Shown here: positions 1 to 64,000 of the stretch, in pieces
How the letters are laid out: every line of letters starts with the position of its first letter
Numbering within the stretch: position 1 is the first letter of the stretch
From: Escherichia phage vB_EcoM_ESCO50
DNA: 64,000 bases
Strand: one strand, 5' to 3'
Sequence record: OM386664.1
Position numbers and translations under genes: made by a program
Notes under the pieces: generated by a model
Databases searched by the model: none
What the model was told of the DNA's origin: nothing
Seen by the model: only the letters and a program-made list of their open reading frames with translations

Positions 1-1923
1 CCCTCTGGTAATACAACTTTTAAGTGCTGATAAGTTTTCTGGATTAGCTACCCTTACATACTGGATTCTGCCGCCTCTACAGATATGGAAGAATGGCTCT
101 TCTAAGTCCTGCTTCTCAAATGGTGTAATATCTGCTGCAACATTCATATGAAAACTATTTGTAAAGTATTCCTTATCAGAAACACCTTTGATAACGCCAA
201 ACATATCTCTGAACTGTTTTAGCTGAGTTCCACAAAGTGATTCTGCTGGAGTGCCATATACCGCATACAAGAAGCCATCTTCGTTCTTAAACTCTTCAGT
301 TTTCATGTTAATGTATGCCAGAACATCATATGCAAAACTACAGCTTCCAACTTCATGGAGTCGTTTACCCTCAGCAAGAACAGATAGCTCATCAAGCGCA
401 GTAACCCCAAAAGAGGCTGTGAAAGATTTCATGATATCCCAACCAACCTTATCAGTAGGCTTCTTAGTCCCTTTGTACAGACCACCTTGTGTAAATGCAA
501 GAGGGTTAGAACTTGCTGGCATATTAGCAATCATTTCGTAACGTTTCTTGTGGAAGCTGCGAATCATCTCTAGGTACTTATCAAGCTCTTTCCAGAAATC
601 TAAACCATTCTCTTTAGAATACTGGTAAATCATTGGTAAGTTCAAAGATACAGCACCAATGTTAGCACGACCAACGTAGAACTCTTCCCCATTCTCGTTA
701 AAATATGGAGATAAGAAGGCTCTGCAACCCATCGGGGAAATTACCTTGCCAGAACGCTCAAAAGCCTCTGCTACAGCACCATGACCAGATACACTTAAGA
801 AATCTGGATACATTGCTTTAGAGCAACACTCGATGGCTTTACTGTACAGGTGTCCTTGACAGATATTCTCATCGTGTCTCTTCTGGTCATAAATATAAAC
901 CAGTTTAGGAAATACAACAGGCTTCTTACTCTTACCTTGTCCATTCATACGAACATCTAGGAGGGTACTTGCAATCATGTATTGCAGTCGGTTATCTTCA
1001 TTAGACATATCTGAGTCAAGTAACCCGAATGTCAAAGTTGTGAATGCAAAATCCCCACGGCTACAAGGTACAGTGTTTAGTTTCATTTCAAGTGACTGGA
1101 AACCTTGAGTCAGTTCAATCTGTAGCTGCTCCATGACATAATTGTGGTAATGTTCTTTAGGAATACCATAAGATGCTGCTTTCTCAGCATGATAGCGTAG
1201 AGACTTCTTAGCATACGGCACAAGTACCTTATCAATCTCTGCTAAAGTAAAACCACCAAATTGCTGTGCAGTTGCTGAAAGAACTACATCACCAATAACC
1301 TGTAAGGCTGACAGTACAGACTTCGGTTCACAGTATTCAATGCCAGACATTTCAAAGCCACCTTTCAGGACTTTACCAATGTCAAACAGACAACAGTTGA
1401 TACCACCAAAAATTAGGTCTCTTAAATCATGGATATAGATAAACCCTTTTTCAATGGCTTCAAGTTCCTCTGGTGTTAAATGGTACTGTTTAAAGATTTC
1501 TTTAGTCAGATAACCACGAATAATTGAGCCTTTTGTAGAAATTAAACTGCTGTCAAAGTTAGCATTCTCTCTGTCACCTAAGAAGAGTGTATCTTTGGTC
1601 TTCTGGTAAAGTTCATCCCAATTTTGAGCAACTTCTTTACGGTAATTTCTATATGTTGAGTAAGACTCATAAATCTCGTGGTTGACTTCTGCCAAAGCAC
1701 CCTCAACAATACTGTGAATATCATTTACTGAAATGAGTAAATTATTCTGCTTAGTGGATTTTACCAGAACCCTCATAAATGCTGACTCAAGAGCTTGGGT
1801 AACATCTGGTGGAAGCTCTTTATAACCAACTCTGTTAGCTGACTTTGTGACTGCTGTTAAAACTTTTTTGATATCAGGTTCTTCGAGTGAGCCATTCTTT
1901 TTAATAATCTGTACTTTGTTCAT
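1..1923 (-). CDS. nrdD: Anaerobic ribonucleoside-triphosphate reductase (class III RNR), N-terminal ~640 aa; gene runs off the window start
   Basis: Reverse-strand translation from ATG at 1923 (RBS aaagggg upstream) gives MNKVQIIKKNGSLEEPD... (ATP-cone-like N-terminus) then GFIYIHDL...INCCLFD...EPKSV...QQFGGFTLAEIDKVLVPYAKKS, which matches the T4 NrdD core as I recall it. No stop before position 1. Confidence 0.85.
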   Translation of the reverse strand, partial: MNKVQIIKKNGSLEEPDIKKVLTAVTKSANRVGYKELPPDVTQALESAFMRVLVKSTKQNNLLISVNDIHSIVEGALAEVNHEIYESYSTYRNYRKEVAQNWDELYQKTKDTLFLGDRENANFDSSLISTKGSIIRGYLTKEIFKQYHLTPEELEAIEKGFIYIHDLRDLIFGGINCCLFDIGKVLKGGFEMSGIEYCEPKSVLSALQVIGDVVLSATAQQFGGFTLAEIDKVLVPYAKKSLRYHAEKAASYGIPKEHYHNYVMEQLQIELTQGFQSLEMKLNTVPCSRGDFAFTTLTFGLLDSDMSNEDNRLQYMIASTLLDVRMNGQGKSKKPVVFPKLVYIYDQKRHDENICQGHLYSKAIECCSKAMYPDFLSVSGHGAVAEAFERSGKVISPMGCRAFLSPYFNENGEEFYVGRANIGAVSLNLPMIYQYSKENGLDFWKELDKYLEMIRSFHKKRYEMIANMPASSNPLAFTQGGLYKGTKKPTDKVGWDIMKSFTASFGVTALDELSVLAEGKRLHEVGSCSFAYDVLAYINMKTEEFKNEDGFLYAVYGTPAESLCGTQLKQFRDMFGVIKGVSDKEYFTNSFHMNVAADITPFEKQDLEEPFFHICRGGRIQYVRVANPENLSALKSCITRG

Positions 1924-1947
1924 TATTGCCCCTTTACATTCTAAAAA

Positions 1948-1963
1948 GGTCTCCGAAGAGACC
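1948..1963. terminator. GC hairpin (ggtctc-cgaa-gagacc) with flanking A/T runs, between nrdD start and upstream small ORF
   Basis: Inverted repeat read directly; T-tract on the minus-strand reading. Confidence 0.4.
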
Positions 1964-1971
1964 CTTTCATT

Positions 1972-2178
1972 TTAAATCTTTTTAGAAAACTTCGCAAAGA
2001 GTTCTCTTAGTTTTTCAGTGATACCTAACTGTATCTCTAATATTTCAAAGATAACCCATAGTAACATGGCTCCAAACAACGAACCTTGTTCAAAGTCAGT
2101 AAATAGGTTAACAATAAGCATACCAATCACAATAGCTGGTGCATCAACAACCAAACCTTCCCAAATGCGTTTAAGCAT
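1972..2178 (-). CDS. Small hydrophobic protein (68 aa), hypothetical
   Basis: ORF track; hydrophobic core; 8-nt overlap with glutaredoxin stop. Confidence 0.35.
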   Translation of the reverse strand: MLKRIWEGLVVDAPAIVIGMLIVNLFTDFEQGSLFGAMLLWVIFEILEIQLGITEKLRELFAKFSKKI

Positions 2179-2413
2179 TATTCACCTCTGCCATAAAATT
2201 CTGTAGCGTCCCAACAGGTTTTAGGTTTTGTCCATCAGTTTTCATGATGAATGGCATCTGACGAACTGGCATCTGTGCAATATCCATTAGTTCTGATAGC
2301 TCATAATCCTGTCCTAACATTCTCACAACATGGTCAATACCACGAGCTTTTGCAAAATTCTTTGCAGTCTCACACTGAGGGCATCCAGTTTTGGAGTAAA
2401 TTACATAAGTCAT
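2171..2413 (-). CDS. Glutaredoxin-like redoxin (NrdH/Grx type)
   Basis: 80 aa with N-terminal CPQC active-site motif (MTYVIYSKTGCPQCETAK); sits directly downstream of nrdB. Confidence 0.75.
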   Translation of the reverse strand: MTYVIYSKTGCPQCETAKNFAKARGIDHVVRMLGQDYELSELMDIAQMPVRQMPFIMKTDGQNLKPVGTLQNFMAEVNNA

Positions 2414-3546
2414 TAAGGAACCTCTAAAAATCCACTATTCAAATCGTCTACAACAGTATTCAATAGGTACGCACCGTTCTGTTGCTCCTGATTAGCATTC
2501 TGCTCTTTATCAATTTCCATCTTCTTAATCATGTACTTCAAAGGTGGTTCTTTAGGAGCTACAAAATCTCTTTGAATACCAAACATATCATATAGCGGGG
2601 CAGCATTATAGTAAACCCACTCATGAAGAAGCTTTGTATTTAAGCCAACTACAGCACGTCCTTCGGAGAAGATATAATACGACCATTTCTCTTCACTTTC
2701 AACTACTTCATCTAAGATTACTTTAATCTCTGGAAGAATTTGTTGAAAAGCTTTCTGCCACTCATCGTCTCTTAAAGTTTCTTTTAAAACTTCAATATCA
2801 ATTTTAGTGTGAAGGATTTCGTCAAGCATAATTTTCTGGACAGCTTGAGCAATACCCTGAAATTTATCTTGAGCATCAAGTGCAAAGGTACATGCAAAGG
2901 ATGCCATAAAAGATATACCTTCCAGTGCAGTCACTGCAAATAGACCTTTCAGAATCACTTTATGGAAGTGTAAAGGGTCTTTGTCCAGAAGTGAGTCGCG
3001 CACATAACTCAGACGATAGTTTATACCTTCATCCAGTAATTCTTCAAGAACACGATTCACAGTTTTTAATCGGTCTTGCACAGCAACATTCTGGTTAATT
3101 TCGTCTAAGATTGTTTCAGGGTTTTTAATACATTGTCTTACAATCTCTGAGTAAGTAAGAGCATGTAGGTTTTCAATCTCAGACTGCTTCATAATTGCAG
3201 TTGCATAGATGTCATCAGAGATAAATGGTGCAAAGGCAAATGCCAAGCTCTTAGCAACTTGAGTGTCTGCTTCCCATTGCCACTTAAGAATCTCAAGCAT
3301 TACACCTGACATTGATGCTGGGACACTCTCAAAATCAAGACGTGATTGTTCAAAAGGAAACTCATCTTCTGACCAGTCTTGTGCTTTTTGTTGTTTATAA
3401 AGTTCAAAGATTTTTGGGTAGTGCTTGTTAAGTGAGTCAAAAGTTTTTCTCTCACCACCTAAAAAGATTGGGTGCTGGTTAATCATAGTGTGATTTCTCC
3501 TTTCTTTATCATTTCTGAGGCTTGTTTTCTGTCTAAAACTTCCCAA
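2413..3546 (-). CDS. nrdB: Ribonucleotide reductase class I small (beta) subunit
   Basis: 377 aa, helical, acidic C-terminus, immediately downstream of nrdA. True start may be the internal Met (MINQHPIF...). Confidence 0.8.
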   Translation of the reverse strand: MGSFRQKTSLRNDKERRNHTMINQHPIFLGGERKTFDSLNKHYPKIFELYKQQKAQDWSEDEFPFEQSRLDFESVPASMSGVMLEILKWQWEADTQVAKSLAFAFAPFISDDIYATAIMKQSEIENLHALTYSEIVRQCIKNPETILDEINQNVAVQDRLKTVNRVLEELLDEGINYRLSYVRDSLLDKDPLHFHKVILKGLFAVTALEGISFMASFACTFALDAQDKFQGIAQAVQKIMLDEILHTKIDIEVLKETLRDDEWQKAFQQILPEIKVILDEVVESEEKWSYYIFSEGRAVVGLNTKLLHEWVYYNAAPLYDMFGIQRDFVAPKEPPLKYMIKKMEIDKEQNANQEQQNGAYLLNTVVDDLNSGFLEVP

Positions 3547-3743
3547 TTTTCTTTGTTAAACATCTCATAAGGTCTTGCGTAGATTTTACCATCTGCTGTA
3601 GAGATGTAAGAGATACCAGCAACCCATGAGTCATCTTTTTGTTTTATCATCATATCTGTGCTACTCACATAGTACATCGTTTTCCGAGGCTTATGGAGCA
3701 AGTATATAGGCCGCTCATGTTTTTCTATTAAATCTTTCATGGT
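3483..3743 (-). CDS. Hypothetical protein (start trimmed to Met MKDLIEKH with GGAGAG RBS)
   Basis: ORF track 3483..3824; upstream part overlaps nrdA 3' end, so internal start at 3743 preferred. Confidence 0.4.
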   Translation of the reverse strand, partial: TMKDLIEKHERPIYLLHKPRKTMYYVSSTDMMIKQKDDSWVAGISYISTADGKIYARPYEMFNKENWEVLDRKQASEMIKKGEITL

Positions 3744-3762
3744 CTCTCCAAAGTTATTTTTA

Positions 3763-3782
3763 GAGGGTCTTTTACGACCCTC
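3763..3782. terminator. Hairpin gagggtc-ttttac-gaccctc just downstream of nrdA stop
   Basis: Perfect 7-bp inverted repeat read directly. Confidence 0.45.
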
Positions 3783-3795
3783 ATAGTTGTTAAAA

Positions 3796-6030
3796 CTAAA
3801 CACCACAACCCTCGCAATAAGCATCTTGCAGTGCAGATTTACCTACACCAATGCGACTGTTAAGGTAGTACATGGTTTTCATACCTACCGAGTTGGCATA
3901 AATCATGTACTTCAGAGCTTGAGCCAATGATACCTTTTTAGACTTTGCATAGTCAACATAGAAGTCTGAAGAAATAGCTTGACCAGTGAACTTTTGAACA
4001 ATTGCATAACAATCAATCATATCAAAGGTGTCAATATCCCAAGCAATTTCATAGACATACTTCAACTCTTCATAATCTGGAACAATAAACAGCACGTTAC
4101 CAGTTGCAGACTTTTTAGTTAAAATAAAGTCACGAATTGGGTACAAGCCATTTGTCGTATTAGTTGCTAGTGAAGAACTCTCATTAGGCATGTAAGCTTC
4201 TAATACAGAGTTTCGGATTCCACCATTTTCTTTGATACGTTGTGCTAAGTCATCCCAATCATATCGTAGTTTTGCATCATGCTTTTCATCAATCTTCTTG
4301 TTAGCTGTTTTTGGAGGAACCCAGCCTTCAGGATACTTAGTGAACTTCATGTACTCTGGAACGCCACGCTCTTTAGCAAGTCTCAGAGAGGCTTCATGCA
4401 GATAGTAAGAGTGCATCTCTGCCAGTTCATGAAGTTTCGTTTTACCTGCTCGTGAAGAGTAGTTCACGTAGTTCTTCGCAAGGTAATGAGCCACATTTGT
4501 AAGGCCAATCCCAACAGAACGACGCTTCTGTACATGGTTACGCATCGACGGATACGGATAATCCATAAGGTCAATAACGGAGTCAACCATTGCAAGAGCA
4601 TAATAAGCAACGTCAGCGTATTCATCTTCTGAAATTCTCCCTGCAACCAAACTAGCTAGGAAGCAAAGAGCTACCTCACCATCCTCTTTCACAGCATCGT
4701 CTCTGTAAAGGTCTGTCTCTTTCTCAAAACCATACACTGGCAACACAATTTCCATACAAAGATTTGACATCTTCAATGGTTCTTTAAATGGTGTATGTGT
4801 GTTCGCATTGTTAGTGAAGAATGGATACACACGACCTGTAGCATAACGCTGTTGAATAAACAGTTTAGCAATTTCACGAGCCTTTACTCGTCTGTGCTTA
4901 ACTCCTGAATGTACTGCGTGACCAACTGCCATAGCAAACTCATCAGCAGATGCTGTGTAGAACATGTCATAGAGTTTTGGTGCATCTTTGTAAGAGAATA
5001 GCAACCAATCTGTATCATACTGAACACACTGCCAGAAGTAATCGTTTGTGCCGAATGAGTAGTCCATCTCATTAATACGTTTAGAAGGAACCGTTGTAGG
5101 GTGCTTCAAACGCAGTAAATCTTCAATCTGCGGGTCTAGAGCAGTGTAGAAGTTATTAGCTGAACCACCACGACTCTTCTGTTTGTTTGCCTCTACAGAT
5201 GAACGTACAAGCTTGTAATAAGGTAGTTTACCCATGTGCTCAATCGTATTTTGACGGATACCATCACCGATGGTACGTGTCTCCATCAGCATACCAATAC
5301 CAGCTTGCTTTGTGGTCATATCATAAGCAACCTTTGCAGCAATACCAAGTGATTCAGCAGTATCATTTGCCTTAATCAAACAGCATGACGCATAGCCTGA
5401 CTTGGTGGCTCTTAAACCGTTTAAATAAGGCGTAGGAGCGTTAATCTTCAGGTCAGATAGGTAAGTGTACAGCTTGATAACATCTTGTAACCTACGGTGC
5501 TTTGGTTGCTTCTCAAAGGCTTTCATAGCCATACCCATAAACATAAACTGTGGTGACTCAAAAAGTCTTCCAGTTTTAATATCACGGATACCATACTTGT
5601 CTCTGAACTGTTTCAAGACTGCATAACCGTAAGAGATATCTTTTGAGTGTACGATGTAACCTTGCAGGTATTCAAGCTCTTCCTGTGAATAATCCATCTT
5701 CTCCCAAAGTCCTGCTCTCTCCATATTTTTAACGAAGGTAATCAGCGTAGGAACCTTAGTAAAGCCTCCAAAGGCTTCTTTGTAGATAATACCCAAAAGT
5801 AGCCGTCCAGCCATATCTGAGTATTCTTGAGTTTGTTTATCAACACAAACATCAATCATGGCTTGGTGCATCTCTTTTGTAGTGCAACCTTCATAGATAC
5901 GTTTCATAGCTTCCATAGTGACTTCTGACCAGATAATTCCACGTTTATCTGCCCATGATGCCCACTTATTCAGTCTTTCTGGGTCAAAGCTTACTACTGT
6001 ACCGTTTGATTTTTTAATTGTCTTAATCAT
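3796..6030 (-). CDS. nrdA: Ribonucleotide reductase class I large (alpha) subunit
   Basis: 744 aa; contains SNLCMEI active-site-type motif and C-terminal CEGCG tail cysteines typical of class I alpha subunits. Confidence 0.9.
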   Translation of the reverse strand: MIKTIKKSNGTVVSFDPERLNKWASWADKRGIIWSEVTMEAMKRIYEGCTTKEMHQAMIDVCVDKQTQEYSDMAGRLLLGIIYKEAFGGFTKVPTLITFVKNMERAGLWEKMDYSQEELEYLQGYIVHSKDISYGYAVLKQFRDKYGIRDIKTGRLFESPQFMFMGMAMKAFEKQPKHRRLQDVIKLYTYLSDLKINAPTPYLNGLRATKSGYASCCLIKANDTAESLGIAAKVAYDMTTKQAGIGMLMETRTIGDGIRQNTIEHMGKLPYYKLVRSSVEANKQKSRGGSANNFYTALDPQIEDLLRLKHPTTVPSKRINEMDYSFGTNDYFWQCVQYDTDWLLFSYKDAPKLYDMFYTASADEFAMAVGHAVHSGVKHRRVKAREIAKLFIQQRYATGRVYPFFTNNANTHTPFKEPLKMSNLCMEIVLPVYGFEKETDLYRDDAVKEDGEVALCFLASLVAGRISEDEYADVAYYALAMVDSVIDLMDYPYPSMRNHVQKRRSVGIGLTNVAHYLAKNYVNYSSRAGKTKLHELAEMHSYYLHEASLRLAKERGVPEYMKFTKYPEGWVPPKTANKKIDEKHDAKLRYDWDDLAQRIKENGGIRNSVLEAYMPNESSSLATNTTNGLYPIRDFILTKKSATGNVLFIVPDYEELKYVYEIAWDIDTFDMIDCYAIVQKFTGQAISSDFYVDYAKSKKVSLAQALKYMIYANSVGMKTMYYLNSRIGVGKSALQDAYCEGCGV

Positions 6031-6052
6031 TTTCGAATCCTACAGATGAAAA

Positions 6053-6070
6053 GAGCCTCCGAAGAGGCTC
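6053..6070. terminator. Hairpin gagcctc-cgaa-gaggctc upstream of nrdA
   Basis: Perfect inverted repeat read directly. Confidence 0.45.
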
Positions 6071-6076
6071 CCTAGT

Positions 6077-6415
6077 TTAAATCTTGAAAATTTGCTCATT
6101 CTGCCACATATCGTAAAACTTATCGCTTACTTTTGTGACTGAAGAGGTGTGCATACAATTCAGGGAGAACCATGATGATGTATTATCATTCATAAGTGTT
6201 TCAAGTTTTTGTGTAGCGTTCACATCCATGTCTGCAACAACGTAATTACCTCGCATCTTGCAAACAATTCTTCCAAACAAGATTGCACTTCTGCCTCTTC
6301 GGTCATCACAGTACATAACTGTGTCCCCGTGCTTAACATCTTGTCCGATACTATCAACACCTAACTTAGCACCTGAGATGATGTCATCATAAGATAGCTT
6401 TTTTGTTTTAGACAC
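6077..6415 (-). CDS. Hypothetical protein (112 aa)
   Basis: ORF track; ATGA-type overlap chain with neighbours. Confidence 0.5.
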   Translation of the reverse strand: MSKTKKLSYDDIISGAKLGVDSIGQDVKHGDTVMYCDDRRGRSAILFGRIVCKMRGNYVVADMDVNATQKLETLMNDNTSSWFSLNCMHTSSVTKVSDKFYDMWQNEQIFKI

Positions 6416-6740
6416 GGTATTTCTCCAAGTTTCTTTTCAGATACAGCCAACCATAGTCAGTCCTTTCTACACCCATAAAGAGCGGAGCCATCACAACTTT
6501 ACCAAAAGTGTTCCTGTGTTGGCAGATTTCAAAAGAATACTCTTTCTCAATGTCAATCCCGTATTTGTACAGGACTGCTTTTAAAACTTGTTCATTATCC
6601 AGAAGTGTATCTGGAGTCTCACCATACTTTTCAAGTAACGGGTCATTCATAAACACCGTCATAGAAATATTGTAGTTTGAGAAGTGGCTCTTCTGAGCCA
6701 CACCCTCTTTATTAATGTTCTGTGAATCCATTATAACCAA
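6408..6740 (-). CDS. Hypothetical protein (110 aa)
   Basis: ORF track; co-directional overlap. Confidence 0.5.
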   Translation of the reverse strand: MVIMDSQNINKEGVAQKSHFSNYNISMTVFMNDPLLEKYGETPDTLLDNEQVLKAVLYKYGIDIEKEYSFEICQHRNTFGKVVMAPLFMGVERTDYGWLYLKRNLEKYRV

Positions 6741-7467
6741 CCCCTTTTAACCAGCACTTCAGGTTATTAGCATCATAATTAAGTTTCGGGTATGAGGTTA
6801 CATGGAACTGTTCACCATCATAGTAGACAATATCTGCAATCCATAGTCCATTCTCTTTACAGAAGTCTTTATCTGCTTTAGAGGTAATTGGATTAACTTC
6901 TACAAAACCATCTACACCCAAATCCTTTAAGCTACCTACAAGACCTTTGCAGATAACGCATGTCTCAGATACTACCACAAAAAGTTCTTGGCTTTCAAGT
7001 TCTACAATGTATTCACCAAGCTGTACTTTAGGGAGATTCGATTGCTTCATAATCTTCCCATCTGCTGCACGAACAATCGCATACCACTCTTTACTATCAA
7101 CTACTGACATTCTGATAGTACACTCTTGACCAGTACGCTTTTCAATGTCTGCAAGACGTTTTAAAGCTTCTTCATAGTCATCTGTGTACTTCAGGTCGTT
7201 ATTATGGCAAACAGCTTCCATAGCACCATTATGGTCATGTTGTGACAGGTAAATCAAACCGTCAAGAACATATTGCAAATCTGCCTGAGCATCCAGTGTC
7301 TCAATGGGGTCTTTCTCTTCAATTGCTTTTACAAGCTCTTTTGCTTCTTCAAGCATACACAGAGATTGAGATTTTAAAGATTCCCAATACTCATCACTAT
7401 AAGGTTGCTTTTGAGTGTTCCCACAACGAAGGTTCCAGTTTTTTACTGATTCTCTTGAGTTAAACAT
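6712..7467 (-). CDS. Hypothetical protein (251 aa)
   Basis: ORF track; no motif recognised. Confidence 0.5.
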   Translation of the reverse strand: MFNSRESVKNWNLRCGNTQKQPYSDEYWESLKSQSLCMLEEAKELVKAIEEKDPIETLDAQADLQYVLDGLIYLSQHDHNGAMEAVCHNNDLKYTDDYEEALKRLADIEKRTGQECTIRMSVVDSKEWYAIVRAADGKIMKQSNLPKVQLGEYIVELESQELFVVVSETCVICKGLVGSLKDLGVDGFVEVNPITSKADKDFCKENGLWIADIVYYDGEQFHVTSYPKLNYDANNLKCWLKGVGYNGFTEH

Positions 7468-7706
7468 TCGGACTCCTTAAAATATTTGTTAACCTTTAGC
7501 TCTCGTGTTTCAATATATTCTAGATGCTCACGTAGCTCTTGACGTTTAAGCATTAGGTGCTGTATTTGAGATTCAACAGCTTCAACTTCTTTAATTATTG
7601 ACTCTCTAGCATTTGCAAGGATGCGCTCAAGTTCTTCAATCTTGCTGTCAACTTTCGCTACATGACTCGCAGCTTTGCTTTTGTTAAACATTTTATTCTC
7701 TCTCAA
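7443..7706 (-). CDS. Hypothetical coiled-coil protein (87 aa)
   Basis: ORF track; charged heptad-like sequence. Confidence 0.4.
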   Translation of the reverse strand: MRENKMFNKSKAASHVAKVDSKIEELERILANARESIIKEVEAVESQIQHLMLKRQELREHLEYIETRELKVNKYFKESECLTQENQ

Positions 7707-7712
7707 TAGTTA

Positions 7713-8210
7713 TCAAGCACAATTTGCTTTCATTACCTTGTGGATTCTTTTTTCAGCATCTTCATAAGTTTCTTTAGTAATAAACTTAATTGCTGCAATG
7801 TTGGCATTGTAGAAGAGTCTGAGCTTAGAGTCAATCCTTTTTGTCATTACATCGAATTTATGTTGAAGGTTTGCTTCACCATAGACTAGACCGCCTTTTG
7901 TGTAGTAGGTCTGAATAATGTAAAAGTCAAAAAATTCTTTCCCAAAGCTCTCAATATCTTTTTTAATATACTCAGAAGAAGTCTCGTAAGTCAGCCAATC
8001 ACTTTCCTTAGTGACTACCTTCTTCCGAGTCTTCCCAGCAACTTTTCTTTTGGTCACACTGTTAAGCTGTTTCTTTCCTATATAATATTGTCCAGTCTTC
8101 TTACAGTGTACTAAATAGACAAAGCCAAAATGTTTAGTGGGGTCAACTTCCCCACATAAAGATACCCAATGACCATAGGTGGGGCAATTGCCAAATCCTT
8201 TAATCTTCAT
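7713..8210 (-). CDS. Hypothetical protein; weak GIY-YIG-like motif, possible homing endonuclease
   Basis: Segment GFVYLVHCKKTGQYYIGKK resembles the GIY...YIG signature, but it starts ~35 residues into the ORF; weak. Confidence 0.35.
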   Translation of the reverse strand: MKIKGFGNCPTYGHWVSLCGEVDPTKHFGFVYLVHCKKTGQYYIGKKQLNSVTKRKVAGKTRKKVVTKESDWLTYETSSEYIKKDIESFGKEFFDFYIIQTYYTKGGLVYGEANLQHKFDVMTKRIDSKLRLFYNANIAAIKFITKETYEDAEKRIHKVMKANCA

Positions 8211-9240
8211 TCATACACGGCTCCCAATTATATTTCTTGAAAGAGAAATCGTCTTTCTTATTTCTTTCCTGATAAGCTAAGAAAAAGTGTTGCTGCATTA
8301 ACTCTAAGGGTGTTCTGGTAATTGTTTGACCATCCCACGAGACATAAGTGTACGACTCTTTCTTAGCATAAAGCTCATAAATTGCATCAAGACACTCTTT
8401 GTAAGTGGTTTTACCTTCAAGGGCTTTCATTACAGTAGCCTTACCAACGCCCTTTAAACCAAAATAATTATCCGCGTTATCACCAGCCACAGCTTGATAA
8501 CAAAGGAATTTGAAACCTACACCAACTGTCTTCTTAGCTTTTGGTGTTGATTTTATTGGGCAATCCCAAATTTCACCAACGTTGTTATCAGCAATGAAAA
8601 TCAAAGGTGACTTTTCATAGGTCATATCAATGCAGTAAGTCCCTTCAGCTTGGCGAAGGTCTTTATCAATACTCATTAAGGCAGCCTTTTTACCCATCTT
8701 TTCAGCTTTAGCAATAACGATAGAGTCAGCTTCAAATCCATCAAGAATTAGTTTGAACTCTGGTCTTGACAGAAGATATTCACGACAAGCAACTAAGTGT
8801 GTTGGTGTGACAGCATTTTTGCGGTTACCTTGATATTGGTGCTCAAGACCTTTAATGTCTTTATGCTTATGCACACCTTTCTCTGTTAAATAGCCTACCC
8901 AAGTTCTCTCTTTACCAACAACCTTAAGCCATTCCTGAAGCACCTGTTGAGTAGCCATGATAGCTTCTTTTTCACTCTTAGCTTCTTTCCAAGTCTGTCT
9001 TTCCCATTCATCTTCATCAAATGTCAGGCCAAGCTCTTCCACAAGGATTCTCTGGTCTGCTAACCATCTTGCAGCATCTTTCGCATTATCAAATGGCTCA
9101 GACTCTTCTGCTGTGAGTTTATTGACGTATTTATATTTTGCTTTCTCAACTACACAAGCACCTTTATAGGCAATACTGTCAGAGTCAATAAAGACGTGTG
9201 TAACTGAATCGGGAAGTTTTGTTAATGTGTACTTCTCCAT
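8200..9240 (-). CDS. 5'-3' exonuclease / flap endonuclease (RNase H-like, FEN family)
   Basis: Motifs FIDSDSIAY, GFEADSIVIA, SIDKDLRQ and helix-hairpin-helix-like AVAGDNADNYFGLKGVGKATV match the acidic-residue clusters and H3TH region of phage/PolA 5' nucleases. Confidence 0.8.
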   Translation of the reverse strand: MEKYTLTKLPDSVTHVFIDSDSIAYKGACVVEKAKYKYVNKLTAEESEPFDNAKDAARWLADQRILVEELGLTFDEDEWERQTWKEAKSEKEAIMATQQVLQEWLKVVGKERTWVGYLTEKGVHKHKDIKGLEHQYQGNRKNAVTPTHLVACREYLLSRPEFKLILDGFEADSIVIAKAEKMGKKAALMSIDKDLRQAEGTYCIDMTYEKSPLIFIADNNVGEIWDCPIKSTPKAKKTVGVGFKFLCYQAVAGDNADNYFGLKGVGKATVMKALEGKTTYKECLDAIYELYAKKESYTYVSWDGQTITRTPLELMQQHFFLAYQERNKKDDFSFKKYNWEPCMNED

Positions 9241-9258
9241 TATGGCTCTCCATATGAA

Positions 9259-9286
9259 AAAGCCCCATACTGAGTACAGGGCTTTA
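9259..9286. terminator. Hairpin (agccc...gggct) between exonuclease and SSB genes
   Basis: Inverted repeat read directly. Confidence 0.4.
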
Positions 9287-9302
9287 AAGTAACTTTTAGA
9301 GA

Positions 9303-10157
9303 TTAGTCTTCTGTATCGAAGTCTTCATCTTCTTCGTCATCTGGGTCTGGCAAATCTTCTTCATCATCATCAGAATCATTCGAAGGTTTGTGGTCTGTTG
9401 CGTCTTCTTCAGTGATTTCACCGTTATCTTCAACACCATCAAGACCAAGCATAGCCAGTTCATCTTCATCCAGTTCAGGTTCACCATTAGCACCGTTACC
9501 ACCAGCGTAAGGTACAAGAGTATCAATGATAAACTGTTCCTGAATAGGTTTTGTCAGAACATTGTTCTCAAAAGTGTAGAAGTGAGTAGAAAGAATCACA
9601 CTACCAAAAGAACCGTTACCAACTGCAATATCTGGATGAATTACATCATAGTTCTTGTCATCTTCATGTTTATCAGATGCTTGAGCTTTGATTTTCTTCA
9701 TCGGCTGTTTAACAGCTACACGCTTACCATTTACTTCTTCAATCAGCATTACAGGGAATGACTGTTTAGCTGTCCATACAGCACCATCTTTATAAGCTGC
9801 TGCACGACTTACTTTCAAGATGTGGTAAGTGTCTGCTTCAAAAGGTGGTTTACAACCAAACTTCTCTTCGAAGTCATCTGCATCAACTGCTTCAGTAGTG
9901 ACTTTATCCCAACCTTCTGGGTTCTTCTTAGACTTAGTAAACTCTTTAAATAGTTTGTTACCGTCTTCTGCCAGAATTGATACGCTGTAGTTACAGTCTT
10001 TGCCTGGGAATTTCTTATCAATAGACTTACCTTTCCCCGGACGTGGTGAAGTGTTCAGGTAATAAAACCAGACATCTTTCAGCAGGTAACGCAGAGTTTG
10101 ACGTTCAGTACCATTGTACTTCTCTACCGGAGCTTTCATTTTAACAACTTTAGACAT
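9303..10157 (-). CDS. Single-stranded DNA-binding protein (T7 gp2.5-like architecture)
   Basis: 284 aa with strongly acidic C-terminal tail (…DDDEEDLPDPDDEEDEDFDTED); located among replication genes. Confidence 0.55.
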   Translation of the reverse strand: MSKVVKMKAPVEKYNGTERQTLRYLLKDVWFYYLNTSPRPGKGKSIDKKFPGKDCNYSVSILAEDGNKLFKEFTKSKKNPEGWDKVTTEAVDADDFEEKFGCKPPFEADTYHILKVSRAAAYKDGAVWTAKQSFPVMLIEEVNGKRVAVKQPMKKIKAQASDKHEDDKNYDVIHPDIAVGNGSFGSVILSTHFYTFENNVLTKPIQEQFIIDTLVPYAGGNGANGEPELDEDELAMLGLDGVEDNGEITEEDATDHKPSNDSDDDEEDLPDPDDEEDEDFDTED

Positions 10158-10194
10158 TATTTTAAACCTCTATCTCAATTTATGAAGAGTACCA

Positions 10195-10223
10195 ATTCTA
10201 ATTTGTTGACACTCTATTGTCAA
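10195..10223 (-). promoter_or_regulatory. Putative sigma70-type promoter for the SSB operon (minus strand: TTGACA-N17-TAGAAT)
   Basis: Reverse complement of 10195-10223 reads TTGACA, 17-nt spacer, TAGAAT; about 40 nt upstream of SSB start. Confidence 0.45.
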
Positions 10224-10632
10224 ATACTAATTACTGGAAGTTGTGCTTATCTTTAGAAGCTGCTTTACGTGCAGTTTTTCCAGTTCTTACACGTTTTTCT
10301 TCATAGTATTTTGCTGGTTTTCCAGCAGTGGCTTTTAAGGAATCCCCAAAAACTTTTTCAAATGCTTTAGAGTGTTTCATGATATTCTCCGATATACTTG
10401 ATATTCAAACACGTTTTCTTTCATTATAAACAGCCAACTAATATTATGCTGAGGCAGCGAAATAATGACTGTAATCATGCTTTGGTGGAAATCCTCTTTT
10501 GCCTCAACTTCCCCATCGCATTTCATGAGGAGCATTCTATAGAACCTATCAAGCTTTGTCAAACACTCTTCCTGAAATTTATTTAAACTTTTTTCTTCAA
10601 AGAAGGGTGTGAACCCCTCTCTTTTATAACTA

Positions 10633-12624
10633 TCACTCAGTTTCGAACGGGCAGTCATCTGCATCCTCACTTAATACAGGTGGAATCGTTGAGCTTTGAC
10701 GCTGCTCTTCAGTATAGACTTCACCAGTATCACGGTCAAACACTTCATCCTCATAATGTGGCAAAGAGTCATCGTAATGGTCTTCAGCTTCACCAATGCC
10801 AAACTGTTGGCGAATATTTTCTGCTGCACCATCAATGTCAACTCCGCAACCAGATGCTTTGATAAGACGCCCTGTATCTGGATTGTACCAAGTATGACCA
10901 GCAATACCCGTTGACTTACCATGACGACGACATTTAGTTAACTTGATTTTTGTCAAGTTTTTCTTAACAGGGTCTGGGTCAACCTTGTTACGCATTAACA
11001 GAATGTTGTTCATAGAAATCTGGAAATACGCACCAGAACCTTTAATATCCTCTTCAGAGATATCCCCACCTTCAGAGTTAGCCTTCTGACCACCTGCACT
11101 CTTACGAACGTGACAGACGTTTACCTGTGCATACTGGTAGCGTTTGCAACGGCGCAATAGCTCAGACAAAACTTCCTCTTCATCCGTATCTGAACGTGAT
11201 AGAGCCAACGTAATAGGGTCAAGAATAATAATCTTACAATCTAAACTATTAACAAGATAGTCAACAAACTCCAGCAAGTTATCTTGGTCAATTGCCCCTT
11301 GATGGTCTACGATGTGGATACGACGACCTTTAGATAGTTCTGCGTGTGCTTCCTTCAATTCATCCCAATCACGTTCGTCATAAGGAATCTCAGAAATCTG
11401 CTTGCTCAGGTGGATTGCACAGAGCATCTCCATCAACTCTTCATAGGTATCTTCTACAGGAATTACACCAATGTTGTAATCGGTATCTTTCCAAGCAGTA
11501 TAAATCATTTCACGAGTGTATGCAGATTTACCCACTGAAGATGGTGCTGCCAGAGTTGTAATCTCACCTAAACCATAACCACCATAAGTCAGCCTGTTCA
11601 AATCTCCGAAAGACTCTGGGAAAGGAATCAATGGAATCTGACCACGATTCTTCATTGCCTCAAAACCATCTGCGAAGTTCTTGATACCAGCAGGACAGTA
11701 ACGAGGTGCATTGTAGATACGCTGCTTAAACCCTTCCAGAACTGTATCTTTCTCTTTATAGAACTTTGTCCACCACTCGTTAAGGTCTTTTACACCCTCT
11801 GGATACTGGAATAAACGAACCTTCTCAATAGGTAGGATACCAGCAGCCTCTTTAGTGGCTTTAGCACCTGCTTCATCGTTATCAAAGCACAGGTAAATTT
11901 CATCAAATGATGTAATGTACTGATAGTTATCTTTGATAGACTTAATGTTTGCACCTGATGGAACAGATACGTGACAGTAATTCTTACGACGAGACTTATC
12001 CTTAATCGCCAAAGAAGTCATATAGATTGCTGTCGCACATTCCATCTCACCTTCCCAGATGAATAGACGGTTACCACCTTCTGGAGCAATCCATGAACCG
12101 AACATTGCCAGTTCACCTTTAATGTCTCCAACGCCACCAGAAAAGTCTTTTAACTTACCACGTAGGTGCTCTTTTGGATGGTCTTCTGGGTAACGGTGAC
12201 GAACACGGTAGCCAACATGCTCTAGCTTGCCATCTTCATTACGTTTGTAAGTTGGATAGAAGTGCGCATCAATTTCACCGTCACTGTCAATGTCAACCTT
12301 GATACCTAAGCGTTCAAGGACTTTTGCAGGAATCTTCCTGTCCTTTAAGTCCATTGCTTCTAGGTTTTCTTTCACATCGTCTAAATCCATCCCACGGAAA
12401 GTACGGTTTTTATTGTCTGAACCAGTAGAATAAGTGCTCACGATTTGTCCTTTATCAAAATCCCACTCTGGGAAACCTTTGTTACAACTAAAGCAAGTCA
12501 TCGAATAAGAATCATCGTCATGATGATAGATTGAACCAGCATCTGATGAACCACAACGTGGACATGCACAATGACCAATAAACTGACCAGCCTCTTTCAA
12601 TTTACGACCTTTAGACATTAGCAC
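10633..12624 (-). CDS. Bifunctional DNA primase-helicase (T7 gp4-like)
   Basis: N-terminal zinc ribbon (CPRCGSSD ... CFSCNKG), central primase-type region, C-terminal helicase with Walker A APSSVGKS. Confidence 0.9.
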   Translation of the reverse strand: MLMSKGRKLKEAGQFIGHCACPRCGSSDAGSIYHHDDDSYSMTCFSCNKGFPEWDFDKGQIVSTYSTGSDNKNRTFRGMDLDDVKENLEAMDLKDRKIPAKVLERLGIKVDIDSDGEIDAHFYPTYKRNEDGKLEHVGYRVRHRYPEDHPKEHLRGKLKDFSGGVGDIKGELAMFGSWIAPEGGNRLFIWEGEMECATAIYMTSLAIKDKSRRKNYCHVSVPSGANIKSIKDNYQYITSFDEIYLCFDNDEAGAKATKEAAGILPIEKVRLFQYPEGVKDLNEWWTKFYKEKDTVLEGFKQRIYNAPRYCPAGIKNFADGFEAMKNRGQIPLIPFPESFGDLNRLTYGGYGLGEITTLAAPSSVGKSAYTREMIYTAWKDTDYNIGVIPVEDTYEELMEMLCAIHLSKQISEIPYDERDWDELKEAHAELSKGRRIHIVDHQGAIDQDNLLEFVDYLVNSLDCKIIILDPITLALSRSDTDEEEVLSELLRRCKRYQYAQVNVCHVRKSAGGQKANSEGGDISEEDIKGSGAYFQISMNNILLMRNKVDPDPVKKNLTKIKLTKCRRHGKSTGIAGHTWYNPDTGRLIKASGCGVDIDGAAENIRQQFGIGEAEDHYDDSLPHYEDEVFDRDTGEVYTEEQRQSSTIPPVLSEDADDCPFETE

Positions 12625-12811
12625 CTCTTCGTTGTAGTTCTGCTTTTAAGCCATTTTCAATCTTGTTCAGTTCATGAATTTCATCTGCAATCTCTTTCCT
12701 TCGTGATTCAACTCTCTTAAGACGTTCAATCATTACCTCATTGGAAAGAGATGAGAGTTCCACTAAACGGTGGTCAATAACTTTAAAATTGTCTTTCACT
12801 CCCATCTTCAT
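12611..12811 (-). CDS. Hypothetical small coiled-coil protein (66 aa)
   Basis: ORF track only. Confidence 0.35.
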   Translation of the reverse strand: MKMGVKDNFKVIDHRLVELSSLSNEVMIERLKRVESRRKEIADEIHELNKIENGLKAELQRRGANV

Positions 12812-12819
12812 TCTCTCTT

Positions 12820-13563
12820 TTAAATCTTCAGGATAGCTCTTAGCTTGCCCTCAAGGTCTTCAATAGTACCATTATTATGAATAATGTCACGCTCATATTT
12901 TGTAGAAATGCCATTTTCTGAAACATGTGATGAAACTTTGTCCACATTGTCTCTTTTTACTTCAATAGTTTGGTGTGCAAATCTGCTCAACCACTCAGCT
13001 TCAGAGTCAAATCTTAAATCACTGATTAAAACAACGCCTTCTTGATTTCTAAGTGAGCAAACGTCAAAGAAATTTACCATTCGTTTTTCAAGGTCTTTAG
13101 CCCAGAACTTGTCACCCATAACTTTACGGATAACTTCAGTGCCCCAAATCTGTTGAATTTGTCTTGATGAGAATTTATACTTTTTACTAAATCCCAGACG
13201 TGTTAATAGAGTCGGTTTAGCAACCTTCTTAAGCTCCATGATTAAGCGTCCTGTCAATTCCGACACAAGTTTAAAGTCCGTGTGATAACGTTCACCTTTG
13301 AAGGTGAACTCCGTAGCTTCGGTAACTTTTAACATTAGTTCAGGATATGATAAGTCAAAAACCTGTGGAGTCTCTTTAGTTTCACCATACAGGTCATTCC
13401 AAGTCAAGTCAAATATCTTTGATGCAGATAGTTTAAGGTTGTCTGCAAAGGCCATTACTTCAACATTGTAGCCATACTCATCCTCTAAGATGTTCTTCAC
13501 AATAGAACATGAGGTGTCTTTTCCAGAACGTGCCTTTCCAGTAAATGCAATGATTTTACTCAT
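12820..13563 (-). CDS. Deoxynucleoside monophosphate kinase
   Basis: N-terminus MSKIIAFTGKARSGKDT is a P-loop closely resembling T4 gp1 dNMP kinase (MKLIFLSGVKRSGKDT, from memory). Confidence 0.75.
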   Translation of the reverse strand: MSKIIAFTGKARSGKDTSCSIVKNILEDEYGYNVEVMAFADNLKLSASKIFDLTWNDLYGETKETPQVFDLSYPELMLKVTEATEFTFKGERYHTDFKLVSELTGRLIMELKKVAKPTLLTRLGFSKKYKFSSRQIQQIWGTEVIRKVMGDKFWAKDLEKRMVNFFDVCSLRNQEGVVLISDLRFDSEAEWLSRFAHQTIEVKRDNVDKVSSHVSENGISTKYERDIIHNNGTIEDLEGKLRAILKI

Positions 13564-13624
13564 TTTATCTCCCTTAATTACTAAAAAGCCCCCAACTAAG
13601 GAGGCTTGTAAAATTTATAAAGAC

Positions 13625-14425
13625 TTAGTGCAGTTGCTCAGCAGACTCTTTTTCAGCCATAGCTGAGAGTTGCTTCACAAAATCATCACCGAAGTTAATG
13701 CGAAGTTTCTCTTCAATGATTGAAGCACCAATGTTCACCAAAACATCATTGATTGCTTGCATACTAACACCACCAGTCATCTCCTCAATGAACTCCATAC
13801 TCACACCCATCACCTGTGAAAGTTGGATTAGTGCAACGATATTCATCATTGTAGAGATAGCTGGAATCATCAGTGCAACTTTCACCTGAAGTGGCTCTAT
13901 ATCAGCTACAGAGTCATTCTCAACAGCTTCTTCCAAAGACTCTTTGGTTTGCTGGATAATCTCTTTGATTCGTGGGTTTAATTCCTCTACGCCCCAATCA
14001 AGCTTTTCATATCGTGACAGCTTTTCTTCCATACGCTTCTCAAGAACAGCCATAACAGCACTCGTTGATGAGATAAGCGTATCAATAATGAAATCAGTGT
14101 CCTTAGTCAGCAGTAGTTCCTTATCTTCGTCTGACATCCTGATATAGTCATTCTTTTGCATTTCATAAAAAATGAACTCAGCAAGTGCATCAACACCAAC
14201 CGCAATAGATGCCAGAGCAAGTGTAGTGTCTGTCAACATCATGTTAACCTGTTCTGCAAAAGCACCGTTATCAGACTTGTCTTTAGGCAGATTGTAGCTT
14301 GCAGGCATAAACTGTTCTGTGTAGTTGTTACCACGAAGAATCATAGCCATGCTTTCTACGGCATTGATTAAGAACGCTTCGTCAATACCCTTTTCTTCAA
14401 GCATCTTTTCTACATCGATATTCAT
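13625..14425 (-). CDS. Hypothetical acidic protein (266 aa)
   Basis: ORF track. Confidence 0.5.
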   Translation of the reverse strand: MNIDVEKMLEEKGIDEAFLINAVESMAMILRGNNYTEQFMPASYNLPKDKSDNGAFAEQVNMMLTDTTLALASIAVGVDALAEFIFYEMQKNDYIRMSDEDKELLLTKDTDFIIDTLISSTSAVMAVLEKRMEEKLSRYEKLDWGVEELNPRIKEIIQQTKESLEEAVENDSVADIEPLQVKVALMIPAISTMMNIVALIQLSQVMGVSMEFIEEMTGGVSMQAINDVLVNIGASIIEEKLRINFGDDFVKQLSAMAEKESAEQLH

Positions 14426-14426
14426 A

Positions 14427-14849
14427 TTATTTCTCTCTCAGTTGGTTAAGTTTCTTTCTAGAACATTTTAAGTTTTCTGATGAAGAAAAGTCAAGTGTCT
14501 TTTCAGAACGTGGATAATAGTGCCTATCCCAAGAAGTTTCAACATCATTAATCAGTGACGCTAGATTACACAGGTCTGTACCACTTTGCAACCTCTTTTT
14601 AAGAGAATCTAGTAAAGCAACTGTGTCTTTAGCTTTACGTCTCGCTGTAGCAACATCTTTCATATGCTCAAATACAGAGCATTTTAAGTCATCTTCATAG
14701 TTTTCAGATAACTCTATTTCATGTTGTATATCAACCATTCTCCTGTGATGGTGAGCATATTCCCGTTGAGCAGCAATGTCAAGTTCTTCCAACTTCTGCA
14801 AAGCTCTAACAAAGTCAGCTATGTCTGGGTGAACAAACATTTTCTGCAT
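14427..14849 (-). CDS. Hypothetical protein (140 aa)
   Basis: ORF track; first gene of the minus-strand operon leaving the divergent region. Confidence 0.5.
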   Translation of the reverse strand: MQKMFVHPDIADFVRALQKLEELDIAAQREYAHHHRRMVDIQHEIELSENYEDDLKCSVFEHMKDVATARRKAKDTVALLDSLKKRLQSGTDLCNLASLINDVETSWDRHYYPRSEKTLDFSSSENLKCSRKKLNQLREK

Positions 14850-15106
14850 GTAAGCCTCTTTTAAGTAACTATTAAGTTTTAATCTTTTATCTTAACGTAT
14901 TCTATACGTTATACTTTAAAGCTTTTTAAAAACTATTAAATAGTCTTTTAAGAGTTTTAAAGTATCTGTATAGTTAAACTGTTAAGTAACCTTTTAAGTA
15001 AAAACCCACTTCGCAAAGATTAACACCTTGTCAAGTACATTGTCAACTTGCTTTTTATAATTTTTTACAGTAATGTATGAGATTAATGATTTAAGAGGGA
15101 GTAAAA

Positions 15107-17806
15107 ATGGAAAACGTAGATTTTAAAAACTTACATTTAGTTGGCGATACAGAAACTGATGGTTTGCTCCTTGAGTTCACTAAAGTGCACGTAATGGCTT
15201 TCGCAGACTATAAATCTGACGATGAAGAGCCACCTGTATGGGTCTTTACAGATGAGCCTATCCTCGGTCACAAGTACACTAAGTACCTTAAGGGTGGTTT
15301 ACGTGAAGGTGTTGAGTTTGCGTTAAAGGCAAAACGTCTTTGCATCCATAATGGTCTCGGTTATGACTGGTGGGTTTTCAATCACATTGCACCGGATTTA
15401 TGGAACTTTGATAATCCAAAGTGTAAGCCGTGGAGTAATTTCTTTCAGGATTCTCTTATCCAGTCTCGTGTTCAGTGGATGGATAGGCCAACTCCAAAGG
15501 GTTATAAAGGTGCTCATGGTTTGGCTGCATGGGGTGCTCGTGTTGGTGTTCGTAAGCCAGAGATTGAGCATTGGGGTGTGTGGAATGCAGAAATCTTCAC
15601 TCGTGTTGTAGATGATATCCGTATTAACGCCAAAACTAAACGGGCACTTGATAACGAGTATCTCAAGCTTAAGAAGTGTGGCATAGACACTTATGAAACC
15701 TACATGCGAGCTAAAGAAACATCTTTCTGGATGAGTCAACAAGCTATCAATGGTTGGAAAGCTGATAAAGAGCTTATGGAGTTCCATGTGAAGGAACTTG
15801 ACAAGTTGACTAATGAGCTTGCTTCAGAGGTTGAACCACATCTTCCTCCAACTATTAAGACCAAAGGTAAAGTCACTGGAGAAGAGTTTGCAAAAGCTTG
15901 GAATGAGTATGTTGAAACATTTGGTCATGCAGATGGACTGAAAAGAATTACCAAGTACCCTAAGACAAAGTATCGTCAGCAGGTACGTAATGGTGAGATG
16001 CAGACATACGAAATCAAACCATTTGGTAAGCCAACTACAAAGATTTTTAACATTGAAAAGAGAAATTGCTATACACCAACCAACTCTGTAACTGGTGAAG
16101 AGTACAAGGAAGGTTTTGTAGCAATGAAGGATGCTCGTGCAATTTGCAATGAGTTGAATGCAAAGATTGGTAAGAAGTGCAAAGACTGGAAGCCAGTAAA
16201 AACAGTCAAAACTGTGAAGTATTATAACAGCCACGTTGTTAACCACTTTGAACTTGAGTCAAGTCGCTACACAGGTTTGATTGATGCACCATATACACCA
16301 ATTGAGTTTGAAGTTTCTCGTATGACTCAGGTAGCAGTTGTTAAAGACTACTTGAAATCAGTTGGTTGGATTCCAGATGACTGGAACTACAAGAAAGACT
16401 CAGACGGTCGCCCTGTCAAAGTTTGTCGTTTCAAAGACAATAAAAAGATGATTACAAAACATCCTAAGTGGCAGGAGATGGTTGAACGGTGTGGTTTGAG
16501 TTATGTTGAACATGAAGGTGTACAGTACATTGAGCATAACTGGTCTGTGAAGAAATACACAGATTTGCTTGAACCTTGCTTAATCCGTACTTCACCAAAA
16601 CTTACTGAATCATCTTATGACACGATTGAAGGTGAGCTTGGACAGAAGATTGCGAAATACTACACTTTGATGCACAGACGCAGAACTATTGAGAACTCAA
16701 AGGATGATGAAAAAGGTTGGTTAAACCAGATTCGTCCCGATGGTCGCCTTAGTGCTGGTGCAATGGTGTTTGGTACTTCAACTGGACGTATGACACAATA
16801 TGGTATTGTAAACGTACCATCTGGTGCTGCTGTCTATGGAGCACCTATGAGGGAGGTTTGGACTTGTGAAGATGGTACAGATATCATTTCCGTAGACCAA
16901 AACTCAGCCCAGCTAGTTCTCCTTTGTAACTTTATGGGTGATGAAGACTTCACTAAAGCGGTAACTGAGGGTAAAGAGTCAGTAGAGTTCACTAAGCAAG
17001 ATGATGGTAGATACTACTGTAAGCATCTTGACAAGTATCTTAACCCAGAAACTGACAAGTATCTGCGTTATGATGCTGAAAATGACCTCTATGAAGTCTA
17101 CACAGGGACTGATGCGCATACACTGAACAGTATTTACTTTGGTCTGAACAAAGAAGAAGATATTGTTCGTTGTAGGGAGACACAGGATGAGGAGCTTCTT
17201 CACGAGATTACAAAAGGTCGTAAGAAGAGCAAAAATGGCATCTACGCCCTGTTATTTGGAGCCGGAGACGAGAAGTTTGCAAAAACTATCAAGGCATCAT
17301 CTACGGAAGAAGGTGCATTGACTAAACAAACTTACTTTGTGCGTCTACCTAAGATTAAAAAGCTGCTTGATAGACTAGAGGAAGACTTCAAAGCAACTAA
17401 GAAAGCACTTGAAGAGGTTTTTGGAAAAACTTCTGCAATTGCGAAAGGTGGGTACATCAAAGTTGCTGGAGCGTGGTTATGGTGTAAATCTCCACATAAG
17501 TTATTGAATTACACACTTATGGGCAGTGAGGCGCAGGTGCAGAATGAGGGTATTAACTTGGCTAACAGAGAGTTAACAGAGCGTAAGCTTACAGTCCTAA
17601 ATGGTAGGAAACCAGCTATTGGTGCTAGATGGGTCTGTAGTTACCACGACGAAGTTTCTTTAGAGGTTCCAACAAAAGATGTACCAGATGTTAAGGAGAT
17701 TATTGATAGGATGTATGGTCAAGCATCAAAAAATCTTGGATTAAAAAGTAAGACGCTTGTTACAGGCACTGGTAAGGTAGGTAAGACATGGTACGCCGTA
17801 CACTAA
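15107..17806 (+). CDS. DNA polymerase, family A (T7 gp5-like) with 3'-5' exonuclease domain
   Basis: Exo I motif VGDTETDGL, Exo II-like CIHNGLGYDW, polymerase-region motifs (…DQNSAQLVLL…, …SYHDEVSLEV…); 899 aa. Confidence 0.9.
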   Translation: MENVDFKNLHLVGDTETDGLLLEFTKVHVMAFADYKSDDEEPPVWVFTDEPILGHKYTKYLKGGLREGVEFALKAKRLCIHNGLGYDWWVFNHIAPDLWNFDNPKCKPWSNFFQDSLIQSRVQWMDRPTPKGYKGAHGLAAWGARVGVRKPEIEHWGVWNAEIFTRVVDDIRINAKTKRALDNEYLKLKKCGIDTYETYMRAKETSFWMSQQAINGWKADKELMEFHVKELDKLTNELASEVEPHLPPTIKTKGKVTGEEFAKAWNEYVETFGHADGLKRITKYPKTKYRQQVRNGEMQTYEIKPFGKPTTKIFNIEKRNCYTPTNSVTGEEYKEGFVAMKDARAICNELNAKIGKKCKDWKPVKTVKTVKYYNSHVVNHFELESSRYTGLIDAPYTPIEFEVSRMTQVAVVKDYLKSVGWIPDDWNYKKDSDGRPVKVCRFKDNKKMITKHPKWQEMVERCGLSYVEHEGVQYIEHNWSVKKYTDLLEPCLIRTSPKLTESSYDTIEGELGQKIAKYYTLMHRRRTIENSKDDEKGWLNQIRPDGRLSAGAMVFGTSTGRMTQYGIVNVPSGAAVYGAPMREVWTCEDGTDIISVDQNSAQLVLLCNFMGDEDFTKAVTEGKESVEFTKQDDGRYYCKHLDKYLNPETDKYLRYDAENDLYEVYTGTDAHTLNSIYFGLNKEEDIVRCRETQDEELLHEITKGRKKSKNGIYALLFGAGDEKFAKTIKASSTEEGALTKQTYFVRLPKIKKLLDRLEEDFKATKKALEEVFGKTSAIAKGGYIKVAGAWLWCKSPHKLLNYTLMGSEAQVQNEGINLANRELTERKLTVLNGRKPAIGARWVCSYHDEVSLEVPTKDVPDVKEIIDRMYGQASKNLGLKSKTLVTGTGKVGKTWYAVH

Positions 17807-18291
17807 CACTTCAAGATTACAAGGACAATTTTATTTACGACCCCGACAAAGGGGTCTTCTACAACAAGTATGACAGGAATAGGCAAGCTAAAGCTGGTCA
17901 GGTTGCCGGAGGAAGTGATGCTTATGGTTACAGGGTACTTAAATTCAAAGGTGTTGTAATAAAAGTACATCACCTTGTTTGGTGGTTTGAGCATGGTTAC
18001 AAACCTACTAAGATGATAGACCACATTGATGGTAATAGGAGCAATAACCACATTTCTAATCTTAGAGAGGCCGATAAATATGGAAACGCTCAAAACAGAG
18101 TAAAGCAGACAACTAACAAATCAGGTTACAAGGGTGTATATTACTTTAAAGACTGCAATAAGTGGAGGGCAGCTATAACATGCAGAGGTAAAAGGACATC
18201 ACTTGGTTTATTTGACACACCTGAAGAAGCCCATAAAGCTTACTGTGAAGCTGCTATAAAACTCCACGGAGAGTTTGCAAAACTAAGTTGA
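17788..18291 (+). CDS. HNH homing endonuclease with AP2-like DNA-binding domain
   Basis: HHLVWWFEHGYKP...IDHIDGNRSNNHISNLR is a classic HNH signature; start overlaps polymerase stop by 19 nt. Confidence 0.85.
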   Translation: MVRRTLTLQDYKDNFIYDPDKGVFYNKYDRNRQAKAGQVAGGSDAYGYRVLKFKGVVIKVHHLVWWFEHGYKPTKMIDHIDGNRSNNHISNLREADKYGNAQNRVKQTTNKSGYKGVYYFKDCNKWRAAITCRGKRTSLGLFDTPEEAHKAYCEAAIKLHGEFAKLS

Positions 18292-18321
18292 CAAGGTGCT
18301 CAGGGAAGAGTACCTTATACT
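18288..18321 (+). promoter_or_regulatory. Putative sigma70-type promoter (TTGACA-N17-TACCTT / TATACT)
   Basis: TTGACA at 18288-18293, 17-nt spacer, TAnnnT hexamers; about 25 nt upstream of the next ORF. Confidence 0.35.
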
Positions 18322-18342
18322 ATATCTTGTATAGGAGGGCTT

Positions 18343-18561
18343 ATGACACTTTCAGAGATTGAAGTTCAGTTGCAATGTGCTGGTTATTCTCAAAAAGAGA
18401 TTGAAGGGATGTTTATTGTTCTTTGCAGTGGTTCTAGAAATTTGAAGGTAAGTCCTGAATTTCTTCGTAGAGTAGATATCTTTATTGCTGGAGGCAAAAT
18501 TGCAAAAGACAAGACAGGGTACTTAAAAGGTGAACGTATTGATATTCTGGAGTTGATATGA
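18343..18561 (+). CDS. Hypothetical protein (72 aa)
   Basis: ORF track. Confidence 0.45.
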   Translation: MTLSEIEVQLQCAGYSQKEIEGMFIVLCSGSRNLKVSPEFLRRVDIFIAGGKIAKDKTGYLKGERIDILELI

Positions 18562-18827
18562 ATAGTTTGTATAGTCTCTGGAGAAGGGTTATGTGGAAAG
18601 CAGTAATTGCACTTGGTGTTATTTTTCTATCTGGCTGCAATCCTTCTTATGAAGATAAAAATGCTTCTTACAGTCTCCCACCAGAGATGCAAGATTGCAT
18701 AGTCTATGAGTTATATGGTGATACTACAAGTAGAGATATTGTTGTTGTAAGATGTCCAAACTCTCAAACAACAACATCTTATAGCTATGGCAAAAATGGC
18801 CAATCACATACTACGGTTATTGAGTGA
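18558..18827 (+). CDS. Small predicted outer-membrane lipoprotein (lipobox LSGC)
   Basis: Signal peptide MNSLYSLWRRVMWKAVIALGVIFLSGC with lipobox; ~65-aa mature part with two further Cys. Confidence 0.55.
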   Translation: MNSLYSLWRRVMWKAVIALGVIFLSGCNPSYEDKNASYSLPPEMQDCIVYELYGDTTSRDIVVVRCPNSQTTTSYSYGKNGQSHTTVIE

Positions 18828-19044
18828 GGTTTTCACGATGGAAGTCCTAGTAAACTATATCTATCGTTATGATGTTGTTCACTCCACTACAACCATAGCT
18901 CAACGTAATCCAATCGTCCCACGAGAAGGTGAGTTTGTTCGCATTGAGGGTTGGACTTACACTGTGGAAAGCATCATTCATAAGTTTGATGTTGCTGGCG
19001 ATGTTCAAGTTATCGACGTAGAAATTGGTAGTAAGAGAAAATGA
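18787..19044 (+). CDS. Hypothetical protein (85 aa)
   Basis: ORF track. Confidence 0.4.
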   Translation: MAKMANHILRLLSEVFTMEVLVNYIYRYDVVHSTTTIAQRNPIVPREGEFVRIEGWTYTVESIIHKFDVAGDVQVIDVEIGSKRK

Positions 19045-20141
19045 CAACACTGTACAAACAAAATAAAGATGGCTCTTTCAACGTCTGGTCATGTACTGCT
19101 GTAGGTGATAAAGTTATTACAACCTACGGTAAAGAAAATGGCAAGATGATGTTTGAAGAGTATACAGCAGAACCTAAAAACATCGGTAAAAAGAATGAGC
19201 GTAATGCTGAACAGCAAGCCCTCTTTGAAGTTGCTGCTAAGTATAAAAAGCAAGTTGACCGTAAAGGGTATGCTTACACAAAAGAGTCTGCACAGAATAC
19301 TGAGAAGGTAGGTGTACAGCTTGCTCATGATGCTGCAAAGGTTAGCCATGCAAAGTATCTGAAGTTCCCTGCTGATGCTCAACCAAAGCTTGATGGTGTC
19401 CGTTGTAGAATTTCAAGAGATGCTGATTCAGTTAGTTTCACAGCTTATTCTCGTGAGAATACTGTTTACAACGTTCCAGCAGAACTAATCCCAGATTTGC
19501 TTTTGTTGCTTAAATTACATCCACAAGTTGAAGACTTTGACGGAGAGATTTATGCTCATGGTTGGGACTTAGAAGATATTGTGTCTATGATTAAGAATGC
19601 TGACAATCCAGACCGTCACCTTCTTAAATTCTACTGGTATGATACCTGTGACAATTCAAAATCTTGGCCTGAGCGTCGTGAAGTTATTGATAACTCACCC
19701 ATTGTTGAACTTGGGGATACCTGTAGAGTGGTTCCTGTACAGACTATCCGTGTAAATTCTTGGGAAGAGTTTGACGAAGCTCATGATAAGTGGGTTGAAG
19801 CTAAGTTTGAAGGTGCAATGTACCGTTCAATCTCTGAAGACTCCTTCTATGAGTGTTGTCACCGTTCATACTTCTTGATTAAGCACAAGAAGATGCACAC
19901 TGAAGAGTTTAAAGTGACTGGTGTCAAGACCGATAAGCGTGGTCATGGTAAGTTCGTTGTAGAGACTCTTCCTAACGTCTTTGTAGATGTCTCATGGAAG
20001 ACTACTCATGAGAAGAAACAGTATCTTGCTGAACATCCTGAAGAGTTTATCGGGAAACCTTTAACAGTTCAGTTCCAGAAGATGACTCGTAAGGGTTCTT
20101 TACAGTTCCCTGTTGGGCTAGTTATTCGAGATTACGAATAA
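19041..20141 (+). CDS. ATP-dependent DNA ligase-like nucleotidyltransferase
   Basis: Covalent nucleotidyltransferase motif I KLDGVRC (KxDG) at ~residue 116; 366 aa. Confidence 0.65.
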   Translation: MTTLYKQNKDGSFNVWSCTAVGDKVITTYGKENGKMMFEEYTAEPKNIGKKNERNAEQQALFEVAAKYKKQVDRKGYAYTKESAQNTEKVGVQLAHDAAKVSHAKYLKFPADAQPKLDGVRCRISRDADSVSFTAYSRENTVYNVPAELIPDLLLLLKLHPQVEDFDGEIYAHGWDLEDIVSMIKNADNPDRHLLKFYWYDTCDNSKSWPERREVIDNSPIVELGDTCRVVPVQTIRVNSWEEFDEAHDKWVEAKFEGAMYRSISEDSFYECCHRSYFLIKHKKMHTEEFKVTGVKTDKRGHGKFVVETLPNVFVDVSWKTTHEKKQYLAEHPEEFIGKPLTVQFQKMTRKGSLQFPVGLVIRDYE

Positions 20142-20221
20142 AAAGTTGTTGACATAGAAAATTTGGTGAGTATACTGAGCAGCATAAACCGACGGGTACT
20201 CACCAGCATCACTTAAGAGTC

Positions 20222-20347
20222 TTATAAGAGGGTTTTTAAGTGATGTAATGTAAGGCAAGGCAAGGCAAGGTGGGGTGTGGTCTGGCCAGGTTAGGTTCGG
20301 TGATGTCAGGTATGGGTAGTTAGTCTCAGCTACATTAAAATGAGACT
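20222..20347 (+). repeat. Composite intergenic element, copy A: aagagggttttt motif + GGT-rich tract + hairpin agtctca/tgagact
   Basis: Read directly; see findings. Confidence 0.6.
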
Positions 20348-20356
20348 TACCTTTTT

Positions 20357-20494
20357 AAAAGGTCTTTAAGAGGGTTTTTTAATGAGGTAGGGTAAAGTAA
20401 TGCTTGGTCTGGTTTGGTAAGGCGCGGTCTGGTTTGGTAAGGTAAGGTTCGGTATGGTGTGGGTGGATGGTAGTAGCCACATTAAAAATCTACC
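20357..20494 (+). repeat. Composite intergenic element, copy B: aaaaggtctttaagagggtttttt + GGT-rich tract (internal 17-nt direct repeat ggtctggtttggtaagg x2) + hairpin ggtag/ctacc
   Basis: Read directly. Confidence 0.6.
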
Positions 20495-20552
20495 AAGTTT
20501 CTAAAGAGTCTTCTGTTGAGGGTTCTTTACAAACAACTTAACAATAAACTAA

Positions 20553-21601
<1,049 letters not shown>

Positions 21602-21613
21602 GTTGACTAGGTA

Positions 21614-21627
21614 GCCTCTTCGGAGGC
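21614..21627 (+). terminator. Rho-independent terminator (gcctc-ttcg-gaggc followed by tcctttttaaaa)
   Basis: Perfect hairpin plus T-tract directly after stop of 21155..21601. Confidence 0.6.
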
Positions 21628-21631
21628 TCCT

Positions 21632-21759
21632 TTTTAAAAGGTCTTTAAACAGGGTCTTTTAGTAAGGCATGGCTAGGTGAGGTCTGGTAGGGTAGGGTGA
21701 GGTGGGGTTGGGTTGGGTTTGGTATGGAAGGATGGCAGTAGCCTTATAAAAAATCTGCC
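21632..21759 (+). repeat. Composite intergenic element, copy C: aaaaggtctttaaacagggtctttt + GGT-rich tract + hairpin ggcag/ctgcc
   Basis: Read directly. Confidence 0.6.
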
Positions 21760-21778
21760 AAATAAGCTATAAAATCTG

Positions 21779-21813
21779 TTGACAAGTCAGGTGTTATAGC
21801 TTATTTTTATACT
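21779..21813 (+). promoter_or_regulatory. Putative sigma70-type promoter (TTGACA-N17-TATTTT; TATACT further downstream)
   Basis: Immediately follows composite element C; ~40 nt upstream of 21852 ORF. Confidence 0.35.
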
Positions 21814-21851
21814 CAACGTAATACAAAATTTAATATAACTTTGAGGTCATT

Positions 21852-22235
21852 ATGAAAAAGATTTTATTAGCTACTGCAATGGTTATGGCAATGAATTTAC
21901 CAGTCAATGCAACAGAACTTCCAAATGTGAACTTATCAGGTGTTCCAGAAGACACTTGCCAGATTGTTAAAGGTGTTGCTCTATATAGAGGTGAGCTGCT
22001 TAAACCAATCTCTGAAGAGTCTTTAACAGAGATGACTGATAAGGTAACTGACTACCAGTATCGTGTTCTTGCAGAGTATTTCCTGCAATCTGCAAACATT
22101 AAAGAGAAACACCATGACGATATTGATGTACAGGCGATGCTCAATCACCGTATCCAGTTTAAAGAAGATTTGATGCAAAAAGCTATGTATGGTGTTGAGT
22201 ATTTCTTAGAAAACAGAAGCTGCACAGGTATTTGA
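21852..22235 (+). CDS. Secreted/periplasmic protein with cleavable signal peptide
   Basis: N-terminus MKKILLATAMVMAMNLPVNA is a typical Sec signal peptide; 127 aa. Confidence 0.55.
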   Translation: MKKILLATAMVMAMNLPVNATELPNVNLSGVPEDTCQIVKGVALYRGELLKPISEESLTEMTDKVTDYQYRVLAEYFLQSANIKEKHHDDIDVQAMLNHRIQFKEDLMQKAMYGVEYFLENRSCTGI

Positions 22236-22236
22236 T

Positions 22237-22449
22237 ATGGCTCTTAAAAAGTTACATCCCAGAAGCGGTTATGGTAAGATAATTGACGATACAGACGGCT
22301 TTACAGTCTTTACAGTCATCTGTCAAGATGATTCACAGATTGAAAAGGTTCTTGACGATTATCTTAATGATGAACGTGAAAAGGTTAGGGCTACAAACAT
22401 AGATTCATTAATTGACACTTCACGCAAACGGAAGAAGAAAGATGAATGA
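22237..22449 (+). CDS. Hypothetical protein (70 aa)
   Basis: ORF track. Confidence 0.4.
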   Translation: MALKKLHPRSGYGKIIDDTDGFTVFTVICQDDSQIEKVLDDYLNDEREKVRATNIDSLIDTSRKRKKKDE

Positions 22450-22741
22450 GGTTTTTGACCCTTATGCCCCACAAGATGATTGGGAGGCTGATAGAGAGGC
22501 TGAAATGGAGAGTTATATTTGTCCAATGGATGTAGACGAAATGAGAGACTTCGTTGCACATCGTTTTAAGAGAGAGATTAAATCCAGAGGTCTTTCTCAA
22601 GAGCAAGTTGCTAAAATTTGTGGTATCTCTCAGGCTCGTGTGTCCAACATAATCCATCTCACTGGTAACGTCTCCCTTGAGTATATGTTGGAAGTATGTG
22701 AAAAATTTGGTGTTAATTTTAATTTAAGGTTGGCAGATTAA
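22412..22741 (+). CDS. Helix-turn-helix DNA-binding protein
   Basis: RGLSQEQVAKICGISQARVSNIIH resembles an XRE-type HTH. Confidence 0.5.
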   Translation: MTLHANGRRKMNEVFDPYAPQDDWEADREAEMESYICPMDVDEMRDFVAHRFKREIKSRGLSQEQVAKICGISQARVSNIIHLTGNVSLEYMLEVCEKFGVNFNLRLAD

Positions 22742-22742
22742 T

Positions 22743-23102
22743 ATGAAACGTGAAAACATTATCTACTCTGAAAACTTCGCATTAGGCTTTTACGGTGTAC
22801 CTACTCACCTTGAAAAGTATTATGGTGTAAAGATTCTTTCCAATCTTATTATGGCTTACAAAGATGGTAAGATTAAGCATACTGAGAAGAAACGTGTCAT
22901 GGGTTATATGGCTGTAGGTTCAGCAATCTCGAACATTAAGTTGGAAACAACTAGCAGTCAGATTGTGAAAGACCACTTCATCAAAGAGCTTTACCAGAAT
23001 CTTGATGGTGTAGATGTTCAGGCTGTTTGGCTGGATGTTGATGGTCACAACTACACAAGTTTTGTTTTCAAAAACGATGACATTAAGTGCTTGTTCCCAT
23101 AA
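22743..23102 (+). CDS. Hypothetical protein (119 aa)
   Basis: ORF track. Confidence 0.45.
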   Translation: MKRENIIYSENFALGFYGVPTHLEKYYGVKILSNLIMAYKDGKIKHTEKKRVMGYMAVGSAISNIKLETTSSQIVKDHFIKELYQNLDGVDVQAVWLDVDGHNYTSFVFKNDDIKCLFP

Positions 23103-23115
23103 TAGGTGATTAACT

Positions 23116-23631
23116 ATGATTGATATCTTCTTACAAGATGCTCATGCAGATTTCCTTAAAGAGATGCTTAAAAAGTTTATGGCTTCACAGTATGAGAATG
23201 AAGCATCTTTTAAAATAGTTACATGTGGCGATGAAGCTGGTTTTGTTGAGATTGAACATGAAGGTACTGGAAAGACTGTTTGTAAACTACCTGATAGTAT
23301 GTTCTCTAACACATTCTTAACAAAGACTAGTATAAATGTTAAGCTTGTACCGCAGATTGAAACATACTCTGGTACAGATTACCCTAAAGGTTTCAAGTCA
23401 CTGATGAAGTATTTCTTAGATGACTTTGTGGGTAATCTTCTGAGGGAGGTAAAAGAAAGTCGTACAGTGTTAACTGTAGAGAATATAGGAGACACTATAA
23501 GGGTCACTTCTGACTGTTTTGTTATGAGCCTCTTCGACTTCGTTCCTAAGAACTTTGATGGTATTCTGGATGAAGAAGATGACTGTGTAGACTTTATATT
23601 GGTTCTTGAACCAGTTTTTGAGGTTAAATAG
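23116..23631 (+). CDS. Hypothetical protein (171 aa)
   Basis: ORF track. Confidence 0.5.
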   Translation: MIDIFLQDAHADFLKEMLKKFMASQYENEASFKIVTCGDEAGFVEIEHEGTGKTVCKLPDSMFSNTFLTKTSINVKLVPQIETYSGTDYPKGFKSLMKYFLDDFVGNLLREVKESRTVLTVENIGDTIRVTSDCFVMSLFDFVPKNFDGILDEEDDCVDFILVLEPVFEVK

Positions 23632-23892
23632 ATGAAAATTGAACACTGCTATGGGTCTGACGGAACACCTATCCGATGTCCACATTGTGGGTGTACAGAC
23701 TTACAAGGTGAGGTAAGTGAAATAGTCAACGGTCATATTGCTGAAGAGAGTACAAGGTGTACAGGATGTAATGAAATCATTGCTTTCTGGGCTTATGGTT
23801 CATACCAACCTACACCACACTTAATCTACCATAGCAATAAAGCTGTGAAGAATGTTATCAACTGGTTTATTAAGAAAGGATTTACAAAATGA
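23632..23892 (+). CDS. Small zinc-ribbon-like protein (CPHCGC ... CTGCNE)
   Basis: Two CxxC pairs. Confidence 0.45.
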   Translation: MKIEHCYGSDGTPIRCPHCGCTDLQGEVSEIVNGHIAEESTRCTGCNEIIAFWAYGSYQPTPHLIYHSNKAVKNVINWFIKKGFTK

Positions 23893-24434
23893 TTAAATTA
23901 ATCTTTGCAAGTGGTGAAAATGGAGAGTTTGGTACTCCAACTGGTATGCCGTGGCCTCGACATAAGCAAGATATGCAAGAGTTTAAGAGACTCACTAAAG
24001 ACAACTTAGTAGTTATGGGTAATGAGACTTTTAAGACTCTAGGTAGTAAGCCTTTACCAGAACGTGAAAATCTTATCTTAACAAACTCTGTTCCATATTT
24101 GGGTATAGACTTTGACAAAGACGATGTAATGTATGCTAAGGCTAGTAAAGAGTCCTTTGGAGCATTTTTGAAGTATCTTGATAGCTCTATTGATGAAGAT
24201 GTCTTTGTAATTGGTGGTGCAGGTGTTCTTGTCGATGCTTTGCCGTATGCTGGTGTAGTTTTCCATACAGTTTTCCATAAAGTTACTGAAGAGGCCACTG
24301 TGTATTTACCTTTTGAAAACTTCTTCGATAAACTGTATGATAGCCGTGTATTTGCAAAGGTGCAGTCAAGACCTTCAGATGATGGTAAAGCAACCTTTGA
24401 GATTTATGTTCCACAAGTAAAAGGACACTTTTGA
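23889..24434 (+). CDS. frd: Dihydrofolate reductase
   Basis: MIKLIFASGENGEFGTPTGMPWPRHKQDMQEFKRLT matches the DHFR N-terminal signature (G-x-PW, NADPH-binding region); directly upstream of thymidylate synthase, as in T4. Confidence 0.85.
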   Translation: MIKLIFASGENGEFGTPTGMPWPRHKQDMQEFKRLTKDNLVVMGNETFKTLGSKPLPERENLILTNSVPYLGIDFDKDDVMYAKASKESFGAFLKYLDSSIDEDVFVIGGAGVLVDALPYAGVVFHTVFHKVTEEATVYLPFENFFDKLYDSRVFAKVQSRPSDDGKATFEIYVPQVKGHF

Positions 24435-24435
24435 T

Positions 24436-25335
24436 ATGTCACAAGCTGATTTGAGTTACAAAAATATCCTGAACCATGTTTTATCCGTTGGCGAACTGCG
24501 TACTACACGAACTGGAGATGTTATCTCTGCATTTGCTCCACCACAATTTCGTTTTGATATGAGAACTGGTTTCCCACTCTTAACATCTAAACAGGTTTTT
24601 ACACGGCAAGTTATTGGGGAAGCTTTATGGTTCCTGAATGGTGAGAATAAACTTGGTGAACTCCGTTATCGTACTTGGGGTGAAAATGATGGGGAACGCT
24701 GGACTATCTGGTCAGATGATTTTAAACGCTGGTTAAGTTCTAATTATTCTTCTGAACAAGATTGGTTAGAAGATGCAGGTGGGAGAATCTATGGGGTCCA
24801 GTGGAGAAACTTTGAAGGTCATAATGGTTGTGTTGTAGACCAGTTAGAGACCTTAGTAACGAAGATGAAAGGTGATATCACAGACCGTTACATGCTTGTT
24901 AATGCTTGGAATGCAGCAGATATTGCAGCCAACTCGATGGCTTTAGCGCCTTGTCATGTTCTGTTTCAGATTTATATCACTAACGAAGGTGAAGTTGACT
25001 TACAATGGTATCAACGTTCTGTAGACACCTTTTTAGGACTTCCGTTTAACATTGCATCTTATGGTTTTATTCTGGAAGTTCTTTGCAAGATGACTGGATA
25101 CACTCCACGGTACTTGATAGGCGTCTTTGGAGATACTCAGATTTATCAGAACCATATGAAGCAGGTTTATGAACTGATGAACAATGAAGAGTTTCATGCA
25201 CCTACTTTTGAGATTGGTGTGCAGCTTAATACTCTAAGTGATTTAAAACATCTTACTGCAAGTGATTTTATTGGTGGCATTAACAACTACCAACATGCAG
25301 GGAAGATTGAAGCACCCCTGTCAGTAGGTAAGTAA
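24436..25335 (+). CDS. thyA: Thymidylate synthase
   Basis: Active-site region MALAPCHVLFQIY (PCH motif), LWFLNGEN; 299 aa. Confidence 0.9.
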   Translation: MSQADLSYKNILNHVLSVGELRTTRTGDVISAFAPPQFRFDMRTGFPLLTSKQVFTRQVIGEALWFLNGENKLGELRYRTWGENDGERWTIWSDDFKRWLSSNYSSEQDWLEDAGGRIYGVQWRNFEGHNGCVVDQLETLVTKMKGDITDRYMLVNAWNAADIAANSMALAPCHVLFQIYITNEGEVDLQWYQRSVDTFLGLPFNIASYGFILEVLCKMTGYTPRYLIGVFGDTQIYQNHMKQVYELMNNEEFHAPTFEIGVQLNTLSDLKHLTASDFIGGINNYQHAGKIEAPLSVGK

Positions 25336-25344
25336 AACAAAAAA

Positions 25345-25364
25345 GGCTCCCGTAAAAAGGAGCC
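25345..25364. terminator. Bidirectional terminator hairpin (ggctcc-cgtaaaaa-ggagcc) with A/T tracts on both sides
   Basis: Sits between convergent thyA (+) and minus-strand genes. Confidence 0.6.
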
Positions 25365-25378
25365 TTAAAATTTTATTT

Positions 25379-25744
25379 TCAGTGTTCTTCTGTATTCTTC
25401 TCAGTAATAGCTTGGAGGGCTGATACTGATTGAGCCAGATTATTCACACTGTCAGAGAATTTATCAAGAGTTTTGGTAAGTTTTGCGTTTTCACCCTTAA
25501 CATTCTCTAACTGAACTTTCTGGTTCTCCATCCCTAACTGAAGCAATCTCATGTCAGACTGTAAATCACGAATAGCTGAATAGTTACTACTTGTGTAATT
25601 ATCCAACTGTTGTAACTTTGTTTTGACAGACACCTCTTGTTTACCACTTGACACTTGCATGGTGGTATACATTCCGATAACACTAAAAATACCAACTACA
25701 ATTGCACCAATATTATTTTTAAAAGCTTCCTCTAGCCACTTCAT
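25379..25744 (-). CDS. Membrane-anchored coiled-coil protein (121 aa), function unknown (holin/spanin-like topology)
   Basis: One N-terminal TM segment (NIGAIVVGIFSVIGMYTTM) then coiled-coil. Confidence 0.45.
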   Translation of the reverse strand: MKWLEEAFKNNIGAIVVGIFSVIGMYTTMQVSSGKQEVSVKTKLQQLDNYTSSNYSAIRDLQSDMRLLQLGMENQKVQLENVKGENAKLTKTLDKFSDSVNNLAQSVSALQAITEKNTEEH

Positions 25745-25939
25745 TTATTTCTCCCCCTTAAAAGCTTTTTCTAAGTTATCTACGAACTCATCATCAATAG
25801 GTGTGTCTGTTTTACTCGCAAGATATCTTGCAAGCTTAAAGAACACTTTCTCAATCATGTATTCACTTAGAAGGGATAAAATGAGCTTCCAGAAGAAGCT
25901 ACCTAGATTTTTTAGAAGAATTGCTAGGATTGTAGGCAT
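25745..25939 (-). CDS. Small membrane protein (64 aa), possible holin-type
   Basis: Hydrophobic N-terminus, charged C-terminus; downstream of tail-fibre genes. Confidence 0.4.
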   Translation of the reverse strand: MPTILAILLKNLGSFFWKLILSLLSEYMIEKVFFKLARYLASKTDTPIDDEFVDNLEKAFKGEK

Positions 25940-26018
25940 TTAATCACCTCATCAGCCAAGATGGTGAGAATACCCATAAAGAATATTAACACCATCTTAA
26001 CAATCAGTCAACAAGGGA

Positions 26019-28364
26019 TTAAGCAGTTCTTACCCAAGCCATCAGCTTATAGAACTGGTTAGTAACACTAAATGCTGAACCAGAGCCTGTACCGCCAGTG
26101 TTACCGCTTACTGTATGGGTGTGAGCACCAATACCAACACTGTGAGCATGGTTACCATTTGATGCAGCAGTACCAGAGATTGTGTGGGTGTGAGCACCAG
26201 CAGAATCAGTGTAACCCGGTCCTGTACCGATTCTACCACCACCACCGCCAGAATAGTGTGTAGAGTTCTGACCAATCCATGAGATAGCGTGGTTGTGGTT
26301 ACCAGCAGATGAAGTAGAACCACTTACAGAGTGTGTGTGAGCACCAGTCGTGTTAGTGTTTTTTGTTCCGTAGTCAAACGATGAGGTAGTCGCAGAAAAA
26401 CTGTGCGTGTGTGAAGGTAAGTTTCCAACTGCTAACGTAACAGAATCTGAACCACCTGTTGTAGCAACATCTGAACCGTTTGCTGCTGCAATTCTGATAG
26501 TTCTACCAACACCATTGTTCAGATACGTCCAAGTTAGACCAGGCAGTGCTGTATTAGGGTCAACATTACTGTTAAACCACGTTACAATACCTACTGGATA
26601 GATTTTATTCAGGTCTGTAGAGTCACTTACTGCCTGCGCAATCTTCTGGTCAGTTTCTGCTTTAGTGTATGCGCCAATATCTGAAGGGGTTGGTTTAAAT
26701 GCCGTTGAATACAACTGTGCCTCTCCAACATATTCTCCATCTGACCCATAAGCATATGTGAAGACATCAAGACCTCTAGACCCATATGTAAAAGCAATGC
26801 CTCTGGCATGAGCAATACCAGCAGAGTGTGCTACATGGATGGCTAAATCTTTCAGACCCTGCTCAATATCGTTATTTCTTACAAACCCTGAATAATCTTT
26901 ATTGAATGACGCTGTGTCCTCCAACCTATTAGTTGTCCTTACCATTAAAGATTGGTTTAGCAGTTTTGTTTTTAAGAAATACCTAGCATCTAAGTTAGAC
27001 CAATCAGAAGGCTGTACTTGTCCAGTGATTTTGACAGTTTTATTCAACAAGAAATCATCTTGCATATAAATCGTAGTTAAAGTTCTGTCGTTGTGGATAA
27101 TAAGCCTTGTTGGGTTGTCTCTTTCCCCGCTACCAATGTACCATCTTCTCGCATTATCAGCATTATAACCACCAATATATAGCTCATTGTCTTGTGTGGT
27201 GTTCTTTAGCCGTAACAGTGAGCCATTCTGGTTGATAACTTGCGCAGACCTGAAAGTGTTTACATCACTTAGCTTAGCAAGATTACTCAAAGTCCCTGCC
27301 GGAATATATCTAGAGTCAATGTTAGTCCAGTCAGAAGGTTGTACTTGACCAGTTACAGTTAGTGTTTTATTGATATCAACACTTGTCCCTACAGTAATTT
27401 TGCCACTAGTTTTGTAGTTTTCTAGAGCTACGTTATCACCTCCATTATTATTACCAATGTACCATCTGTTGGCACCTGTGCTATCAATCGCTTTAATGTA
27501 CAATGGTTGTGCAGCATTGGCATTCTGTAGCCTAATTACTTCACCATCTTTTTTGAAAACATTTAGTTGGTTGAAAGTGTTAGAGCCACTAAAAGTATTA
27601 TCAGCAGTTAACTGTGCAAATCTCTGATTAGCTACTGTCTGAGTGAAGTATCTAGCATCTAAGTTAGAGAAGTCCGAAGGTTGAACTTGGCCAGTGATTT
27701 GAATTGATTTATTCACAGAGATTAGGTTAGCTAAAATCGCTACGTATGCACCAGATTTAACGTTTTTTAAAACAAGGTTGTCTGTGTTTCTATTATCATT
27801 ACCTAGATACCATCTGTTAGTGCCATCTGCATCTTGACCACGAATATAGAGTGGCATCCCTTGTGTGATATTCTTAAAAATAAGGGCTTCATTGTCAGAG
27901 AGAATATTTTGAGTCCCAGAGAATGTGTTTGTTACAGCAAGCCTTGCATATCTTGCATCATTTTCTTCATTAGTTCTCATCCCAAGTTCATTAGGACTTG
28001 GTTTATTCAAAGTATGATAAACAGTTGCCGACCTTGAAGCATCTGCAATAGTTAGTTTAAGACCATTTGCGTTAATTTTAAAAGTCTTTAAAACATCCCC
28101 AATAGTAATCTCAGAAGAGCCTGTTGGGTCAAATACTGCCTTACCACCATAAAGTAACTTAACAATCCCTAAGTCACCCGTCATAGTGCTACCAGCAATC
28201 TGAACAAATCTTTCAAGTTTAAAAGATGCTAAGAAGTCTTGATAGGTCATTCGACGGTCTTCATCACCCAGCATTTCAGGTCTCTTTTTAACTCTGACAT
28301 GAAGAAGGTCGTCTGAACGAATTGTATCAATTGAGTTTAATTCACTCAACTTGTAATCTGCCAT
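26019..28364 (-). CDS. Tail fibre protein (781 aa) with His-x-His repeat tip domain
   Basis: C-terminal region rich in HTHS/NHNH/AHTHT repeats and Gly/Ser/Thr; ends ...[22 protein letters not shown]. Confidence 0.75.
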
Positions 28365-28384
28365 TATAAATTTTCCTCTTAAAA

Positions 28385-28400
28385 GGGGCTATACAGCCCC
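28385..28400. terminator. Hairpin ggggct-atac-agcccc between the two tail-fibre genes
   Basis: Perfect inverted repeat; T-tract on minus-strand reading. Confidence 0.45.
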
Positions 28401-28410
28401 TGTAAAGAAA

Positions 28411-29559
28411 TTAAGCTGTTCTCTGCCATACATACAATACGAAGGATGGCTGTTCAACGCTAAATGCTTGACCAGAACCAGTTGTGCCAGTTGTGCCAGA
28501 GTGCGAATGCTCACCTGCTCCGGTTACTGTTACTGTTGCTGAGTGGTTGTGGGAGCCAATTGCAACAGAATGACTGTGAGCACCAATCTCAACTGTGTGA
28601 TTATGCGCACCAATTGCTACAGAGTGAGTGTGGTTGTTAGCTGTTGTCAGTGTAGCTCTCGGGTCATAGCTTGCCCCCTCAACTGATAAACCTCTCCAAC
28701 CACCATCAGCATAACCACGATTAATGAATGTTGTTTGTGTTAAACCAGCAGCACTGGTTGTTCTGTTACCATAGTCATAAGTAGATACAGTCTTTGTTCC
28801 ATAGTCAAACGTTGTAGTCCCTTTAGTACCGTAGTCAAAAGCACTGATAGAGGCCGTTGCACCGTGTGTGTGACCACCACCAGTGACGTATACTGAGTGA
28901 GTATGTGCAGGAATGTTGTTAACTGTCAGTGCAGTAGTCTGCGAACCAAACGTTGAACCAACTGGCCTAGAAGCACTATCATAACCTACAAGTGCTCTTC
29001 CTTTTGAAACTAACTCCCAAGTACCTCCACAAATTAAATATGTAGAAGGGTTTGCAGGATTCATAGAGAGATGGATAGTGCCTACTGGATAAGAAGCCTG
29101 AACAGCCTTGTACAAGTTATTTACTGCTCTTGCTGTAGCATACTTATCTGCATCCTCATTATAAAGGTTAGATGTCACCCAGTTCTGGACATTACTTAAC
29201 CCAACCTGTGCCTTAGTGGTGTTGTGTGGGTTACTCTTATCATCAATATGCTGTTGAATAAGATTATTAACCTCTTCTGAAGACATAATCTGTAGATTTG
29301 CTCTTGCCTCAGCTACATTAACAATGTCTGATAAGTTATTTTCAGCAACTAACTGGAGAGCATTAATAACGTTATCTAAACCAATTTGTGTCTTAGTAAC
29401 ACCATGAGGGTTATTTCTTAGGCTTGAGTGTGGAGCAAGTAATTGCTCAAGAGTACATCTCTTATCCTCGATACCCTGTTTAAGATGGAAGATATCACTA
29501 AGGTCAATTGGTAAGGCTGCTTGAGGCAAGGCACTAATTTGAATTTCACCTACTGCCAT
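28411..29559 (-). CDS. Tail fibre protein (382 aa), paralogous HxH tip domain
   Basis: C-terminus AHTHSV...HTHG...NHTHSVAIGAHNHTVEIGAHSHSVAIGSHNHS...GSGQAFSVEQPSFVLYVWQRTA, paralogous to 26019..28364 tip. Confidence 0.75.
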   Translation of the reverse strand: MAVGEIQISALPQAALPIDLSDIFHLKQGIEDKRCTLEQLLAPHSSLRNNPHGVTKTQIGLDNVINALQLVAENNLSDIVNVAEARANLQIMSSEEVNNLIQQHIDDKSNPHNTTKAQVGLSNVQNWVTSNLYNEDADKYATARAVNNLYKAVQASYPVGTIHLSMNPANPSTYLICGGTWELVSKGRALVGYDSASRPVGSTFGSQTTALTVNNIPAHTHSVYVTGGGHTHGATASISAFDYGTKGTTTFDYGTKTVSTYDYGNRTTSAAGLTQTTFINRGYADGGWRGLSVEGASYDPRATLTTANNHTHSVAIGAHNHTVEIGAHSHSVAIGSHNHSATVTVTGAGEHSHSGTTGTTGSGQAFSVEQPSFVLYVWQRTA

Positions 29560-29561
29560 TA

Positions 29562-37592
<8,031 letters not shown>

Positions 37593-37593
<1 letters not shown>

Positions 37594-37832
37594 TACATTT
37601 TTCCTGCTCTTCTAAGTTCGTTGTAAGCAATTTCCTCTTTATACGACCTCTGAATCTCAAGAAATTGTCTCAATGATAATAAATCAGAGAATGTCATAGC
37701 AAAGAGTTGGTCAAGTGTTTCTTTACACCCTTCCATACCATAAATAGCAAGCACAAATTTCATCTCGTCTGCTTCTTCATAGGTTGCCTCTACAGCAGCA
37801 TCAGTTAGTGGTGTCTGTAGAGTGTTACCCAT
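37593..37832 (-). CDS. Tail assembly chaperone, frameshift-extension part (T-like)
   Basis: In the -1 frame relative to the upstream chaperone ORF; open frame continues upstream to the slippery site. Confidence 0.55.
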
Positions 37833-37834
37833 GT

Positions 37835-38233
37835 TTACTGAGAAGTTAGGCTTTTGAAAATGCTTGCTTCGAAAAAACTTCCGAAGTTTGCCTCCAGCGC
37901 AAATGCTAAGTAATCAATAAATTCACCATAGTTTGCTTGGAAGTATGTATCAATATTAAGTGGGAAGTCATCAACAGTTGCCCCTTGAAATAACAGGGTA
38001 GCCATTTCTTCAAGGTTAATTTCTTCAATTCTGTCAAAACAAGCTTCAACAAGTTCTTTAAATGGAACCGTCGGAGCTTCTTTCTTACCCTTGTCAGTCA
38101 GACTTGATAGCATCTGTGCAAAGGTTGGAACAACAATTTTACCCAACTTCATAGACATCTTGATACCATCTCTTGCCCCAAGCAGAATGATATTTACTTT
38201 CTTACCATTAATTACTCTAGATTCTGTTTTCAT
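37835..38233 (-). CDS. Tail assembly chaperone (G-like)
   Basis: 132 aa between tail tube and tape measure genes. Confidence 0.55.
   Translation of the reverse strand: MKTESRVINGKKVNIILLGARDGIKMSMKLGKIVVPTFAQMLSSLTDKGKKEAPTVPFKELVEACFDRIEEINLEEMATLLFQGATVDDFPLNIDTYFQANYGEFIDYLAFALEANFGSFFEASIFKSLTSQ
37875..37881 (-). promoter_or_regulatory. Candidate -1 programmed ribosomal frameshift slippery heptamer T_TTT_TTC
   Basis: Minus-strand codons agt-ttt-ttc give X_XXY_YYZ heptamer ~12 codons before the stop; -1 frame is open from here into 37593..37832. Confidence 0.5.
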
Positions 38234-38266
38234 TGTGATTCCTTAATACTTTTAAAAGAAACAAAA

Positions 38267-38294
38267 AAGGGGAAGACCTTTTAAAGTCTCCCCC
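38267..38294 (-). terminator. Hairpin plus T-tract downstream of tail tube gene
   Basis: Minus-strand reading: gggggagac-loop-gtcttcccc then ttttttg. Confidence 0.45.
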
Positions 38295-38306
38295 TTATAG
38301 GATTTA

Positions 38307-38753
38307 TTAAACACTTGACGCTGGAATTGTAGAAGTGTAGTCTAGCTTCTCACAACCAAAAACCCAAGTTTTAGAGTTCTGGTCACGACCAAGTTCAATC
38401 TGTGGTAATTCCTGCAACCAAGCGTTAATACCAGTTGCCAGAACAGAGCCTGATGGGTCGTAGATTACGAAGTTAGAAGAGATATCTTCTTCAAGTTCCA
38501 TATTGTCTTGTTTAGCTTGAATTGCAGAAAGCATCTGGTTAGAGAGAGAAGTCTGCATTAACTCAATCTCAATAGTACCTGTCTTGTCTGCATTTCTTGT
38601 CAGAGCAACCTGACCACCTGCACCAACAACTGGTGTCACAAGTGGTGATGTTCTCTGTAGACGTAAGAATGAGTCTGGGGCAAAGCCTTCAATGGCAATA
38701 CCATTCCAGCTACATACAACGTCTTTAGGGGAATATTGCTGATACATAGCCAT
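38307..38753 (-). CDS. Tail tube protein
   Basis: 148 aa immediately downstream of sheath gene. Confidence 0.55.
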   Translation of the reverse strand: MAMYQQYSPKDVVCSWNGIAIEGFAPDSFLRLQRTSPLVTPVVGAGGQVALTRNADKTGTIEIELMQTSLSNQMLSAIQAKQDNMELEEDISSNFVIYDPSGSVLATGINAWLQELPQIELGRDQNSKTWVFGCEKLDYTSTIPASSV

Positions 38754-38768
38754 TCCAATTTACCTCTA

Positions 38769-40148
38769 TTATTCGTAAGCCACTGTACCTTTCAAGTCAA
38801 CATCCAAGATAGCCCCTGCTAAGATACCTGCGAAGGTAATGTCTTTCAGGATACGTGCTTTCTTGTCTGCTAAAGCAACTTGAGAGGCTTTAGGAACATT
38901 AACTGTGTAAGATGACAGGAAGTGTCTGTTGACTGCTCTTTGCAGAGAGGTTTCAATGACTTGACGAATGCGGGTAATACCAGTATCATCATAAGTAATC
39001 TTACCACCCTTCTGGTTAATTAGCAAGTCTCTCAGAGAAGTTTTCAGGTCTGATTCTAACCAGTCAACACCACGGATGATATCAATCCATTCCCCACCAG
39101 AAGTAATCCCTCTACGAACCACTGGAACACCACCATCAAGGTCAATAAAGTTACAGTGACGTGCATCTAAAGCAGACTTCTGAATACTTGTCAGAGGTCT
39201 CTGATTAGATGGTTGTAGAGAAGCTGCTACACCAGTTAACTGAGCATTACCCCAAGCAATTGACCCTGCGTCATATGGAGCACCATAAGCAATGTATGCC
39301 ATTTCTGGATAGTCTTCTGCCGCTGCGTGATGCCACAAGCAAACTGTACGAGTGTACATATTCTTAGCAAGCTGTGCTGGAACATCATTTGCACTGGCTA
39401 ATTCTGTCCCTTGCAGTGCTGCTACATCAGAGTTAGCTGTAAAGAAGATTTTCTTGCGAGCCTGAATCTCAGAAGCCATTGCTAAGACAAACTGTTGAGT
39501 TCTGTCTTCTGCTGCAATGAAATACCAGTCAGTAGAATAAGCTTCAATGGCTGCCAGAGCAGTTGATGCTGTATCAGCAGTTGTACTTGCAATATATACA
39601 GTCTGTGCTGTGGTTGTTACTTTCACAAAGTCATTATCACCAGCTTTGGTAATAATCATTGTGGCAGAAGCACCACTACCAGTTACGTTCACAGAAACCT
39701 TATCTTTGATTGTTGGGTCAGCTTCAATCTGTGTTTTAAACTGTTGCAACACTACTTCAGCAGTATCTTCATCAGTATCTTCATCAGTTTCTTCTGTAAT
39801 CTGTGAGGTGTACTGGAATGACTGAGAGATTCCACCGCTCACAGCTACAGTCAAAGAATAATCGGTGCCCTCAGTAACTTCATCAGGAATTGATACAGTG
39901 TACTGCATAGCACGTCTACCAATATAAAGCTGAGTTACTTTAGGAGTCTGACTCCAAAGTTGTTTAGCAGCCTTATATGCAGCAGACCTCTCATCGAAAT
40001 CTTCAGCAACTTCAGTTAAGGAAGTGTAGCCACGAACTCTTTCTTCAAAGTTATCTGTTGAAGCTAAGAATAGTGGCAAACCAAAACCTTCTCTTGTAGT
40101 TCCTGCGGTGTTCAATGTAATATCTACATTAACAATTGGATTCCACAT
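38769..40148 (-). CDS. Contractile tail sheath protein
   Basis: 459 aa, position upstream of tube gene; synteny-based. Confidence 0.6.
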   Translation of the reverse strand: MWNPIVNVDITLNTAGTTREGFGLPLFLASTDNFEERVRGYTSLTEVAEDFDERSAAYKAAKQLWSQTPKVTQLYIGRRAMQYTVSIPDEVTEGTDYSLTVAVSGGISQSFQYTSQITEETDEDTDEDTAEVVLQQFKTQIEADPTIKDKVSVNVTGSGASATMIITKAGDNDFVKVTTTAQTVYIASTTADTASTALAAIEAYSTDWYFIAAEDRTQQFVLAMASEIQARKKIFFTANSDVAALQGTELASANDVPAQLAKNMYTRTVCLWHHAAAEDYPEMAYIAYGAPYDAGSIAWGNAQLTGVAASLQPSNQRPLTSIQKSALDARHCNFIDLDGGVPVVRRGITSGGEWIDIIRGVDWLESDLKTSLRDLLINQKGGKITYDDTGITRIRQVIETSLQRAVNRHFLSSYTVNVPKASQVALADKKARILKDITFAGILAGAILDVDLKGTVAYE

Positions 40149-40748
40149 TTATTTTACCCCTTTGGAGTCTACATCTAGATGGATAGTATATTCTGGTGGC
40201 TCTTGTCCTTCTTCATAAACCAACTCACCATCAGCAATGACACGCTCAATAATACTTCCACGTTCATCTTTCAGGACTGAGTTTTTTACAAGAGTTACAA
40301 CAAGAGGTGCAGAATTTTCGAAATCTGTATTGAGATAAGTATAGTCATTCGGGATAGCTCCAGTGTCTAATACTGTAGCCCCTGTTTCTTCAAGGATTAA
40401 ATCTCTGACTGAACTCATCTCTAATCGTTGTTTAAGCTCAAGCATAATACTGTGAGCACCTTTACCATTCACCGTAATTAACACTGGAATCTGAAAAGCA
40501 ATTCTGTAGTAAACTACATCATCCTCAACAAACTTATCAAGAACCCAACCATAAGGTGTTGCAGCATCTTGACAATATACGGTAATAAATGGCTGGTCAG
40601 GTTTTAAACCTTTGTCATTTGAGTTATCAGAAGGGTAAGCTCTAATTACATTCGGTCTATTATTTTTATCACGAGCTAGTCTGTGACCAATAACATCCAC
40701 TAAGGTTCTAACTAGACCTTTTTCAAGTTCTGCTGTTTCTAACTGCAT
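40149..40748 (-). CDS. Tail completion/neck protein (199 aa)
   Basis: Synteny. Confidence 0.45.
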   Translation of the reverse strand: MQLETAELEKGLVRTLVDVIGHRLARDKNNRPNVIRAYPSDNSNDKGLKPDQPFITVYCQDAATPYGWVLDKFVEDDVVYYRIAFQIPVLITVNGKGAHSIMLELKQRLEMSSVRDLILEETGATVLDTGAIPNDYTYLNTDFENSAPLVVTLVKNSVLKDERGSIIERVIADGELVYEEGQEPPEYTIHLDVDSKGVK

Positions 40749-41124
40749 TCATTTTATCCCTTCTAATAATGATATATTCATAATGGGATGTATGGGCTAA
40801 TTGCTGTGACCAATCCATAATCATAAATACTTCATACTCATGACCATCAATCATAACAATGTCAGACTCGTTCCACTCTACATCATCTGAAGTTCTAAGT
40901 TTATATGTAGTATACAGGATTCTTGTATCGGTAAGCCTAATACCTTCCGGTAAAGCAATCTGTGTACCATTCTTTACAGAGCCTTTGATATATGGCTGGA
41001 TATTACCTTTACAGTTAACCTCTACAATATCTTGTGAAGCTACCCAATCACCATCATCATTGTAATAACCATCTTCAGAGACTTTACGCTTTACTACAAA
41101 GCTGTGTCTGTTTAAGAGTCTCAT
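40723..41124 (-). CDS. Head-tail joining protein (133 aa)
   Basis: Synteny. Confidence 0.45.
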   Translation of the reverse strand: MRLLNRHSFVVKRKVSEDGYYNDDGDWVASQDIVEVNCKGNIQPYIKGSVKNGTQIALPEGIRLTDTRILYTTYKLRTSDDVEWNESDIVMIDGHEYEVFMIMDWSQQLAHTSHYEYIIIRRDKMNAVRNSRT

Positions 41125-41603
41125 TTCTTAATACCCTTCTTAGTAGAAATTTTATAAGCAAGGTTATCTCTTAAGTCACCTGTCTCAACAAGAGGTGCGT
41201 TAAAGCCTTTTTTCTTGACTGTGGAAGGTGCGTTAGGAGGGAGGATAGCAGAATTACCAAAACCCCTTTTAATTGCCTTTTGAGCATTCTTTGCAAATGC
41301 TTCTAAGGTATTTGAAGGGTCTGTGTTGAGACTGCTAAGTTGCTTATATAGATTCTTCTTAGTCTGCTCTAACAAGGTCTGTTTGTTTAGCATCATAGTG
41401 ATTTCAAACAACCTACGATATACTTTACCAGAAGCTGAAGGAACCCCAATAACTTCTTGTAAATACATTAAAGCAGGATAAGAAAAACCAGAGCTATGTT
41501 GACCTTGTTCTTGAAAATACCCAACTTGAGCATTAGCCGTTTGCAAGTTCTTCATAGCCCCGACTAATTTTGCTCTAGCGGGGTGAATAACCCTTTTAAC
41601 CAT
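41121..41603 (-). CDS. Head-tail connector/completion protein (160 aa)
   Basis: Synteny. Confidence 0.45.
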   Translation of the reverse strand: MVKRVIHPARAKLVGAMKNLQTANAQVGYFQEQGQHSSGFSYPALMYLQEVIGVPSASGKVYRRLFEITMMLNKQTLLEQTKKNLYKQLSSLNTDPSNTLEAFAKNAQKAIKRGFGNSAILPPNAPSTVKKKGFNAPLVETGDLRDNLAYKISTKKGIKK

Positions 41604-42052
41604 TATTCATCTCGCTCGATAATAAATACGCCATTAACACGGTTGCAGTAATCTCTGCCTTCGTATCTGGCAGCATCACCATATTCTGTGTATTTCTTGA
41701 CAGAGCAAGGATTATGACGACGCATGTCAATATCACACTGATTAATACCACCTGCATAGGGTAGTCCTGAAACAGAGCTTTTAACAAGGTCGTCATAAAC
41801 AGCTTTCAGAGATTTGAATCTGGAAGAGTTACGTAAATAAACACCACCAACCTTCTCATCTCCCATCTTGGCTACTTGAAAGAGTAAGTATTTAAGAGCT
41901 TTGATGGCTGCTTTCTTTTCATCCTTTCCAGACTCTAGATAGAACCACTCTAGCACAGACTGCTCGATAAGAATTTCATCATTATTAGTGTCTGTGCAGA
42001 GGATTCTTACTCTATCAAGAGGGTTATTGGCTGGGTCGCCTGTATAACACAT
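41603..42052 (-). CDS. Head completion protein (149 aa)
   Basis: Synteny. Confidence 0.45.
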   Translation of the reverse strand: MCYTGDPANNPLDRVRILCTDTNNDEILIEQSVLEWFYLESGKDEKKAAIKALKYLLFQVAKMGDEKVGGVYLRNSSRFKSLKAVYDDLVKSSVSGLPYAGGINQCDIDMRRHNPCSVKKYTEYGDAARYEGRDYCNRVNGVFIIERDE

Positions 42053-42073
42053 TCATAACCCTCCTTAAGAATA

Positions 42074-43189
42074 TTATGCGTCTTCATCGTCTTCAGCATC
42101 AGCGCGAACATCAATCAGCAACTGAGGACGAGTACAGTATGGCAGCATGTAAGAGTGAGCTTCGAAGTCAATACCTTCGTCACGGTCTTTTTCGTATTCG
42201 AATACGTACAGTTCCTGACCAAGTGTATTTGCGTAACCCATCTTAGGACATGGACCATATGCAACTTCGAAGATGTTGTTAGCTTCACCAAGCATAGATA
42301 CGTTAGGGAAAGCATGACCAACACCAACAGTTGATGCTACACCATCAATGCTCACCAGAGTGTGAACATTACCACGCTTGTCTTTGAACTTACCGTTGTA
42401 CTGGACAAACTTAACACCACCGTAGTAGAAGGTGTTCATATGAGCCTGAACGCCGTCAGTACCACCAGTTCTCAGAGAACCAGTAATCTGTTGCCAAGCC
42501 AGTGGAGTCTGCTGTGCAAGATAAGCGTCACGAATCTTAGGATGCTTAGTCAGTTTGCTGAAGAATACACGGTCAACAACTACATGAATTTCTTCACCGT
42601 TGATTACAGTACCAGTCTTAGCTTCGTCTTCCATGTGCATACGCAGTTCTTCAATAGATGCGTCGATGTCAGCATTAGGGTTGTCAAGGTCGAAGTAAAT
42701 AGTCTTCTTCTGAACGTCGAACTGCTGGTACAGGTCAGCATACAGTGTACCACGAGCATCAACAACTTTACCCTTCAGAGCTTGCATAAACAGGAACTCA
42801 CGAGTAATATCGAACTTGGTACGAATCTTCATCAGCTTCTTAGCACGGACTACAGCTTCAGTAGTCAGTTCGTTTGCAGTGCCTGGCTGACGTACACCCT
42901 GAATCTCATCAGGAGTGATGCTTTCAACTTCTTTGAAGTACATCATTGGGAAGCTGATTTGACGAACACGCTCAGGTGCGCTAGTCTCTGCTTTACGACT
43001 ATCACGGTCTACCGCATCAAGCAAGCTAACATCCCAATCAGTCAAATCCATAAGGAAAGTAGTTTGGGTGATTGGTGCTGAACGGAACAGACCTAAGTTG
43101 GAAATATACCCATAAGTATTTGGGATAGACTGGACTTCACCAGTCAGGTCAGCAAGGAAAAATCTGCTTTTTTCAGAATTAGTCAACAT
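42074..43189 (-). CDS. Major capsid protein (HK97-fold type)
   Basis: 371 aa, position after protease/scaffold and decoration genes. Confidence 0.7.
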   Translation of the reverse strand: MLTNSEKSRFFLADLTGEVQSIPNTYGYISNLGLFRSAPITQTTFLMDLTDWDVSLLDAVDRDSRKAETSAPERVRQISFPMMYFKEVESITPDEIQGVRQPGTANELTTEAVVRAKKLMKIRTKFDITREFLFMQALKGKVVDARGTLYADLYQQFDVQKKTIYFDLDNPNADIDASIEELRMHMEDEAKTGTVINGEEIHVVVDRVFFSKLTKHPKIRDAYLAQQTPLAWQQITGSLRTGGTDGVQAHMNTFYYGGVKFVQYNGKFKDKRGNVHTLVSIDGVASTVGVGHAFPNVSMLGEANNIFEVAYGPCPKMGYANTLGQELYVFEYEKDRDEGIDFEAHSYMLPYCTRPQLLIDVRADAEDDEDA

Positions 43190-43222
43190 TGTAAAATTCT
43201 CCAGAATGTCTTATTATTGTTA

Positions 43223-43600
43223 TTACAGGCCAGTCGGTACGAAAGTAATACCTTTAGCAGCTAGAGCTGCCTTGACTGTGGCAGCGTTAACACCTGTTCC
43301 AAGAGTAAGCGTGTCTTTTAGTTCTGCATCACGGTAGATACCTACCACTTTCAACTGACCATGATAAGACAGTTGCAGGTCTGCATAAAAGTTAACGATA
43401 CATACTGAATCAGCCTGAGCTTCTTGCCCTGCTGCAACCTTAGTACCATCTGCTTTCAGAACTTCACCTACACGGTAATCTGTTGAAGCAACCGGAGTGT
43501 ACTCTTTACGAGAGTGTCCTGTTGGGGTAATCTGTTCCCAAAGAATGATATCATTCAGAGGTTCTCTGTTACCTAACTTAGTAAAACCTTGATATGCCAT
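43223..43600 (-). CDS. Putative head decoration protein (125 aa)
   Basis: Small Ala/Gly/Val-rich protein between protease-scaffold and capsid genes. Confidence 0.45.
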   Translation of the reverse strand: MAYQGFTKLGNREPLNDIILWEQITPTGHSRKEYTPVASTDYRVGEVLKADGTKVAAGQEAQADSVCIVNFYADLQLSYHGQLKVVGIYRDAELKDTLTLGTGVNAATVKAALAAKGITFVPTGL

Positions 43601-43611
43601 TATTGTGTTCC

Positions 43612-44958
43612 TTATTTGATAAGAGATTTTAGAGCATTCTGGAGAGCCAGTTTGCGTTGTTCAGCGGTGTCTTCGGAAGCATTCTTAGCTGGTTCTTTTT
43701 CTTCTTCAACCAAATCAGCTTCGCCGTCATTACCCACTTCTTCCATAGCATTGGAATGTTCAAGAACAGCACCAGCAGTTTCTTTCAGCTTGGTAATTTC
43801 TGATTCTTTTTCTTCCATTGCAGAAGCATGGGACGCGATAGTTTCATTAAGTTTCTGGTTAGCACCTTCCATAGCATTCATAAACAGAACACTCAGAGGG
43901 TTGTCAAGACCAGCACCTAAAATAGTCGTTGCAGCTTCTTTTGCATCAAATCCAAAAGCTTCAGCAGAAGCAGAAATCTTATTAGTCAAATCTGACAAAG
44001 CAGCTTCCTGTTCTTTAGCTTTCATTTGAGCAACCTGAAGACGCAAAGCTTCTAGTTCTTGCTTTTCTTGTTCAGTCATTTCTTCACCTGAATTGTTAAC
44101 GTTTAAACTTACAGGAGCCTCTTCAGAACCTTGTAAGTAATTTAAGAAATCATCTTGAGACATGATTGAGTTAATTAAACCAAGTTCAAGAGCTTCCTGA
44201 GCAGAATAAACATTCGCCTCAGTATTCTTTACAGCTTCTTCAGAGAGATTACGAGATTCGGCTACAAAGCCTGTAAAGGTTGCGTAGGTATCATTAATTC
44301 TCTTTTGAAGTCTTTCTTTGCTTTCTTCTGAGAGTGCTTGGAATGGTGAACCCATACCTTTAAACTCACCAGCTTTGATGACGTTAATTGTTACGCCATT
44401 CTTTTCAAATGCCTTAGTTAATTCCTGATGAACCATAATTACACCAATAGAACCAACATCTGCATCTGGTGATGCAATAATTTCTTCAGCAGAAGATGCA
44501 AGAGCATATGCAGCGGAACAAGCGAACTCATCTACATAAGCAATAATTTTCTTTTGGCCTCTTGAAGCCATAATGTGACGTGCTAATTCAAAGCAACCTG
44601 AAGCTTCACCACCACCAGAATCGATGTGCAGAACAATAGTCTTGATTGACTCATCTGCTAAAGCTTCGTCAAAGCCTCTACGCAAACCTTCATAAGAGCT
44701 TAACCCACCTGTACACATTGCATCAATGAATGTCATACGATGGGTTAAACCACCCATAATAGGGATAATAGCAATGTCATCTTTTACTTTTAAAAGACTT
44801 CTTGCTTCACCTTTTGGTTTATCAAAGTTTACTGCTGCTTGGACATCACCCAGCAATCTGTTATTCACATAAGTTGCTGCTGAGTGAGCTAATGATTCAG
44901 TGGCTAGTAAAGGTTGGTTGAATAATCTATCAGCAAGTCTGAAGATATTCGAACTCAT
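43612..44958 (-). CDS. Prohead protease (S49/ClpP-like) fused to C-terminal scaffold-like coiled-coil domain
   Basis: N-terminal region IVLHIDSGGGEASGCFELARHIM...FACSAAYALASSAE...GSIGV fits the SppA/S49 serine peptidase pattern; C-terminal ~180 aa charged coiled-coil. Confidence 0.7.
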   Translation of the reverse strand: MSSNIFRLADRLFNQPLLATESLAHSAATYVNNRLLGDVQAAVNFDKPKGEARSLLKVKDDIAIIPIMGGLTHRMTFIDAMCTGGLSSYEGLRRGFDEALADESIKTIVLHIDSGGGEASGCFELARHIMASRGQKKIIAYVDEFACSAAYALASSAEEIIASPDADVGSIGVIMVHQELTKAFEKNGVTINVIKAGEFKGMGSPFQALSEESKERLQKRINDTYATFTGFVAESRNLSEEAVKNTEANVYSAQEALELGLINSIMSQDDFLNYLQGSEEAPVSLNVNNSGEEMTEQEKQELEALRLQVAQMKAKEQEAALSDLTNKISASAEAFGFDAKEAATTILGAGLDNPLSVLFMNAMEGANQKLNETIASHASAMEEKESEITKLKETAGAVLEHSNAMEEVGNDGEADLVEEEKEPAKNASEDTAEQRKLALQNALKSLIK

Positions 44959-44969
44959 TTTTACTCACC

Positions 44970-45302
44970 CTATTTGTTTAAATCTACAGAGACTGAAGAG
45001 ATAACATAGATACCTTCTTCAGCAAAGAATTGAGGTTCGCTAAGAGCACCAGTTGCCACGCATTTATCGTTAGCATCCCACAAGCTATAGTGTGAGACCG
45101 TTGCAGAAGCTGGAACAGTAATATTAACTGTGTCTTCTGAGGCAATTAAGCCATTATCCGGTTCAGAAAAATAAATAGCCACTGGCTGAGTAACCTTATT
45201 TGCTGTAGGGTCTGCCGTTGGGTCTACATTGTGTAAAATAATAGTCGTTGGGGTTAGCGTGGCGAGGATTTTATTCTTACCATCAATAGTTAATGTTCCC
45301 AT
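44970..45302 (-). CDS. Hypothetical head protein (110 aa)
   Basis: ORF track. Confidence 0.45.
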   Translation of the reverse strand: MGTLTIDGKNKILATLTPTTIILHNVDPTADPTANKVTQPVAIYFSEPDNGLIASEDTVNITVPASATVSHYSLWDANDKCVATGALSEPQFFAEEGIYVISSVSVDLNK

Positions 45303-45802
45303 TAATTAAACCTTACTTTTTGTTTAAGGACTGTTGAATGGTTACCAGATTCATCTACCACATTTACAATCATATCATATACTTTACCTTTGACAAGCAC
45401 TTTGTAATCATTTTGTGAAAAAATGTATTCAAGTCTGTTTGTTTCTTTATTAACTGTCATTGGAGATTGAAATGCAGTGTCGAGGGTAATGAAAGCTGCT
45501 TCAATGCTATTAACATTGGTACGTTTATTCTCACAGTTATATAACTTTACACCCAAAAGGCATGAACTGTCAAATGGAATTTTAACAATTTCACTACAAT
45601 TTCCTGAAATAAACGGTTTTCCACTCATTGGAGCATCAAGTAACCTGCAAATAGTGAAAACGTCAGAGGTTCCACCATTACTTACATAACCTGAAAGGCT
45701 GACTCTTGAGCCAGCCTCTACAGATAACTCGTCAGTAATGATAAGAATACCTCTATACGAATGCACTCGTGTAGCATTTGAAATAGAGATAACTTCAGCC
45801 AT
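45302..45802 (-). CDS. Hypothetical head protein (166 aa)
   Basis: ORF track. Confidence 0.45.
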   Translation of the reverse strand: MAEVISISNATRVHSYRGILIITDELSVEAGSRVSLSGYVSNGGTSDVFTICRLLDAPMSGKPFISGNCSEIVKIPFDSSCLLGVKLYNCENKRTNVNSIEAAFITLDTAFQSPMTVNKETNRLEYIFSQNDYKVLVKGKVYDMIVNVVDESGNHSTVLKQKVRFN

Positions 45803-47277
45803 TATTTATTTGCCTTATTTGCTGTGCTTGGGTCTTTCGCTGAAGGTGTCTTTGCAGTACCTTCTCCAGCGGTCTTATAACCATCTCCTGAACGGCTTTG
45901 GGTATTTGGAGAAAGCTTTTCAGATACTGGCTGAGACTCATCAGCAGGAGGAAGACCAATATGCTCTCTAAGCTTGTTAGATAGCTCTTTGTCAACTTCC
46001 AAAGCACCTACTGCAACAGTCTTCTGGATATAAGAACCAATTGTTTCAAGGTCTGGAGTTTCGATATCATCATATGTGATTTGTACATGTTCTTCATCGT
46101 CCCACATATTAAGAGCATAAGTCTGTGCAACTAAATCACGGTTAATTACGTTCTTAATTTGCTTCAGCAGAATATCTACTGACATTGCTAGTAAGCTTGT
46201 CTTAGAATCTGCAAGAGAGAATGAACCATATTTTGACTGACCCATCGCAAGAACATCTGACATAAATGCCATCATAATCTGCTTGGAATATCTGTCAATA
46301 ATAGAACCTGTATCGTATGCTTTAGCACCCTGTCTAGAAACTAATGAGAACTCGAAAATATCCTCTTTAGTATCTGGGTCGATATATCTAGGCCAGATTA
46401 AACCTGCTCTATCATTAGCAATCATATCGTTAACAACAGTTTTGCAGTATTGTACGAAAGCTTTCTTTTCAGGTTCTGCATTTTCATCCAGATAATCTGG
46501 TGGTAAACCAATCTTTGGCATACCTACCAAGTCTCTTGAAACACCAACAGCTTCGTACTCTTCAATCTGGACTTTATACTTCCACGGTACATAGGCATTA
46601 AGTAATGGTGAACGACCTTCTGGGTTTCCATATTCATCATCATACTTAAACAGCATGAATTTAGCTCGTGGAAGTTTTCTTGTTAGTGTTCTTTCTCCGA
46701 GATTAATTGCTCCAGCAATATGTGAAACATTTCTCAGATTCTGTCTAACACCAGTAACTTTTCTAAAGTCTTCGTCAAAATACCACTTATCAAGTGTTGA
46801 TTGGTTTCTGATTGGTAATTTAGCCCATCCAATTAGACCATCATCAAATTTAGACTGGTACTTTCCTTTTTTACCCTGTCGCTTCTTATAAACTTTCTCG
46901 TTAACACAGAACCCATAAGTGCAGAATGACATTACAGAATTAATAAAATCTGCCCAATCATGCTCCATGTCATCCATTAAAGAATTAAAGAAGTCTGCTC
47001 TTTCAAGCATTTTAGGGTCTTGCTCTTTTCCCTTTGGAGGTACGAATCTCCAGTTGACTTTTCTGACAAACATCTTAATAATATTTACAGATGCTGCTAC
47101 AGCAGGGTCACGCATCATTAATTGGAAAGTTTTAATACTTTCAGGGAACCTTAGTGCCTGACGAGGTTCTTCATAGATTCTTCCATTCTTAACCTTCAGA
47201 CCCAAAGAACCTACTTCACCCATCCTAAATGGTGGTAAGCTTTCTTGTGTTTCTGTAATATCTGCCATTCTTCTCAC
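45802..47277 (-). CDS. Portal protein
   Basis: 491 aa directly downstream of large terminase. Confidence 0.7.
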   Translation of the reverse strand: MRRMADITETQESLPPFRMGEVGSLGLKVKNGRIYEEPRQALRFPESIKTFQLMMRDPAVAASVNIIKMFVRKVNWRFVPPKGKEQDPKMLERADFFNSLMDDMEHDWADFINSVMSFCTYGFCVNEKVYKKRQGKKGKYQSKFDDGLIGWAKLPIRNQSTLDKWYFDEDFRKVTGVRQNLRNVSHIAGAINLGERTLTRKLPRAKFMLFKYDDEYGNPEGRSPLLNAYVPWKYKVQIEEYEAVGVSRDLVGMPKIGLPPDYLDENAEPEKKAFVQYCKTVVNDMIANDRAGLIWPRYIDPDTKEDIFEFSLVSRQGAKAYDTGSIIDRYSKQIMMAFMSDVLAMGQSKYGSFSLADSKTSLLAMSVDILLKQIKNVINRDLVAQTYALNMWDDEEHVQITYDDIETPDLETIGSYIQKTVAVGALEVDKELSNKLREHIGLPPADESQPVSEKLSPNTQSRSGDGYKTAGEGTAKTPSAKDPSTANKANK

Positions 47278-47284
47278 CTAGCTA

Positions 47285-48901
47285 TCAACGTCTAAGCCCC
47301 TCATATGGGTTTCCTCTCACTAAGTCTGTGTGAACACCCATTGATGGTGGCTTGAATAATTTAACTTCATTAAGACTGTTGAAAGCATCACTGGTAGCAT
47401 CCACTTGGTCATCTTTAGTTTTGCCATCACCACAAAAGCCTTCAAGCTCTTGAAAATAAGCTTCGTTCCAACTACCTCTCAAGACTTTTACAAGTCCAGC
47501 TTCAGAAGCAGCAGAAAACCCCGCAAATCGGGTAACTTTATCTTTATTTGTTGGTTTAGCTCTTGCACGATAGCCTTTCTCGGCAAGTTTCCTGATGAGG
47601 GATGTTGCGTAGGATTTACCAGCAGCGCCTGGGTCTTGAGGGATAAAAATACCAGTTCGCTTACCGTCACTTTCAGCAGTCAAATTAATTTGTGTTTCGA
47701 CTCCAGAGGGTCTATCTCTAAATCTTACTACATCAATGATATAATAGCAACCGTCTTTTTTAGATTTACCCATCTTAACACCTGCTGTCCAGTCTGGATT
47801 AGGGTTAACCTCAGATGGTAAAGTTGCTGCTAAGTCCCATGCTCTAACATCAAATACATCTTCTGGGAGTGAATCAACAATCTCACACCATTGTCTTTGC
47901 CAGTAGTTTGAACCTTCTGCACGAGCCTTCCAGTTACCAAAACGAAGTCTTGCAACGTTTACAGGAGTGTTGTTTTCCAACTTACCACGATACTTAGGTT
48001 CTAAGAAGTCAAGAATTGGGTTATCATCAATCGTACCAGAGATGAATGTGTATGTTTGAGGAATCTCAAGAGGGAACATTTCAAGAATCTTATCCCTTTC
48101 CCAATCAGAAACCATCACACCATCATTCATTACATACCAACGAATACGACCACACTTTTCAGGGTCTGGATAACCTTCTTCATCTAAGAATGGTTCTACC
48201 CAATCGTAAATAAAGTGGTCTCTATCTGGGTTCATGGAAATCTTCATGTATGAATCACCTTCAGCACCAGAACGTAGACGGGTTTGTAGGTATGAAATCT
48301 GTGAAGCAGAGAAGTGTGTACCTTCGTCAAAGTAAATAGCTGAGTATTCAATACCCTGATGACCTTCAGCGTGCTTTTCAAGTTCTAGGTAGGTAAACTT
48401 GATAGTTGCCCCAGAAGGGAATGTGATAGTCATTTTCTGCTCGTGAGGAATCCCGCCAAACTTACCAAATAGTTTCTTTGCAGCAGGCCATAAACCACCT
48501 TGTAACTGTGTTGTGTTTCGACGGAAATACACAGCATTATAGTTAGGGTCTTCAATAAATCTTAAAGAGTCCATTAACAATGCGGCAGTCTTACCAGCAC
48601 CAGCAGCACCACCATAAAGAACCAAGTCAGCATTAGTGTTTAAAAAGACCTCTTGAGAACCCGGCTGAGGGGCTACATAGTTCTTATCAGTCATCAATTT
48701 AAAGATGAGGCGAACTTGGTCTGGTGTGTATCTTAATAAAGTCAGAATTTGAGTTGGAAGGAATTTAGAGGGGTCTTTACCGAATGATTTAATAATTTCT
48801 TTTACTTCATCAGAAAGCCCCAACTCTCCAGCTAGGACTTTCCTAACATCTTCCACTCGCTTCTGCTTAACAGTATTTAAGTCCATTAAGCGCCTCCGCA
48901 A
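47285..48901 (-). CDS. Terminase large subunit
   Basis: Walker A VLYGGAAGAGKTAALL in N-terminal ATPase; 538 aa. Confidence 0.85.
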   Translation of the reverse strand: MRRRLMDLNTVKQKRVEDVRKVLAGELGLSDEVKEIIKSFGKDPSKFLPTQILTLLRYTPDQVRLIFKLMTDKNYVAPQPGSQEVFLNTNADLVLYGGAAGAGKTAALLMDSLRFIEDPNYNAVYFRRNTTQLQGGLWPAAKKLFGKFGGIPHEQKMTITFPSGATIKFTYLELEKHAEGHQGIEYSAIYFDEGTHFSASQISYLQTRLRSGAEGDSYMKISMNPDRDHFIYDWVEPFLDEEGYPDPEKCGRIRWYVMNDGVMVSDWERDKILEMFPLEIPQTYTFISGTIDDNPILDFLEPKYRGKLENNTPVNVARLRFGNWKARAEGSNYWQRQWCEIVDSLPEDVFDVRAWDLAATLPSEVNPNPDWTAGVKMGKSKKDGCYYIIDVVRFRDRPSGVETQINLTAESDGKRTGIFIPQDPGAAGKSYATSLIRKLAEKGYRARAKPTNKDKVTRFAGFSAASEAGLVKVLRGSWNEAYFQELEGFCGDGKTKDDQVDATSDAFNSLNEVKLFKPPSMGVHTDLVRGNPYEGLRR

Positions 48902-48907
48902 ATAGAA

Positions 48908-49183
48908 TTATTCAGAGTCTGTAGCAGTCTCTTCTTTCTTAACTTCGAACTTTTCATCAACAGCATCAAGAAGTGCATCCATAGATGCTTCTTTAATATC
49001 AATACCTGTTGCTACAGATAATCTATCTGCAATTGCCATGATAGTATTCTGCATAAACTCTAACTTCTTGTTAGCTTCATAAAGTTCTTTATAAACGTTC
49101 TCGCTCATTATGTTTTCTCCAAATAATAAATCTTGTTTCCCCTTAAAAAAGACGGCACGGAGACCGTCAAGGAGAAACCACAA
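48908..49183 (-). CDS. Hypothetical small protein upstream of terminase
   Basis: ORF track; true start may be internal Met (MSENVYK...). Confidence 0.4.
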   Translation of the reverse strand: MWFLLDGLRAVFFKGKQDLLFGENIMSENVYKELYEANKKLEFMQNTIMAIADRLSVATGIDIKEASMDALLDAVDEKFEVKKEETATDSE

Positions 49184-49330
49184 TGTACGTCAGAGACATA
49201 CTGTATAAGTCTTCCTATAAAGTATAACTCTGTAAAAAAGCCCTGTCTAAAAATACTCTTCGGTAGCGAAAGGAAGAATACTTATAGCAGGGCATTATTA
49301 TTATTTTAATTGAGAGAGAGTAAAATAACT

Positions 49331-49406
49331 TGGAGAATCCGAAGGGACTTGAACCCTTATAAACCTGTTTTGCAGACAGGAACATATCCATTTCTGTCAC
49401 GGATTC
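49331..49406 (-). tRNA. tRNA-Cys (anticodon GCA), CCA encoded
   Basis: Manual fold: perfect 7-bp acceptor, T-loop ttcaagt, anticodon loop cu-GCA-aa. Confidence 0.7.
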
Positions 49407-49411
49407 AAAAT

Positions 49412-49504
49412 TGGAGGAAGATACCAGACTTGAACTGGTACACCGATTTCTCAGCTACTGGCAGTTTAGCAAACTGCTCCCTTACCTTTTAGGGTTAATC
49501 TTCC
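49412..49504 (-). tRNA. tRNA-Ser (anticodon GCU), long variable arm
   Basis: Manual fold: perfect acceptor (ggaagat/atcttcc), anticodon stem gcagt/actgc, loop uu-GCU-aa, ~20-nt variable arm. Confidence 0.7.
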
Positions 49505-49505
49505 A

Positions 49506-50240
49506 TTATCTCTGTAATGCGCTCTTCATTTCTGGTGTTGCAATAGTATCAATCACACCAGTTTTACAAGCATCATCAAACCAGTCTGGTAAGATACCTG
49601 CTAAGAACCCATTGATATTCGTTTTAAGGTACTCTGCAATAAGGGCAGCTTCTTCTTCAATCATCTGCACAACTTCATCTGCATAAGCTGTAATCTTTGA
49701 AATACCTTCATTAATCTTACTAACAGCCTGATTAGCTAAATCAGAAATAGTCTCAAGACCCTCATCAATAGCGTCTTGTAAGTCACTTAACACACCGTTA
49801 ACACTGTCTAGTGTGCTGTTAATCATGTCAATAGCTTGCTGACCATACTCTGTAGCAACACCCATAATACCACTAAATGGTGTACAACCAACTTGTTCTC
49901 CTGCTGCACCCATAACATTGGAATACCCCTTTGCTACCTGCATACGTGATGAAAACTCATCAATAGACTTTTGACCATAGTCTGTTAGGGTCTTAGTAGT
50001 TGCTGTAGTGCTTGTAAGGCTTGTTGTAAAGCTGTTTAGAAGGACTGTTGTAAGTCCAGCAGCAACAAGCTTCTCCTGCATTGTAGGGTCTGTTACAGAG
50101 CTAATAGAGCTTACAAGTGATGTAGAGGCAGCTACGGTTCCACCGAGAACTGCTGCACCAGTAATAAGTGGGTTAGAAAACCCTCTACCGGTTTTTAAGA
50201 GATTAAAAATCTCCTTACCTTGTTCTGTCATCTCTTTCAT
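49506..50240 (-). CDS. Hypothetical Ser/Thr/Ala-rich protein embedded in the tRNA array (start trimmed to MKEMTEQ with AAAGG RBS)
   Basis: ORF track 49506..50288 would overlap the UAA tRNA; internal start at 50240 avoids this. Confidence 0.5.
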   Translation of the reverse strand: MKEMTEQGKEIFNLLKTGRGFSNPLITGAAVLGGTVAASTSLVSSISSVTDPTMQEKLVAAGLTTVLLNSFTTSLTSTTATTKTLTDYGQKSIDEFSSRMQVAKGYSNVMGAAGEQVGCTPFSGIMGVATEYGQQAIDMINSTLDSVNGVLSDLQDAIDEGLETISDLANQAVSKINEGISKITAYADEVVQMIEEEAALIAEYLKTNINGFLAGILPDWFDDACKTGVIDTIATPEMKSALQR

Positions 50241-50256
50241 TAAGCACCTTTGAAAT

Positions 50257-50335
50257 TGGTACTCCATATCGGATTCGAACCGATACATAACACAGATTTT
50301 AAGTCTGGCCTCTCTGCCAATTGGAGTAATGGAGC
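50257..50335 (-). tRNA. tRNA with anticodon UAA (leucine anticodon) but short variable region
   Basis: Manual fold: acceptor 7 bp (one G-U), T-arm atcgg-ttcgaat-ccgat, anticodon loop cu-UAA-aa, discriminator A73. Confidence 0.55.
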
Positions 50336-50337
50336 AT

Positions 50338-50413
50338 TGGCGGGGGATGTTGGAATTGAACCAACTTCTTCGATTTCAAAGACCGAGGTTTTAACCTTGT
50401 AAACTAATCCCCT
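50338..50413 (-). tRNA. tRNA-Gln (anticodon UUG)
   Basis: Manual fold: T-arm gttgg-ttcaatt-ccaac, anticodon loop cu-UUG-aa, U8 present; A1-C72 mismatch. Confidence 0.6.
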
Positions 50414-50421
50414 TTAAATCT

Positions 50422-50979
50422 TTACTTTCTCAGTGGATGAATAAAGAATGCCAACATAACTCTTCCCCTTGAGAATGCTCTTTCTTCTGGGACAACACTT
50501 TTTAGTTTCCATCCAATATAAATTCTCCAGTAAAACTGTTTACCAAAGATTTTAATTGATGGGATAAAAGCGAATAATCCCCAAGCATTGCTATTCCACA
50601 TTAGGAGATAACCAGTCTGATTATCTTCAGGGTCAGAACTTACGTTGATATTACCTTTCCACTTAGTAACATCTTTTACATCTCTTCCTAATACATGGTA
50701 AGAGAAGTTATAAGCTTTGTTTCTCCAGAGCCATCCAACTCTCTGCATGTAGACACCCAGCTTACCAATCTTTCTAATCTTAGCCCATCTTTTAACGTGG
50801 CCTTCATCACCATCAATCGGGTTGTCATAGGTCTCCATCCATCTGAATCCAAAAGGTAGATGCCCTTTCTTCTCACTGTAGAATGGAACCACGAAAGGTG
50901 CTAAGATGACTGCTAAGGTTGCTGCAAATGGTTCTAGTAAAGCTAGGAAAATCCATGAAGCATACTTCAAATATCTCAT
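50422..50979 (-). CDS. Membrane protein (185 aa) embedded in the tRNA array
   Basis: N-terminal hydrophobic segment IFLALLEPFAATLAVILAPFVVPF; Trp/Arg-rich remainder. Confidence 0.5.
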   Translation of the reverse strand: MRYLKYASWIFLALLEPFAATLAVILAPFVVPFYSEKKGHLPFGFRWMETYDNPIDGDEGHVKRWAKIRKIGKLGVYMQRVGWLWRNKAYNFSYHVLGRDVKDVTKWKGNINVSSDPEDNQTGYLLMWNSNAWGLFAFIPSIKIFGKQFYWRIYIGWKLKSVVPEERAFSRGRVMLAFFIHPLRK

Positions 50980-50998
50980 CTAAATAGCCTCTTAAAAT

Positions 50999-51076
50999 TG
51001 GTGTTCCAAGACGGATTCGAACCGTCACTAATACAAGGTTTGAGCTTGCATCCTCTGCCAATTGGGATACTGGAAC
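50999..51076 (-). tRNA. tRNA with anticodon CAA (leucine anticodon), short variable region
   Basis: Manual fold: T-arm gacgg-ttcgaat-ccgtc, anticodon loop cu-CAA-ac, D-loop similar to the UAA tRNA, A73. Confidence 0.55.
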
Positions 51077-51077
51077 A

Positions 51078-51152
51078 TGGTACTCACTAAAGGACTTGAA
51101 CCTTTTTCTTCATCTTGTAAGGGTGATGTTTTACCATATAAACTAAGCGAGT
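51078..51152 (-). tRNA. tRNA-Val (anticodon UAC)
   Basis: Manual fold: acceptor 7 bp (one G-U), anticodon loop cu-UAC-aa, U8. Confidence 0.65.
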
Positions 51153-51247
51153 GTGAAAGAGGTCTGAAGTTGTGCCGCTAACTCAACTCCGTGGAATTTG
51201 TTACGGTCTTCAGTTGACACCAGCGGTCTTTCACTTGACCTCTGAAT

Positions 51248-51324
51248 TGGTGCTGCTCACAGGACTCGAACCTGCATTTCCATCCTTACAAGGGATGTGT
51301 AATAGCCAATTATACGAAAGCAGC
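51248..51324 (-). tRNA. tRNA-Thr (anticodon UGU)
   Basis: Manual fold: perfect anticodon stem catcc/ggatg, loop cu-UGU-aa. Confidence 0.65.
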
Positions 51325-51331
51325 ATTAATT

Positions 51332-51406
51332 TGGAGCATCCAGAGGGAATCGAACCCTCAACCTCAGTTTGGAAGACTGTAATTTTCCCGTTTAAACTAT
51401 GGATGC
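51332..51406 (-). tRNA. tRNA-Gly (anticodon UCC)
   Basis: Manual fold: perfect acceptor, T-arm gaggg-ttcgatt-ccctc, loop cu-UCC-aa. Confidence 0.65.
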
Positions 51407-51412
51407 ACTAAT

Positions 51413-51488
51413 TGGTGGAGAAGCAGGGAATTGAACCCTGTACTTAAGTTTGCAAAACTTATGTTTTAACCATGTAAACTACATCCCC
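51413..51488 (-). tRNA. tRNA-Ala (anticodon UGC)
   Basis: Manual fold: perfect anticodon stem, loop uu-UGC-aa, and a G3-U70 wobble pair (the classic alanine identity element). Confidence 0.7.
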
Positions 51489-51494
51489 AATGTT

Positions 51495-51571
51495 TGGTAC
51501 ACCTAGAGAGATTCGAACTCACACTAAGCAGATTCTAAGTCTGCTGCCTCTACCAGTTGGGCTATAGGTGC
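51495..51571 (-). tRNA. tRNA with anticodon UAG (leucine anticodon), canonical 77-nt short-variable-arm geometry
   Basis: Manual fold: perfect 5-bp anticodon stem gcaga/tctgc, loop cu-UAG-aa, 5-nt variable loop, A73. Confidence 0.6.
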
Positions 51572-51828
51572 ATTAAATCTTTTTAGAGAACTTCTAAGAA
51601 CCTAAGCAACAAGGTTCCACAACAAGCTGTAATAACCTTAGAAGCCCTCTAAAAAGACCTAAAAAGGTCTTTGCATAGTCTTGTTTAATCCGGTGACTAG
51701 AACCTTTGGAGAGCTTGATATTATCTCTTCTCCGTGACACCTACTAGGTGCTCTATGAGTGTGTACGACAATACACGCGGGATACCAAAGCAACACCCTA
51801 ATGAAGCTTGGCTTTAAATCTTATTAGG

Positions 51829-51916
51829 CGGTAAGTAAAGGAGTCGAACCCTCACCGTATCTCTACAGTGGCAACTGTTTTCAAGACAGTTTGGCTACCA
51901 TTAGCCGCTACCTACC
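51829..51916 (-). tRNA. tRNA-Ser (anticodon UGA), long variable arm, CCA not encoded
   Basis: Manual fold: anticodon stem aactg/cagtt, loop cu-UGA-aa, ~18-nt variable region; T-stem has two G-U pairs. Confidence 0.5.
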
Positions 51917-51929
51917 CCTAATAAGACTT

Positions 51930-52012
51930 TGGCATGGGACGGAGGAGTTGAACCCCTTTGAAACGGTGTTGGAAGCCGTTGCTCATGCCTTAGAGTCTTA
52001 ACATCGTCCCAT
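51930..52012 (-). tRNA. tRNA-like gene, tentative Trp (anticodon CCA); D-region unusually long
   Basis: Perfect 7-bp acceptor and good T-arm; hairpin with loop uu-CCA-ac; but ~26 nt between anticodon arm and acceptor. Confidence 0.4.
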
Positions 52013-52155
52013 ACTATAATTCGAAGCTTACCGTATTATCTCAACACTGTAAAGCCCCTTCTCAGATTATTTACATGTTCTGGAAAACATGAGATACAGA
52101 CCACCTCCCTACAGGAAGACCCGCTTAGGTCGTCTAAGTAATCTGCTAACTAAAT

Positions 52156-52237
52156 TGGTCGAGGCGGCAGGACTCGAACCCGCATACTCCACTTACTCGG
52201 TTAACGTCTGTTTAGAAGACAGATGAGATACGCCCCG
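52156..52237 (-). tRNA. tRNA-like gene, tentative Arg (anticodon UCU); non-canonical arm spacing
   Basis: Acceptor (one G-U) and T-arm are clear; perfect hairpin tctgt-cttctaa-acaga; spacing leaves no room for a normal D-arm. Confidence 0.35.
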
Positions 52238-52485
52238 TAATTATCTTTAAAGACTCTCTTAGAAAGCCCTTAAAGATGCCCACCTTATTAATCATACCGT
52301 GGGCTAGTACGCCAAATTCTTTGATGAGGGATTGGAAGACCTCACTGGTGTTTAGCCTATCAAGCTACTGCCAGAAAAACATTGTCGTTTGCATTTATTT
52401 TAAATTTGCAAAATAGACGCTACGCAACGAAAACTAAGGGTACTATAAAGTGGTCACATCATTATTCTGCTACACTTCCATTAAA

Positions 52486-52625
52486 TTATCTTTGTAGATA
52501 AGCTACCCAGACTTGCTTAAGGTCTGTAGCGATGTGACTTTTTGGGTTTAAATCTAGAATTTACCCTTTCACCCTTTGTGGTCGCATACTCACAGGTAAG
52601 CTTAATAACTTATCTACAAAGATAA
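52486..52625. ncRNA. Candidate structured ncRNA: perfect 17-bp terminal inverted repeat enclosing ~106 nt with internal hairpins
   Basis: 52486-52502 ttatctttgtagataag is the exact reverse complement of 52609-52625; interior has hairpin cagac/gtctg and others; no T-loop. Confidence 0.3.
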
Positions 52626-52673
52626 TTACCAGACCGTTGTTTATCATCTTAACTAGATATCTCATAAAGTGTT

Positions 52674-52761
52674 TGGTGTGCCGTGTAGGAGTCGAACCTA
52701 CCGAGTCTCAATGACAAGGGATTTACAGTCCCCACCGCTACCATCTACGGGATAACGACAC
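52674..52761 (-). tRNA. tRNA-Tyr (anticodon GUA), long variable arm
   Basis: Manual fold: perfect T-arm gtagg-ttcgact-cctac, anticodon loop cu-GUA-aa, 16-nt variable region, acceptor with one G-U, U8. Confidence 0.6.
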
Positions 52762-52830
52762 ATTTAATTTCTATTCAGGCTAAGGACTTGCACCTTACAA
52801 ATCGGTGAGCAATCGCTTCTCTCCTGAATT

Positions 52831-52907
52831 TGGCGGTTAGTCAGGGATTCGAACCCTGTGCCATTCGCTTAACAGGCGACCGCACATACCTTATGTGCTT
52901 CCTAACC
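52831..52907 (-). tRNA. tRNA-Asn (anticodon GUU)
   Basis: Manual fold: perfect T-arm caggg-ttcgaat-ccctg, loop cu-GUU-aa. Confidence 0.6.
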
Positions 52908-52992
52908 ATGTTTAGTATTACCAGACCGTATCTTTCAATTTTTTCTGCTAAAAATTTAATAAATATTGCTGTAAACGGTCTTCTGTAAAATT

Positions 52993-53069
52993 TGGAGGCG
53001 GGTGCAGGAGTCGAACCTGCCGATACCATGCTAATGAGACATGTGAGACGCCCTTTCTCTATACCCGCA
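52993..53069 (-). tRNA. tRNA with anticodon CAU (Met, or Ile if C34 is modified)
   Basis: Manual fold: perfect T-arm gcagg-ttcgact-cctgc, loop cu-CAU-ua; acceptor register ambiguous at the 1-72 pair. Confidence 0.5.
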
Positions 53070-53199
53070 ATTCTTAATGACCAGACCAAATCTCTTCTTT
53101 GTCCGATTTACCTTCAGGTGAATAAGATTAAGTTTGCTGTAATTGGTCTTCTGTCAAAACTGGCGTTCCAGAAGGGATTTGTCTACTGGAACATTAATT

Positions 53200-53276
53200 T
53201 GGTCTCTGTTGGAGGACTTGAACCTCCGGCCTTACCGCCCCAAACGGAACGCTCTACCAAGCTGAGCTAAACAGAG
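53200..53276 (-). tRNA. tRNA-Pro (anticodon UGG)
   Basis: Manual fold: perfect acceptor (ctctgtt/aacagag), perfect T-arm, loop uu-UGG-gg with G37. Confidence 0.65.
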
Positions 53277-53400
53277 ATAAACTTTTTAAACTCTATGTAA
53301 CCACTTTAACACTATTTTTTAGTGATTGTCAAGAACTTTTTTAAAATATTTTCAGTATCTTAGAAAAGCTCTCGTTTCGTTTCTATGTAGAACATATTAA

Positions 53401-53432
53401 AGGGTATTAAACACATTGTCAATACCCTTTTT
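53401..53432 (-). terminator. Hairpin (agggtatt...aataccct) with T-tract just downstream of the vWA gene stop
   Basis: 8-bp inverted repeat read directly. Confidence 0.5.
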
Positions 53433-53440
53433 AAAACTTT

Positions 53441-54856
53441 TTACCAGATATAACGGTCAAGCATTACTGCTTTGAGCATTACGCTGATTGGGTCAAACTT
53501 CTCACCACCAAGTAGAGCTTTTAAAGTGGCTGGAGAGAAACCAGATACCATTGCTACACCGTTATCCTTAACAGATACTTCGCAAGTACCATTACGGTTT
53601 GCTAAGTACCAGAATACCAGTTGTGGCATCCCATATCCAGCTTTTTTGTACTTACTCTGAATTGCTTCAAAGTTTGTACGACCGTTAGCTCCATCAACCT
53701 GATTGAACTCCATATCTGAGAAGATGATAAGCTTACTTGGCATATCTTTCTGAGTCAAGTTATTTCTTTTACCTGTCTCAAGAATGCGGTCAAAAGCTGC
53801 TTGTAAGTTAGTGGAGCCATATTCAACGTGTCGCATCACCTGACGATGACGGTTTCGTAAATCACCACTCAGTTCGATGAAGTGAGGGTTTGTTGAATAA
53901 ACCATTAACTCATTCTTAAAGCAACCTGTATTGCGTTCTGCTACATACAATGCAAGTGATACACCAATATCAAGAGCAGTAATTGAACCAAAATTCACCC
54001 AAGACATTGAGCATGAAACATCAGACATACATAGGATGTTTTCACCTTCTGCCATCCAGTTTGGTAGTGCTTTCCACTGCTCATTAGCAACATCTGCATT
54101 ACCATACTTAACAGATTTAATCACATCGTATGGGTAAACAGCACCAGCATTAATCTTAGCCTTACCATTTGATAAGGACTCGATGTAAGCTTTGTAGCGT
54201 TCTCCATCTTTACGGTTAAACAGCTTTTGGTAACGTGCAGCAGCAAGTGAAGGAACCTTACTGTAGTCAATCTTACCAAACTCATTAGCAGAGATTTTTT
54301 GCTCAACTGTATCAGATAGTGCAGACAACAGTGTGCGGTACTCTTTCTCACTCAAGTTGGCAAACTTGCAGAAACGTTTTACAAACTGCTTATGACGTGG
54401 TTTGACTCGTGGTAACCACTTGGCTGCCAAACCTGCTGTTGCAGGGTCTAGTAATGCTGCTTCTAAATGCTTGAAGGCATCTGTCTCAAAACGAGTACCT
54501 ACGAAGATTTTGAAGTCATCAAAACGACCAAGTTCTGCAACCTTATCCATAATGCGAAGAACCTGTGTAGGCTCTAAAACTTTATCTTCAATCGCTTGAA
54601 GCAAAACAGTTCTGAAGGCTTTACGCTCACCCATACCTTCTCGTACATCTCGCATATGAAGCAAAATACGAACTGCAACATCAACATCCTCACGCAAAGC
54701 TTTGTAGAACAGGTCTGGTAAGATTTCTACATTGCTACGGCTTGAACCAGCAGCTTTGTAAAAGTCTACAAGAGCAGACATTGATGAAGTATGGTTTACA
54801 GCACCATTTTCAGTTCTACCTGCATGAAGGTGCGCATGTTTAAATAACTCGCTCAT
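53441..54856 (-). CDS. von Willebrand factor A (vWA/MIDAS) domain protein with ~260-aa helical N-terminal module; possible Ro60/TROVE-like protein
   Basis: MIDAS signature DVSCSMS (DxSxS) after a hydrophobic beta strand (ENILCMSDVSCSMS), later SKLIIFSDMEF; 471 aa. vWA assignment moderately confident; Ro60-like idea is inference. Confidence 0.6.
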   Translation of the reverse strand: MSELFKHAHLHAGRTENGAVNHTSSMSALVDFYKAAGSSRSNVEILPDLFYKALREDVDVAVRILLHMRDVREGMGERKAFRTVLLQAIEDKVLEPTQVLRIMDKVAELGRFDDFKIFVGTRFETDAFKHLEAALLDPATAGLAAKWLPRVKPRHKQFVKRFCKFANLSEKEYRTLLSALSDTVEQKISANEFGKIDYSKVPSLAAARYQKLFNRKDGERYKAYIESLSNGKAKINAGAVYPYDVIKSVKYGNADVANEQWKALPNWMAEGENILCMSDVSCSMSWVNFGSITALDIGVSLALYVAERNTGCFKNELMVYSTNPHFIELSGDLRNRHRQVMRHVEYGSTNLQAAFDRILETGKRNNLTQKDMPSKLIIFSDMEFNQVDGANGRTNFEAIQSKYKKAGYGMPQLVFWYLANRNGTCEVSVKDNGVAMVSGFSPATLKALLGGEKFDPISVMLKAVMLDRYIW

Positions 54857-54937
54857 ATTTTACTCTCTTCTCTCATTTGTTGTTTGATGTGACAGACTTT
54901 AGAGTAACTTTGTAGAGTCTGTCAACATCTTTTAAAA

Positions 54938-55309
54938 TTATTTTTTGAGAGTTGCAACAGCAGAGAACGTTGGTTTGTTATCTGTCTGAGACTGACCACC
55001 GTTATCAGGAGCCTTCTTAGTGTCTGCTGCGATTGCTTTCATCTCACCTGCTGAGTGGGTCATGATAGTTTTACCAGCTTCCATCATCGACTTCAGGTTT
55101 ACATCGTCAGTCGTCAAACCGAACTCTGCAAGCTTAGCAGCATCCCTTGTAACAATCGCTTCAAACAACTTTGCAGCAAACTCAGCAGAATTATCAATGG
55201 TCAGTTGAGCTTTTACGAGAGAGCTTTTGTTACGGGAGCCTTTTGGTCTTCCAGATGGGTTTCCAGACTGGCCTTTTTTAAACTGGCCTTTGTTTGTTCT
55301 GTTTTTCAT
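54938..55309 (-). CDS. Hypothetical protein with N-terminal KGQSGNPSGRPKG motif (possible DNA-binding / small-terminase-like)
   Basis: Motif recalled from phage DNA-binding or small-terminase-annotated proteins; low-complexity tail. Confidence 0.45.
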   Translation of the reverse strand: MKNRTNKGQFKKGQSGNPSGRPKGSRNKSSLVKAQLTIDNSAEFAAKLFEAIVTRDAAKLAEFGLTTDDVNLKSMMEAGKTIMTHSAGEMKAIAADTKKAPDNGGQSQTDNKPTFSAVATLKK

Positions 55310-55484
55310 TGGTATGCCTCTTATAAGACCTCTTAAAAGGCTTTTAAGATAAAAGATAGATATCCAGAAAGATATCTGTTTAAATAGCCTTTTTAGAGGA
55401 ACCTTTTAAGTTATCTTCTAAGTATTTATAAGCCTATACCTTGTCAAGTGCTTTGTCAACAACTTTTTTAACTTGCAATAGTTC

Positions 55485-55514
55485 TTGACTTGTTGTATGG
55501 ATTACTGTACCATC
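55485..55514 (+). promoter_or_regulatory. Putative sigma70-type promoter (TTGACT-N18-TACCAT), preceded by duplicated TTGTCAA element
   Basis: Read directly; ~25 nt upstream of first plus-strand ORF; upstream element ccttgtcaagtgctttgtcaac matches the one at 15033-15055. Confidence 0.35.
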
Positions 55515-55537
55515 TTACTTAAAGCTGTAGGTCTGCC

Positions 55538-55720
55538 TTGTTCTACAAAGGAGACTTAATGAGAAAATCAAATAAACCGAAGAAAGGTAAGAATACCAAT
55601 CACTGTAAGGAATCAAAAAGGGTAGAATTAATCTACTATTCATCCTCTGAAATTGGTCTGTACCTGTTCTTTCAAAATTACAGAAGACAAGAGGATTATC
55701 TATGTGTAGTTCCCAATTAG
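55538..55720 (+). CDS. Hypothetical small basic protein (60 aa)
   Basis: ORF track. Confidence 0.3.
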   Translation: MFYKGDLMRKSNKPKKGKNTNHCKESKRVELIYYSSSEIGLYLFFQNYRRQEDYLCVVPN

Positions 55721-55935
55721 AAATCGCAGATATTATAGACTTATATCAAACTGCAAAGAGTCATGGCTATATAACCTCAATTGGAAAGAATAGTCACTAT
55801 GATGCTTTGACTGGAATGTATTTCAGGGCAATGGCTCAATCTAGTGAACAACACTTAATGGTTTCTTCCAGTGAGTTTACTTCGTTTCTCTATTGCAGCA
55901 AAATTATAAACCGCAGGAGAACTGAAAAATGTTAA
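55702..55935 (+). CDS. Hypothetical small protein (77 aa)
   Basis: ORF track. Confidence 0.3.
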   Translation: MCSSQLEIADIIDLYQTAKSHGYITSIGKNSHYDALTGMYFRAMAQSSEQHLMVSSSEFTSFLYCSKIINRRRTEKC

Positions 55936-56519
55936 CAGTAAGTTTTAATTACAATAGTGATGGCTCTGTATCAATTAATTCACCGTATGCAAATGACCTA
56001 TTGAAAGAGTTAGTTAATCAGTGCTGTAGAGGTCTTCACTATGTTCCAACTTCTTTTAAACAGAAGACTATTGCTAATAACTTGATGCGTATAACAGTGA
56101 CGACATCGAATCCAAATTATAACTTTGATAGTGAAAGTCCGTACTCATTAGTTGCGCTTGGAGAGAGCAGCCAATTCAAACTTGTTTGCCACGACTCAGA
56201 AACATTTCTTAAGGTATTTTCCAGCCTTATCCATAATAATAAGTACAGCTACGTTGATGGTAGTGTAAACTTCTATCCAGCAAACTATACATGTTTGTTG
56301 GTTGATAATATGCGAAAAAGTAAGCAAGAACCTACAAGAATTTCATTTGATGTGAACTCTAGTCCAGACGCAGAAACAAGTAAGAACTTTGATATGAGTT
56401 ACGCATTGTCACTCAGTAAGAAATCCGAGTTCATTGATTATGTCAATGGATTTGGTTTTAAGTTTGATGAGAGTATGAATCTTAAAAAACTTAAGAACCT
56501 ACTTAAGACCAAAACTTAA
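55929..56519 (+). CDS. Hypothetical protein (196 aa)
   Basis: ORF track. Confidence 0.5.
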   Translation: MLTVSFNYNSDGSVSINSPYANDLLKELVNQCCRGLHYVPTSFKQKTIANNLMRITVTTSNPNYNFDSESPYSLVALGESSQFKLVCHDSETFLKVFSSLIHNNKYSYVDGSVNFYPANYTCLLVDNMRKSKQEPTRISFDVNSSPDAETSKNFDMSYALSLSKKSEFIDYVNGFGFKFDESMNLKKLKNLLKTKT

Positions 56520-56566
56520 GTGTGAATAGGGGCTAATGCCCCTTTAACTATTTATAAGGGTATTTA

Positions 56567-56941
56567 ATGCAAGCTAAGAGTGCAAAAGACTTTTATTGCT
56601 TCCTACAAACCTATATCAATTCCGTGCAAAATGGTGAAAGGTACAACCTTAATGATGTTATCCCAACACCTTTGACATGGAGGCTCGATAAATGGCCTGA
56701 AGAAGATATTACACCAACAAGCGAACAGTGTACCTACAATCCTGAAATCAACCTTCCAGACTCTGAGAATCTATTATATCCAATGTTCCATATTGTTGGT
56801 CTTGGAAGATTTCTTATGGATATCCAGTATGTAATTGGTAAAGATTATAAGGTTAAAGGTATTGTTGTTGGTGATGTATCTCCGCATCACAAAGGTTATT
56901 TTAGACTAAACGCACATTTAGAGGCTAAAAGAAATGATTAA
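56567..56941 (+). CDS. Hypothetical protein (124 aa), paralog of the N-terminal domain of the next gene
   Basis: MQAKSAKDFYCFLQTYINSVQNGERYNLNDVIPTPL... aligns with MIKAKTYPDFKEFVNGFVANVKAGKRYDFRTYQEAILPL... and both share ...FxMDxQYxI... Confidence 0.5.
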   Translation: MQAKSAKDFYCFLQTYINSVQNGERYNLNDVIPTPLTWRLDKWPEEDITPTSEQCTYNPEINLPDSENLLYPMFHIVGLGRFLMDIQYVIGKDYKVKGIVVGDVSPHHKGYFRLNAHLEAKRND

Positions 56942-58067
56942 AGCAAAGACTTACCCAGACTTCAAAGAGTTTGTGAATGGCTTCGTTGCAAATGTAAAGG
57001 CTGGTAAGAGATATGATTTTAGAACATATCAGGAGGCTATTTTACCGCTTACCTATAGTTCATATTGGCCTGAAGCTGATATTGCAGAAGTTGAGGAATT
57101 TGACTACGAGCCAGACTACAAAGTTCCATTTAGTGATGAGTTGCTTTACAGCATCGGTGCTCAAATGAGGACTTCTGACTTCTTCATGGACTTACAATAT
57201 GCAATTATCAATGATAAAGATGTTGATACGGTTTATTGTGAATGGTTGGCAAGAGTTAAACCATTCTCAATGCTGAATGCTAAGTTGAAGGATGCTATCA
57301 AGCCACCAGTAATCACTCAGCAGCCAACCAATCAAACAGTAAATGAAGGTGCTACACTTACCCTAAGTGTTGTTGCAACGAATGCTACTGGATATCAATG
57401 GAAAAAGGATGGTGAGGATATCACTAGTGCCACATCTGCAACCTACACCAAAGAAAGTGCAACCACTGCTGATGCTGGTTCTTATACTTGTGTTGTGTCT
57501 GGAGAGGCTGGTACAAGTGTTACCTCAGATGCGGCAACAGTTACTGTCAACGCACTGCCTGTGATTACACAGCAACCTTCTAGCCAGACCATCAATGAGG
57601 GTGGAAACATCAGCTTGGAAGTGACTGCAACAGGTGCAACAGGCTATCAGTGGAAGAAAGATGGTTCTGACATTCCTTCGGCTACAGAGGCTACCTATAG
57701 CAAGTCTGGTGCGCTTCCAGCAGATGCAGGTTCATATACTTGCGTTGTAACAGGTGCAGGTGGTTCTGTGGAATCTGATGCTGCAACAGTTACTGTGAAC
57801 GCACTTCCAGTAATCACTCAACAGCCAACCAATCAAGAAATCACTGAAGGTGATACCTTAACGCTGAATGTTGTGGCAACTGGTGCAACAGGCTACCAGT
57901 GGAAGAAAGGTGAGGAAGACATCCTCGATGCAACTGCTGCAACTTACACCAAAGAAGGTGCAACCGCTGCTGATGCAGGAAGCTACACTTGTGTAGTTAC
58001 TGGTGCAGGTGGCTCTGTAACATCTAATGCAGCAACAGTTACAGTTAACCCAGCAGGGGAGGCATAA
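56934..58067 (+). CDS. Protein with N-terminal paralogous domain plus three tandem Ig-like domains
   Basis: Three ~83-aa repeats each containing PVITQQP...GYQWKK(D)G...AGSYTCVV...ATVTVN, an Ig-like (I-set-type) pattern. Confidence 0.65.
   Translation: MIKAKTYPDFKEFVNGFVANVKAGKRYDFRTYQEAILPLTYSSYWPEADIAEVEEFDYEPDYKVPFSDELLYSIGAQMRTSDFFMDLQYAIINDKDVDTVYCEWLARVKPFSMLNAKLKDAIKPPVITQQPTNQTVNEGATLTLSVVATNATGYQWKKDGEDITSATSATYTKESATTADAGSYTCVVSGEAGTSVTSDAATVTVNALPVITQQPSSQTINEGGNISLEVTATGATGYQWKKDGSDIPSATEATYSKSGALPADAGSYTCVVTGAGGSVESDAATVTVNALPVITQQPTNQEITEGDTLTLNVVATGATGYQWKKGEEDILDATAATYTKEGATAADAGSYTCVVTGAGGSVTSNAATVTVNPAGEA
57304..58053 (+). repeat. Three tandem ~250-bp near-identical coding repeats (Ig-like domain units)
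   Basis: Repeat starts near 57304, 57553 and 57805. Confidence 0.7.
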
Positions 58068-58531
58068 TGCAACTCTCAAGAAAAGGTTTAGAAGCTATTA
58101 AGTTCTTTGAAGGTCTTAAGCTAGAGGCTTACGAAGATTCTGCTGGAATCCCCACAATTGGGTACGGAACAATTCGTATTTCTGACAAACCTGTTAAGAT
58201 GGGTATGAAGATTACCGCTGAACAAGCTGAACAGTATCTTCTCGCAGATGTTGAAAAGTTCGTTGCAGCAGTGAACAAATCCATCAAGGTTCCAACTTCT
58301 CAGAATGAGTTTGATGCACTTGTAAGTGAAACATACAACATTGGCATCACAGCCATGCAGGACTCTACGTTTATCAAGCGCCACAATGCTGGTAATAAGG
58401 TCGGTTGTGCAGAAGCTATGCAGTGGTGGAACAAGGTTACAGTCAAAGGTAAGAAGGTCACTTCAAACGGTCTTAAAAACAGACGTAGAATGGAAGCTGA
58501 CATTTATCTTGACAGTGTATACCCAAAGTAA
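58067..58531 (+). CDS. Endolysin, GH24 (T4 e-type) lysozyme
   Basis: FEGLKLEAYEDSAGIPTIGYGT catalytic-region signature (Glu, Asp, TIGxG); 154 aa. Confidence 0.85.
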   Translation: MQLSRKGLEAIKFFEGLKLEAYEDSAGIPTIGYGTIRISDKPVKMGMKITAEQAEQYLLADVEKFVAAVNKSIKVPTSQNEFDALVSETYNIGITAMQDSTFIKRHNAGNKVGCAEAMQWWNKVTVKGKKVTSNGLKNRRRMEADIYLDSVYPK

Positions 58532-58542
58532 TATCTTCATAG

Positions 58543-58558
58543 GCTCCTTCGGGAGCCT
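58543..58558 (+). terminator. Rho-independent terminator (ggctcc-ttcg-ggagcc + tttttatttt)
   Basis: Directly after lysozyme stop. Confidence 0.6.
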
Positions 58559-58581
58559 TTTTATTTTCTAAGGAGAAAACT

Positions 58582-58980
58582 ATGAAACTTTGGGCTAGTG
58601 ACTTTGGAACTTTTAAGTACACTCGTGATGGTTCAATGGTGAGGATTATTGGCAGCCAGATTGTAGTAAGTGGTGATGAGGTTTGTACAAAGTTCACTGT
58701 AGAGTTAGCTGAACTATCACCTATTACCCGTGCTAAGAATGGGTTTTTCAGGTTCGAGATTTACAAAGTAGATGAGTACGGTCGGTTCAACCCTCTTGGA
58801 GAGAGTGGATTAGATATTATTTCTGAACACCCATTGACAGCAGAGCAATTGTCAGGTTATTATAAAACCCTACTTGAAAGAGAGTTAGCAACACACGAGT
58901 GTGAAGCAAAATATCACATAGAGCGTTGTGAAACACTCAAAGAAAAGATAAAACTAGCAGAGAGAGGTTTTTATGAATAA
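58582..58980 (+). CDS. Hypothetical protein (132 aa)
   Basis: ORF track. Confidence 0.45.
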   Translation: MKLWASDFGTFKYTRDGSMVRIIGSQIVVSGDEVCTKFTVELAELSPITRAKNGFFRFEIYKVDEYGRFNPLGESGLDIISEHPLTAEQLSGYYKTLLERELATHECEAKYHIERCETLKEKIKLAERGFYE

Positions 58981-59368
58981 TAACAGTCATATTCACGTTA
59001 AAGTTGATGTCAGCCGTTACAGCGAAAATGAGGAACTAGACCTGCAAGATGCTATTCTATTTGAGAAGAATGGTAATCTCCATCTGCACTTCGAAGGTAC
59101 AAACACATATCTCCACAGATGTCGAGATGATGCAGATGGTTGCCCTGTTTTTGCTTGGTATAATTTAGAGTTCCCTCTTTACGCAATCCACTACCCAGAT
59201 GGTGGAGAAGACTGGACAACTCAGTCAATTTTTGATGAGCTTAACGGTGTTCCGGTTGAGCAAGAAGAGCAAGAGCCTGTTGAACTGACCTTCACCTTCG
59301 TCAAAGAAGAAACGGTTGGTGATTTGTCAGTAACTGAAGCTATTCAGGTAACACAGGTTATTCGTTAA
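58973..59368 (+). CDS. Hypothetical protein (131 aa)
   Basis: ORF track. Confidence 0.45.
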   Translation: MNNNSHIHVKVDVSRYSENEELDLQDAILFEKNGNLHLHFEGTNTYLHRCRDDADGCPVFAWYNLEFPLYAIHYPDGGEDWTTQSIFDELNGVPVEQEEQEPVELTFTFVKEETVGDLSVTEAIQVTQVIR

Positions 59369-59661
59369 TGAGTAAAGTACAGGTTGTTTTCCCTATTTGT
59401 GACTTCTCACTAGAGCGTGAACTTGACCTGTACGAAGAAATTACTGACGAAATTATCTGGTCTGTTGTAGAAGAGGCTATCAAGAAGCTGTATGGTGGCC
59501 TCTTAAACCCATCAAGTAAGAAGTTAAGCACTAAGCAAGTAGCTGACCCATATGTTTCATACGATGCCTACAACAAACCTTTTGAGAATACCTGCTTTGA
59601 CCTTATGGTAGGCAATAACAAAGTCAACTATTTCTTCGTCAGAGAGTTTAACGATGAGTAA
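59368..59661 (+). CDS. Hypothetical protein (97 aa)
   Basis: ORF track. Confidence 0.45.
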   Translation: MSKVQVVFPICDFSLERELDLYEEITDEIIWSVVEEAIKKLYGGLLNPSSKKLSTKQVADPYVSYDAYNKPFENTCFDLMVGNNKVNYFFVREFNDE

Positions 59662-59998
59662 GCTCCATGTCACAGTGTACAAAAACTTCTCAGATATTAA
59701 AGAGTCTTTAACAAATAAGCTTGACTTACAACGTAAAAGGCTCTTTTTAATGTACGATATCGACAACTACGACCATCCTAAAGAGTTTAACTACAAAGGT
59801 GGTACAAAGGTTGTTGAATTTGAAGACTCTGTGACGGTGTATGTCAAGCATGACTTACCAGCAAAGGACATAGGGATGTTAGAGTATTACATATTCAAAC
59901 ATACTGGTATGCGTGGTGAATCTGTTAAGATATCTTCTATAGAAGTTTTTGAGAAACCTAACACACAACTTAAAAAGTATTTAATGAGGAAACTGTAA
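59654..59998 (+). CDS. Hypothetical protein (114 aa)
   Basis: ORF track. Confidence 0.45.
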   Translation: MSKLHVTVYKNFSDIKESLTNKLDLQRKRLFLMYDIDNYDHPKEFNYKGGTKVVEFEDSVTVYVKHDLPAKDIGMLEYYIFKHTGMRGESVKISSIEVFEKPNTQLKKYLMRKL

Positions 59999-60579
59999 TG
60001 TCCGAAGAGCAACAGGATATCATTCCACAAGTAACACTGGTACAACATTTTGGAAATATTGAAGGGTGTATTGCACTTTTTCAACCAAGTATCAACTCTC
60101 CTGCAAAAGTTTGCAAGTTGACTATGAATGTTAACAATATCAGTGTTTGCCTTGTGGAAGAAGTTCAATATTTCAAGTTTAACGACAGAGAGGTTGACGC
60201 TGCACTATTGAAGTATCGAGCAAACCTCGAAAAAGATATTGACCACAAAGAACTTGTAACACTATTTGGTGACCTTCACAAGCTTCTTGAAAAGGTTATG
60301 AAACGCACATACTACATGAACAACGGTTCAATCATCACCACTTTGATTTCACCATGTATTTCAGAGCCAATTTTAACTGATGACGGTGGATACTACGTGG
60401 TAGCATCAGCAGATTCTGATTGGTGGATGAAGAACACAGCACTTAAAACAGTGATTGATGCTATCAGAGAACACATCCCTACATTTAGTCCGTGGAAGGG
60501 TAAAAGTGACGATTTCATTGCACTGTTGAGTGAAGAGAGTAACAAGCGCAGTGCATTGCTGCCTAAAAAATACTCTTGA
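59998..60579 (+). CDS. Hypothetical protein (193 aa)
   Basis: ORF track. Confidence 0.45.
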   Translation: MSEEQQDIIPQVTLVQHFGNIEGCIALFQPSINSPAKVCKLTMNVNNISVCLVEEVQYFKFNDREVDAALLKYRANLEKDIDHKELVTLFGDLHKLLEKVMKRTYYMNNGSIITTLISPCISEPILTDDGGYYVVASADSDWWMKNTALKTVIDAIREHIPTFSPWKGKSDDFIALLSEESNKRSALLPKKYS

Positions 60580-60612
60580 CCGAGTATACAATATTGACTA
60601 TGATGGGAGCTA

Positions 60613-61197
60613 TTGAGAGATAGTTCCCTTTTTAGTTTCTGGAGAATAGATATGGCTAAAGTGAAAGAACACGATAAAATTATTTTGTATGTTAAACAGA
60701 GTCCTTCAAAGAGTGTTGAGGCTGTTGTAACACACATCTCACACAATGGAACAGTTTATTTTCGACCACTGAAGAACTTAGACTTTGACACAACACCAAA
60801 CCACACATTCAGTTCTCCTGCAAGACTGTGTGCAGGGATTGTATACTCAACCGCTGAGATTGAGTCCTTATCTTTCACAGGTGCTTACAAAAACTTTATA
60901 GGGATTGCTTTAAAGGACTCTGAGGAATCTTTTAAATTCTTCATAGAGACCAATAAAGGTTGTTACGCACATGTTATGCCAGTCTATAAGAAAGTTGACA
61001 CAGAACTTACAAGCAAGTGCGAAGAGCTTAGTAGTGACCTGAAGGAGCGTAAAACAGCTATTCAGAATGCCATTTACATCATTGAGAGGAACCACTTAGA
61101 AGTTCTTTTCAGAGATATGCTAAAAGCAGGGTTTACCCCAAACGAAATTACAAGAGAAACACAACGCCAGTTCAGAAATGCTATGGTGAAAGAATGA
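60613..61197 (+). CDS. Hypothetical protein (194 aa)
   Basis: ORF track. Confidence 0.45.
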   Translation: MRDSSLFSFWRIDMAKVKEHDKIILYVKQSPSKSVEAVVTHISHNGTVYFRPLKNLDFDTTPNHTFSSPARLCAGIVYSTAEIESLSFTGAYKNFIGIALKDSEESFKFFIETNKGCYAHVMPVYKKVDTELTSKCEELSSDLKERKTAIQNAIYIIERNHLEVLFRDMLKAGFTPNEITRETQRQFRNAMVKE

Positions 61198-61412
61198 AAA
61201 AATTAACTACAGTTGAAGATTACTACAAAATGTCCTTGTTAGAACAGTATCGCAGAAGCCAGAATATCAGAAAATGCTATGGTAGACACACTGAATGTGA
61301 CTTTTACCATTGCTATGATGCAGATTTAAAAGGTGTAACACCTAGAGGTAAAGTCCTACATAGGCTTGTTGACCTTGAATGGGACAAACGATTGAGAGGG
61401 GTTGGGGAATGA
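61194..61412 (+). CDS. Small Cys/His-rich protein (72 aa)
   Basis: CYGRHTECDFYHCYD cluster, possible metal-binding. Confidence 0.4.
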   Translation: MKKLTTVEDYYKMSLLEQYRRSQNIRKCYGRHTECDFYHCYDADLKGVTPRGKVLHRLVDLEWDKRLRGVGE

Positions 61413-61912
61413 TTTACGAAGAAAGATACAAGATAGATTACCAGAAGACTGGTCATCATGTCTCCCTAAGAGTAACAAAACCGAATGGAGATACCGGTAT
61501 CATAGCACATTTTGGTGGTGATTATTGGTACGGTACAGGTTGCTTTGAAGGCTACAGTCAAGAATACTTGAAAGCTTTCTACAGAGACTTTACAAACGAC
61601 TACAACAGGGTTGTTGACGAAAAGAACAAGTGTATCAAGCATGAACACCGTGCCAGAGGCTGCCTAAGTATTGCTATGGTACTGGCGTTCTTCTTAGCAA
61701 TGTTACTGACAGTATCAGTAATCAGTTGTATAGCTCAAGACTTGACCATTACACAGATTACTGCAAAGCTACATGATATCTGGTACTTGTATGTTGTTCC
61801 TTTAGCTGGTATCATCATCTCACTAATGAGGTTCAGAGTTCATAAGAAACGACTTAAGGACTCTGAAGTTAAACTTGAAGAGGTAAGTAAAGAATGCAAC
61901 CTACAATTATAG
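61379..61912 (+). CDS. Membrane protein (177 aa) with two hydrophobic segments
   Basis: LSIAMVLAFFLAMLLTVSVISCIA and YLYVVPLAGIIISL. Confidence 0.45.
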   Translation: MGQTIERGWGMIYEERYKIDYQKTGHHVSLRVTKPNGDTGIIAHFGGDYWYGTGCFEGYSQEYLKAFYRDFTNDYNRVVDEKNKCIKHEHRARGCLSIAMVLAFFLAMLLTVSVISCIAQDLTITQITAKLHDIWYLYVVPLAGIIISLMRFRVHKKRLKDSEVKLEEVSKECNLQL

Positions 61913-61988
61913 CTTTATATGTTCGTTTTGCAATCGCTGAAATGATTAACAAGGCAATCTTAAAAGACGCCTATGGAGAGACTAAGTA

Positions 61989-62213
61989 ATGATTAAGACA
62001 CCTGTACCAATTTTTGGATTTCCTTCTATAGAAGAATTTAAAGTTTATCTTGACAAAAACTTCTACAATGAGCAGCCTGTAACGCTTCTGAAGAGTGACT
62101 TATCAGAGCTTCTTGATATGATTATCAAGGTAACTCCTGAGAAGGAACCTGAACAGAAAGCTGAGAAGAAGACTAGTAAGAAATCCGATAAGAAGACTGA
62201 AAAGTCTGAGTAA
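61989..62213 (+). CDS. Hypothetical protein (74 aa), lysine-rich C-terminus
   Basis: ORF track. Confidence 0.4.
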   Translation: MIKTPVPIFGFPSIEEFKVYLDKNFYNEQPVTLLKSDLSELLDMIIKVTPEKEPEQKAEKKTSKKSDKKTEKSE

Positions 62214-62265
62214 TAACTTAGGGGTTACTTGATAGCCCCTTTGTAGAAACTTAGAAGGTAGCGAA

Positions 62266-62676
62266 ATGAAAATTAAAGAAGTCGTTCAAAAAGCAATGCT
62301 TGACAACTCAACTAAAGATGAAATGTACAACGATATTTGTGATAAGTTGAATTGCTCAAGACATGCTGCTAAGGTTCTTGTACATTGTTTTATCTGGGAA
62401 TGCTCAGAAGCTGGTGAGAAGCTAGAAGAACCTGAAGTGAAAACAGTCCCTAAAGTTGGTAATGTATACCGTCTTAAAGACTTCAAGACTGGAAAGATTG
62501 TTGCAAAAGGTGTAGTAGAATCTGTTTATCATGATGGTAAATACTTACTTAAAATATTTGAGTATGATAGTCGCTATACACACTTGTGTGGTCTTACATT
62601 CTTAGTAACAGAAGAAGACCTCATTAAAAACAATGACAACAAGTTTGCAGTACCAGACTTCCAAGTTTTACGATAA
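62266..62676 (+). CDS. Hypothetical protein (136 aa)
   Basis: ORF track. Confidence 0.45.
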   Translation: MKIKEVVQKAMLDNSTKDEMYNDICDKLNCSRHAAKVLVHCFIWECSEAGEKLEEPEVKTVPKVGNVYRLKDFKTGKIVAKGVVESVYHDGKYLLKIFEYDSRYTHLCGLTFLVTEEDLIKNNDNKFAVPDFQVLR

Positions 62677-63238
62677 TGGTGTGATAGCTATGGAAAAAGA
62701 TAACTTAAAAGAAGTTGAAGGTAACTACCTAGTCCTTGACTGGAGTGATATTCGAGAAGCATTATCTAAAGAAAGCCTTGACATACTGGAGCAGCTTGTC
62801 TTCTCAGTACGACATATCAGAGAAGTTGAAAATGGTAAAGAGCCACTTGAAGGAATCTTTGTAGAGAAGTCTTATCCGTTCTATGAAGATACTTTACAGA
62901 AAGTTAAAATGTACTTTAAACAGAAGAACCGTAAAGTGGTCACTATGGTATCTCTTGGTGGACAGAGTATGTCTGTGATGGAAGATATCAATCCTAAGAG
63001 ACCAAGTAAGGGTGTCTGTATAAAAATCACAGGGCATGAAGAGTATATCTCAATTGATGATTTTAGTGCACTCTGTAATGGTTCTGCTGTCTTTAATGGG
63101 TTTCACTATGATATCCGAGTGTATCCAATCAAGGGAGATGCTGTTATGATGCAGATATTCGATATCAATGGTGGATTTACTCATTTTTATCAGACAACCA
63201 AGTCATCATTGAAGACAGTTTTAGAAAGTCTGATTTAA
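62633..63238 (+). CDS. Hypothetical protein (201 aa)
   Basis: ORF track. Confidence 0.45.
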   Translation: MTTSLQYQTSKFYDNGVIAMEKDNLKEVEGNYLVLDWSDIREALSKESLDILEQLVFSVRHIREVENGKEPLEGIFVEKSYPFYEDTLQKVKMYFKQKNRKVVTMVSLGGQSMSVMEDINPKRPSKGVCIKITGHEEYISIDDFSALCNGSAVFNGFHYDIRVYPIKGDAVMMQIFDINGGFTHFYQTTKSSLKTVLESLI

Positions 63239-63250
63239 AATATCTTAAGA

Positions 63251-63275
63251 GCCTCCTTAATTGGGGGCTTTTTAT
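63251..63275 (+). terminator. Terminator-like hairpin (gcctcc...gggggc with one G-U) followed by ttttttatt
   Basis: Directly after last plus-strand gene. Confidence 0.45.
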
Positions 63276-63299
63276 TGAGTAAAATTTACGAAATTTATA

Positions 63300-64000
63300 A
63301 TTTTTATAAAATTTTATCGGTTGTCCCAACCTCTGGGTCACCATCATATGTGAATAAAATATCTATCCTTCTTAACAACCTTCTTAATCTTACTCTCTAT
63401 ATATAGTTATATAGTATTATATAGTATCTTAGTAACTATCTAGTGGTCTTAATAGCCTCTCTGTATAACCCTTCTAACAAGCCCTCTAACAAGCCTTCTT
63501 AACAGCCTATACAATCACCTTAACCATCCCTCTACACCCTCTTAGAAGCTCCTATACACCTCTTAATCTCTAGGTAAGCTATGACACTCTCTATAGGTGT
63601 TCACTAGGCACTACTAAGCCTCTATATAGACTGTTTTAACAAACTTAACAGGAATATCTTTACAGACCTTATCTCACAAGGTCTAACACGGTACTAACAA
63701 GGTATCTTATAAGCCTGTTTCTACCTGTATTTTAGAAAGACTGTATAGGTAATTATTCAGAATCTAAAAATTTTTATAAAATAGGACTATCAAGTCATTT
63801 TTTAGGGTCTTTGAAGGAACTGAAAAATATCTGATTAGGATGTATATCTGCTTGGTAGCCCTTAACAGCCCTGTAACATCCCCTTTGCAAAATTTTAAAA
63901 TATCATTAACAAACTCTTAACAGTTCTCACATCTTTTTAACATCTCTTCAGAGGTCTTAACAGATTCTTAACAGTTTTAACAAGAGGGTAACAGTTTCTT
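63300..64000. repeat. Non-coding, G-poor region with multiple short direct repeats (atatagt x3, ctctaacaagcc x3, many TTAACAG copies)
   Basis: No ORF of 60 aa or more on either strand; strong plus-strand G depletion; repeats read directly. Confidence 0.6.

What the first reader, a model, noticed from the sequence alone, without database searches (positions are those of the whole stretch)
52626..53087. Recurrent ACCAGACC motif upstream of RNA genes, matching GGTCTGGT units of the GGT-rich elements
ttaccagacc occurs at 52626-52635 and 52918-52927, and tgaccagacc at 53078-53087. Each lies within ~25 nt upstream (in minus-strand transcription sense) of an RNA unit: the inverted-repeat element, tRNA-Asn and the CAU tRNA. 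Its reverse complement GGTCTGGTA is the core unit of the plus-strand GGT-rich elements (ggtctggtttggtaagg at 20406, ggtctggtagggtag at 21681). So the same motif tracks transcription direction at both loci, suggesting a shared processing or regulatory signal.
Basis: seen in the sequence. Interest (0 to 1): 0.5.

Follow-up and report, generated by a model that had tools for sequence, protein, structure and literature searches.

The report
Phage Y-RNA-like genes between tRNAs
The repeated ACCAGACC word is one half of a conserved RNA hairpin: it marks small Y-RNA-like genes wedged between the tRNA genes of a Felix O1-type phage, just downstream of a Ro60-like RNA-binding protein gene, and is not a signal shared with the GGT-rich elements.

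Summary
The three copies are real and at the stated coordinates. The window is a Felix O1-like phage (Felixounavirus).

On the transcribed minus strand, GGUCUGGU is the 3' strand of a two-part helix. Its 5' partner is NNNC-AGA-AGACCNN, followed directly by the box UUACAGCAA. This helix closes two 71-79 nt RNAs (unit A 53156-53078, unit B 52988-52918). They fill the long spacers before tRNA-Met and tRNA-Asn.

The third copy is the orphan 3' arm of a YrlA-like RNA with a tRNA-like domain. That RNA is intact in Felix O1 and mostly deleted here.

The stems covary between units and between phage genera. The units lie 0.3-0.9 kb downstream of, and on the same strand as, ORF 53441-54856, whose model matches Ro60 over its full length.

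A stem followed by an ACAGCAA box recurs next to homologues of this gene in phages of Klebsiella, Mycobacterium, Listeria, Staphylococcus, Enterococcus, Campylobacter and Sinorhizobium. Erwinia phage Tian has 29 tRNAs but no such gene and no units.

The link to the GGT-rich elements is not supported.

Verdict: Y-RNA-like partners of a DUF2828-type Ro60-like protein, a new variant of a known kind. No binding or expression data exist.

The parts
53441..54856 (-). Ro60-like protein gene (471 aa; Pfam DUF2828 + DUF7788). It sits directly upstream of the tRNA / Y-like RNA cluster on the same strand.
   Evidence: ORF listed. Pfam: PF11443 3.8e-30 and PF25043 9.7e-43. AlphaFold2 model built with a 58-sequence alignment: pLDDT 90, pTM 0.89. 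The top 12 Foldseek PDB hits are all Ro60, Rsr or phage phiLo Ro60, aligned over full length (E 8e-9 to 3e-7, TM 0.45-0.66). Mycobacteriophage homologues (31-34% identity) are annotated 'Ro-like RNA binding protein'.
53303..53422 (-). Two sigma-70-like promoters (53422-53394 and 53332-53303) ahead of tRNA-Pro. They are the likely start points of the tRNA / Y-like RNA transcript.
   Evidence: TTGACA-17-TAATAT and TTGACA-18-TAAAGT, each matching 10 of 12 positions. These are consensus matches only; their function is inferred.
53078..53156 (-). Unit A, a short Y-like RNA (79 nt). Layout: outer stem UGAC/GUCA (53156-53153 with 53081-53078); internal loop AGA (53152-50) opposite G (53082); inner stem AGACCAA/UUGGUCU (53149-43 with 53089-83); box UUACAGCAA (53142-34); 44-nt A/U-rich loop.
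   Evidence: The minimum-free-energy fold recovers both helices. Scanner hit with 7/7 and 4/4 pairs. Covariance model R1: 49.9 bits, E 1.6e-13. The unit starts 4 nt after the tRNA-Glu remnant and ends 8 nt before tRNA-Met.
52918..52988 (-). Unit B, a short Y-like RNA (71 nt). Layout: outer stem UUAC/GUAA; internal loop AGA opposite G (52922); inner stem AGACCGU/ACGGUCU (52981-75 with 52929-23); box UUACAGCAA (52974-66); 36-nt loop.
   Evidence: R1: 50.2 bits, E 1.3e-13. The orthologous unit has UUGC/GCAA in SUSP1, L011, L036 and others, a compensated A-U to G-C change. The unit starts 4 nt after the CCA of tRNA-Met and ends 10 nt before tRNA-Asn.
52626..52652 (-). Remnant of unit D, the YrlA-like RNA. 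Only the last 27 nt survive (UUAAGAUGAUAAACA + ACGGUCU-G-GUAA). This is an orphan 3' arm with no 5' partner in this phage.
   Evidence: The alignment with Felix O1, Sf14 and SUSP1 shows that the window lacks tRNA-Asp, unit C and the first ~110 nt of unit D. Only two AGAAGACC 5' arms remain on this strand of the tRNA region, and R1 gives only two hits in the window. Intact unit D in Felix O1 (L003 4687-4551) folds into stem, V hairpin, T arm, closed acceptor-like stem and D arm.
52484..52627 (-). The inverted-repeat element: a conserved structured RNA of ~145 nt. It has a ~19-23 bp closing stem and an internal mini-hairpin, CUACAGAC-CUUAAGCAA-GUCUG(G)GUAG (52529-52503), that resembles a shrunken unit.
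   Evidence: Fold z-score -4.1. RNAalifold on four genera: 12 of 32 pairs keep pairing through changes on both sides, and the mini-hairpin also covaries (CAGAC/GUCUG, CAAAC/GUUUG, CAGUC/GACUG). Its function is unknown.
52993..53069 (-). tRNA-Met (CAU), flanked by units A and B.
   Evidence: ARAGORN.
52831..52907 (-). tRNA-Asn (GUU), downstream of unit B.
   Evidence: ARAGORN; Rfam tRNA model, 48 bits.
53161..53192 (-). Internally deleted tRNA-Glu remnant (acceptor and T-stem ends only), directly upstream of unit A.
   Evidence: Comparison of the window with the intact Felix O1 tRNA-Glu at L003 5400-5477.

Best explanation
GGUCUGGU is the 3' strand of the basal helix of small non-coding RNAs. 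These RNAs are phage counterparts of bacterial Y RNAs: the short units resemble YrlB, and the long unit D, which carries a tRNA-like domain, resembles YrlA.

Proposed mechanism:
1. The units are transcribed together with the tRNAs from the promoters just downstream of the Ro60-like gene (inferred).
2. They are probably released by the tRNA-processing enzymes (inferred from position). Each unit starts 4 nt after an upstream tRNA 3' end and stops 8-10 nt before the next tRNA 5' end, which is the RNase P site.
3. Each RNA folds into a 3-4 bp outer stem, a 3x1 internal loop (ANA opposite G or A), a 6-7 bp inner stem, an invariant single-stranded (U/A)N-ACAGCAA box and a variable loop (shown by covariation).
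4. The stem-plus-box module is the likely docking site for the adjacent DUF2828-type Ro60-like ring protein (inferred from gene neighbourhood, from co-absence and from analogy with Ro60/Y RNA).
5. By analogy, the resulting particle would act in RNA surveillance or repair, or in counter-defence (speculative).

In this phage, two short units are intact and the YrlA-like unit has been lost by deletion.
For: Structure:
- The fold recovers the bipartite helix.
- 5' and 3' arms alternate strictly in every relative.
- On 50 distinct units, 9 of 11 pairs change on both sides and 98.9% of cells pair. Sliding the partner by 1-3 columns drops pairing to 20-44%.
- Single-sided changes are G.U-compatible on this strand only.
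- Stem sequences differ by lineage but stay complementary: AGACCAA, AGACCGU, AGACUAU, AGUGUCU, GGACUGU, AGAAGCU.

Specificity:
- The covariance model gives exactly 2 hits in the 64 kb window on both strands.

Protein:
- The model of the upstream ORF matches Ro60 over its full length.

Association with the gene:
- Across 14 lineage-representative loci, 31 of 59 sense-strand ACAGCAA boxes have an in-register 7-bp partner, against 8.6% of random anchors (P = 5e-18). There are 59 sense boxes against 11 antisense.
- In the Listeria and Mycobacterium phage loci, the units sit beside the gene with no annotated tRNA directly flanking them. The Staphylococcus locus looks the same, but its listed tRNA (~6.1 kb) was not checked against the unit positions (~4.5-4.7 kb) in detail.
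- Erwinia phage Tian has 29 tRNAs, no homologue (tblastn best E = 1.6) and no units (best 14.8 bits, against 45-52 bits for the real short units of Felix-type genera).

Link to YrlA:
- Long units fold into V hairpin, T arm, closed acceptor stem and D arm.
- Rfam YrlA (RF02553) matches them over the full model in Klebsiella, Mycobacterium and Enterococcus phages (E 1e-7 to 1e-3, 34-48 bits) and over part of the model (positions 23-85) in the Sinorhizobium phage (35.2 bits).

Literature:
- Y RNAs lie within 4 kb of Ro60 on the same strand, and this includes 22 phages (PMC4201824).
- Phage phiLo Ro60 binds two neighbouring Y-like RNAs (PMC12135203).
- Bas63 gp130 is described as Ro60-like, lies just upstream of that phage's tRNA genes, and counters the Ppl defence (PMC11482910). 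Its orthology to the window ORF rests on position and fold only; I did not check it by sequence.
Against: - There is no expression, end-mapping or binding evidence for these RNAs.
- The canonical Ro60-binding motifs (GGUCCGA; GNCGAAN0-1G) are absent. Only the Felix-type CAGAAG resembles them, and it is not conserved in relatives.
- Nothing reaches an Rfam gathering score. No Y RNA or YrlA hit was found in the window or in Felix O1 unit D, even at E <= 10.
- The unit set used for covariation counting was chosen by complementarity, so the percentage paired is partly circular.
- The short units (71-79 nt) are shorter than the 80-130 nt quoted for Y RNAs.
- Natural loss of units C and D in this phage shows that they are dispensable under at least some conditions.
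Confidence: 0.72

Rival explanations
1. The hairpins act in cis on the polycistronic tRNA precursor. They would be folding insulators or cleavage guides that help RNase P, RNase E or RNase III separate neighbouring tRNAs, and they have no role as free RNAs.
For: In Felix-type phages, each unit exactly fills a tRNA-to-tRNA spacer: 4 nt from the upstream CCA and 8-10 nt from the next tRNA 5' end. The helix brings the two tRNA ends together.
Against: - 13 of the 15 tRNAs here have 2-8 nt spacers and no hairpin.
- Tian processes 29 tRNAs with no units.
- In the Listeria and Mycobacterium phage loci the same module sits next to the Ro-like gene without directly flanking annotated tRNAs.
- An invariant single-stranded ACAGCAA box and a tRNA-like domain are not needed for an insulator.
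Confidence: 0.1
2. The units are stable small RNAs, but they work independently of the Ro60-like protein. They might be decoys or sponges for host tRNA-targeting nucleases or other RNA-binding proteins, and the gene adjacency would reflect only co-expression.
For: The long units mimic tRNA. Phage tRNA clusters are thought to counter tRNA-directed defences (general knowledge). Dictyostelium Class I RNAs, which carry the same box, are reported to bind an RRM protein directly (PMC7919456).
Against: The units co-occur with DUF2828 genes across very different phage groups and gene neighbourhoods, on the same strand, and both are absent from Tian. Ro60-family proteins are known to pair with adjacent Y RNAs (PMC4201824, PMC12135203).
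Confidence: 0.1
3. The units are decaying relics, either dead tRNA genes or the ends of a mobile insertion, with no present function.
For: The tRNA cluster is visibly eroding in this phage. tRNA-Glu is internally deleted; tRNA-Asp, unit C and most of unit D are lost; tRNA-Lys is truncated. HNH endonuclease genes interrupt the cluster in relatives.
Against: Compensatory changes preserve pairing in 9 of 11 pairs. The box is invariant across the sampled phages of Gram-negative, Gram-positive and mycobacterial hosts. Relics would not keep structure across that distance.
Confidence: 0.04
4. One reading: GGTCTGGT is a stand-alone processing or regulatory signal upstream of RNA genes, shared with the plus-strand GGT-rich elements at 20.2-21.7 kb.
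For: The word is enriched and runs in the sense orientation at both loci. All three GGT-rich elements of this genome contain GGTCTGG, beyond what composition predicts.
Against: - The word pairs and covaries with an upstream partner, so it belongs to the preceding RNA.
- In relatives the 3' strand changes (AGUCUGG, ACAGUCC, AGCUUCU) while the structure is kept.
- The GGT-rich elements lack a box or 5' arm, and their orthologues in tootiki and AYO145A mostly lack the word.
- No promoter-like site overlaps the word.
Confidence: 0.03

Closest known systems
Bacterial and phage Y RNAs: YrlA/YrlB of Salmonella, Yrn1 of Deinococcus, Yrl1/Yrl2 of Thermus phage phiLo (PMC4201824, PMC12135203)
   Same: - Small RNAs encoded within 1 kb of a Ro60-fold protein gene, on the same strand.
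- 5' and 3' ends pair into a basal stem interrupted by an internal loop.
- Several paralogous copies per genome.
- One copy (in Felix O1 and other relatives) carries a permuted tRNA-like domain in the order V, T arm, closed acceptor stem, D arm, exactly as in YrlA.
- In the Listeria phage locus, an RtcB-type ligase gene lies nearby, as in the Salmonella rsr-yrlBA-rtcBA operon (for the phage; the Salmonella operon is from my own knowledge).
   Different: - The protein belongs to the DUF2828/DUF7788 branch and is not annotated TROVE. It has no sequence-level PDB match.
- The conserved RNA signature is ACAGCAA placed just 3' of the 5' stem strand, not GGUCCGA or CGAA.
- The Rfam YrlA model covers only the tRNA-like core of the long units and never reaches its gathering score.
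- The units are interleaved with bona fide tRNA genes.
Dictyostelium Class I RNAs (Rfam RF01414; PMC7919456)
   Same: - Length 42-65 nt, with a short stem joining the 5' and 3' ends.
- A conserved single-stranded motif, CCUUACAGCAA, lies directly after the 5' stem strand. Nine of its 11 nt are identical to the phage box.
- The loop is variable and A/U-rich.
- A conserved 5' G pairs with the C of a 3' CUG(U); the phage units have an invariant G9-C35 pair followed by U-G.
- It is the only Rfam family that the short units hit: eight full-length sub-threshold matches in four phage lineages (15-25 bits).
   Different: - All scores are below the gathering score of 41.5.
- Class I RNAs are eukaryotic genes with their own DUSE promoter and are reported to be unique to dictyostelids.
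- The known direct binder is an RRM protein, Rnp1A.
- No link to a Ro60-like protein is known.
- The resemblance may be convergent or coincidental.
tRNA-linked small RNAs released by tRNA processing enzymes, such as phage T4 'species 1/2' stable RNAs in its tRNA cluster (from my own knowledge, not tested here)
   Same: Non-tRNA stable RNAs embedded in a phage tRNA operon, with ends that the flanking tRNA processing sites could define.
   Different: No sequence or structural relation was tested. The T4 RNAs have no known Ro60-like partner.

Membership tests
Y RNA (partner RNA of a Ro60-family protein) | Encoded near (within 4 kb) a Ro60 orthologue and on the same strand | tested here: met
   The units lie 285-815 nt (unit starts) downstream of ORF 53441-54856 on the same strand. 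The protein has the Ro60 fold by Foldseek. It belongs to the DUF2828 branch and is not annotated TROVE.
Y RNA (partner RNA of a Ro60-family protein) | The 5' and 3' ends pair into a basal stem with a bulge or internal loop | tested here: met
   a 4 bp + 7 bp helix with a 3x1 internal loop; 9 of 11 pairs covary.
Y RNA (partner RNA of a Ro60-family protein) | Ro60-binding sequence in the 5' strand (GGUCCGA in animals; GNCGAAN0-1G in bacteria) | tested here: not met
   Felix-type units have (G/U)NC-A-GAAG, which is one nucleotide off. Relatives have CAUAAG, CACAGG or CAAAAG. The invariant element is ACAGCAA instead.
Y RNA (partner RNA of a Ro60-family protein) | At least one copy per genome carries a tRNA-like domain (YrlA type) | tested here: inconclusive
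   Met in Felix O1, Sf14, L037, L039 and L043. In the window itself that copy is deleted, leaving only 27 nt.
Y RNA (partner RNA of a Ro60-family protein) | Physical binding to the Ro60 protein; stable accumulation as a small RNA | not testable with these tools
   This needs EMSA or RIP and Northern blots or RNA-seq.
Rfam YrlA (RF02553) | Covariance-model score at or above the gathering score (69 bits) | tested here: not met
   No hit in the window or in Felix O1 unit D at E <= 10. Long units of other phages score 28-48 bits, with E down to 1.2e-7. Most cover the full model; the Sinorhizobium hit is partial.
Dictyostelium Class I RNA (RF01414) | Gathering score of 41.5 bits; terminal stem plus the 11-nt motif CCUUACAGCAA | tested here: not met
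   Scores are 15.3-25.2 bits. The architecture and 9 of the 11 motif nucleotides are shared. This is a resemblance only.
Sigma-70 promoter or tRNA 5'-leader signal | -35/-10 hexamers with 16-18 nt spacing at the word; or presence upstream of tRNAs in general | tested here: not met
   No promoter-like site overlaps any copy. 13 of the 15 tRNAs lack the word.
GGT-rich intergenic elements (20.2-21.7 kb) | The same functional motif is shared with the tRNA-region copies | tested here: not met
   No 5' arm, box or covariance-model hit is found there. The word is not conserved in the orthologous elements.

The most novel reading that the evidence does not exclude
A stem followed by an ACAGCAA box may be the universal recognition module of a distinct DUF2828 branch of the Ro60 superfamily.

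The module is found next to DUF2828 genes in phages of Proteobacteria, Firmicutes, Actinobacteria and Campylobacter. In some phages it sits in the anticodon position of tRNA-shaped RNAs that are currently annotated as overlong tRNAs.

Dictyostelid Class I RNAs share the same stem, the same UUACAGCAA box and a similar 5'-G / 3'-CUG end signature. They are abundant RNAs of unknown mechanism, reported as unique to social amoebae. They could be eukaryotic members or descendants of this RNA class. Pfam describes DUF2828 as also occurring in eukaryotes (from memory), so they might work with a DUF2828 protein there.
Probability: 0.15. Interest if true: 0.85.

Novelty: new variant of a known kind. Interest (0 to 1): 0.62.

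Why it matters
Felix O1-type phages are classic typing and therapy phages. The long 'spacers' in their tRNA clusters have been treated as empty sequence.

- **Candidate RNA partners.** If the spacers encode Y-like RNAs, the conserved DUF2828 protein gains concrete candidate partners. In Bas63, the protein at the same position (gp130) is reported to be Ro60-like and to counter the Ppl defence. A 2024 preprint could only guess that such partners were hidden among the tRNA genes.
- **A searchable signature.** The pattern of a stem followed by NN-ACAGCAA flags the same RNAs next to this gene in many unrelated phage groups. It also explains some oddly long 'tRNA' annotations.
- **Testable predictions.** The work predicts RNA ends, the effect of box mutations and the effect of compensatory stem mutations. 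These bear on how a divergent branch of the Ro60 family recognises RNA.
- **A lead on amoebal RNAs.** The unexpected match to Dictyostelium Class I RNAs offers a lead on RNAs whose mechanism has been open for about two decades.

Tried and rejected
**Explanations tested and rejected**
- Promoter reading (TGn extended -10 at GGTCTGGTAAT): the hexamers are poor, there is no -35 at a valid spacing, and the scan finds no site at the word.
- Terminator reading: no U tract follows the 3' arm.
- Rfam at gathering thresholds finds only tRNAs.

**Methods that failed or fell short**
- Single-sequence AlphaFold2 gave an unusable model (pLDDT 43). It was redone with an alignment.
- A profile search of PDB sequences gave no Ro60 hit; only the fold comparison did.
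- The afdb50 Foldseek library, wanted to look for a Dictyostelium DUF2828 protein, was unavailable.
- Covariance model R1 was built from spliced units with the loop interior removed. It handles loops of ~30-50 nt but scores the long-loop D units poorly, so I judged those by folding and by the Rfam YrlA model.
- The first G+T-richness scan used thresholds that were too strict and was repeated.
- The search for related loci with the single protein returned only close relatives. More distant contexts came from the look-up of encoding contigs and tblastn hits.

**Literature checks**
- Two Ro60/Y RNA reviews (PMC10870794, PMC6047535) are not held.
- The supplements of Chen 2014, including its phage list, are not held.
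- Searches for DUF2828, ACAGCAA + Ro60, and Ro-like + phage + Y RNA found no prior description of these units. The library is incomplete, so this does not prove there is none.

**Not checked**
- Orthology of Bas63 gp130 with this ORF rests on position and fold only; I did not compare the sequences.
Full report
**Identity of the window.** The region is 99% identical to Escherichia phages ESCO56 and ESCO45 and 96-98% identical to Felix O1 and many other Felixounavirus genomes. ARAGORN finds 15 tRNA genes on the minus strand between 49.3 and 53.3 kb. A permissive Rfam scan adds a tRNA-Arg(UCU) at 52159-52237. The cluster follows a 471-aa ORF (53441-54856, minus strand) and two strong sigma-70-like promoters.

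**The observation.**
- ACCAGACC occurs 9 times in the window, against 1.38 expected.
- On the transcribed strand, GGTCTGGT lies 10 nt before tRNA-Met and 12 nt before tRNA-Asn. The third copy abuts a 19-bp inverted repeat.
- The same copies persist in Felix O1, adrianh, Sf14 (Mooglevirus) and SUSP1 (Suspvirus), while the spacer sequence next to them diverges.

**What the word is.** Each copy has an upstream partner.
- In the two intact cases, a second repeated word, ACAGAAGACC(NN)UUACAGCAA, sits just after the preceding tRNA. Folding each spacer pairs the two words:
  - unit A: UGAC-AGA-AGACCAA ... UUGGUCU-G-GUCA;
  - unit B: UUAC-AGA-AGACCGU ... ACGGUCU-G-GUAA.
- The sequence differences between A and B are compensated in both helices.
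- In Felix O1, adrianh, Sf14 and SUSP1, 5' arms and 3' arms alternate strictly along the cluster and define four units, A to D.
- Orthologous units, placed by their flanking tRNAs, show further compensation:
  - unit B is UUGC/GCAA in SUSP1, L011, L036 and others;
  - unit C is GAGC/GCUC, GAGC/GUUC, GGGC/GCUC or GGGC/GUCC.
- Relatives whose upstream protein is only 46-63% identical keep the layout with different stem sequences: AGUAUCU, AGACUAU, AGUGUCU, GGACUGU, GGAUUCU, GGACUCU, AGAAGCU.
- On 50 distinct units, 9 of 11 pairs change on both sides and 98.9% of cells pair. Sliding the partner by 1-3 columns gives 20-44%.
- I chose the units by complementarity, so the percentage paired is partly circular. 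The orthologue comparisons and the cross-lineage test described below are not.
- One-sided changes are G.U-compatible on the minus strand only. This points to an RNA-level structure.
- A covariance model of the unit finds exactly two hits in the whole window, units A and B (50 bits, E ~1e-13).

**The third copy.** Alignment with Felix O1, Sf14 and SUSP1 shows that this phage has lost tRNA-Asp, unit C and about 110 nt of unit D.
- Only the last 27 nt of unit D remain (52652-52626). The word is therefore an orphan 3' arm.
- Intact unit D in Felix O1 and Sf14, and the long units of L037 and L039, fold into the basal helix followed by four elements:
  - a small hairpin;
  - a T arm (GGUUCGAUUCC or GGUUCAAAUCC);
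  - a closed 5-7 bp acceptor-like stem;
  - a D arm (a textbook UAGCUCAGUUUGGUAGAGC in L039).
- This is the permuted tRNA-like layout described for YrlA (PMC4201824).
- Rfam's YrlA model matches the corresponding long units of Klebsiella, Mycobacterium and Enterococcus phages over its full length. E-values run from 1e-7 to 1e-3, which is below the gathering score. The Sinorhizobium phage match covers only part of the model.

**The neighbouring protein.**
- Pfam assigns DUF2828 and DUF7788.
- A single-sequence model failed. With a 58-sequence alignment, the AlphaFold2 model reaches pLDDT 90.
- Its 12 best PDB matches are all Ro60 proteins: Xenopus or human Ro60, Deinococcus Rsr and Thermus phage phiLo Ro60. 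All align over the full length.
- Mycobacteriophage homologues are already annotated 'Ro-like RNA binding protein'.
- A 2024 preprint reports that Bas63 gp130 is Ro60-like, lies just upstream of that phage's tRNA genes, and counters the Ppl defence. It speculated that some of the annotated tRNAs might be Y RNAs (PMC11482910).
- My analysis places the candidates in the spacers, not in the tRNA genes.
- I infer that Bas63 gp130 is the counterpart of the window ORF from position and fold only; I did not compare the sequences.

**Generality.** The stem-plus-box module recurs next to homologues of this gene in very different phages:
- three units each in Mycobacterium phage Kingsolomon, Listeria phage LMTA-34, Staphylococcus phage S-CoN_Ph16 and Enterococcus phage PEf771;
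- two units in Campylobacter phage F371;
- one or two units in Sinorhizobium phage phiM12;
- several units in Klebsiella phage FBKp34.

Across 14 lineage-representative loci, 31 of 59 sense-strand ACAGCAA boxes have an in-register 7-bp partner, against 8.6% of random anchors (P = 5e-18). Boxes are 59 sense against 11 antisense.

In the Listeria and Mycobacterium phage loci the units have no annotated tRNA directly beside them. In Cronobacter phage S13 and Klebsiella FBKp34, overlong annotated 'tRNAs' (113-121 nt) carry a closed hairpin plus the box in the anticodon position. This is a circular permutation of the YrlA-like layout.

Erwinia phage Tian belongs to the same subfamily and has 29 tRNAs at the syntenic site. 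It has no homologue of the gene (tblastn best E = 1.6), no covariance-model hit above 14.8 bits, and no box in its tRNA cluster. The units therefore follow the Ro60-like gene, not tRNA clusters as such.

**Mechanism.**
- Shown:
  - the structure and its conservation;
  - the strand;
  - the tight tRNA flanks;
  - the association with a Ro60-fold gene;
  - the YrlA-like domain in the long units.
- Inferred:
  - co-transcription with the tRNAs;
  - release by tRNA-processing enzymes;
  - binding of the stem-box module by the Ro60-like protein.
- Speculative: a role in RNA surveillance or repair, or in counter-defence.
- Against full membership:
  - the canonical Ro60-binding motifs are missing, and ACAGCAA takes their place;
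  - no Rfam threshold is reached;
  - no experiment exists.

I therefore file the units as a new variant of the Y-RNA kind, not as YrlA or YrlB members.

**The GGT-rich elements.** Three plus-strand elements (about 20240-20321, 20384-20477 and 21655-21747) each contain GGTCTGG.
- That is more than their composition predicts within this genome.
- They have no 5' arm, no box and no model hit.
- The two copies in the second element are one tandem duplication.
- The orthologous first and third elements of tootiki and AYO145A lack the word while remaining GGT-rich.
- The shared word is best explained by paralogy among fast-evolving G/T-rich repeats. It is not evidence of a common function with the tRNA-region copies.

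**An unexpected resemblance.** The only Rfam family that the short units hit is the Dictyostelium Class I RNA (RF01414). There are eight full-length sub-threshold matches at 15-25 bits, in the window, Felix O1, Klebsiella FBKp34 and Listeria LMTA-34. Class I RNAs are described as follows (PMC7919456):
- 42-65 nt long, with a short terminal stem;
- an 11-nt motif directly after the 5' strand, which reads CCUUACAGCAA in the Rfam consensus;
- a variable loop;
- a conserved 5' G paired to the C of a 3' CUGU.

The phage units share UUACAGCAA, its position, and an invariant G-C pair followed by U-G. This may be coincidence or convergence, and I could not test whether dictyostelids encode a DUF2828 protein. 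I record it as the most novel reading that my evidence does not exclude.

Noticed in passing
window 52484-52627 (-): The 'inverted-repeat element' is itself a conserved structured RNA of ~145 nt. Across four genera, 12 of 32 predicted pairs keep pairing through changes on both sides. It contains a mini-hairpin (52529-52503, CUACAGAC-CUUAAGCAA-GUCUGGGUAG) that looks like a shrunken unit. Its function is unknown.
   Followed up: partly
window 20240-20321, 20384-20477, 21655-21747 (+): There are three GGT-rich intergenic elements (43% G, 8% C). Each is preceded by a terminator-like hairpin and a motif like AAAAGGTCTTTAAGAGGGTTTTTT, and each is followed by a conserved hairpin (for example GGCAGTAGCCTTATAAAAAATCTGCC). 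At least the third is then followed by a sigma-70-like promoter. Their sequence is hypervariable between related phages, but the GGT periodicity is kept. Their function is unknown.
   Followed up: partly
window 52159-52237 (-): A tRNA-Arg(UCU) is missed by ARAGORN and by the default Rfam filters. The permissive scan finds it at 33.4 bits, above the gathering score of 29. It matches the tRNA-Arg(TCT) annotated in Sf14.
   Followed up: partly
window 53161-53192 (-), 52455-52479 (-), 52638-52673 (-): The tRNA cluster is eroding in this lineage. tRNA-Glu has an internal deletion that leaves only its end stems. tRNA-Lys(UUU) is truncated after about 25 nt. A ~20-nt filler replaces tRNA-Asp, unit C and most of unit D. 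ESCO56 and ESCO45 align with this region as one uninterrupted piece, so they probably share these deletions.
   Followed up: partly
window 51930-52012 (-): An unannotated tRNA-like sequence (AUGGGACG...GGGGUUCAACUCCUCCGUCCCAUGCCA) has an 8-bp acceptor-type stem and a T-arm-like hairpin. No tRNA finder calls it. It gives only a weak Tymo_tRNA-like match nearby. A similar sequence occurs in L037 at ~11254.
   Followed up: no
L044 5896-6016 and 6026-6138; L043 6003-6116: Overlong annotated 'tRNAs' (113-121 nt) sit near or downstream of the Ro-like gene in Cronobacter phage S13 and Klebsiella phage FBKp34. They have normal tRNA ends, but in the anticodon position they carry a closed hairpin followed by AUUCAGCA or UUACAGCA. 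This is the same module in a different permutation, so these are probably misannotated Y-like RNAs.
   Followed up: partly
L046 2428-2979 (+) and 6808-8019: In Listeria phage LMTA-34, a ROOL RNA match (88.5 bits, just under the gathering score of 99.1) lies about 1 kb upstream of the Ro-like gene. An RtcB-type 'tRNA splicing ligase' gene lies about 1.3 kb downstream. The arrangement resembles the Salmonella rsr-yrl-rtcBA operon.
   Followed up: no
window units A and B; L003 4695-4774; L043 5532-5594 and 5621-5671; L046 3623-3678: The short units repeatedly give full-length, sub-threshold matches to Dictyostelium Class I RNA (RF01414). They share the UUACAGCAA motif right after the 5' stem strand.
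   Followed up: partly

Follow-up and report, generated by a model that had tools for sequence, protein, structure and literature searches.

The window analysed here is the whole 64,000-nt stretch of record OM386664.1 from Escherichia phage vB_EcoM_ESCO50. The genome belongs to the genus Felixounavirus (Felix O1-like myophages), and the DNA is 93–99% identical to that of many Felixounavirus genomes. Three adjacent genes on the plus strand are considered below: one for a 124-aa protein (56567..56941), one for a 377-aa protein (56934..58067), and one for the endolysin, a T4-type phage lysozyme (58067..58531; Pfam PF00959, Phage_lysozyme, E 2.6e-40; phrog_7, E 1.1e-56). The first two ORFs exist next to the lysozyme gene as set out in a preliminary description of this DNA. 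On the upstream side, the genes are bordered by a stem-loop read directly from the plus strand (56529..56542), GGGGC-TAAT-GCCCC followed by TTTAACTATTTAT, which is annotated in phage wV8 as a rho-independent terminator and is included among the terminators of the Felix O1 paper; it received no score in a simple terminator scan because of its interrupted T-run. On the downstream side, the scan found an intrinsic terminator, AGGCTCC-TTCG-GGAGCCT followed by TTTTATTTT (58541..58558, plus strand), and wV8 has a terminator annotated at the same place.

Within these borders, the genes are tightly packed. The 124-aa and 377-aa ORFs overlap by 8 nt, and the stop codon of the latter overlaps the endolysin start by 1 nt (TAATG). 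The stop–start overlap of the first two genes is conserved in 28 related IMG/VR loci, in the 8-nt form in the window and two loci and as an ATGA overlap in 25 loci, and the three-gene order is common to wV8, Felix O1, and the 28 loci. The overlap of the 124-aa ORF with the start of its neighbour suggests translational coupling, and the three genes probably constitute a terminator-bounded, translationally coupled unit. No sigma-70 promoter was found in the 24 nt separating the stem-loop from the first start codon. The nearest promoter-like sites lie at 55453–55513 and are given no weight, since the matches in this region (five) are fewer than in shuffled sequences (mean 9.2). In most relatives, the junction of the first two genes reads GCT AAA AAG AAA TGA, resembling a −1 slippery site. 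A programmed frameshift joining the two proteins was considered and rejected: the run of A residues lacks conservation (GCTAATAAATGA, GCTGAAAAGAAATGA), and loci with the 8-nt overlap differ in relative frame from those with the ATGA overlap. As the preliminary description had it, the 377-aa gene lies outside the structural module. It is immediately 5′ of the endolysin gene and about 13.7 kb from the major capsid gene, which is on the minus strand.

When compared with the PDB by phmmer, the 377-aa protein matches 9NCF chain S, the Hex-Dec protein of phage Bas63 (Escherichia phage JohannRWettstein), with E 3e-284 and 9C2D chain S, gp20 of Shigella phage Sf14, with E 2.5e-168. Its residues 1–190 align without gaps to both chains, and phrog_3995 is matched with E 1.6e-207. 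On sequence grounds, it is the ortholog of Bas63 Hex-Dec, Sf14 gp20, and Felix O1 gp36, a Hoc-like capsid hexamer decoration protein that will be referred to as Hex-Dec. Bas63 belongs to the same genus, and its Hex-Dec belongs to the same family, shares Arg79 and Arg107, and is likewise encoded beside the lysin gene, outside the structural module. Sf14 represents another genus, Mooglevirus, and its gp20 (9C2D/9C3A chain S) is a full-length homolog with a capsid-binding domain (CapBD) at its N-terminus and with three Ig domains. In Felix O1, gp36 (NP_944848) and gp37 (NP_944851) occupy the same order beside the lysin gp35 as the two ORFs of the window.

The CapBD of the window protein comprises aa 1–124 (56934..57305, plus strand), as delimited by the ungapped alignment to 9C2D_S and 9NCF_S, and is about 95% identical to that of Bas63. 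It carries Arg79 and Arg107, which are invariant in all 29 CapBD homologs compared. In Sf14 gp20, these two arginines form salt bridges to Asp221 of the major capsid protein (PMC11821841). The window major capsid protein (42074..43189, minus strand; phrog_29), by homology the binding partner of Hex-Dec, matches 9ncf_A with E 1.7e-245 and 9c2d_A with E 7.6e-233, and ungapped alignment to these chains shows that Asp221 is kept. Cryo-EM places the CapBDs of Bas63 Hex-Dec and Sf14 gp20 at the centres of capsid hexamers, and only of the facet-edge (quasi-3-fold), pentamer-proximal class, the remaining hexamers being devoid of extra density in both structures (PMC12609058, PMC11821841). At the true 3-fold hexamers of Sf14, the geometry of Asp221 differs, disfavouring gp20 (PMC11821841). 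Judged by homology, the window Hex-Dec is a monomeric head decoration at the centres of facet-edge hexamers: its helical N-terminal CapBD of about 120 aa would plug the central depression of 60 such hexamers in a T=9 capsid, and Arg79 and Arg107, by salt bridges with Asp221, would hold it in place. Both the location and the anchoring are assigned to this phage from the near-identity to the solved homologs. Mass spectrometry (MS) detected gp20 in Sf14 virions (PMC11821841) and gp36 in CsCl-purified Felix O1 virions (44% coverage); the Felix O1 authors noted that the gp36 gene is far from the morphogenesis genes. The suspicion that the gene encodes a virion-surface protein is thus well founded, its close homologs being found on the capsid (9NCF, 9C2D) and in virions by MS.

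Most GenBank and RefSeq records, as well as PHROG 3995, present this protein as a tail protein. The records and PHROGs carry the names “tail protein”, “putative tail protein”, and “major tail protein”, and Felix O1 gp36 itself was mis-assigned in 2010 as the major tail protein. The Ig region also matches PHROGs named major tail protein, but the tail-family matches are limited to the Ig repeats (residues ~96–295), and the Ig domain occurs promiscuously across virion proteins. Moreover, the two independent cryo-EM structures (9NCF_S and 9C2D_S) put the homolog at capsid hexamer centres, and the Bas63 authors explicitly term the tail annotation an error (PMC12609058). For the homologs, the tail assignment has already been refuted, and for the window protein it retains practically no probability. 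The widespread label is wrong and should be replaced by “Hoc-like capsid hexamer decoration protein”.

The part of Hex-Dec that follows the CapBD is an array of three Ig-like modules, all encoded on the plus strand. Module A (aa 125–208, 57306..57557) and module B (aa 209–291, 57558..57806) are defined by Pfam Ig_3/I-set matches, DNA clustering, and high model confidence (pLDDT ~95 for A); the terminal module D (aa 292–372), together with a 5-aa tail, PAGEA (57807..58064), is defined by its boundaries and DNA clustering. Pfam Ig_3 (E 3.2e-33) and I-set (E 3.7e-26) each match three stretches of the ORF, in agreement with the three tandem repeats of about 83 aa described earlier, and the repeats are mutually 71–77% identical as protein. 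The structure prediction proposed as a check returned an Ig fold, with AF2 pLDDT of 95–97 across the repeats. The best fold matches of the Ig model are themselves three-Ig arrays, for example titin I67–I69, LRIG1, and Robo. The domains are of the I-set type and acidic (pI ~4.05), and the disulfide pair is absent from all three.

In the cryo-EM maps of both Bas63 and Sf14, the Ig domains are not resolved, and both structure papers propose a Hoc-like adhesion role (PMC12609058, PMC11821841). The three Ig domains of the window protein would form a flexible fibre reaching outward from the head. On the model of T4 Hoc, their most likely role would be either to attach weakly and reversibly to mucus, glycans, or the surfaces of cells or to modulate the aggregation of particles; a capsid-stabilising effect is improbable. 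Like Hex-Dec, T4 Hoc is a monomer located at hexamer centres and built with a string of Ig-like domains; it is likewise dispensable, acidic, and a proposed adhesin or environment sensor (PMC12609058, PMC11821841). However, the CapBD is C-terminal in Hoc and N-terminal in Hex-Dec, so that the domain order is reversed, and the Hoc CapBD is smaller, topologically distinct, and devoid of detectable sequence similarity to that of Hex-Dec. In addition, the prolate T=13 head of T4 has Hoc on every hexamer, whereas in the T=9 head only a single class of hexamers receives Hex-Dec (PMC12609058). The “Hoc-like” PHROG matches of the 377-aa ORF are confined to the Ig region (residues ~119–289). The relation of Hex-Dec to T4 Hoc is one of analogy, not of family membership. 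The decoration protein pb10 of phage T5 (5LXK, 8ZVI) has an Ig domain similar in sequence to those of the window protein (E 5.6e-12), but it has only one; the alignment is limited to residues 133–206, and the window CapBD does not match the capsid-binding domain of pb10.

The number of Ig modules differs among relatives. Module number and type were surveyed in 28 IMG/VR loci because a list of 50 candidate CapBD homologs, mostly 210-aa forms with one Ig, is unrepresentative for lengths. The gene carries one, two, three, or four Ig units among 26 related loci, with protein lengths of 210, 294, 377, and 461 aa. DNA clustering resolves four orthologous module types, A, B, C, and D, which are 88–90% identical within a type and 66–74% across types; A/D and C/D chimeric units also occur. 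Bas63 has the arrangement A-B-C-D (460 aa), whereas the window protein is A-B-D (377 aa), without module C. The A, B, and terminal modules of Bas63 are nearly identical to those of the window, module D of the latter corresponding to the fourth and last Ig of Bas63. Felix O1-type phages have A-D (gp36, 294 aa, with two modules to the three of the window protein), and the one-Ig forms are A/D chimeras. The Ig modules of Sf14 gp20 fall outside the Felixounavirus A/B/C/D DNA clusters (Mooglevirus-like loci L024–L028).

The preliminary description held that the repeats are near-identical at the DNA level and expected an unstable copy number. Variation in copy number among relatives did stand up, but its premise did not: within the window gene, the repeats are pairwise 64.7–72.7% identical as DNA, their longest common exact word is 14–15 nt, Tandem Repeats Finder reported no tandem repeat in the array, and synonymous divergence between the units has reached saturation (dS of 1.1, of 2.3, or not computable). 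It might still be supposed that the array functions as a fast contingency locus whose near-identical DNA units often slip or recombine and thereby alter the repeat number, as the differing unit number and the chimeric units, which record past recombination between units, would suggest. However, the low identity and saturated dS speak against it, each type of module is conserved between phages as an ortholog, and the nearest relatives (94–99% identity) align gap-free over the whole query and hence have the same three Ig units. Together, these observations point to rare evolutionary events and not to high-frequency switching, and the contingency-locus explanation is regarded as very improbable. 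The alternative adopted here is that the ancestral order is A-B-C-D and that the Ig number in the genus shifts through rare in-register recombination among diverged modules.

The 124-aa ORF (phrog_4463) is the ortholog of Felix O1 ORF37 and corresponds to a CapBD without Ig domains. Its kinship with the N-terminal domain of Hex-Dec, already claimed in the preliminary description, is supported by BLASTP (33% identity over 101 aa, E 1e-14, covering Hex-Dec residues 1–100), by a phmmer match to 9C2D_S (E 1.7e-9), and by reciprocal cross-matches of phrog_4463 and phrog_3995. No Pfam family was found for it. Its AF2 model is of low confidence (pLDDT 56) and was used for coarse fold matching only, not for residue-level claims; in Foldseek, the two solved CapBDs, 9c2d_S and 9ncf_S, are its only significant PDB matches, with TM of 0.62–0.64. 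The column of R79 is Gly in 28 of 28 paralogs, and that of R107 is H, Q, N, or K. From these sequence comparisons, the 124-aa ORF is identified as an old duplicate of the CapBD that has lost both anchoring arginines. The texts of the Sf14 (PMC11821841) and Bas63 (PMC12609058) papers make no mention of a paralog or a duplication for the CapBD, and the MS table of the former covers structural proteins only.

Is the paralog a mere remnant of the duplication, passively carried and devoid of function? Such decay has occurred in one relative, L019, where the gene is a pseudogene with a lost start codon, a deletion of ~218 bp, and frameshifts; some database entries are truncated (88–118 aa), and neither a Pfam family nor a known function is attached to the protein. 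However, the gene is intact in 27 of the 28 loci, a distant 87-kb Ounavirinae-like contig also has it intact with the synteny kept, and its dN/dS of 0.13 at a median dS of ~0.7 indicates clear purifying selection. The conserved overlap with the Hex-Dec gene and late transcription in Felix O1, where RT-PCR assigned the orthologs of both ORFs to the late class, also argue against a functionless gene, and this explanation is considered unlikely.

A second possibility is that the paralog is itself a head decoration, Ig-less, that occupies the 20 true 3-fold hexamers, which Hex-Dec leaves free. The common CapBD fold, late expression alongside Hex-Dec, and purifying selection are compatible with this proposal, and the different contact residues could in principle suit the altered Asp221 geometry at those hexamers. 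Nevertheless, neither structure paper reports density on any other hexamer, and both anchoring arginines are substituted. Felix O1 gp37 is missing from the virion MS list (a shotgun list with a 25% coverage cut-off), and, in the text of the VpaE1 account, the proteins that its virions have in addition to the Felix O1 set number three, gp54, gp58, and gp68, the paralog not being among them. Furthermore, the paralog has decayed in one relative and is missing beside a distant gene, that of L033, in which a CapBD is combined with Big_2. The gene upstream of the latter was examined as a candidate CapBD paralog and rejected (E 3.6); it is a homolog of the window ORF 55929..56519. A second decoration made of the paralog thus appears improbable.

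The paralog is most likely, as we infer, a late-expressed accessory protein that stays outside the virion, and our best guess is that it assists or modulates the decoration or the assembly of the head. It might transiently sit at the centres of procapsid hexamers, or it might restrict or chaperone Hex-Dec in such a way that only the 60 facet-edge hexamers become decorated. That it is a functional non-virion protein acting on head decoration is a tentative proposal, possible but short of probable. As a joint explanation of the locus, a Hex-Dec gene within a terminator-bounded unit, in-register module recombination, and a non-virion CapBD-only paralog are together held with high confidence.

The preliminary description treated the finding as open, but the Hex-Dec protein, its location, the variation in Ig number, and the position of its gene off the structural module have all been published already, and the upstream paralog is the sole part of the locus outside published coverage. 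The new questions are thus confined to this CapBD-only protein: what its function is, and why Hex-Dec takes one hexamer class. Hex-Dec could be a display scaffold, and the natural series of one to four Ig modules on a constant capsid anchor is usable to test the effect of Ig number on adherence. Finally, if the role proposed for the paralog is true, it would give a Hoc-like decoration protein a partner devoted to assembly or regulation, and no such partner has been described before.

The two open reading frames lie on the plus strand where the preliminary description had placed them, at 56567..56941 (124 aa) and 56934..58067 (377 aa), and the paralogy proposed between the shorter protein and the N-terminal domain of the longer one is borne out by 33% identity over 101 residues (BLASTP, E 1e-14), with each protein also matching the other's PHROG family. 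In the 377-aa protein, the domain at the N terminus that binds the capsid (CapBD) is followed by three tandem units (residues 125-208, 209-291, and 292-372) that are 71-77% identical pairwise at the protein level. Pfam finds Ig_3 (3.2e-33), I-set (3.7e-26), and Ig_2 (3.2e-25) there, each in three stretches; AlphaFold2 predicts an Ig fold with a pLDDT of 95-97 over all three units, and in the PDB the model best matches arrays of three Ig domains (titin I67-I69, LRIG1, and Robo). Judging from the sequence, each module (57306..58049) carries one cysteine (GSYTCVV) with no partner at the B-strand position, so that the canonical I-set intradomain disulfide cannot form, as expected for folding in the bacterial cytoplasm.

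The protein matches chain S in solved cryo-EM structures of two capsids: 9NCF, from phage Bas63 (“Immunoglobulin-like domain protein”, 460 aa, E 3e-284), and 9C2D/9C3A, from Shigella phage Sf14 (“tail protein”, 372 aa, E 2.5e-168). It plainly belongs, as a three-Ig member, to the Ounavirinae Hex-Dec/gp20 family already in print, together with Bas63 Hex-Dec and Sf14 gp20. The name Hex-Dec comes from the Bas63 paper, which describes the Ig-like domains as flexible and unresolved, predicts one to four of them across Felixounaviruses, locates the gene over 10 kb away from the structural module, and notes that in the majority of genomes it wrongly bears the label tail protein (PMC12609058). The Sf14 paper describes gp20 likewise, reports it in particles by mass spectrometry, and has Arg79 and Arg107 of the 118-residue CapBD forming salt bridges with Asp221 of the capsid protein (PMC11821841). 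Both arginines are present in the Hex-Dec of the window and invariant in 29/29 homologs, and the capsid protein of the window, which shares about 97% identity with its Bas63 counterpart, retains Asp221; the binding mechanism in print can therefore be carried over directly. In Felix O1, ORF35 encodes the lysin, ORF36 a Hex-Dec of 294 aa, and ORF37 a paralog of 123 aa, a mapping confirmed here; gp36, described as a 31.6-kDa “tail protein” adjoining lysin gp35 and far from other morphogenesis genes, was detected in CsCl-purified virions with 44% coverage (PMC3185647). Absence from virions together with lack of an Ig fold had been named as grounds for refutation; neither applies, as homologs are in virions by mass spectrometry and an Ig fold is predicted. 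The finding is real and, except for a claim on DNA identity, correctly described, but it is already known. T4 Hoc and T5 pb10 are functionally alike in that they sit as monomers at hexamer centres and display Ig-like domains; however, Hex-Dec falls outside the Hoc family, having the opposite domain order and an unrelated capsid-binding domain.

The 2.7-kb region around Hex-Dec shares 93-99% identity with over 200 Felixounavirus genomes; the closest is Escherichia phage vB_EcoM_ESCO49 (98.8%), and wV8 stands at about 94%, as do many phages of E. coli, Salmonella, and Shigella. The rest of the gene content agrees with this assignment: the morphogenesis module occupies the minus strand from the tail fibre (26019..28364) to the large terminase (47285..48901) and contains the tape measure, sheath, portal, a match to phrog_53 (head maturation protease family), and the major capsid protein (42074..43189), while a DNA polymerase and a tRNA array are encoded as well. 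The latter comprises 15 tRNA genes (49331..53276, minus strand) and is directly adjoined on the same strand by a 471-aa DUF2828/DUF7788 protein (53441..54856; PHROG 850, “RNA-binding protein”).

The paralog, Hex-Dec, and the endolysin (58067..58531) form a single compact unit. The end of the paralog and the start of Hex-Dec share 8 nt (ATGATTAA), and the stop of Hex-Dec shares 1 nt with the lysin start (TAATG, following GGGGAGG). The unit is bounded upstream by a stem-loop (56529-56542) that in wV8 and Felix O1 carries a terminator annotation, and downstream by a clear intrinsic terminator found by scanning (58541-58558). By RT-PCR in Felix O1, ORFs 36 and 37 peak late, at 60 min, and the lysin peaks at 25 min (PMC3185647). 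The gene order is conserved in 27/28 IMG/VR loci and in an 87-kb metagenomic contig that is more distantly related. The junction in most relatives is GCTAAAAAGAAATGA with a 4-nt ATGA overlap; the window (56918..56941) is one A shorter in the A-run, so its paralog ends in EAKRND, not EAKKK, with the 8-nt overlap, which also occurs in two Mooglevirus-like loci. Just upstream of the unit lies a 196-aa ORF (55929..56519, plus strand; phrog_4034, Felix O1 ORF38), a homolog of which (26% identity, E 3e-17), at 248-865 of metagenomic contig L033, directly precedes a very distant CapBD+Big_2 gene. Even over so great a divergence, synteny with the decoration gene thus persists, a hint that the two may be functionally linked.

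The upstream paralog is the sole element of the locus unaddressed by the searchable literature, the available text of the Sf14 and Bas63 papers included (PMC11821841, PMC12609058), and the residual interest of the locus lies there. That it is real and conserved is evident from its matching 9C2D_S as a stand-alone CapBD homolog (E 1.7e-9), from a Foldseek search of the PDB in which its weak AF2 model (pLDDT 56) significantly matched only the two solved CapBDs (TM 0.62-0.64), from its restriction to Ounavirinae-type phages (68-92% identity), and from a dN/dS of 0.13 versus 0.05 for the CapBD; it is under purifying selection. Its homology to the capsid plug raises the idea that it decorates the 3-fold hexamers, but this is disfavoured. 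Against its being a capsid decoration, both capsid-anchoring arginines are replaced family-wide (Gly at the R79 column in 28/28; His, Gln, Asn, or Lys at R107), the protein is missing from the Felix O1 virion list (PMC3185647), and the Bas63 paper reports no density on undecorated hexamers (PMC12609058). Moreover, the paralog is missing beside the distant CapBD+Big_2 gene, and in the 87.5-kb Felixounavirus genome L019 (IMGVR_UViG_2706796742_000001, about 2840-3000) it has decayed to a pseudogene: its start codon is gone, about 218 bp are deleted, and there are frameshifts and additional substitutions. The Hex-Dec of that genome is a one-Ig form. The paralog is most economically read as a late accessory protein, dispensable and not in the virion, that descends from the capsid plug; that it controls or assists decoration is a guess. 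In Shigella phage vB_SflM_004 (P0048, P0095), which has a 114-aa paralog, the sole CapBD match is an 82-aa “tail protein” fragment; Hex-Dec may be truncated or split there, which would fit a dispensable decoration protein, or the fragment may be a sequencing error.

The Ig repeats had been called near-identical at the DNA level, which is not the case: pairwise identity is 64.7-72.7%, exact words shared between units reach at most 14-15 nt, synonymous divergence is saturated, and Tandem Repeats Finder reported no tandem repeats in the region. Copy number does vary, as was also proposed. Among 26 complete related loci, Hex-Dec has one Ig in four (210-211 aa), two in ten (294 aa), three in nine (377 aa), and four in two (461 aa), the remaining divergent locus encoding 298 aa. 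When all units are clustered at the DNA level, those of Felixounavirus fall into four orthologous module types (88-90% identity within versus 66-74% between types), arranged as A-B-C-D, A-B-D (the window and nine others), A-B-C, A-D, or single units. The single units are A/D chimeras, A-like in the 5′ third and 88-98% D-like in the 3′ third, and a C/D chimera forms one terminal unit. Changes in module number therefore stem from rare in-register recombination between diverged units, with loss of the modules in between, and not from slippage among near-identical copies. Variable Ig number is already published (PMC12609058), and module-level orthology and chimeras, not found in the accessible accounts of Hex-Dec/gp20, are a refinement of it rather than a discovery.

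A profile search with the CapBD and the paralog across 1.84 billion proteins returned only 12 cluster representatives (50% clustering). In distant metagenomic members (P0100-P0104), the Felixounavirus Ig modules are replaced by Big_2, Big-like, or another I-set domain, or by a Lys/Ser-rich low-complexity tail. The same plug is there joined to other display domains and thus behaves as a small, lineage-restricted anchor that has received different surface domains by shuffling.

What the first reader, a model, noticed from the sequence alone, without database searches (positions are those of the whole stretch)
63300..64000. G-poor non-coding terminal region with iteron-like short repeats
After the last plus-strand gene and its terminator there are ~700 bp with no plausible ORF, strong plus-strand G depletion, and stacked short direct repeats: atatagt x3 (63399-63445), ctctaacaagcc-type x3 (63469-63507), and at least eight TTAACAG/CTAACAAG copies (for example 63861, 63916, 63956, 63967, 63988). 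This is the signature of an origin of replication, a packaging site or a genome-terminus region.
Basis: partly seen in the sequence, partly recalled or inferred. Interest (0 to 1): 0.55.

Follow-up and report, generated by a model that had tools for sequence, protein, structure and literature searches.

The report
Phage genome end with phased repeats
This stretch is the region next to, and running into, the roughly 580-base repeat that sits at both physical ends of Felix O1-type phage DNA, so it is a known kind of genome end, although its dense array of short evenly spaced repeats has not been studied.

Summary
After the last + gene (62633-63238) and its terminator (63250-63277) there is no credible ORF. 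The + strand has the lowest G content of the window (10% in 63340-63720). TAACAR occurs 14 times on + and 0 times on - in 700 bp, against about 1 per kb per strand elsewhere.

The window is a Felix O1-like myovirus (Felixounavirus). Window position 63854 (+/-2) is the inner boundary of the genus's short exact direct terminal repeat (DTR). The DTR is 608 bp in UAB_Phi87 by Bal31 digestion and run-off sequencing, exactly 580 bp in E9 and about 581 bp in GE_vB_7A. Many GenBank records begin or end at these boundaries. So 63278-63853 is the unique sub-terminal flank, and 63854-64000 is the first 147 bp of the DTR, which runs off the window.

New detail from this analysis:
- The whole junction, about 1.5 kb in relatives, is an array of about 55 CTNNNNAG/TTAACA octamers phased at 10-11.5 bp.
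- The architecture is shared by three genera.
- TAACA cores are conserved and spacers are free inside the DTR.
- The unique flank is more conserved than the neighbouring genes.
- T7's concatemer junction has the same layout.

Terminase recognition of the repeats is inferred, not shown. An origin function has no support but is not excluded.

The parts
62633..63238 (+). Last gene of the rightward (late) block, 201 aa, function unknown. It marks the left edge of the non-coding junction.
   Evidence: ORF list. PHROG 4330, unknown function, E=1e-107. Homologues are annotated as hypothetical in finno, E9 and ESCO45.
63250..63277 (+). Rho-independent terminator of the rightward block (AGCCTCC-TTAATT-GGGGGCT followed by TTTTTATT).
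   Evidence: Terminator scan: stem 63253-63267 plus T run. The same site is found in ESCO45 and is annotated as a terminator in wV8 and Moogle.
63278..63320 (.). Stretch of about 90% A+T directly after the terminator. It is variable in relatives (25-bp deletion in finno).
   Evidence: Sequence. 40-mers with AT >= 0.9 occur only here in the E9 junction. The deletion is seen in alignment A1.
63340..63720 (+). Unique sub-terminal flank: a G-poor (10% G), one-orientation, phased array of CTNNNNAG-type octamers (CTTAACAG, CTAACAAG, CTATATAG, CTTAGAAG and others). It contains the tandem blocks 63398-63427 (TATATAGTAT x3) and 63470-63508 (CCTTCTAACAAG x3.2).
   Evidence: Best period 11.5 bp, with 0 of 300 coding controls reaching its spectral power. 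Nucleotide diversity (pi) is 0.051, with 81% invariant columns across 21 relatives. Identity to Mooglevirus is 75%, against 62% for the adjacent genes.
63721..63853 (.). Highly conserved AT-rich spacer ending at the cut. It contains CTTTGAAG (63809-63816), exactly 45 nt before the boundary, and TGTATATCTGCTT (63841-63853) abutting it.
   Evidence: pi 0.045, 84% invariant columns. Both blocks and their spacing are conserved in Felixounavirus, Mooglevirus and Kolesnikvirus.
63852..63856 (.). Proximal boundary of the direct terminal repeat, that is, the position of one physical genome end (terminase cut). The best estimate is CTGCTT|GG at 63853|63854.
   Evidence: UAB_Phi87 run-off sequence maps to 63852, the E9 DTR to 63854 and GE_vB_7A to 63856. 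SPARTY is cut at the same CTGCTT| and MM7 2 nt earlier. Record pEP20 starts here.
63854..64000 (+). First 147 bp of the roughly 580-bp DTR (the remaining ~430 bp lie beyond the window). It has 9 forward TAACA cores at about 10-11-bp phasing and the conserved block CCTTTGCAAAAT (63882-63893).
   Evidence: Alignment to the E9 DTR, 92% over 147 bp. Cores. Best period 10.25 bp. Cores align column for column across three genera.
47285..48901 (-). Large terminase subunit (T4-type), the enzyme expected to cut at the DTR boundaries. No recognisable small subunit lies next to it.
   Evidence: Pfam Terminase_6N E=2e-43 and Terminase_6C E=4e-33. PHROG 979. The neighbouring ORFs match only families of unknown function.

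Best explanation
The region is one side of the concatemer junction of a Felix O1-like phage that packages DNA with short, exact direct terminal repeats.

Layout in window orientation: late genes, then a terminator (63250-63277), then the unique sub-terminal flank (63278-63853), then the DTR starting at 63854 +/-2. The DTR is about 580 bp, and only its first 147 bp are in the window. Beyond the window lie a second repeat-rich flank and the terminators of the leftward gene block.

Shown, for relatives and by homology for this phage: virion DNA ends at fixed positions at the two DTR boundaries, and the DTR is present at both ends.

Inferred from what is established for T7-type DTR phages: replication gives concatemers with one DTR copy per junction. 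Terminase (TerL at 47285-48901) makes staggered nicks at the two boundaries. Extension from the 3' ends duplicates the DTR.

Inferred from anatomy: the roughly 55 helically phased CTNNNNAG/TTAACA octamers are a platform on which a sequence-specific recognition protein assembles on one face of the DNA. This protein is the still unidentified small terminase or an equivalent. The assembly would position the cuts. Forward TTAACA copies sit at the proximal DTR end and inverted copies at the distal end. The conserved cut-proximal module CTTTGAAG-N24-TGTATATCTGCTT| would define the proximal nick.
For: Identity
- 254 phage records match 62600-64000 at 80-96%, nearly all Felixounavirus.

Termini
- The UAB_Phi87 DTR (608 bp) was determined by Bal31 digestion plus run-off sequencing, and heating gave no change in restriction pattern, so there are no cos ends. 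Its published sequence maps with its end at window 63852.
- E9 has an exact 580-bp repeat at both record ends and GE_vB_7A a repeat of about 581 bp.
- PhageTerm called DTRs for E9 and D4 and a 581-bp DTR for Pr103Blw.
- Records E9, D4, I14.1, H12, CRP22, ZX4221, ECP2307, GE_vB_7A, SeKF_63 and pEP20 start or end at these boundaries.
- The same synteny and exact DTRs occur in Kolesnikvirus: SPARTY 439 bp, MM7 444 bp. The cut is in the same conserved sequence.

Functional constraint
- Flank pi is 0.045-0.051, against 0.151 at third codon positions of the adjacent gene.
- Identity to Mooglevirus is 75% for the flank and 81% for the DTR, against 62% for adjacent genes.
- Inside the DTR, TAACA cores have pi 0.039 and the rest 0.130; 0 of 579 circular shifts reach this difference.

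Phasing
- 11 of 27 successive spacings are exactly 11 bp.
- Spectral peaks lie at 10.25-11.5 bp, beyond all 300 coding controls.

Orientation
- Forward copies lie at the proximal DTR end and inverted copies at the distal end, in both E9 and SPARTY.

Analogue and mechanism
- The T7 junction has a 160-bp TR abutted by a 230-bp stretch with 11% G and 14 one-orientation CCTAAAG copies at 13-bp spacing.
- The nick-and-extend mechanism for DTR phages is stated in PMC5557969 and PMC10438801.
Against: - No read data exist for this phage, and the window stops inside the DTR. The second copy and the distal boundary cannot be seen in the window itself.
- Nothing shows that terminase binds the repeats. 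No small terminase is recognisable next to TerL.
- Exact nick positions differ by 2-9 nt between data sets.
- The inverted similarity of the two DTR ends is significant in E9 (0 of 552 controls). However, it lies in the first two TAACA sites rather than at the cuts, and it is absent in Kolesnikvirus.
- The unique flank is constrained along its whole length, not only at the cores (214 of 532 shifts). A simple 'array of binding sites' model does not predict this.
Confidence: 0.85

Rival explanations
1. Replication origin. The short repeats are iterons for a phage or host initiator, and the adjacent AT-rich stretches (63278-63320, 63721-63851) are the unwinding element. This could coexist with the terminus function, as T7 has secondary origins near its ends.
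For: - Repeats lie next to AT-rich DNA.
- There is one DnaA-box-like site at 63349-63357, which is a perfect TTATCCACA in E9.
- The unique flank is strongly conserved with no other explanation.
Against: - The cores are 7-8 bp at 11-bp phasing, with about 55 copies over 1.5 kb. They are not a few 17-22-bp iterons.
- The single DnaA-like box is at chance level: 11 relaxed matches in the whole window.
- There is no IHF or Fis consensus site.
- No initiator gene is adjacent. Both gene blocks converge on the region.
- Cumulative GC skew shows no feature beyond the switches in transcription strand.
Confidence: 0.15
2. Leading-end or entry element. The sub-terminal array acts when the DNA enters the cell, as the first or last segment ejected. 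It could bind a host or virion protein that protects the end or controls the rate of genome internalisation, rather than acting in packaging.
For: - It lies directly beside a physical end.
- T7 has a comparable array at the end of its genome. From my own knowledge, not tested here, that is the end which enters the cell first.
- The flank is conserved beyond the cores.
Against: - There is no evidence on which end enters first in this group.
- Repeats occur on both sides of the DTR and inside it. This fits a junction-centred function better than an end-specific one.
- Promoter-like sites are not in excess.
Confidence: 0.12
3. A non-coding RNA gene or small ORFs occupy the conserved flank, and the repeats are incidental.
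For: - Sequence conservation is high.
- The E9 record annotates 31-55 aa ORFs here.
- There is a weak promoter-like site at 63285-63312.
Against: - There is no Rfam match.
- RNA folding is no better than for shuffled sequence on either strand: z = -0.57 and -0.42.
- The only ORFs are 21-56 aa, and the arrays place stop codons in all frames.
- finno lacks 25 bp covering both the promoter-like -35 element and the start of the 43-aa ORF.
Confidence: 0.04
4. Non-functional slippage repeats: junk DNA between convergent transcription units.
For: Copy number of the 12-bp tandem unit varies between relatives. ESCO45 has two extra units.
Against: - The flank is about three times more conserved than third codon positions.
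- The cores are selectively conserved.
- The architecture is retained in three genera whose spacers have diverged.
Confidence: 0.02

Closest known systems
Direct terminal repeats of Felix O1-like phages (UAB_Phi87, 608 bp, Bardina et al. 2016, PMC4837284; Pr103Blw, 581 bp, PMC8303462; E9 and D4, PMC11737134)
   Same: This is the homologous sequence, at 90-92% identity over the shared 122-147 bp. The boundary is the same within 4 nt and the gene neighbourhood is the same.
   Different: Those papers report only the length or sequence of the repeat. The phased octamer array, the conserved unique flank and the conservation across genera are not described in the papers I could read. The window holds only the first 147 bp of the repeat.
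Bacteriophage T7/T3 concatemer junction: a 160-bp terminal repeat with flanking arrays of short repeats (named SRL/SRR by Dunn and Studier 1983; the names are from my own knowledge)
   Same: Both have a short exact DTR. A G-poor strand (11% G) abuts the repeat. Many one-orientation 6-7-nt cores are spaced 13 bp apart in T7 and 11 bp here, and copies also occur inside the repeat. This was tested on the T7 sequence. The packaging logic of nick, extend and duplicate is the same.
   Different: There is no sequence homology: CCTAAAG in T7, TTAACAG here. The DTR here is 3.6 times longer and the array about 1.5 kb against about 0.4 kb. The phage is a myovirus with a T4-type TerL, not a T7-type one. 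Genes converge on the junction, whereas in T7 early promoters read inward from the left end. T7 couples packaging to pausing of its own RNA polymerase at the junction, and no phage polymerase is known here.
P1 pac and lambda cosB: clusters of short terminase-binding repeats flanking a cut site (recalled from my own knowledge)
   Same: Multiple short repeats are placed on both sides of a cleavage site, as expected for small-terminase recognition.
   Different: P1 uses headful packaging from pac with permuted ends, and lambda makes cohesive ends. Here the ends are fixed and terminally repeated. No IHF site is found. GATC, the Dam site inside the P1 hexamers, is absent from the whole window.
Iteron-type replication origins (plasmid and lambdoid ori)
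   Same: Direct repeats lie next to AT-rich DNA.
   Different: Repeat length, copy number, extent and gene context do not fit. See the membership test.

Membership tests
Short exact DTR (T7-type) genome terminus / concatemer junction | An identical sequence of a few hundred bp is present at both ends of the linear virion DNA. | tested here: met
   Met in relatives: E9 580 bp at 100% identity, GE_vB_7A about 581 bp at 99.5%, SPARTY 439 bp and MM7 444 bp at 100%. The window aligns to the start of that repeat. The window itself cannot show the second copy.
Short exact DTR (T7-type) genome terminus / concatemer junction | Fixed, non-permuted, non-cohesive physical ends shown experimentally. | tested here: met
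   From the literature, for the homologue UAB_Phi87: two Bal31-sensitive fragments, sequencing run-off, and no change in restriction pattern on heating. The published DTR maps to window 63852. This has not been measured for this isolate.
Short exact DTR (T7-type) genome terminus / concatemer junction | Doubled read coverage and sharp read starts at the two boundaries in sequencing data. | not testable with these tools
   No reads are available. PhageTerm results are reported by others for E9, D4 and Pr103Blw.
Short exact DTR (T7-type) genome terminus / concatemer junction | The large terminase belongs to a clade whose members make DTR ends. | tested here: inconclusive
   TerL is present and is 99.4% identical to that of Felix O1. 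Bardina et al. place the Felix O1-group TerL in a DTR cluster. I built no tree here.
T7-like arrays of short repeats flanking the terminal repeat | Many copies of a 6-8-nt core in one orientation, regularly spaced, abutting the repeat on a G-poor strand. | tested here: met
   Window: 14 TAACAR on +, 0 on -, 10% G, period 10.25-11.5 bp. T7 measured the same way: 14 CCTAAAG copies, 13-bp spacing, 11% G. This is an architectural resemblance, not homology.
Terminase recognition (pac/cosB-like) site | The small terminase or another phage protein binds the repeats and is needed for cutting and packaging. | not testable with these tools
   No small terminase was identified. Only indirect support exists: selective conservation of the cores and helical phasing.
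Iteron-type replication origin | Several 17-22-bp iterons bound by an initiator that is usually encoded next to them. | tested here: not met
   The cores are 7-8 bp at 11-bp phasing, with about 55 copies over 1.5 kb. Adjacent genes are small unknowns that converge on the region.
Iteron-type replication origin | DnaA boxes, IHF or Fis sites, and an AT-rich unwinding element. | tested here: inconclusive
   There is one relaxed DnaA box at chance level and no IHF or Fis consensus site. AT-rich stretches are present.
Headful pac site (P22/P1/SPP1 type) | Circularly permuted, terminally redundant DNA with one fixed and one distributed end. | tested here: not met
   Both ends are fixed in relatives: the repeats at record ends are exact and of constant length across laboratories. 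Both ends of UAB_Phi87 are Bal31-sensitive discrete fragments.
cos site | Single-stranded cohesive ends of about 7-19 nt. | tested here: not met
   The heat test on UAB_Phi87 was negative. The terminal redundancy is 439-608 bp.

The most novel reading that the evidence does not exclude
The entire ~1.5-kb junction is a single helically phased nucleoprotein scaffold of about 55 CTNNNNAG/TTAACA octamers, conserved across the three Ounavirinae genera. Motifs point inward from both genome ends, and a cut-proximal module (CTTTGAAG-N24-TGTATATCTGCTT|) sets the nick. The unusually conserved unique flank would carry a second, still unknown cis function, such as priming of DTR duplication or an origin. 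This would be the first defined recognition architecture for a DTR-type myovirus with a T4-type terminase, and it would give a handle for finding the missing small terminase.
Probability: 0.35. Interest if true: 0.5.

Novelty: already known. Interest (0 to 1): 0.3.

Why it matters
For annotation, this fixes where the physical genome ends lie in this phage. It also shows that most GenBank records of the genus are opened arbitrarily and omit the second repeat copy. Small 'hypothetical proteins' called inside the junction should be removed.

For biology, how DTR-packaging terminases outside the T7 group recognise their cut sites is poorly known. Three features give concrete, mutable targets: a conserved, phased array with selectively constrained cores, an invariant cut-proximal module shared by three genera, and a unique flank more conserved than neighbouring genes. 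They can be tested by footprinting, plasmid-transduction assays and engineering of Felix O1-type therapeutic or diagnostic phages.

Tried and rejected
- **Structured RNA.** Rfam gave nothing on ESCO45's 11.4-kb locus or on window 63000-64000; only chance hits with E of 0.16 or more appeared. Folding of 63320-63851 on both strands was no better than shuffles.
- **Promoter cluster.** 7-8 sigma-70-like sites were found against 5.2-8.2 expected.
- **Coding.** There are only 21-56 aa ORFs. The E9 small-ORF annotations are judged to be over-calls.
- **Origin hallmarks.** DnaA, IHF and Fis consensus searches and GC skew gave nothing beyond one chance-level DnaA-like box.
- **Symmetric nick sites.** The idea that the two DTR boundaries carry the same 'outside|inside' sequence on opposite strands is significant in E9 only through the first two TAACA sites. 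It is not significant in SPARTY or MM7, so I keep it only as a weak lead.
- **Second array elsewhere.** A CTNNNNAG-rich spot at 61950-62250 is ordinary coding sequence rich in Lys and Glu codons.
- **Bas63 knockout map.** The Felixounavirus Bas63 paper (bioRxiv 10.1101/2024.10.10.617714) reports Bas63 fitness only for genes in the text I read; nothing on this junction.
- **More distant TerL relatives.** Pseudomonas PAK_P1/KPP10-like phages have about 40% TerL identity. I did not examine their termini.
- **Host PhoP/OmpR-type boxes.** These are direct hexamers at 11-bp spacing, recalled from memory. The resemblance to TGTTAA-N5-TGTTAA is 5 of 6 per half-site only. I did not pursue it.

Full report
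**1. What is in the sequence**

The last rightward gene ends at 63238. A rho-independent terminator follows (stem 63253-63267 plus a T run). From there to the window end there is no ORF longer than 56 aa.

The + strand of 63340-63720 has 10.2% G, against a window mean of 19.0% (sd 3.0). This is the lowest G content of all 64 kb.

- TAACAR occurs 14 times on + and never on - in 63300-64000. The density elsewhere is 1.0 per kb per strand.
- Spectral analysis gives a peak at 11.5 bp for the flank and 10.25 bp for 63852-64000. Both exceed all 300 same-length coding controls.

One correction applies: 63721-63851 is AT-rich but not G-poor.

**2. What genome this is, and what lies beyond the window**

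Megablast finds 254 phage records at 80-96% identity. Nearly all are Felix O1-like myoviruses of the genus Felixounavirus. In relatives the non-coding gap is 1.6-1.76 kb and lies between two convergent gene blocks. The window therefore shows only its first 760 bp.

**3. It is the genome terminus**

- Record E9 carries an exact 580-bp repeat at both ends, and GE_vB_7A one of about 581 bp. The authors of E9 and D4 report DTR termini from PhageTerm, and Pr103Blw has a 581-bp DTR.
- For UAB_Phi87 the ends were determined experimentally (Bardina et al. 2016). Heating did not change the restriction pattern, two fragments were Bal31-sensitive, and run-off sequencing gave a 608-bp DTR. The DTR sequence is printed in their Figure S1.
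- The reverse complement of that sequence begins at window 63852. E9's DTR begins at 63854 and GE_vB_7A's at 63856.
- Records from several laboratories start or end exactly at one of the two boundaries: E9, D4, I14.1, H12, CRP22, ZX4221, ECP2307, GE_vB_7A, SeKF_63 and pEP20.
- Whichard et al. had already inferred short terminal repeats for Felix O1 from genome size.

So 63278-63853 is unique sub-terminal DNA. 63854-64000 is the first 147 bp of the DTR, and the remaining ~430 bp lie beyond the window.

**4. Architecture of the whole junction (E9, ESCO45 and others)**

Inside the DTR, the first 280 bp hold 16 forward TAACA cores. Near the far end there are four forward copies at exact 11-bp spacing. 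These are followed by three inverted copies that abut the distal boundary. Of 27 successive spacings of + strand TAACA copies across the E9 junction, 11 are exactly 11 bp, and the consensus is yTTAACAr.

More generally, octamers of the form CTNNNNAG occur 55 times in 1.54 kb. That is 36 per kb against a background of 9.5 per kb. The left flank and every part of the DTR show periodicity of 10.25-11.5 bp; in the right flank it is only marginal (best period 11.25 bp; 8.7% of coding controls reach its power). The proximal cut falls inside one such octamer (CTT|GGTAG).

**5. Evidence of function from conservation**

I aligned 21 Felixounavirus junctions; the 21 IMG/VR loci came and the diversity analysis is.

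| Segment | Nucleotide diversity (pi) |
|---|---|
| Unique left flank | 0.051 (81% invariant columns) |
| AT-rich spacer | 0.045 (84% invariant columns) |
| Adjacent gene, codon positions 1 / 2 / 3 | 0.072 / 0.050 / 0.151 |
| DTR | 0.111 |
| Right flank | 0.235 |

Within the DTR, TAACA cores have pi 0.039 and all other positions 0.130. None of 579 circular shifts of the core mask reaches this difference. In the flank, cores and spacers are equally constrained.

Against Mooglevirus, the adjacent genes are 62% identical. The flank is 75% identical and the DTR 81%.

In Kolesnikvirus (SPARTY and MM7) BLAST finds only the start of the TTAACA array. Even so, the layout is the same:
- The order is lysis genes, terminator, CTTAAC arrays, AT-rich spacer, then an exact DTR of 439 or 444 bp.
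- The cut lies after the same TGTATATCTGCTT, with CTTTGAAG exactly 45 nt upstream.
- CCTTTGCAAAAT lies inside the repeat, and TTAACA cores align column for column.

**6. Rival readings tested**

- Structured RNA: no Rfam family, and folding z-scores of -0.57 and -0.42.
- Promoters: no excess.
- Coding: none is credible.
- Origin: there is one relaxed DnaA box at 63349-63357, at chance level. There is no IHF or Fis consensus site, no initiator gene nearby, and no skew feature beyond the strand switches. The origin reading is not excluded, but nothing supports it beyond AT-rich DNA lying next to repeats.

**7. Mechanism**

Shown, in relatives and by homology here: fixed ends at the two boundaries and a terminal repeat.

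Established for DTR phages and assumed here: concatemers carry one repeat per junction, terminase nicks at the two boundaries, and 3' extension duplicates the repeat. TerL is present at 47285-48901 and is of the T4 type.

Inferred: the phased cores are binding sites for a recognition protein that assembles on one face of the helix and positions the nicks. That protein is not identified, because the ORFs around TerL match only families of unknown function.

I tested whether the two boundaries form an inverted pair. In E9 both ends read inward as CCC-TTAACAT-YCYCT-TAACA, and none of 552 control comparisons reaches that score. The similarity lies inside the repeat rather than at the cuts, and it is not significant in Kolesnikvirus. 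The symmetric-nick idea is therefore only weakly supported. Reported nick positions also differ by 2-9 nt between data sets.

**8. Comparison with what is known**

The object itself, the DTR of Felix O1-type phages, is already in the literature and in GenBank.

The nearest mechanistic analogue is the T7 concatemer junction. Measured here on the T7 sequence, a 160-bp repeat is abutted by a 230-bp stretch with 11% G. That stretch holds 14 one-orientation CCTAAAG copies at 13-bp spacing, and further copies lie inside the repeat. The resemblance is architectural. There is no sequence homology, the terminase type differs, and transcription converges on the junction here rather than starting from it.

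In the papers I could search, I found no description of the phased array, of the conserved flank or of the cut module shared across genera. Some records merely label two short 'repeat_region' features.

**9. Verdict**

The 'iteron/origin' wording is not supported. The feature is an already known kind of element in an already known phage group, so overall interest is modest.

The unexplained part is why the unique flank is more constrained than the repeat itself, and which protein reads the roughly 55 phased octamers. This is a reasonable small experimental project.

Noticed in passing
window 1-64000: The tetranucleotide GATC (the Dam, MboI and Sau3AI site) is completely absent: 0 occurrences against 187.5 +/- 13 expected from dinucleotide-preserving shuffles. 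This points to strong counter-selection, such as restriction avoidance or avoidance of Dam, SeqA or MutH recognition.
   Followed up: partly
GenBank GU169904 (Staphylococcus phage SA1) 135884-137717; hits H7 and H89: A record labelled as a 147-kb Staphylococcus phage carries this enterobacterial Felixounavirus junction at 90-93% identity. It is probably a chimeric or contaminated assembly.
   Followed up: no
window 63852-63856, and the distal DTR boundary in L002, L007-L013: Reported DTR boundaries differ by exactly 2 nt at both ends between MM7 and SPARTY. At the proximal end there is also a 2-nt difference between UAB_Phi87 (Sanger run-off) and E9 (PhageTerm). At the distal end UAB_Phi87 is 9 nt shorter than E9. 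This could reflect a short overhang lost in end-repair, or it could be method noise.
   Followed up: partly
L002 (E9, PP886229) locus 4676-5592; FO1a gp24.1: Automated annotation places 31-55 aa 'hypothetical proteins' inside the junction and the DTR. The repeat arrays put stop codons in all frames, and the start of one such ORF is deleted in finno, so these are most likely over-calls.
   Followed up: partly
window 63250-63274 and 13582-13606: The terminator hairpin after the last gene recurs in inverted orientation about 50 kb away (96% identity over 25 nt). Presumably this is another copy of the same terminator.
   Followed up: no
window 49331-53276 (-): A cluster of 15 tRNA genes lies just upstream of the terminase gene on the same strand, interspersed with ORFs of unknown function (DUF7217, DUF7338).
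   Followed up: no
window 63349-63357; E9 junction 4750-4758: There is a DnaA-box-like nonamer, TTATTCACA on the - strand. In E9 it is the perfect consensus TTATCCACA. It is a single site and at chance level, but it sits in the conserved flank.
   Followed up: partly
window about 18240-18760 and 20080-20600: The 380-nt windows with the lowest C content in the window start at 18241-18381 and 20081-20221 (C about 12%, GC skew +0.32 to +0.43). They are the mirror image of the G-poor flank and were not examined.
   Followed up: no
most Felixounavirus GenBank records: Most of the roughly 250 records are opened at arbitrary positions and contain a single DTR copy in the middle of the record. Their stated genome lengths therefore understate virion DNA by about 580 bp.
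   Followed up: partly
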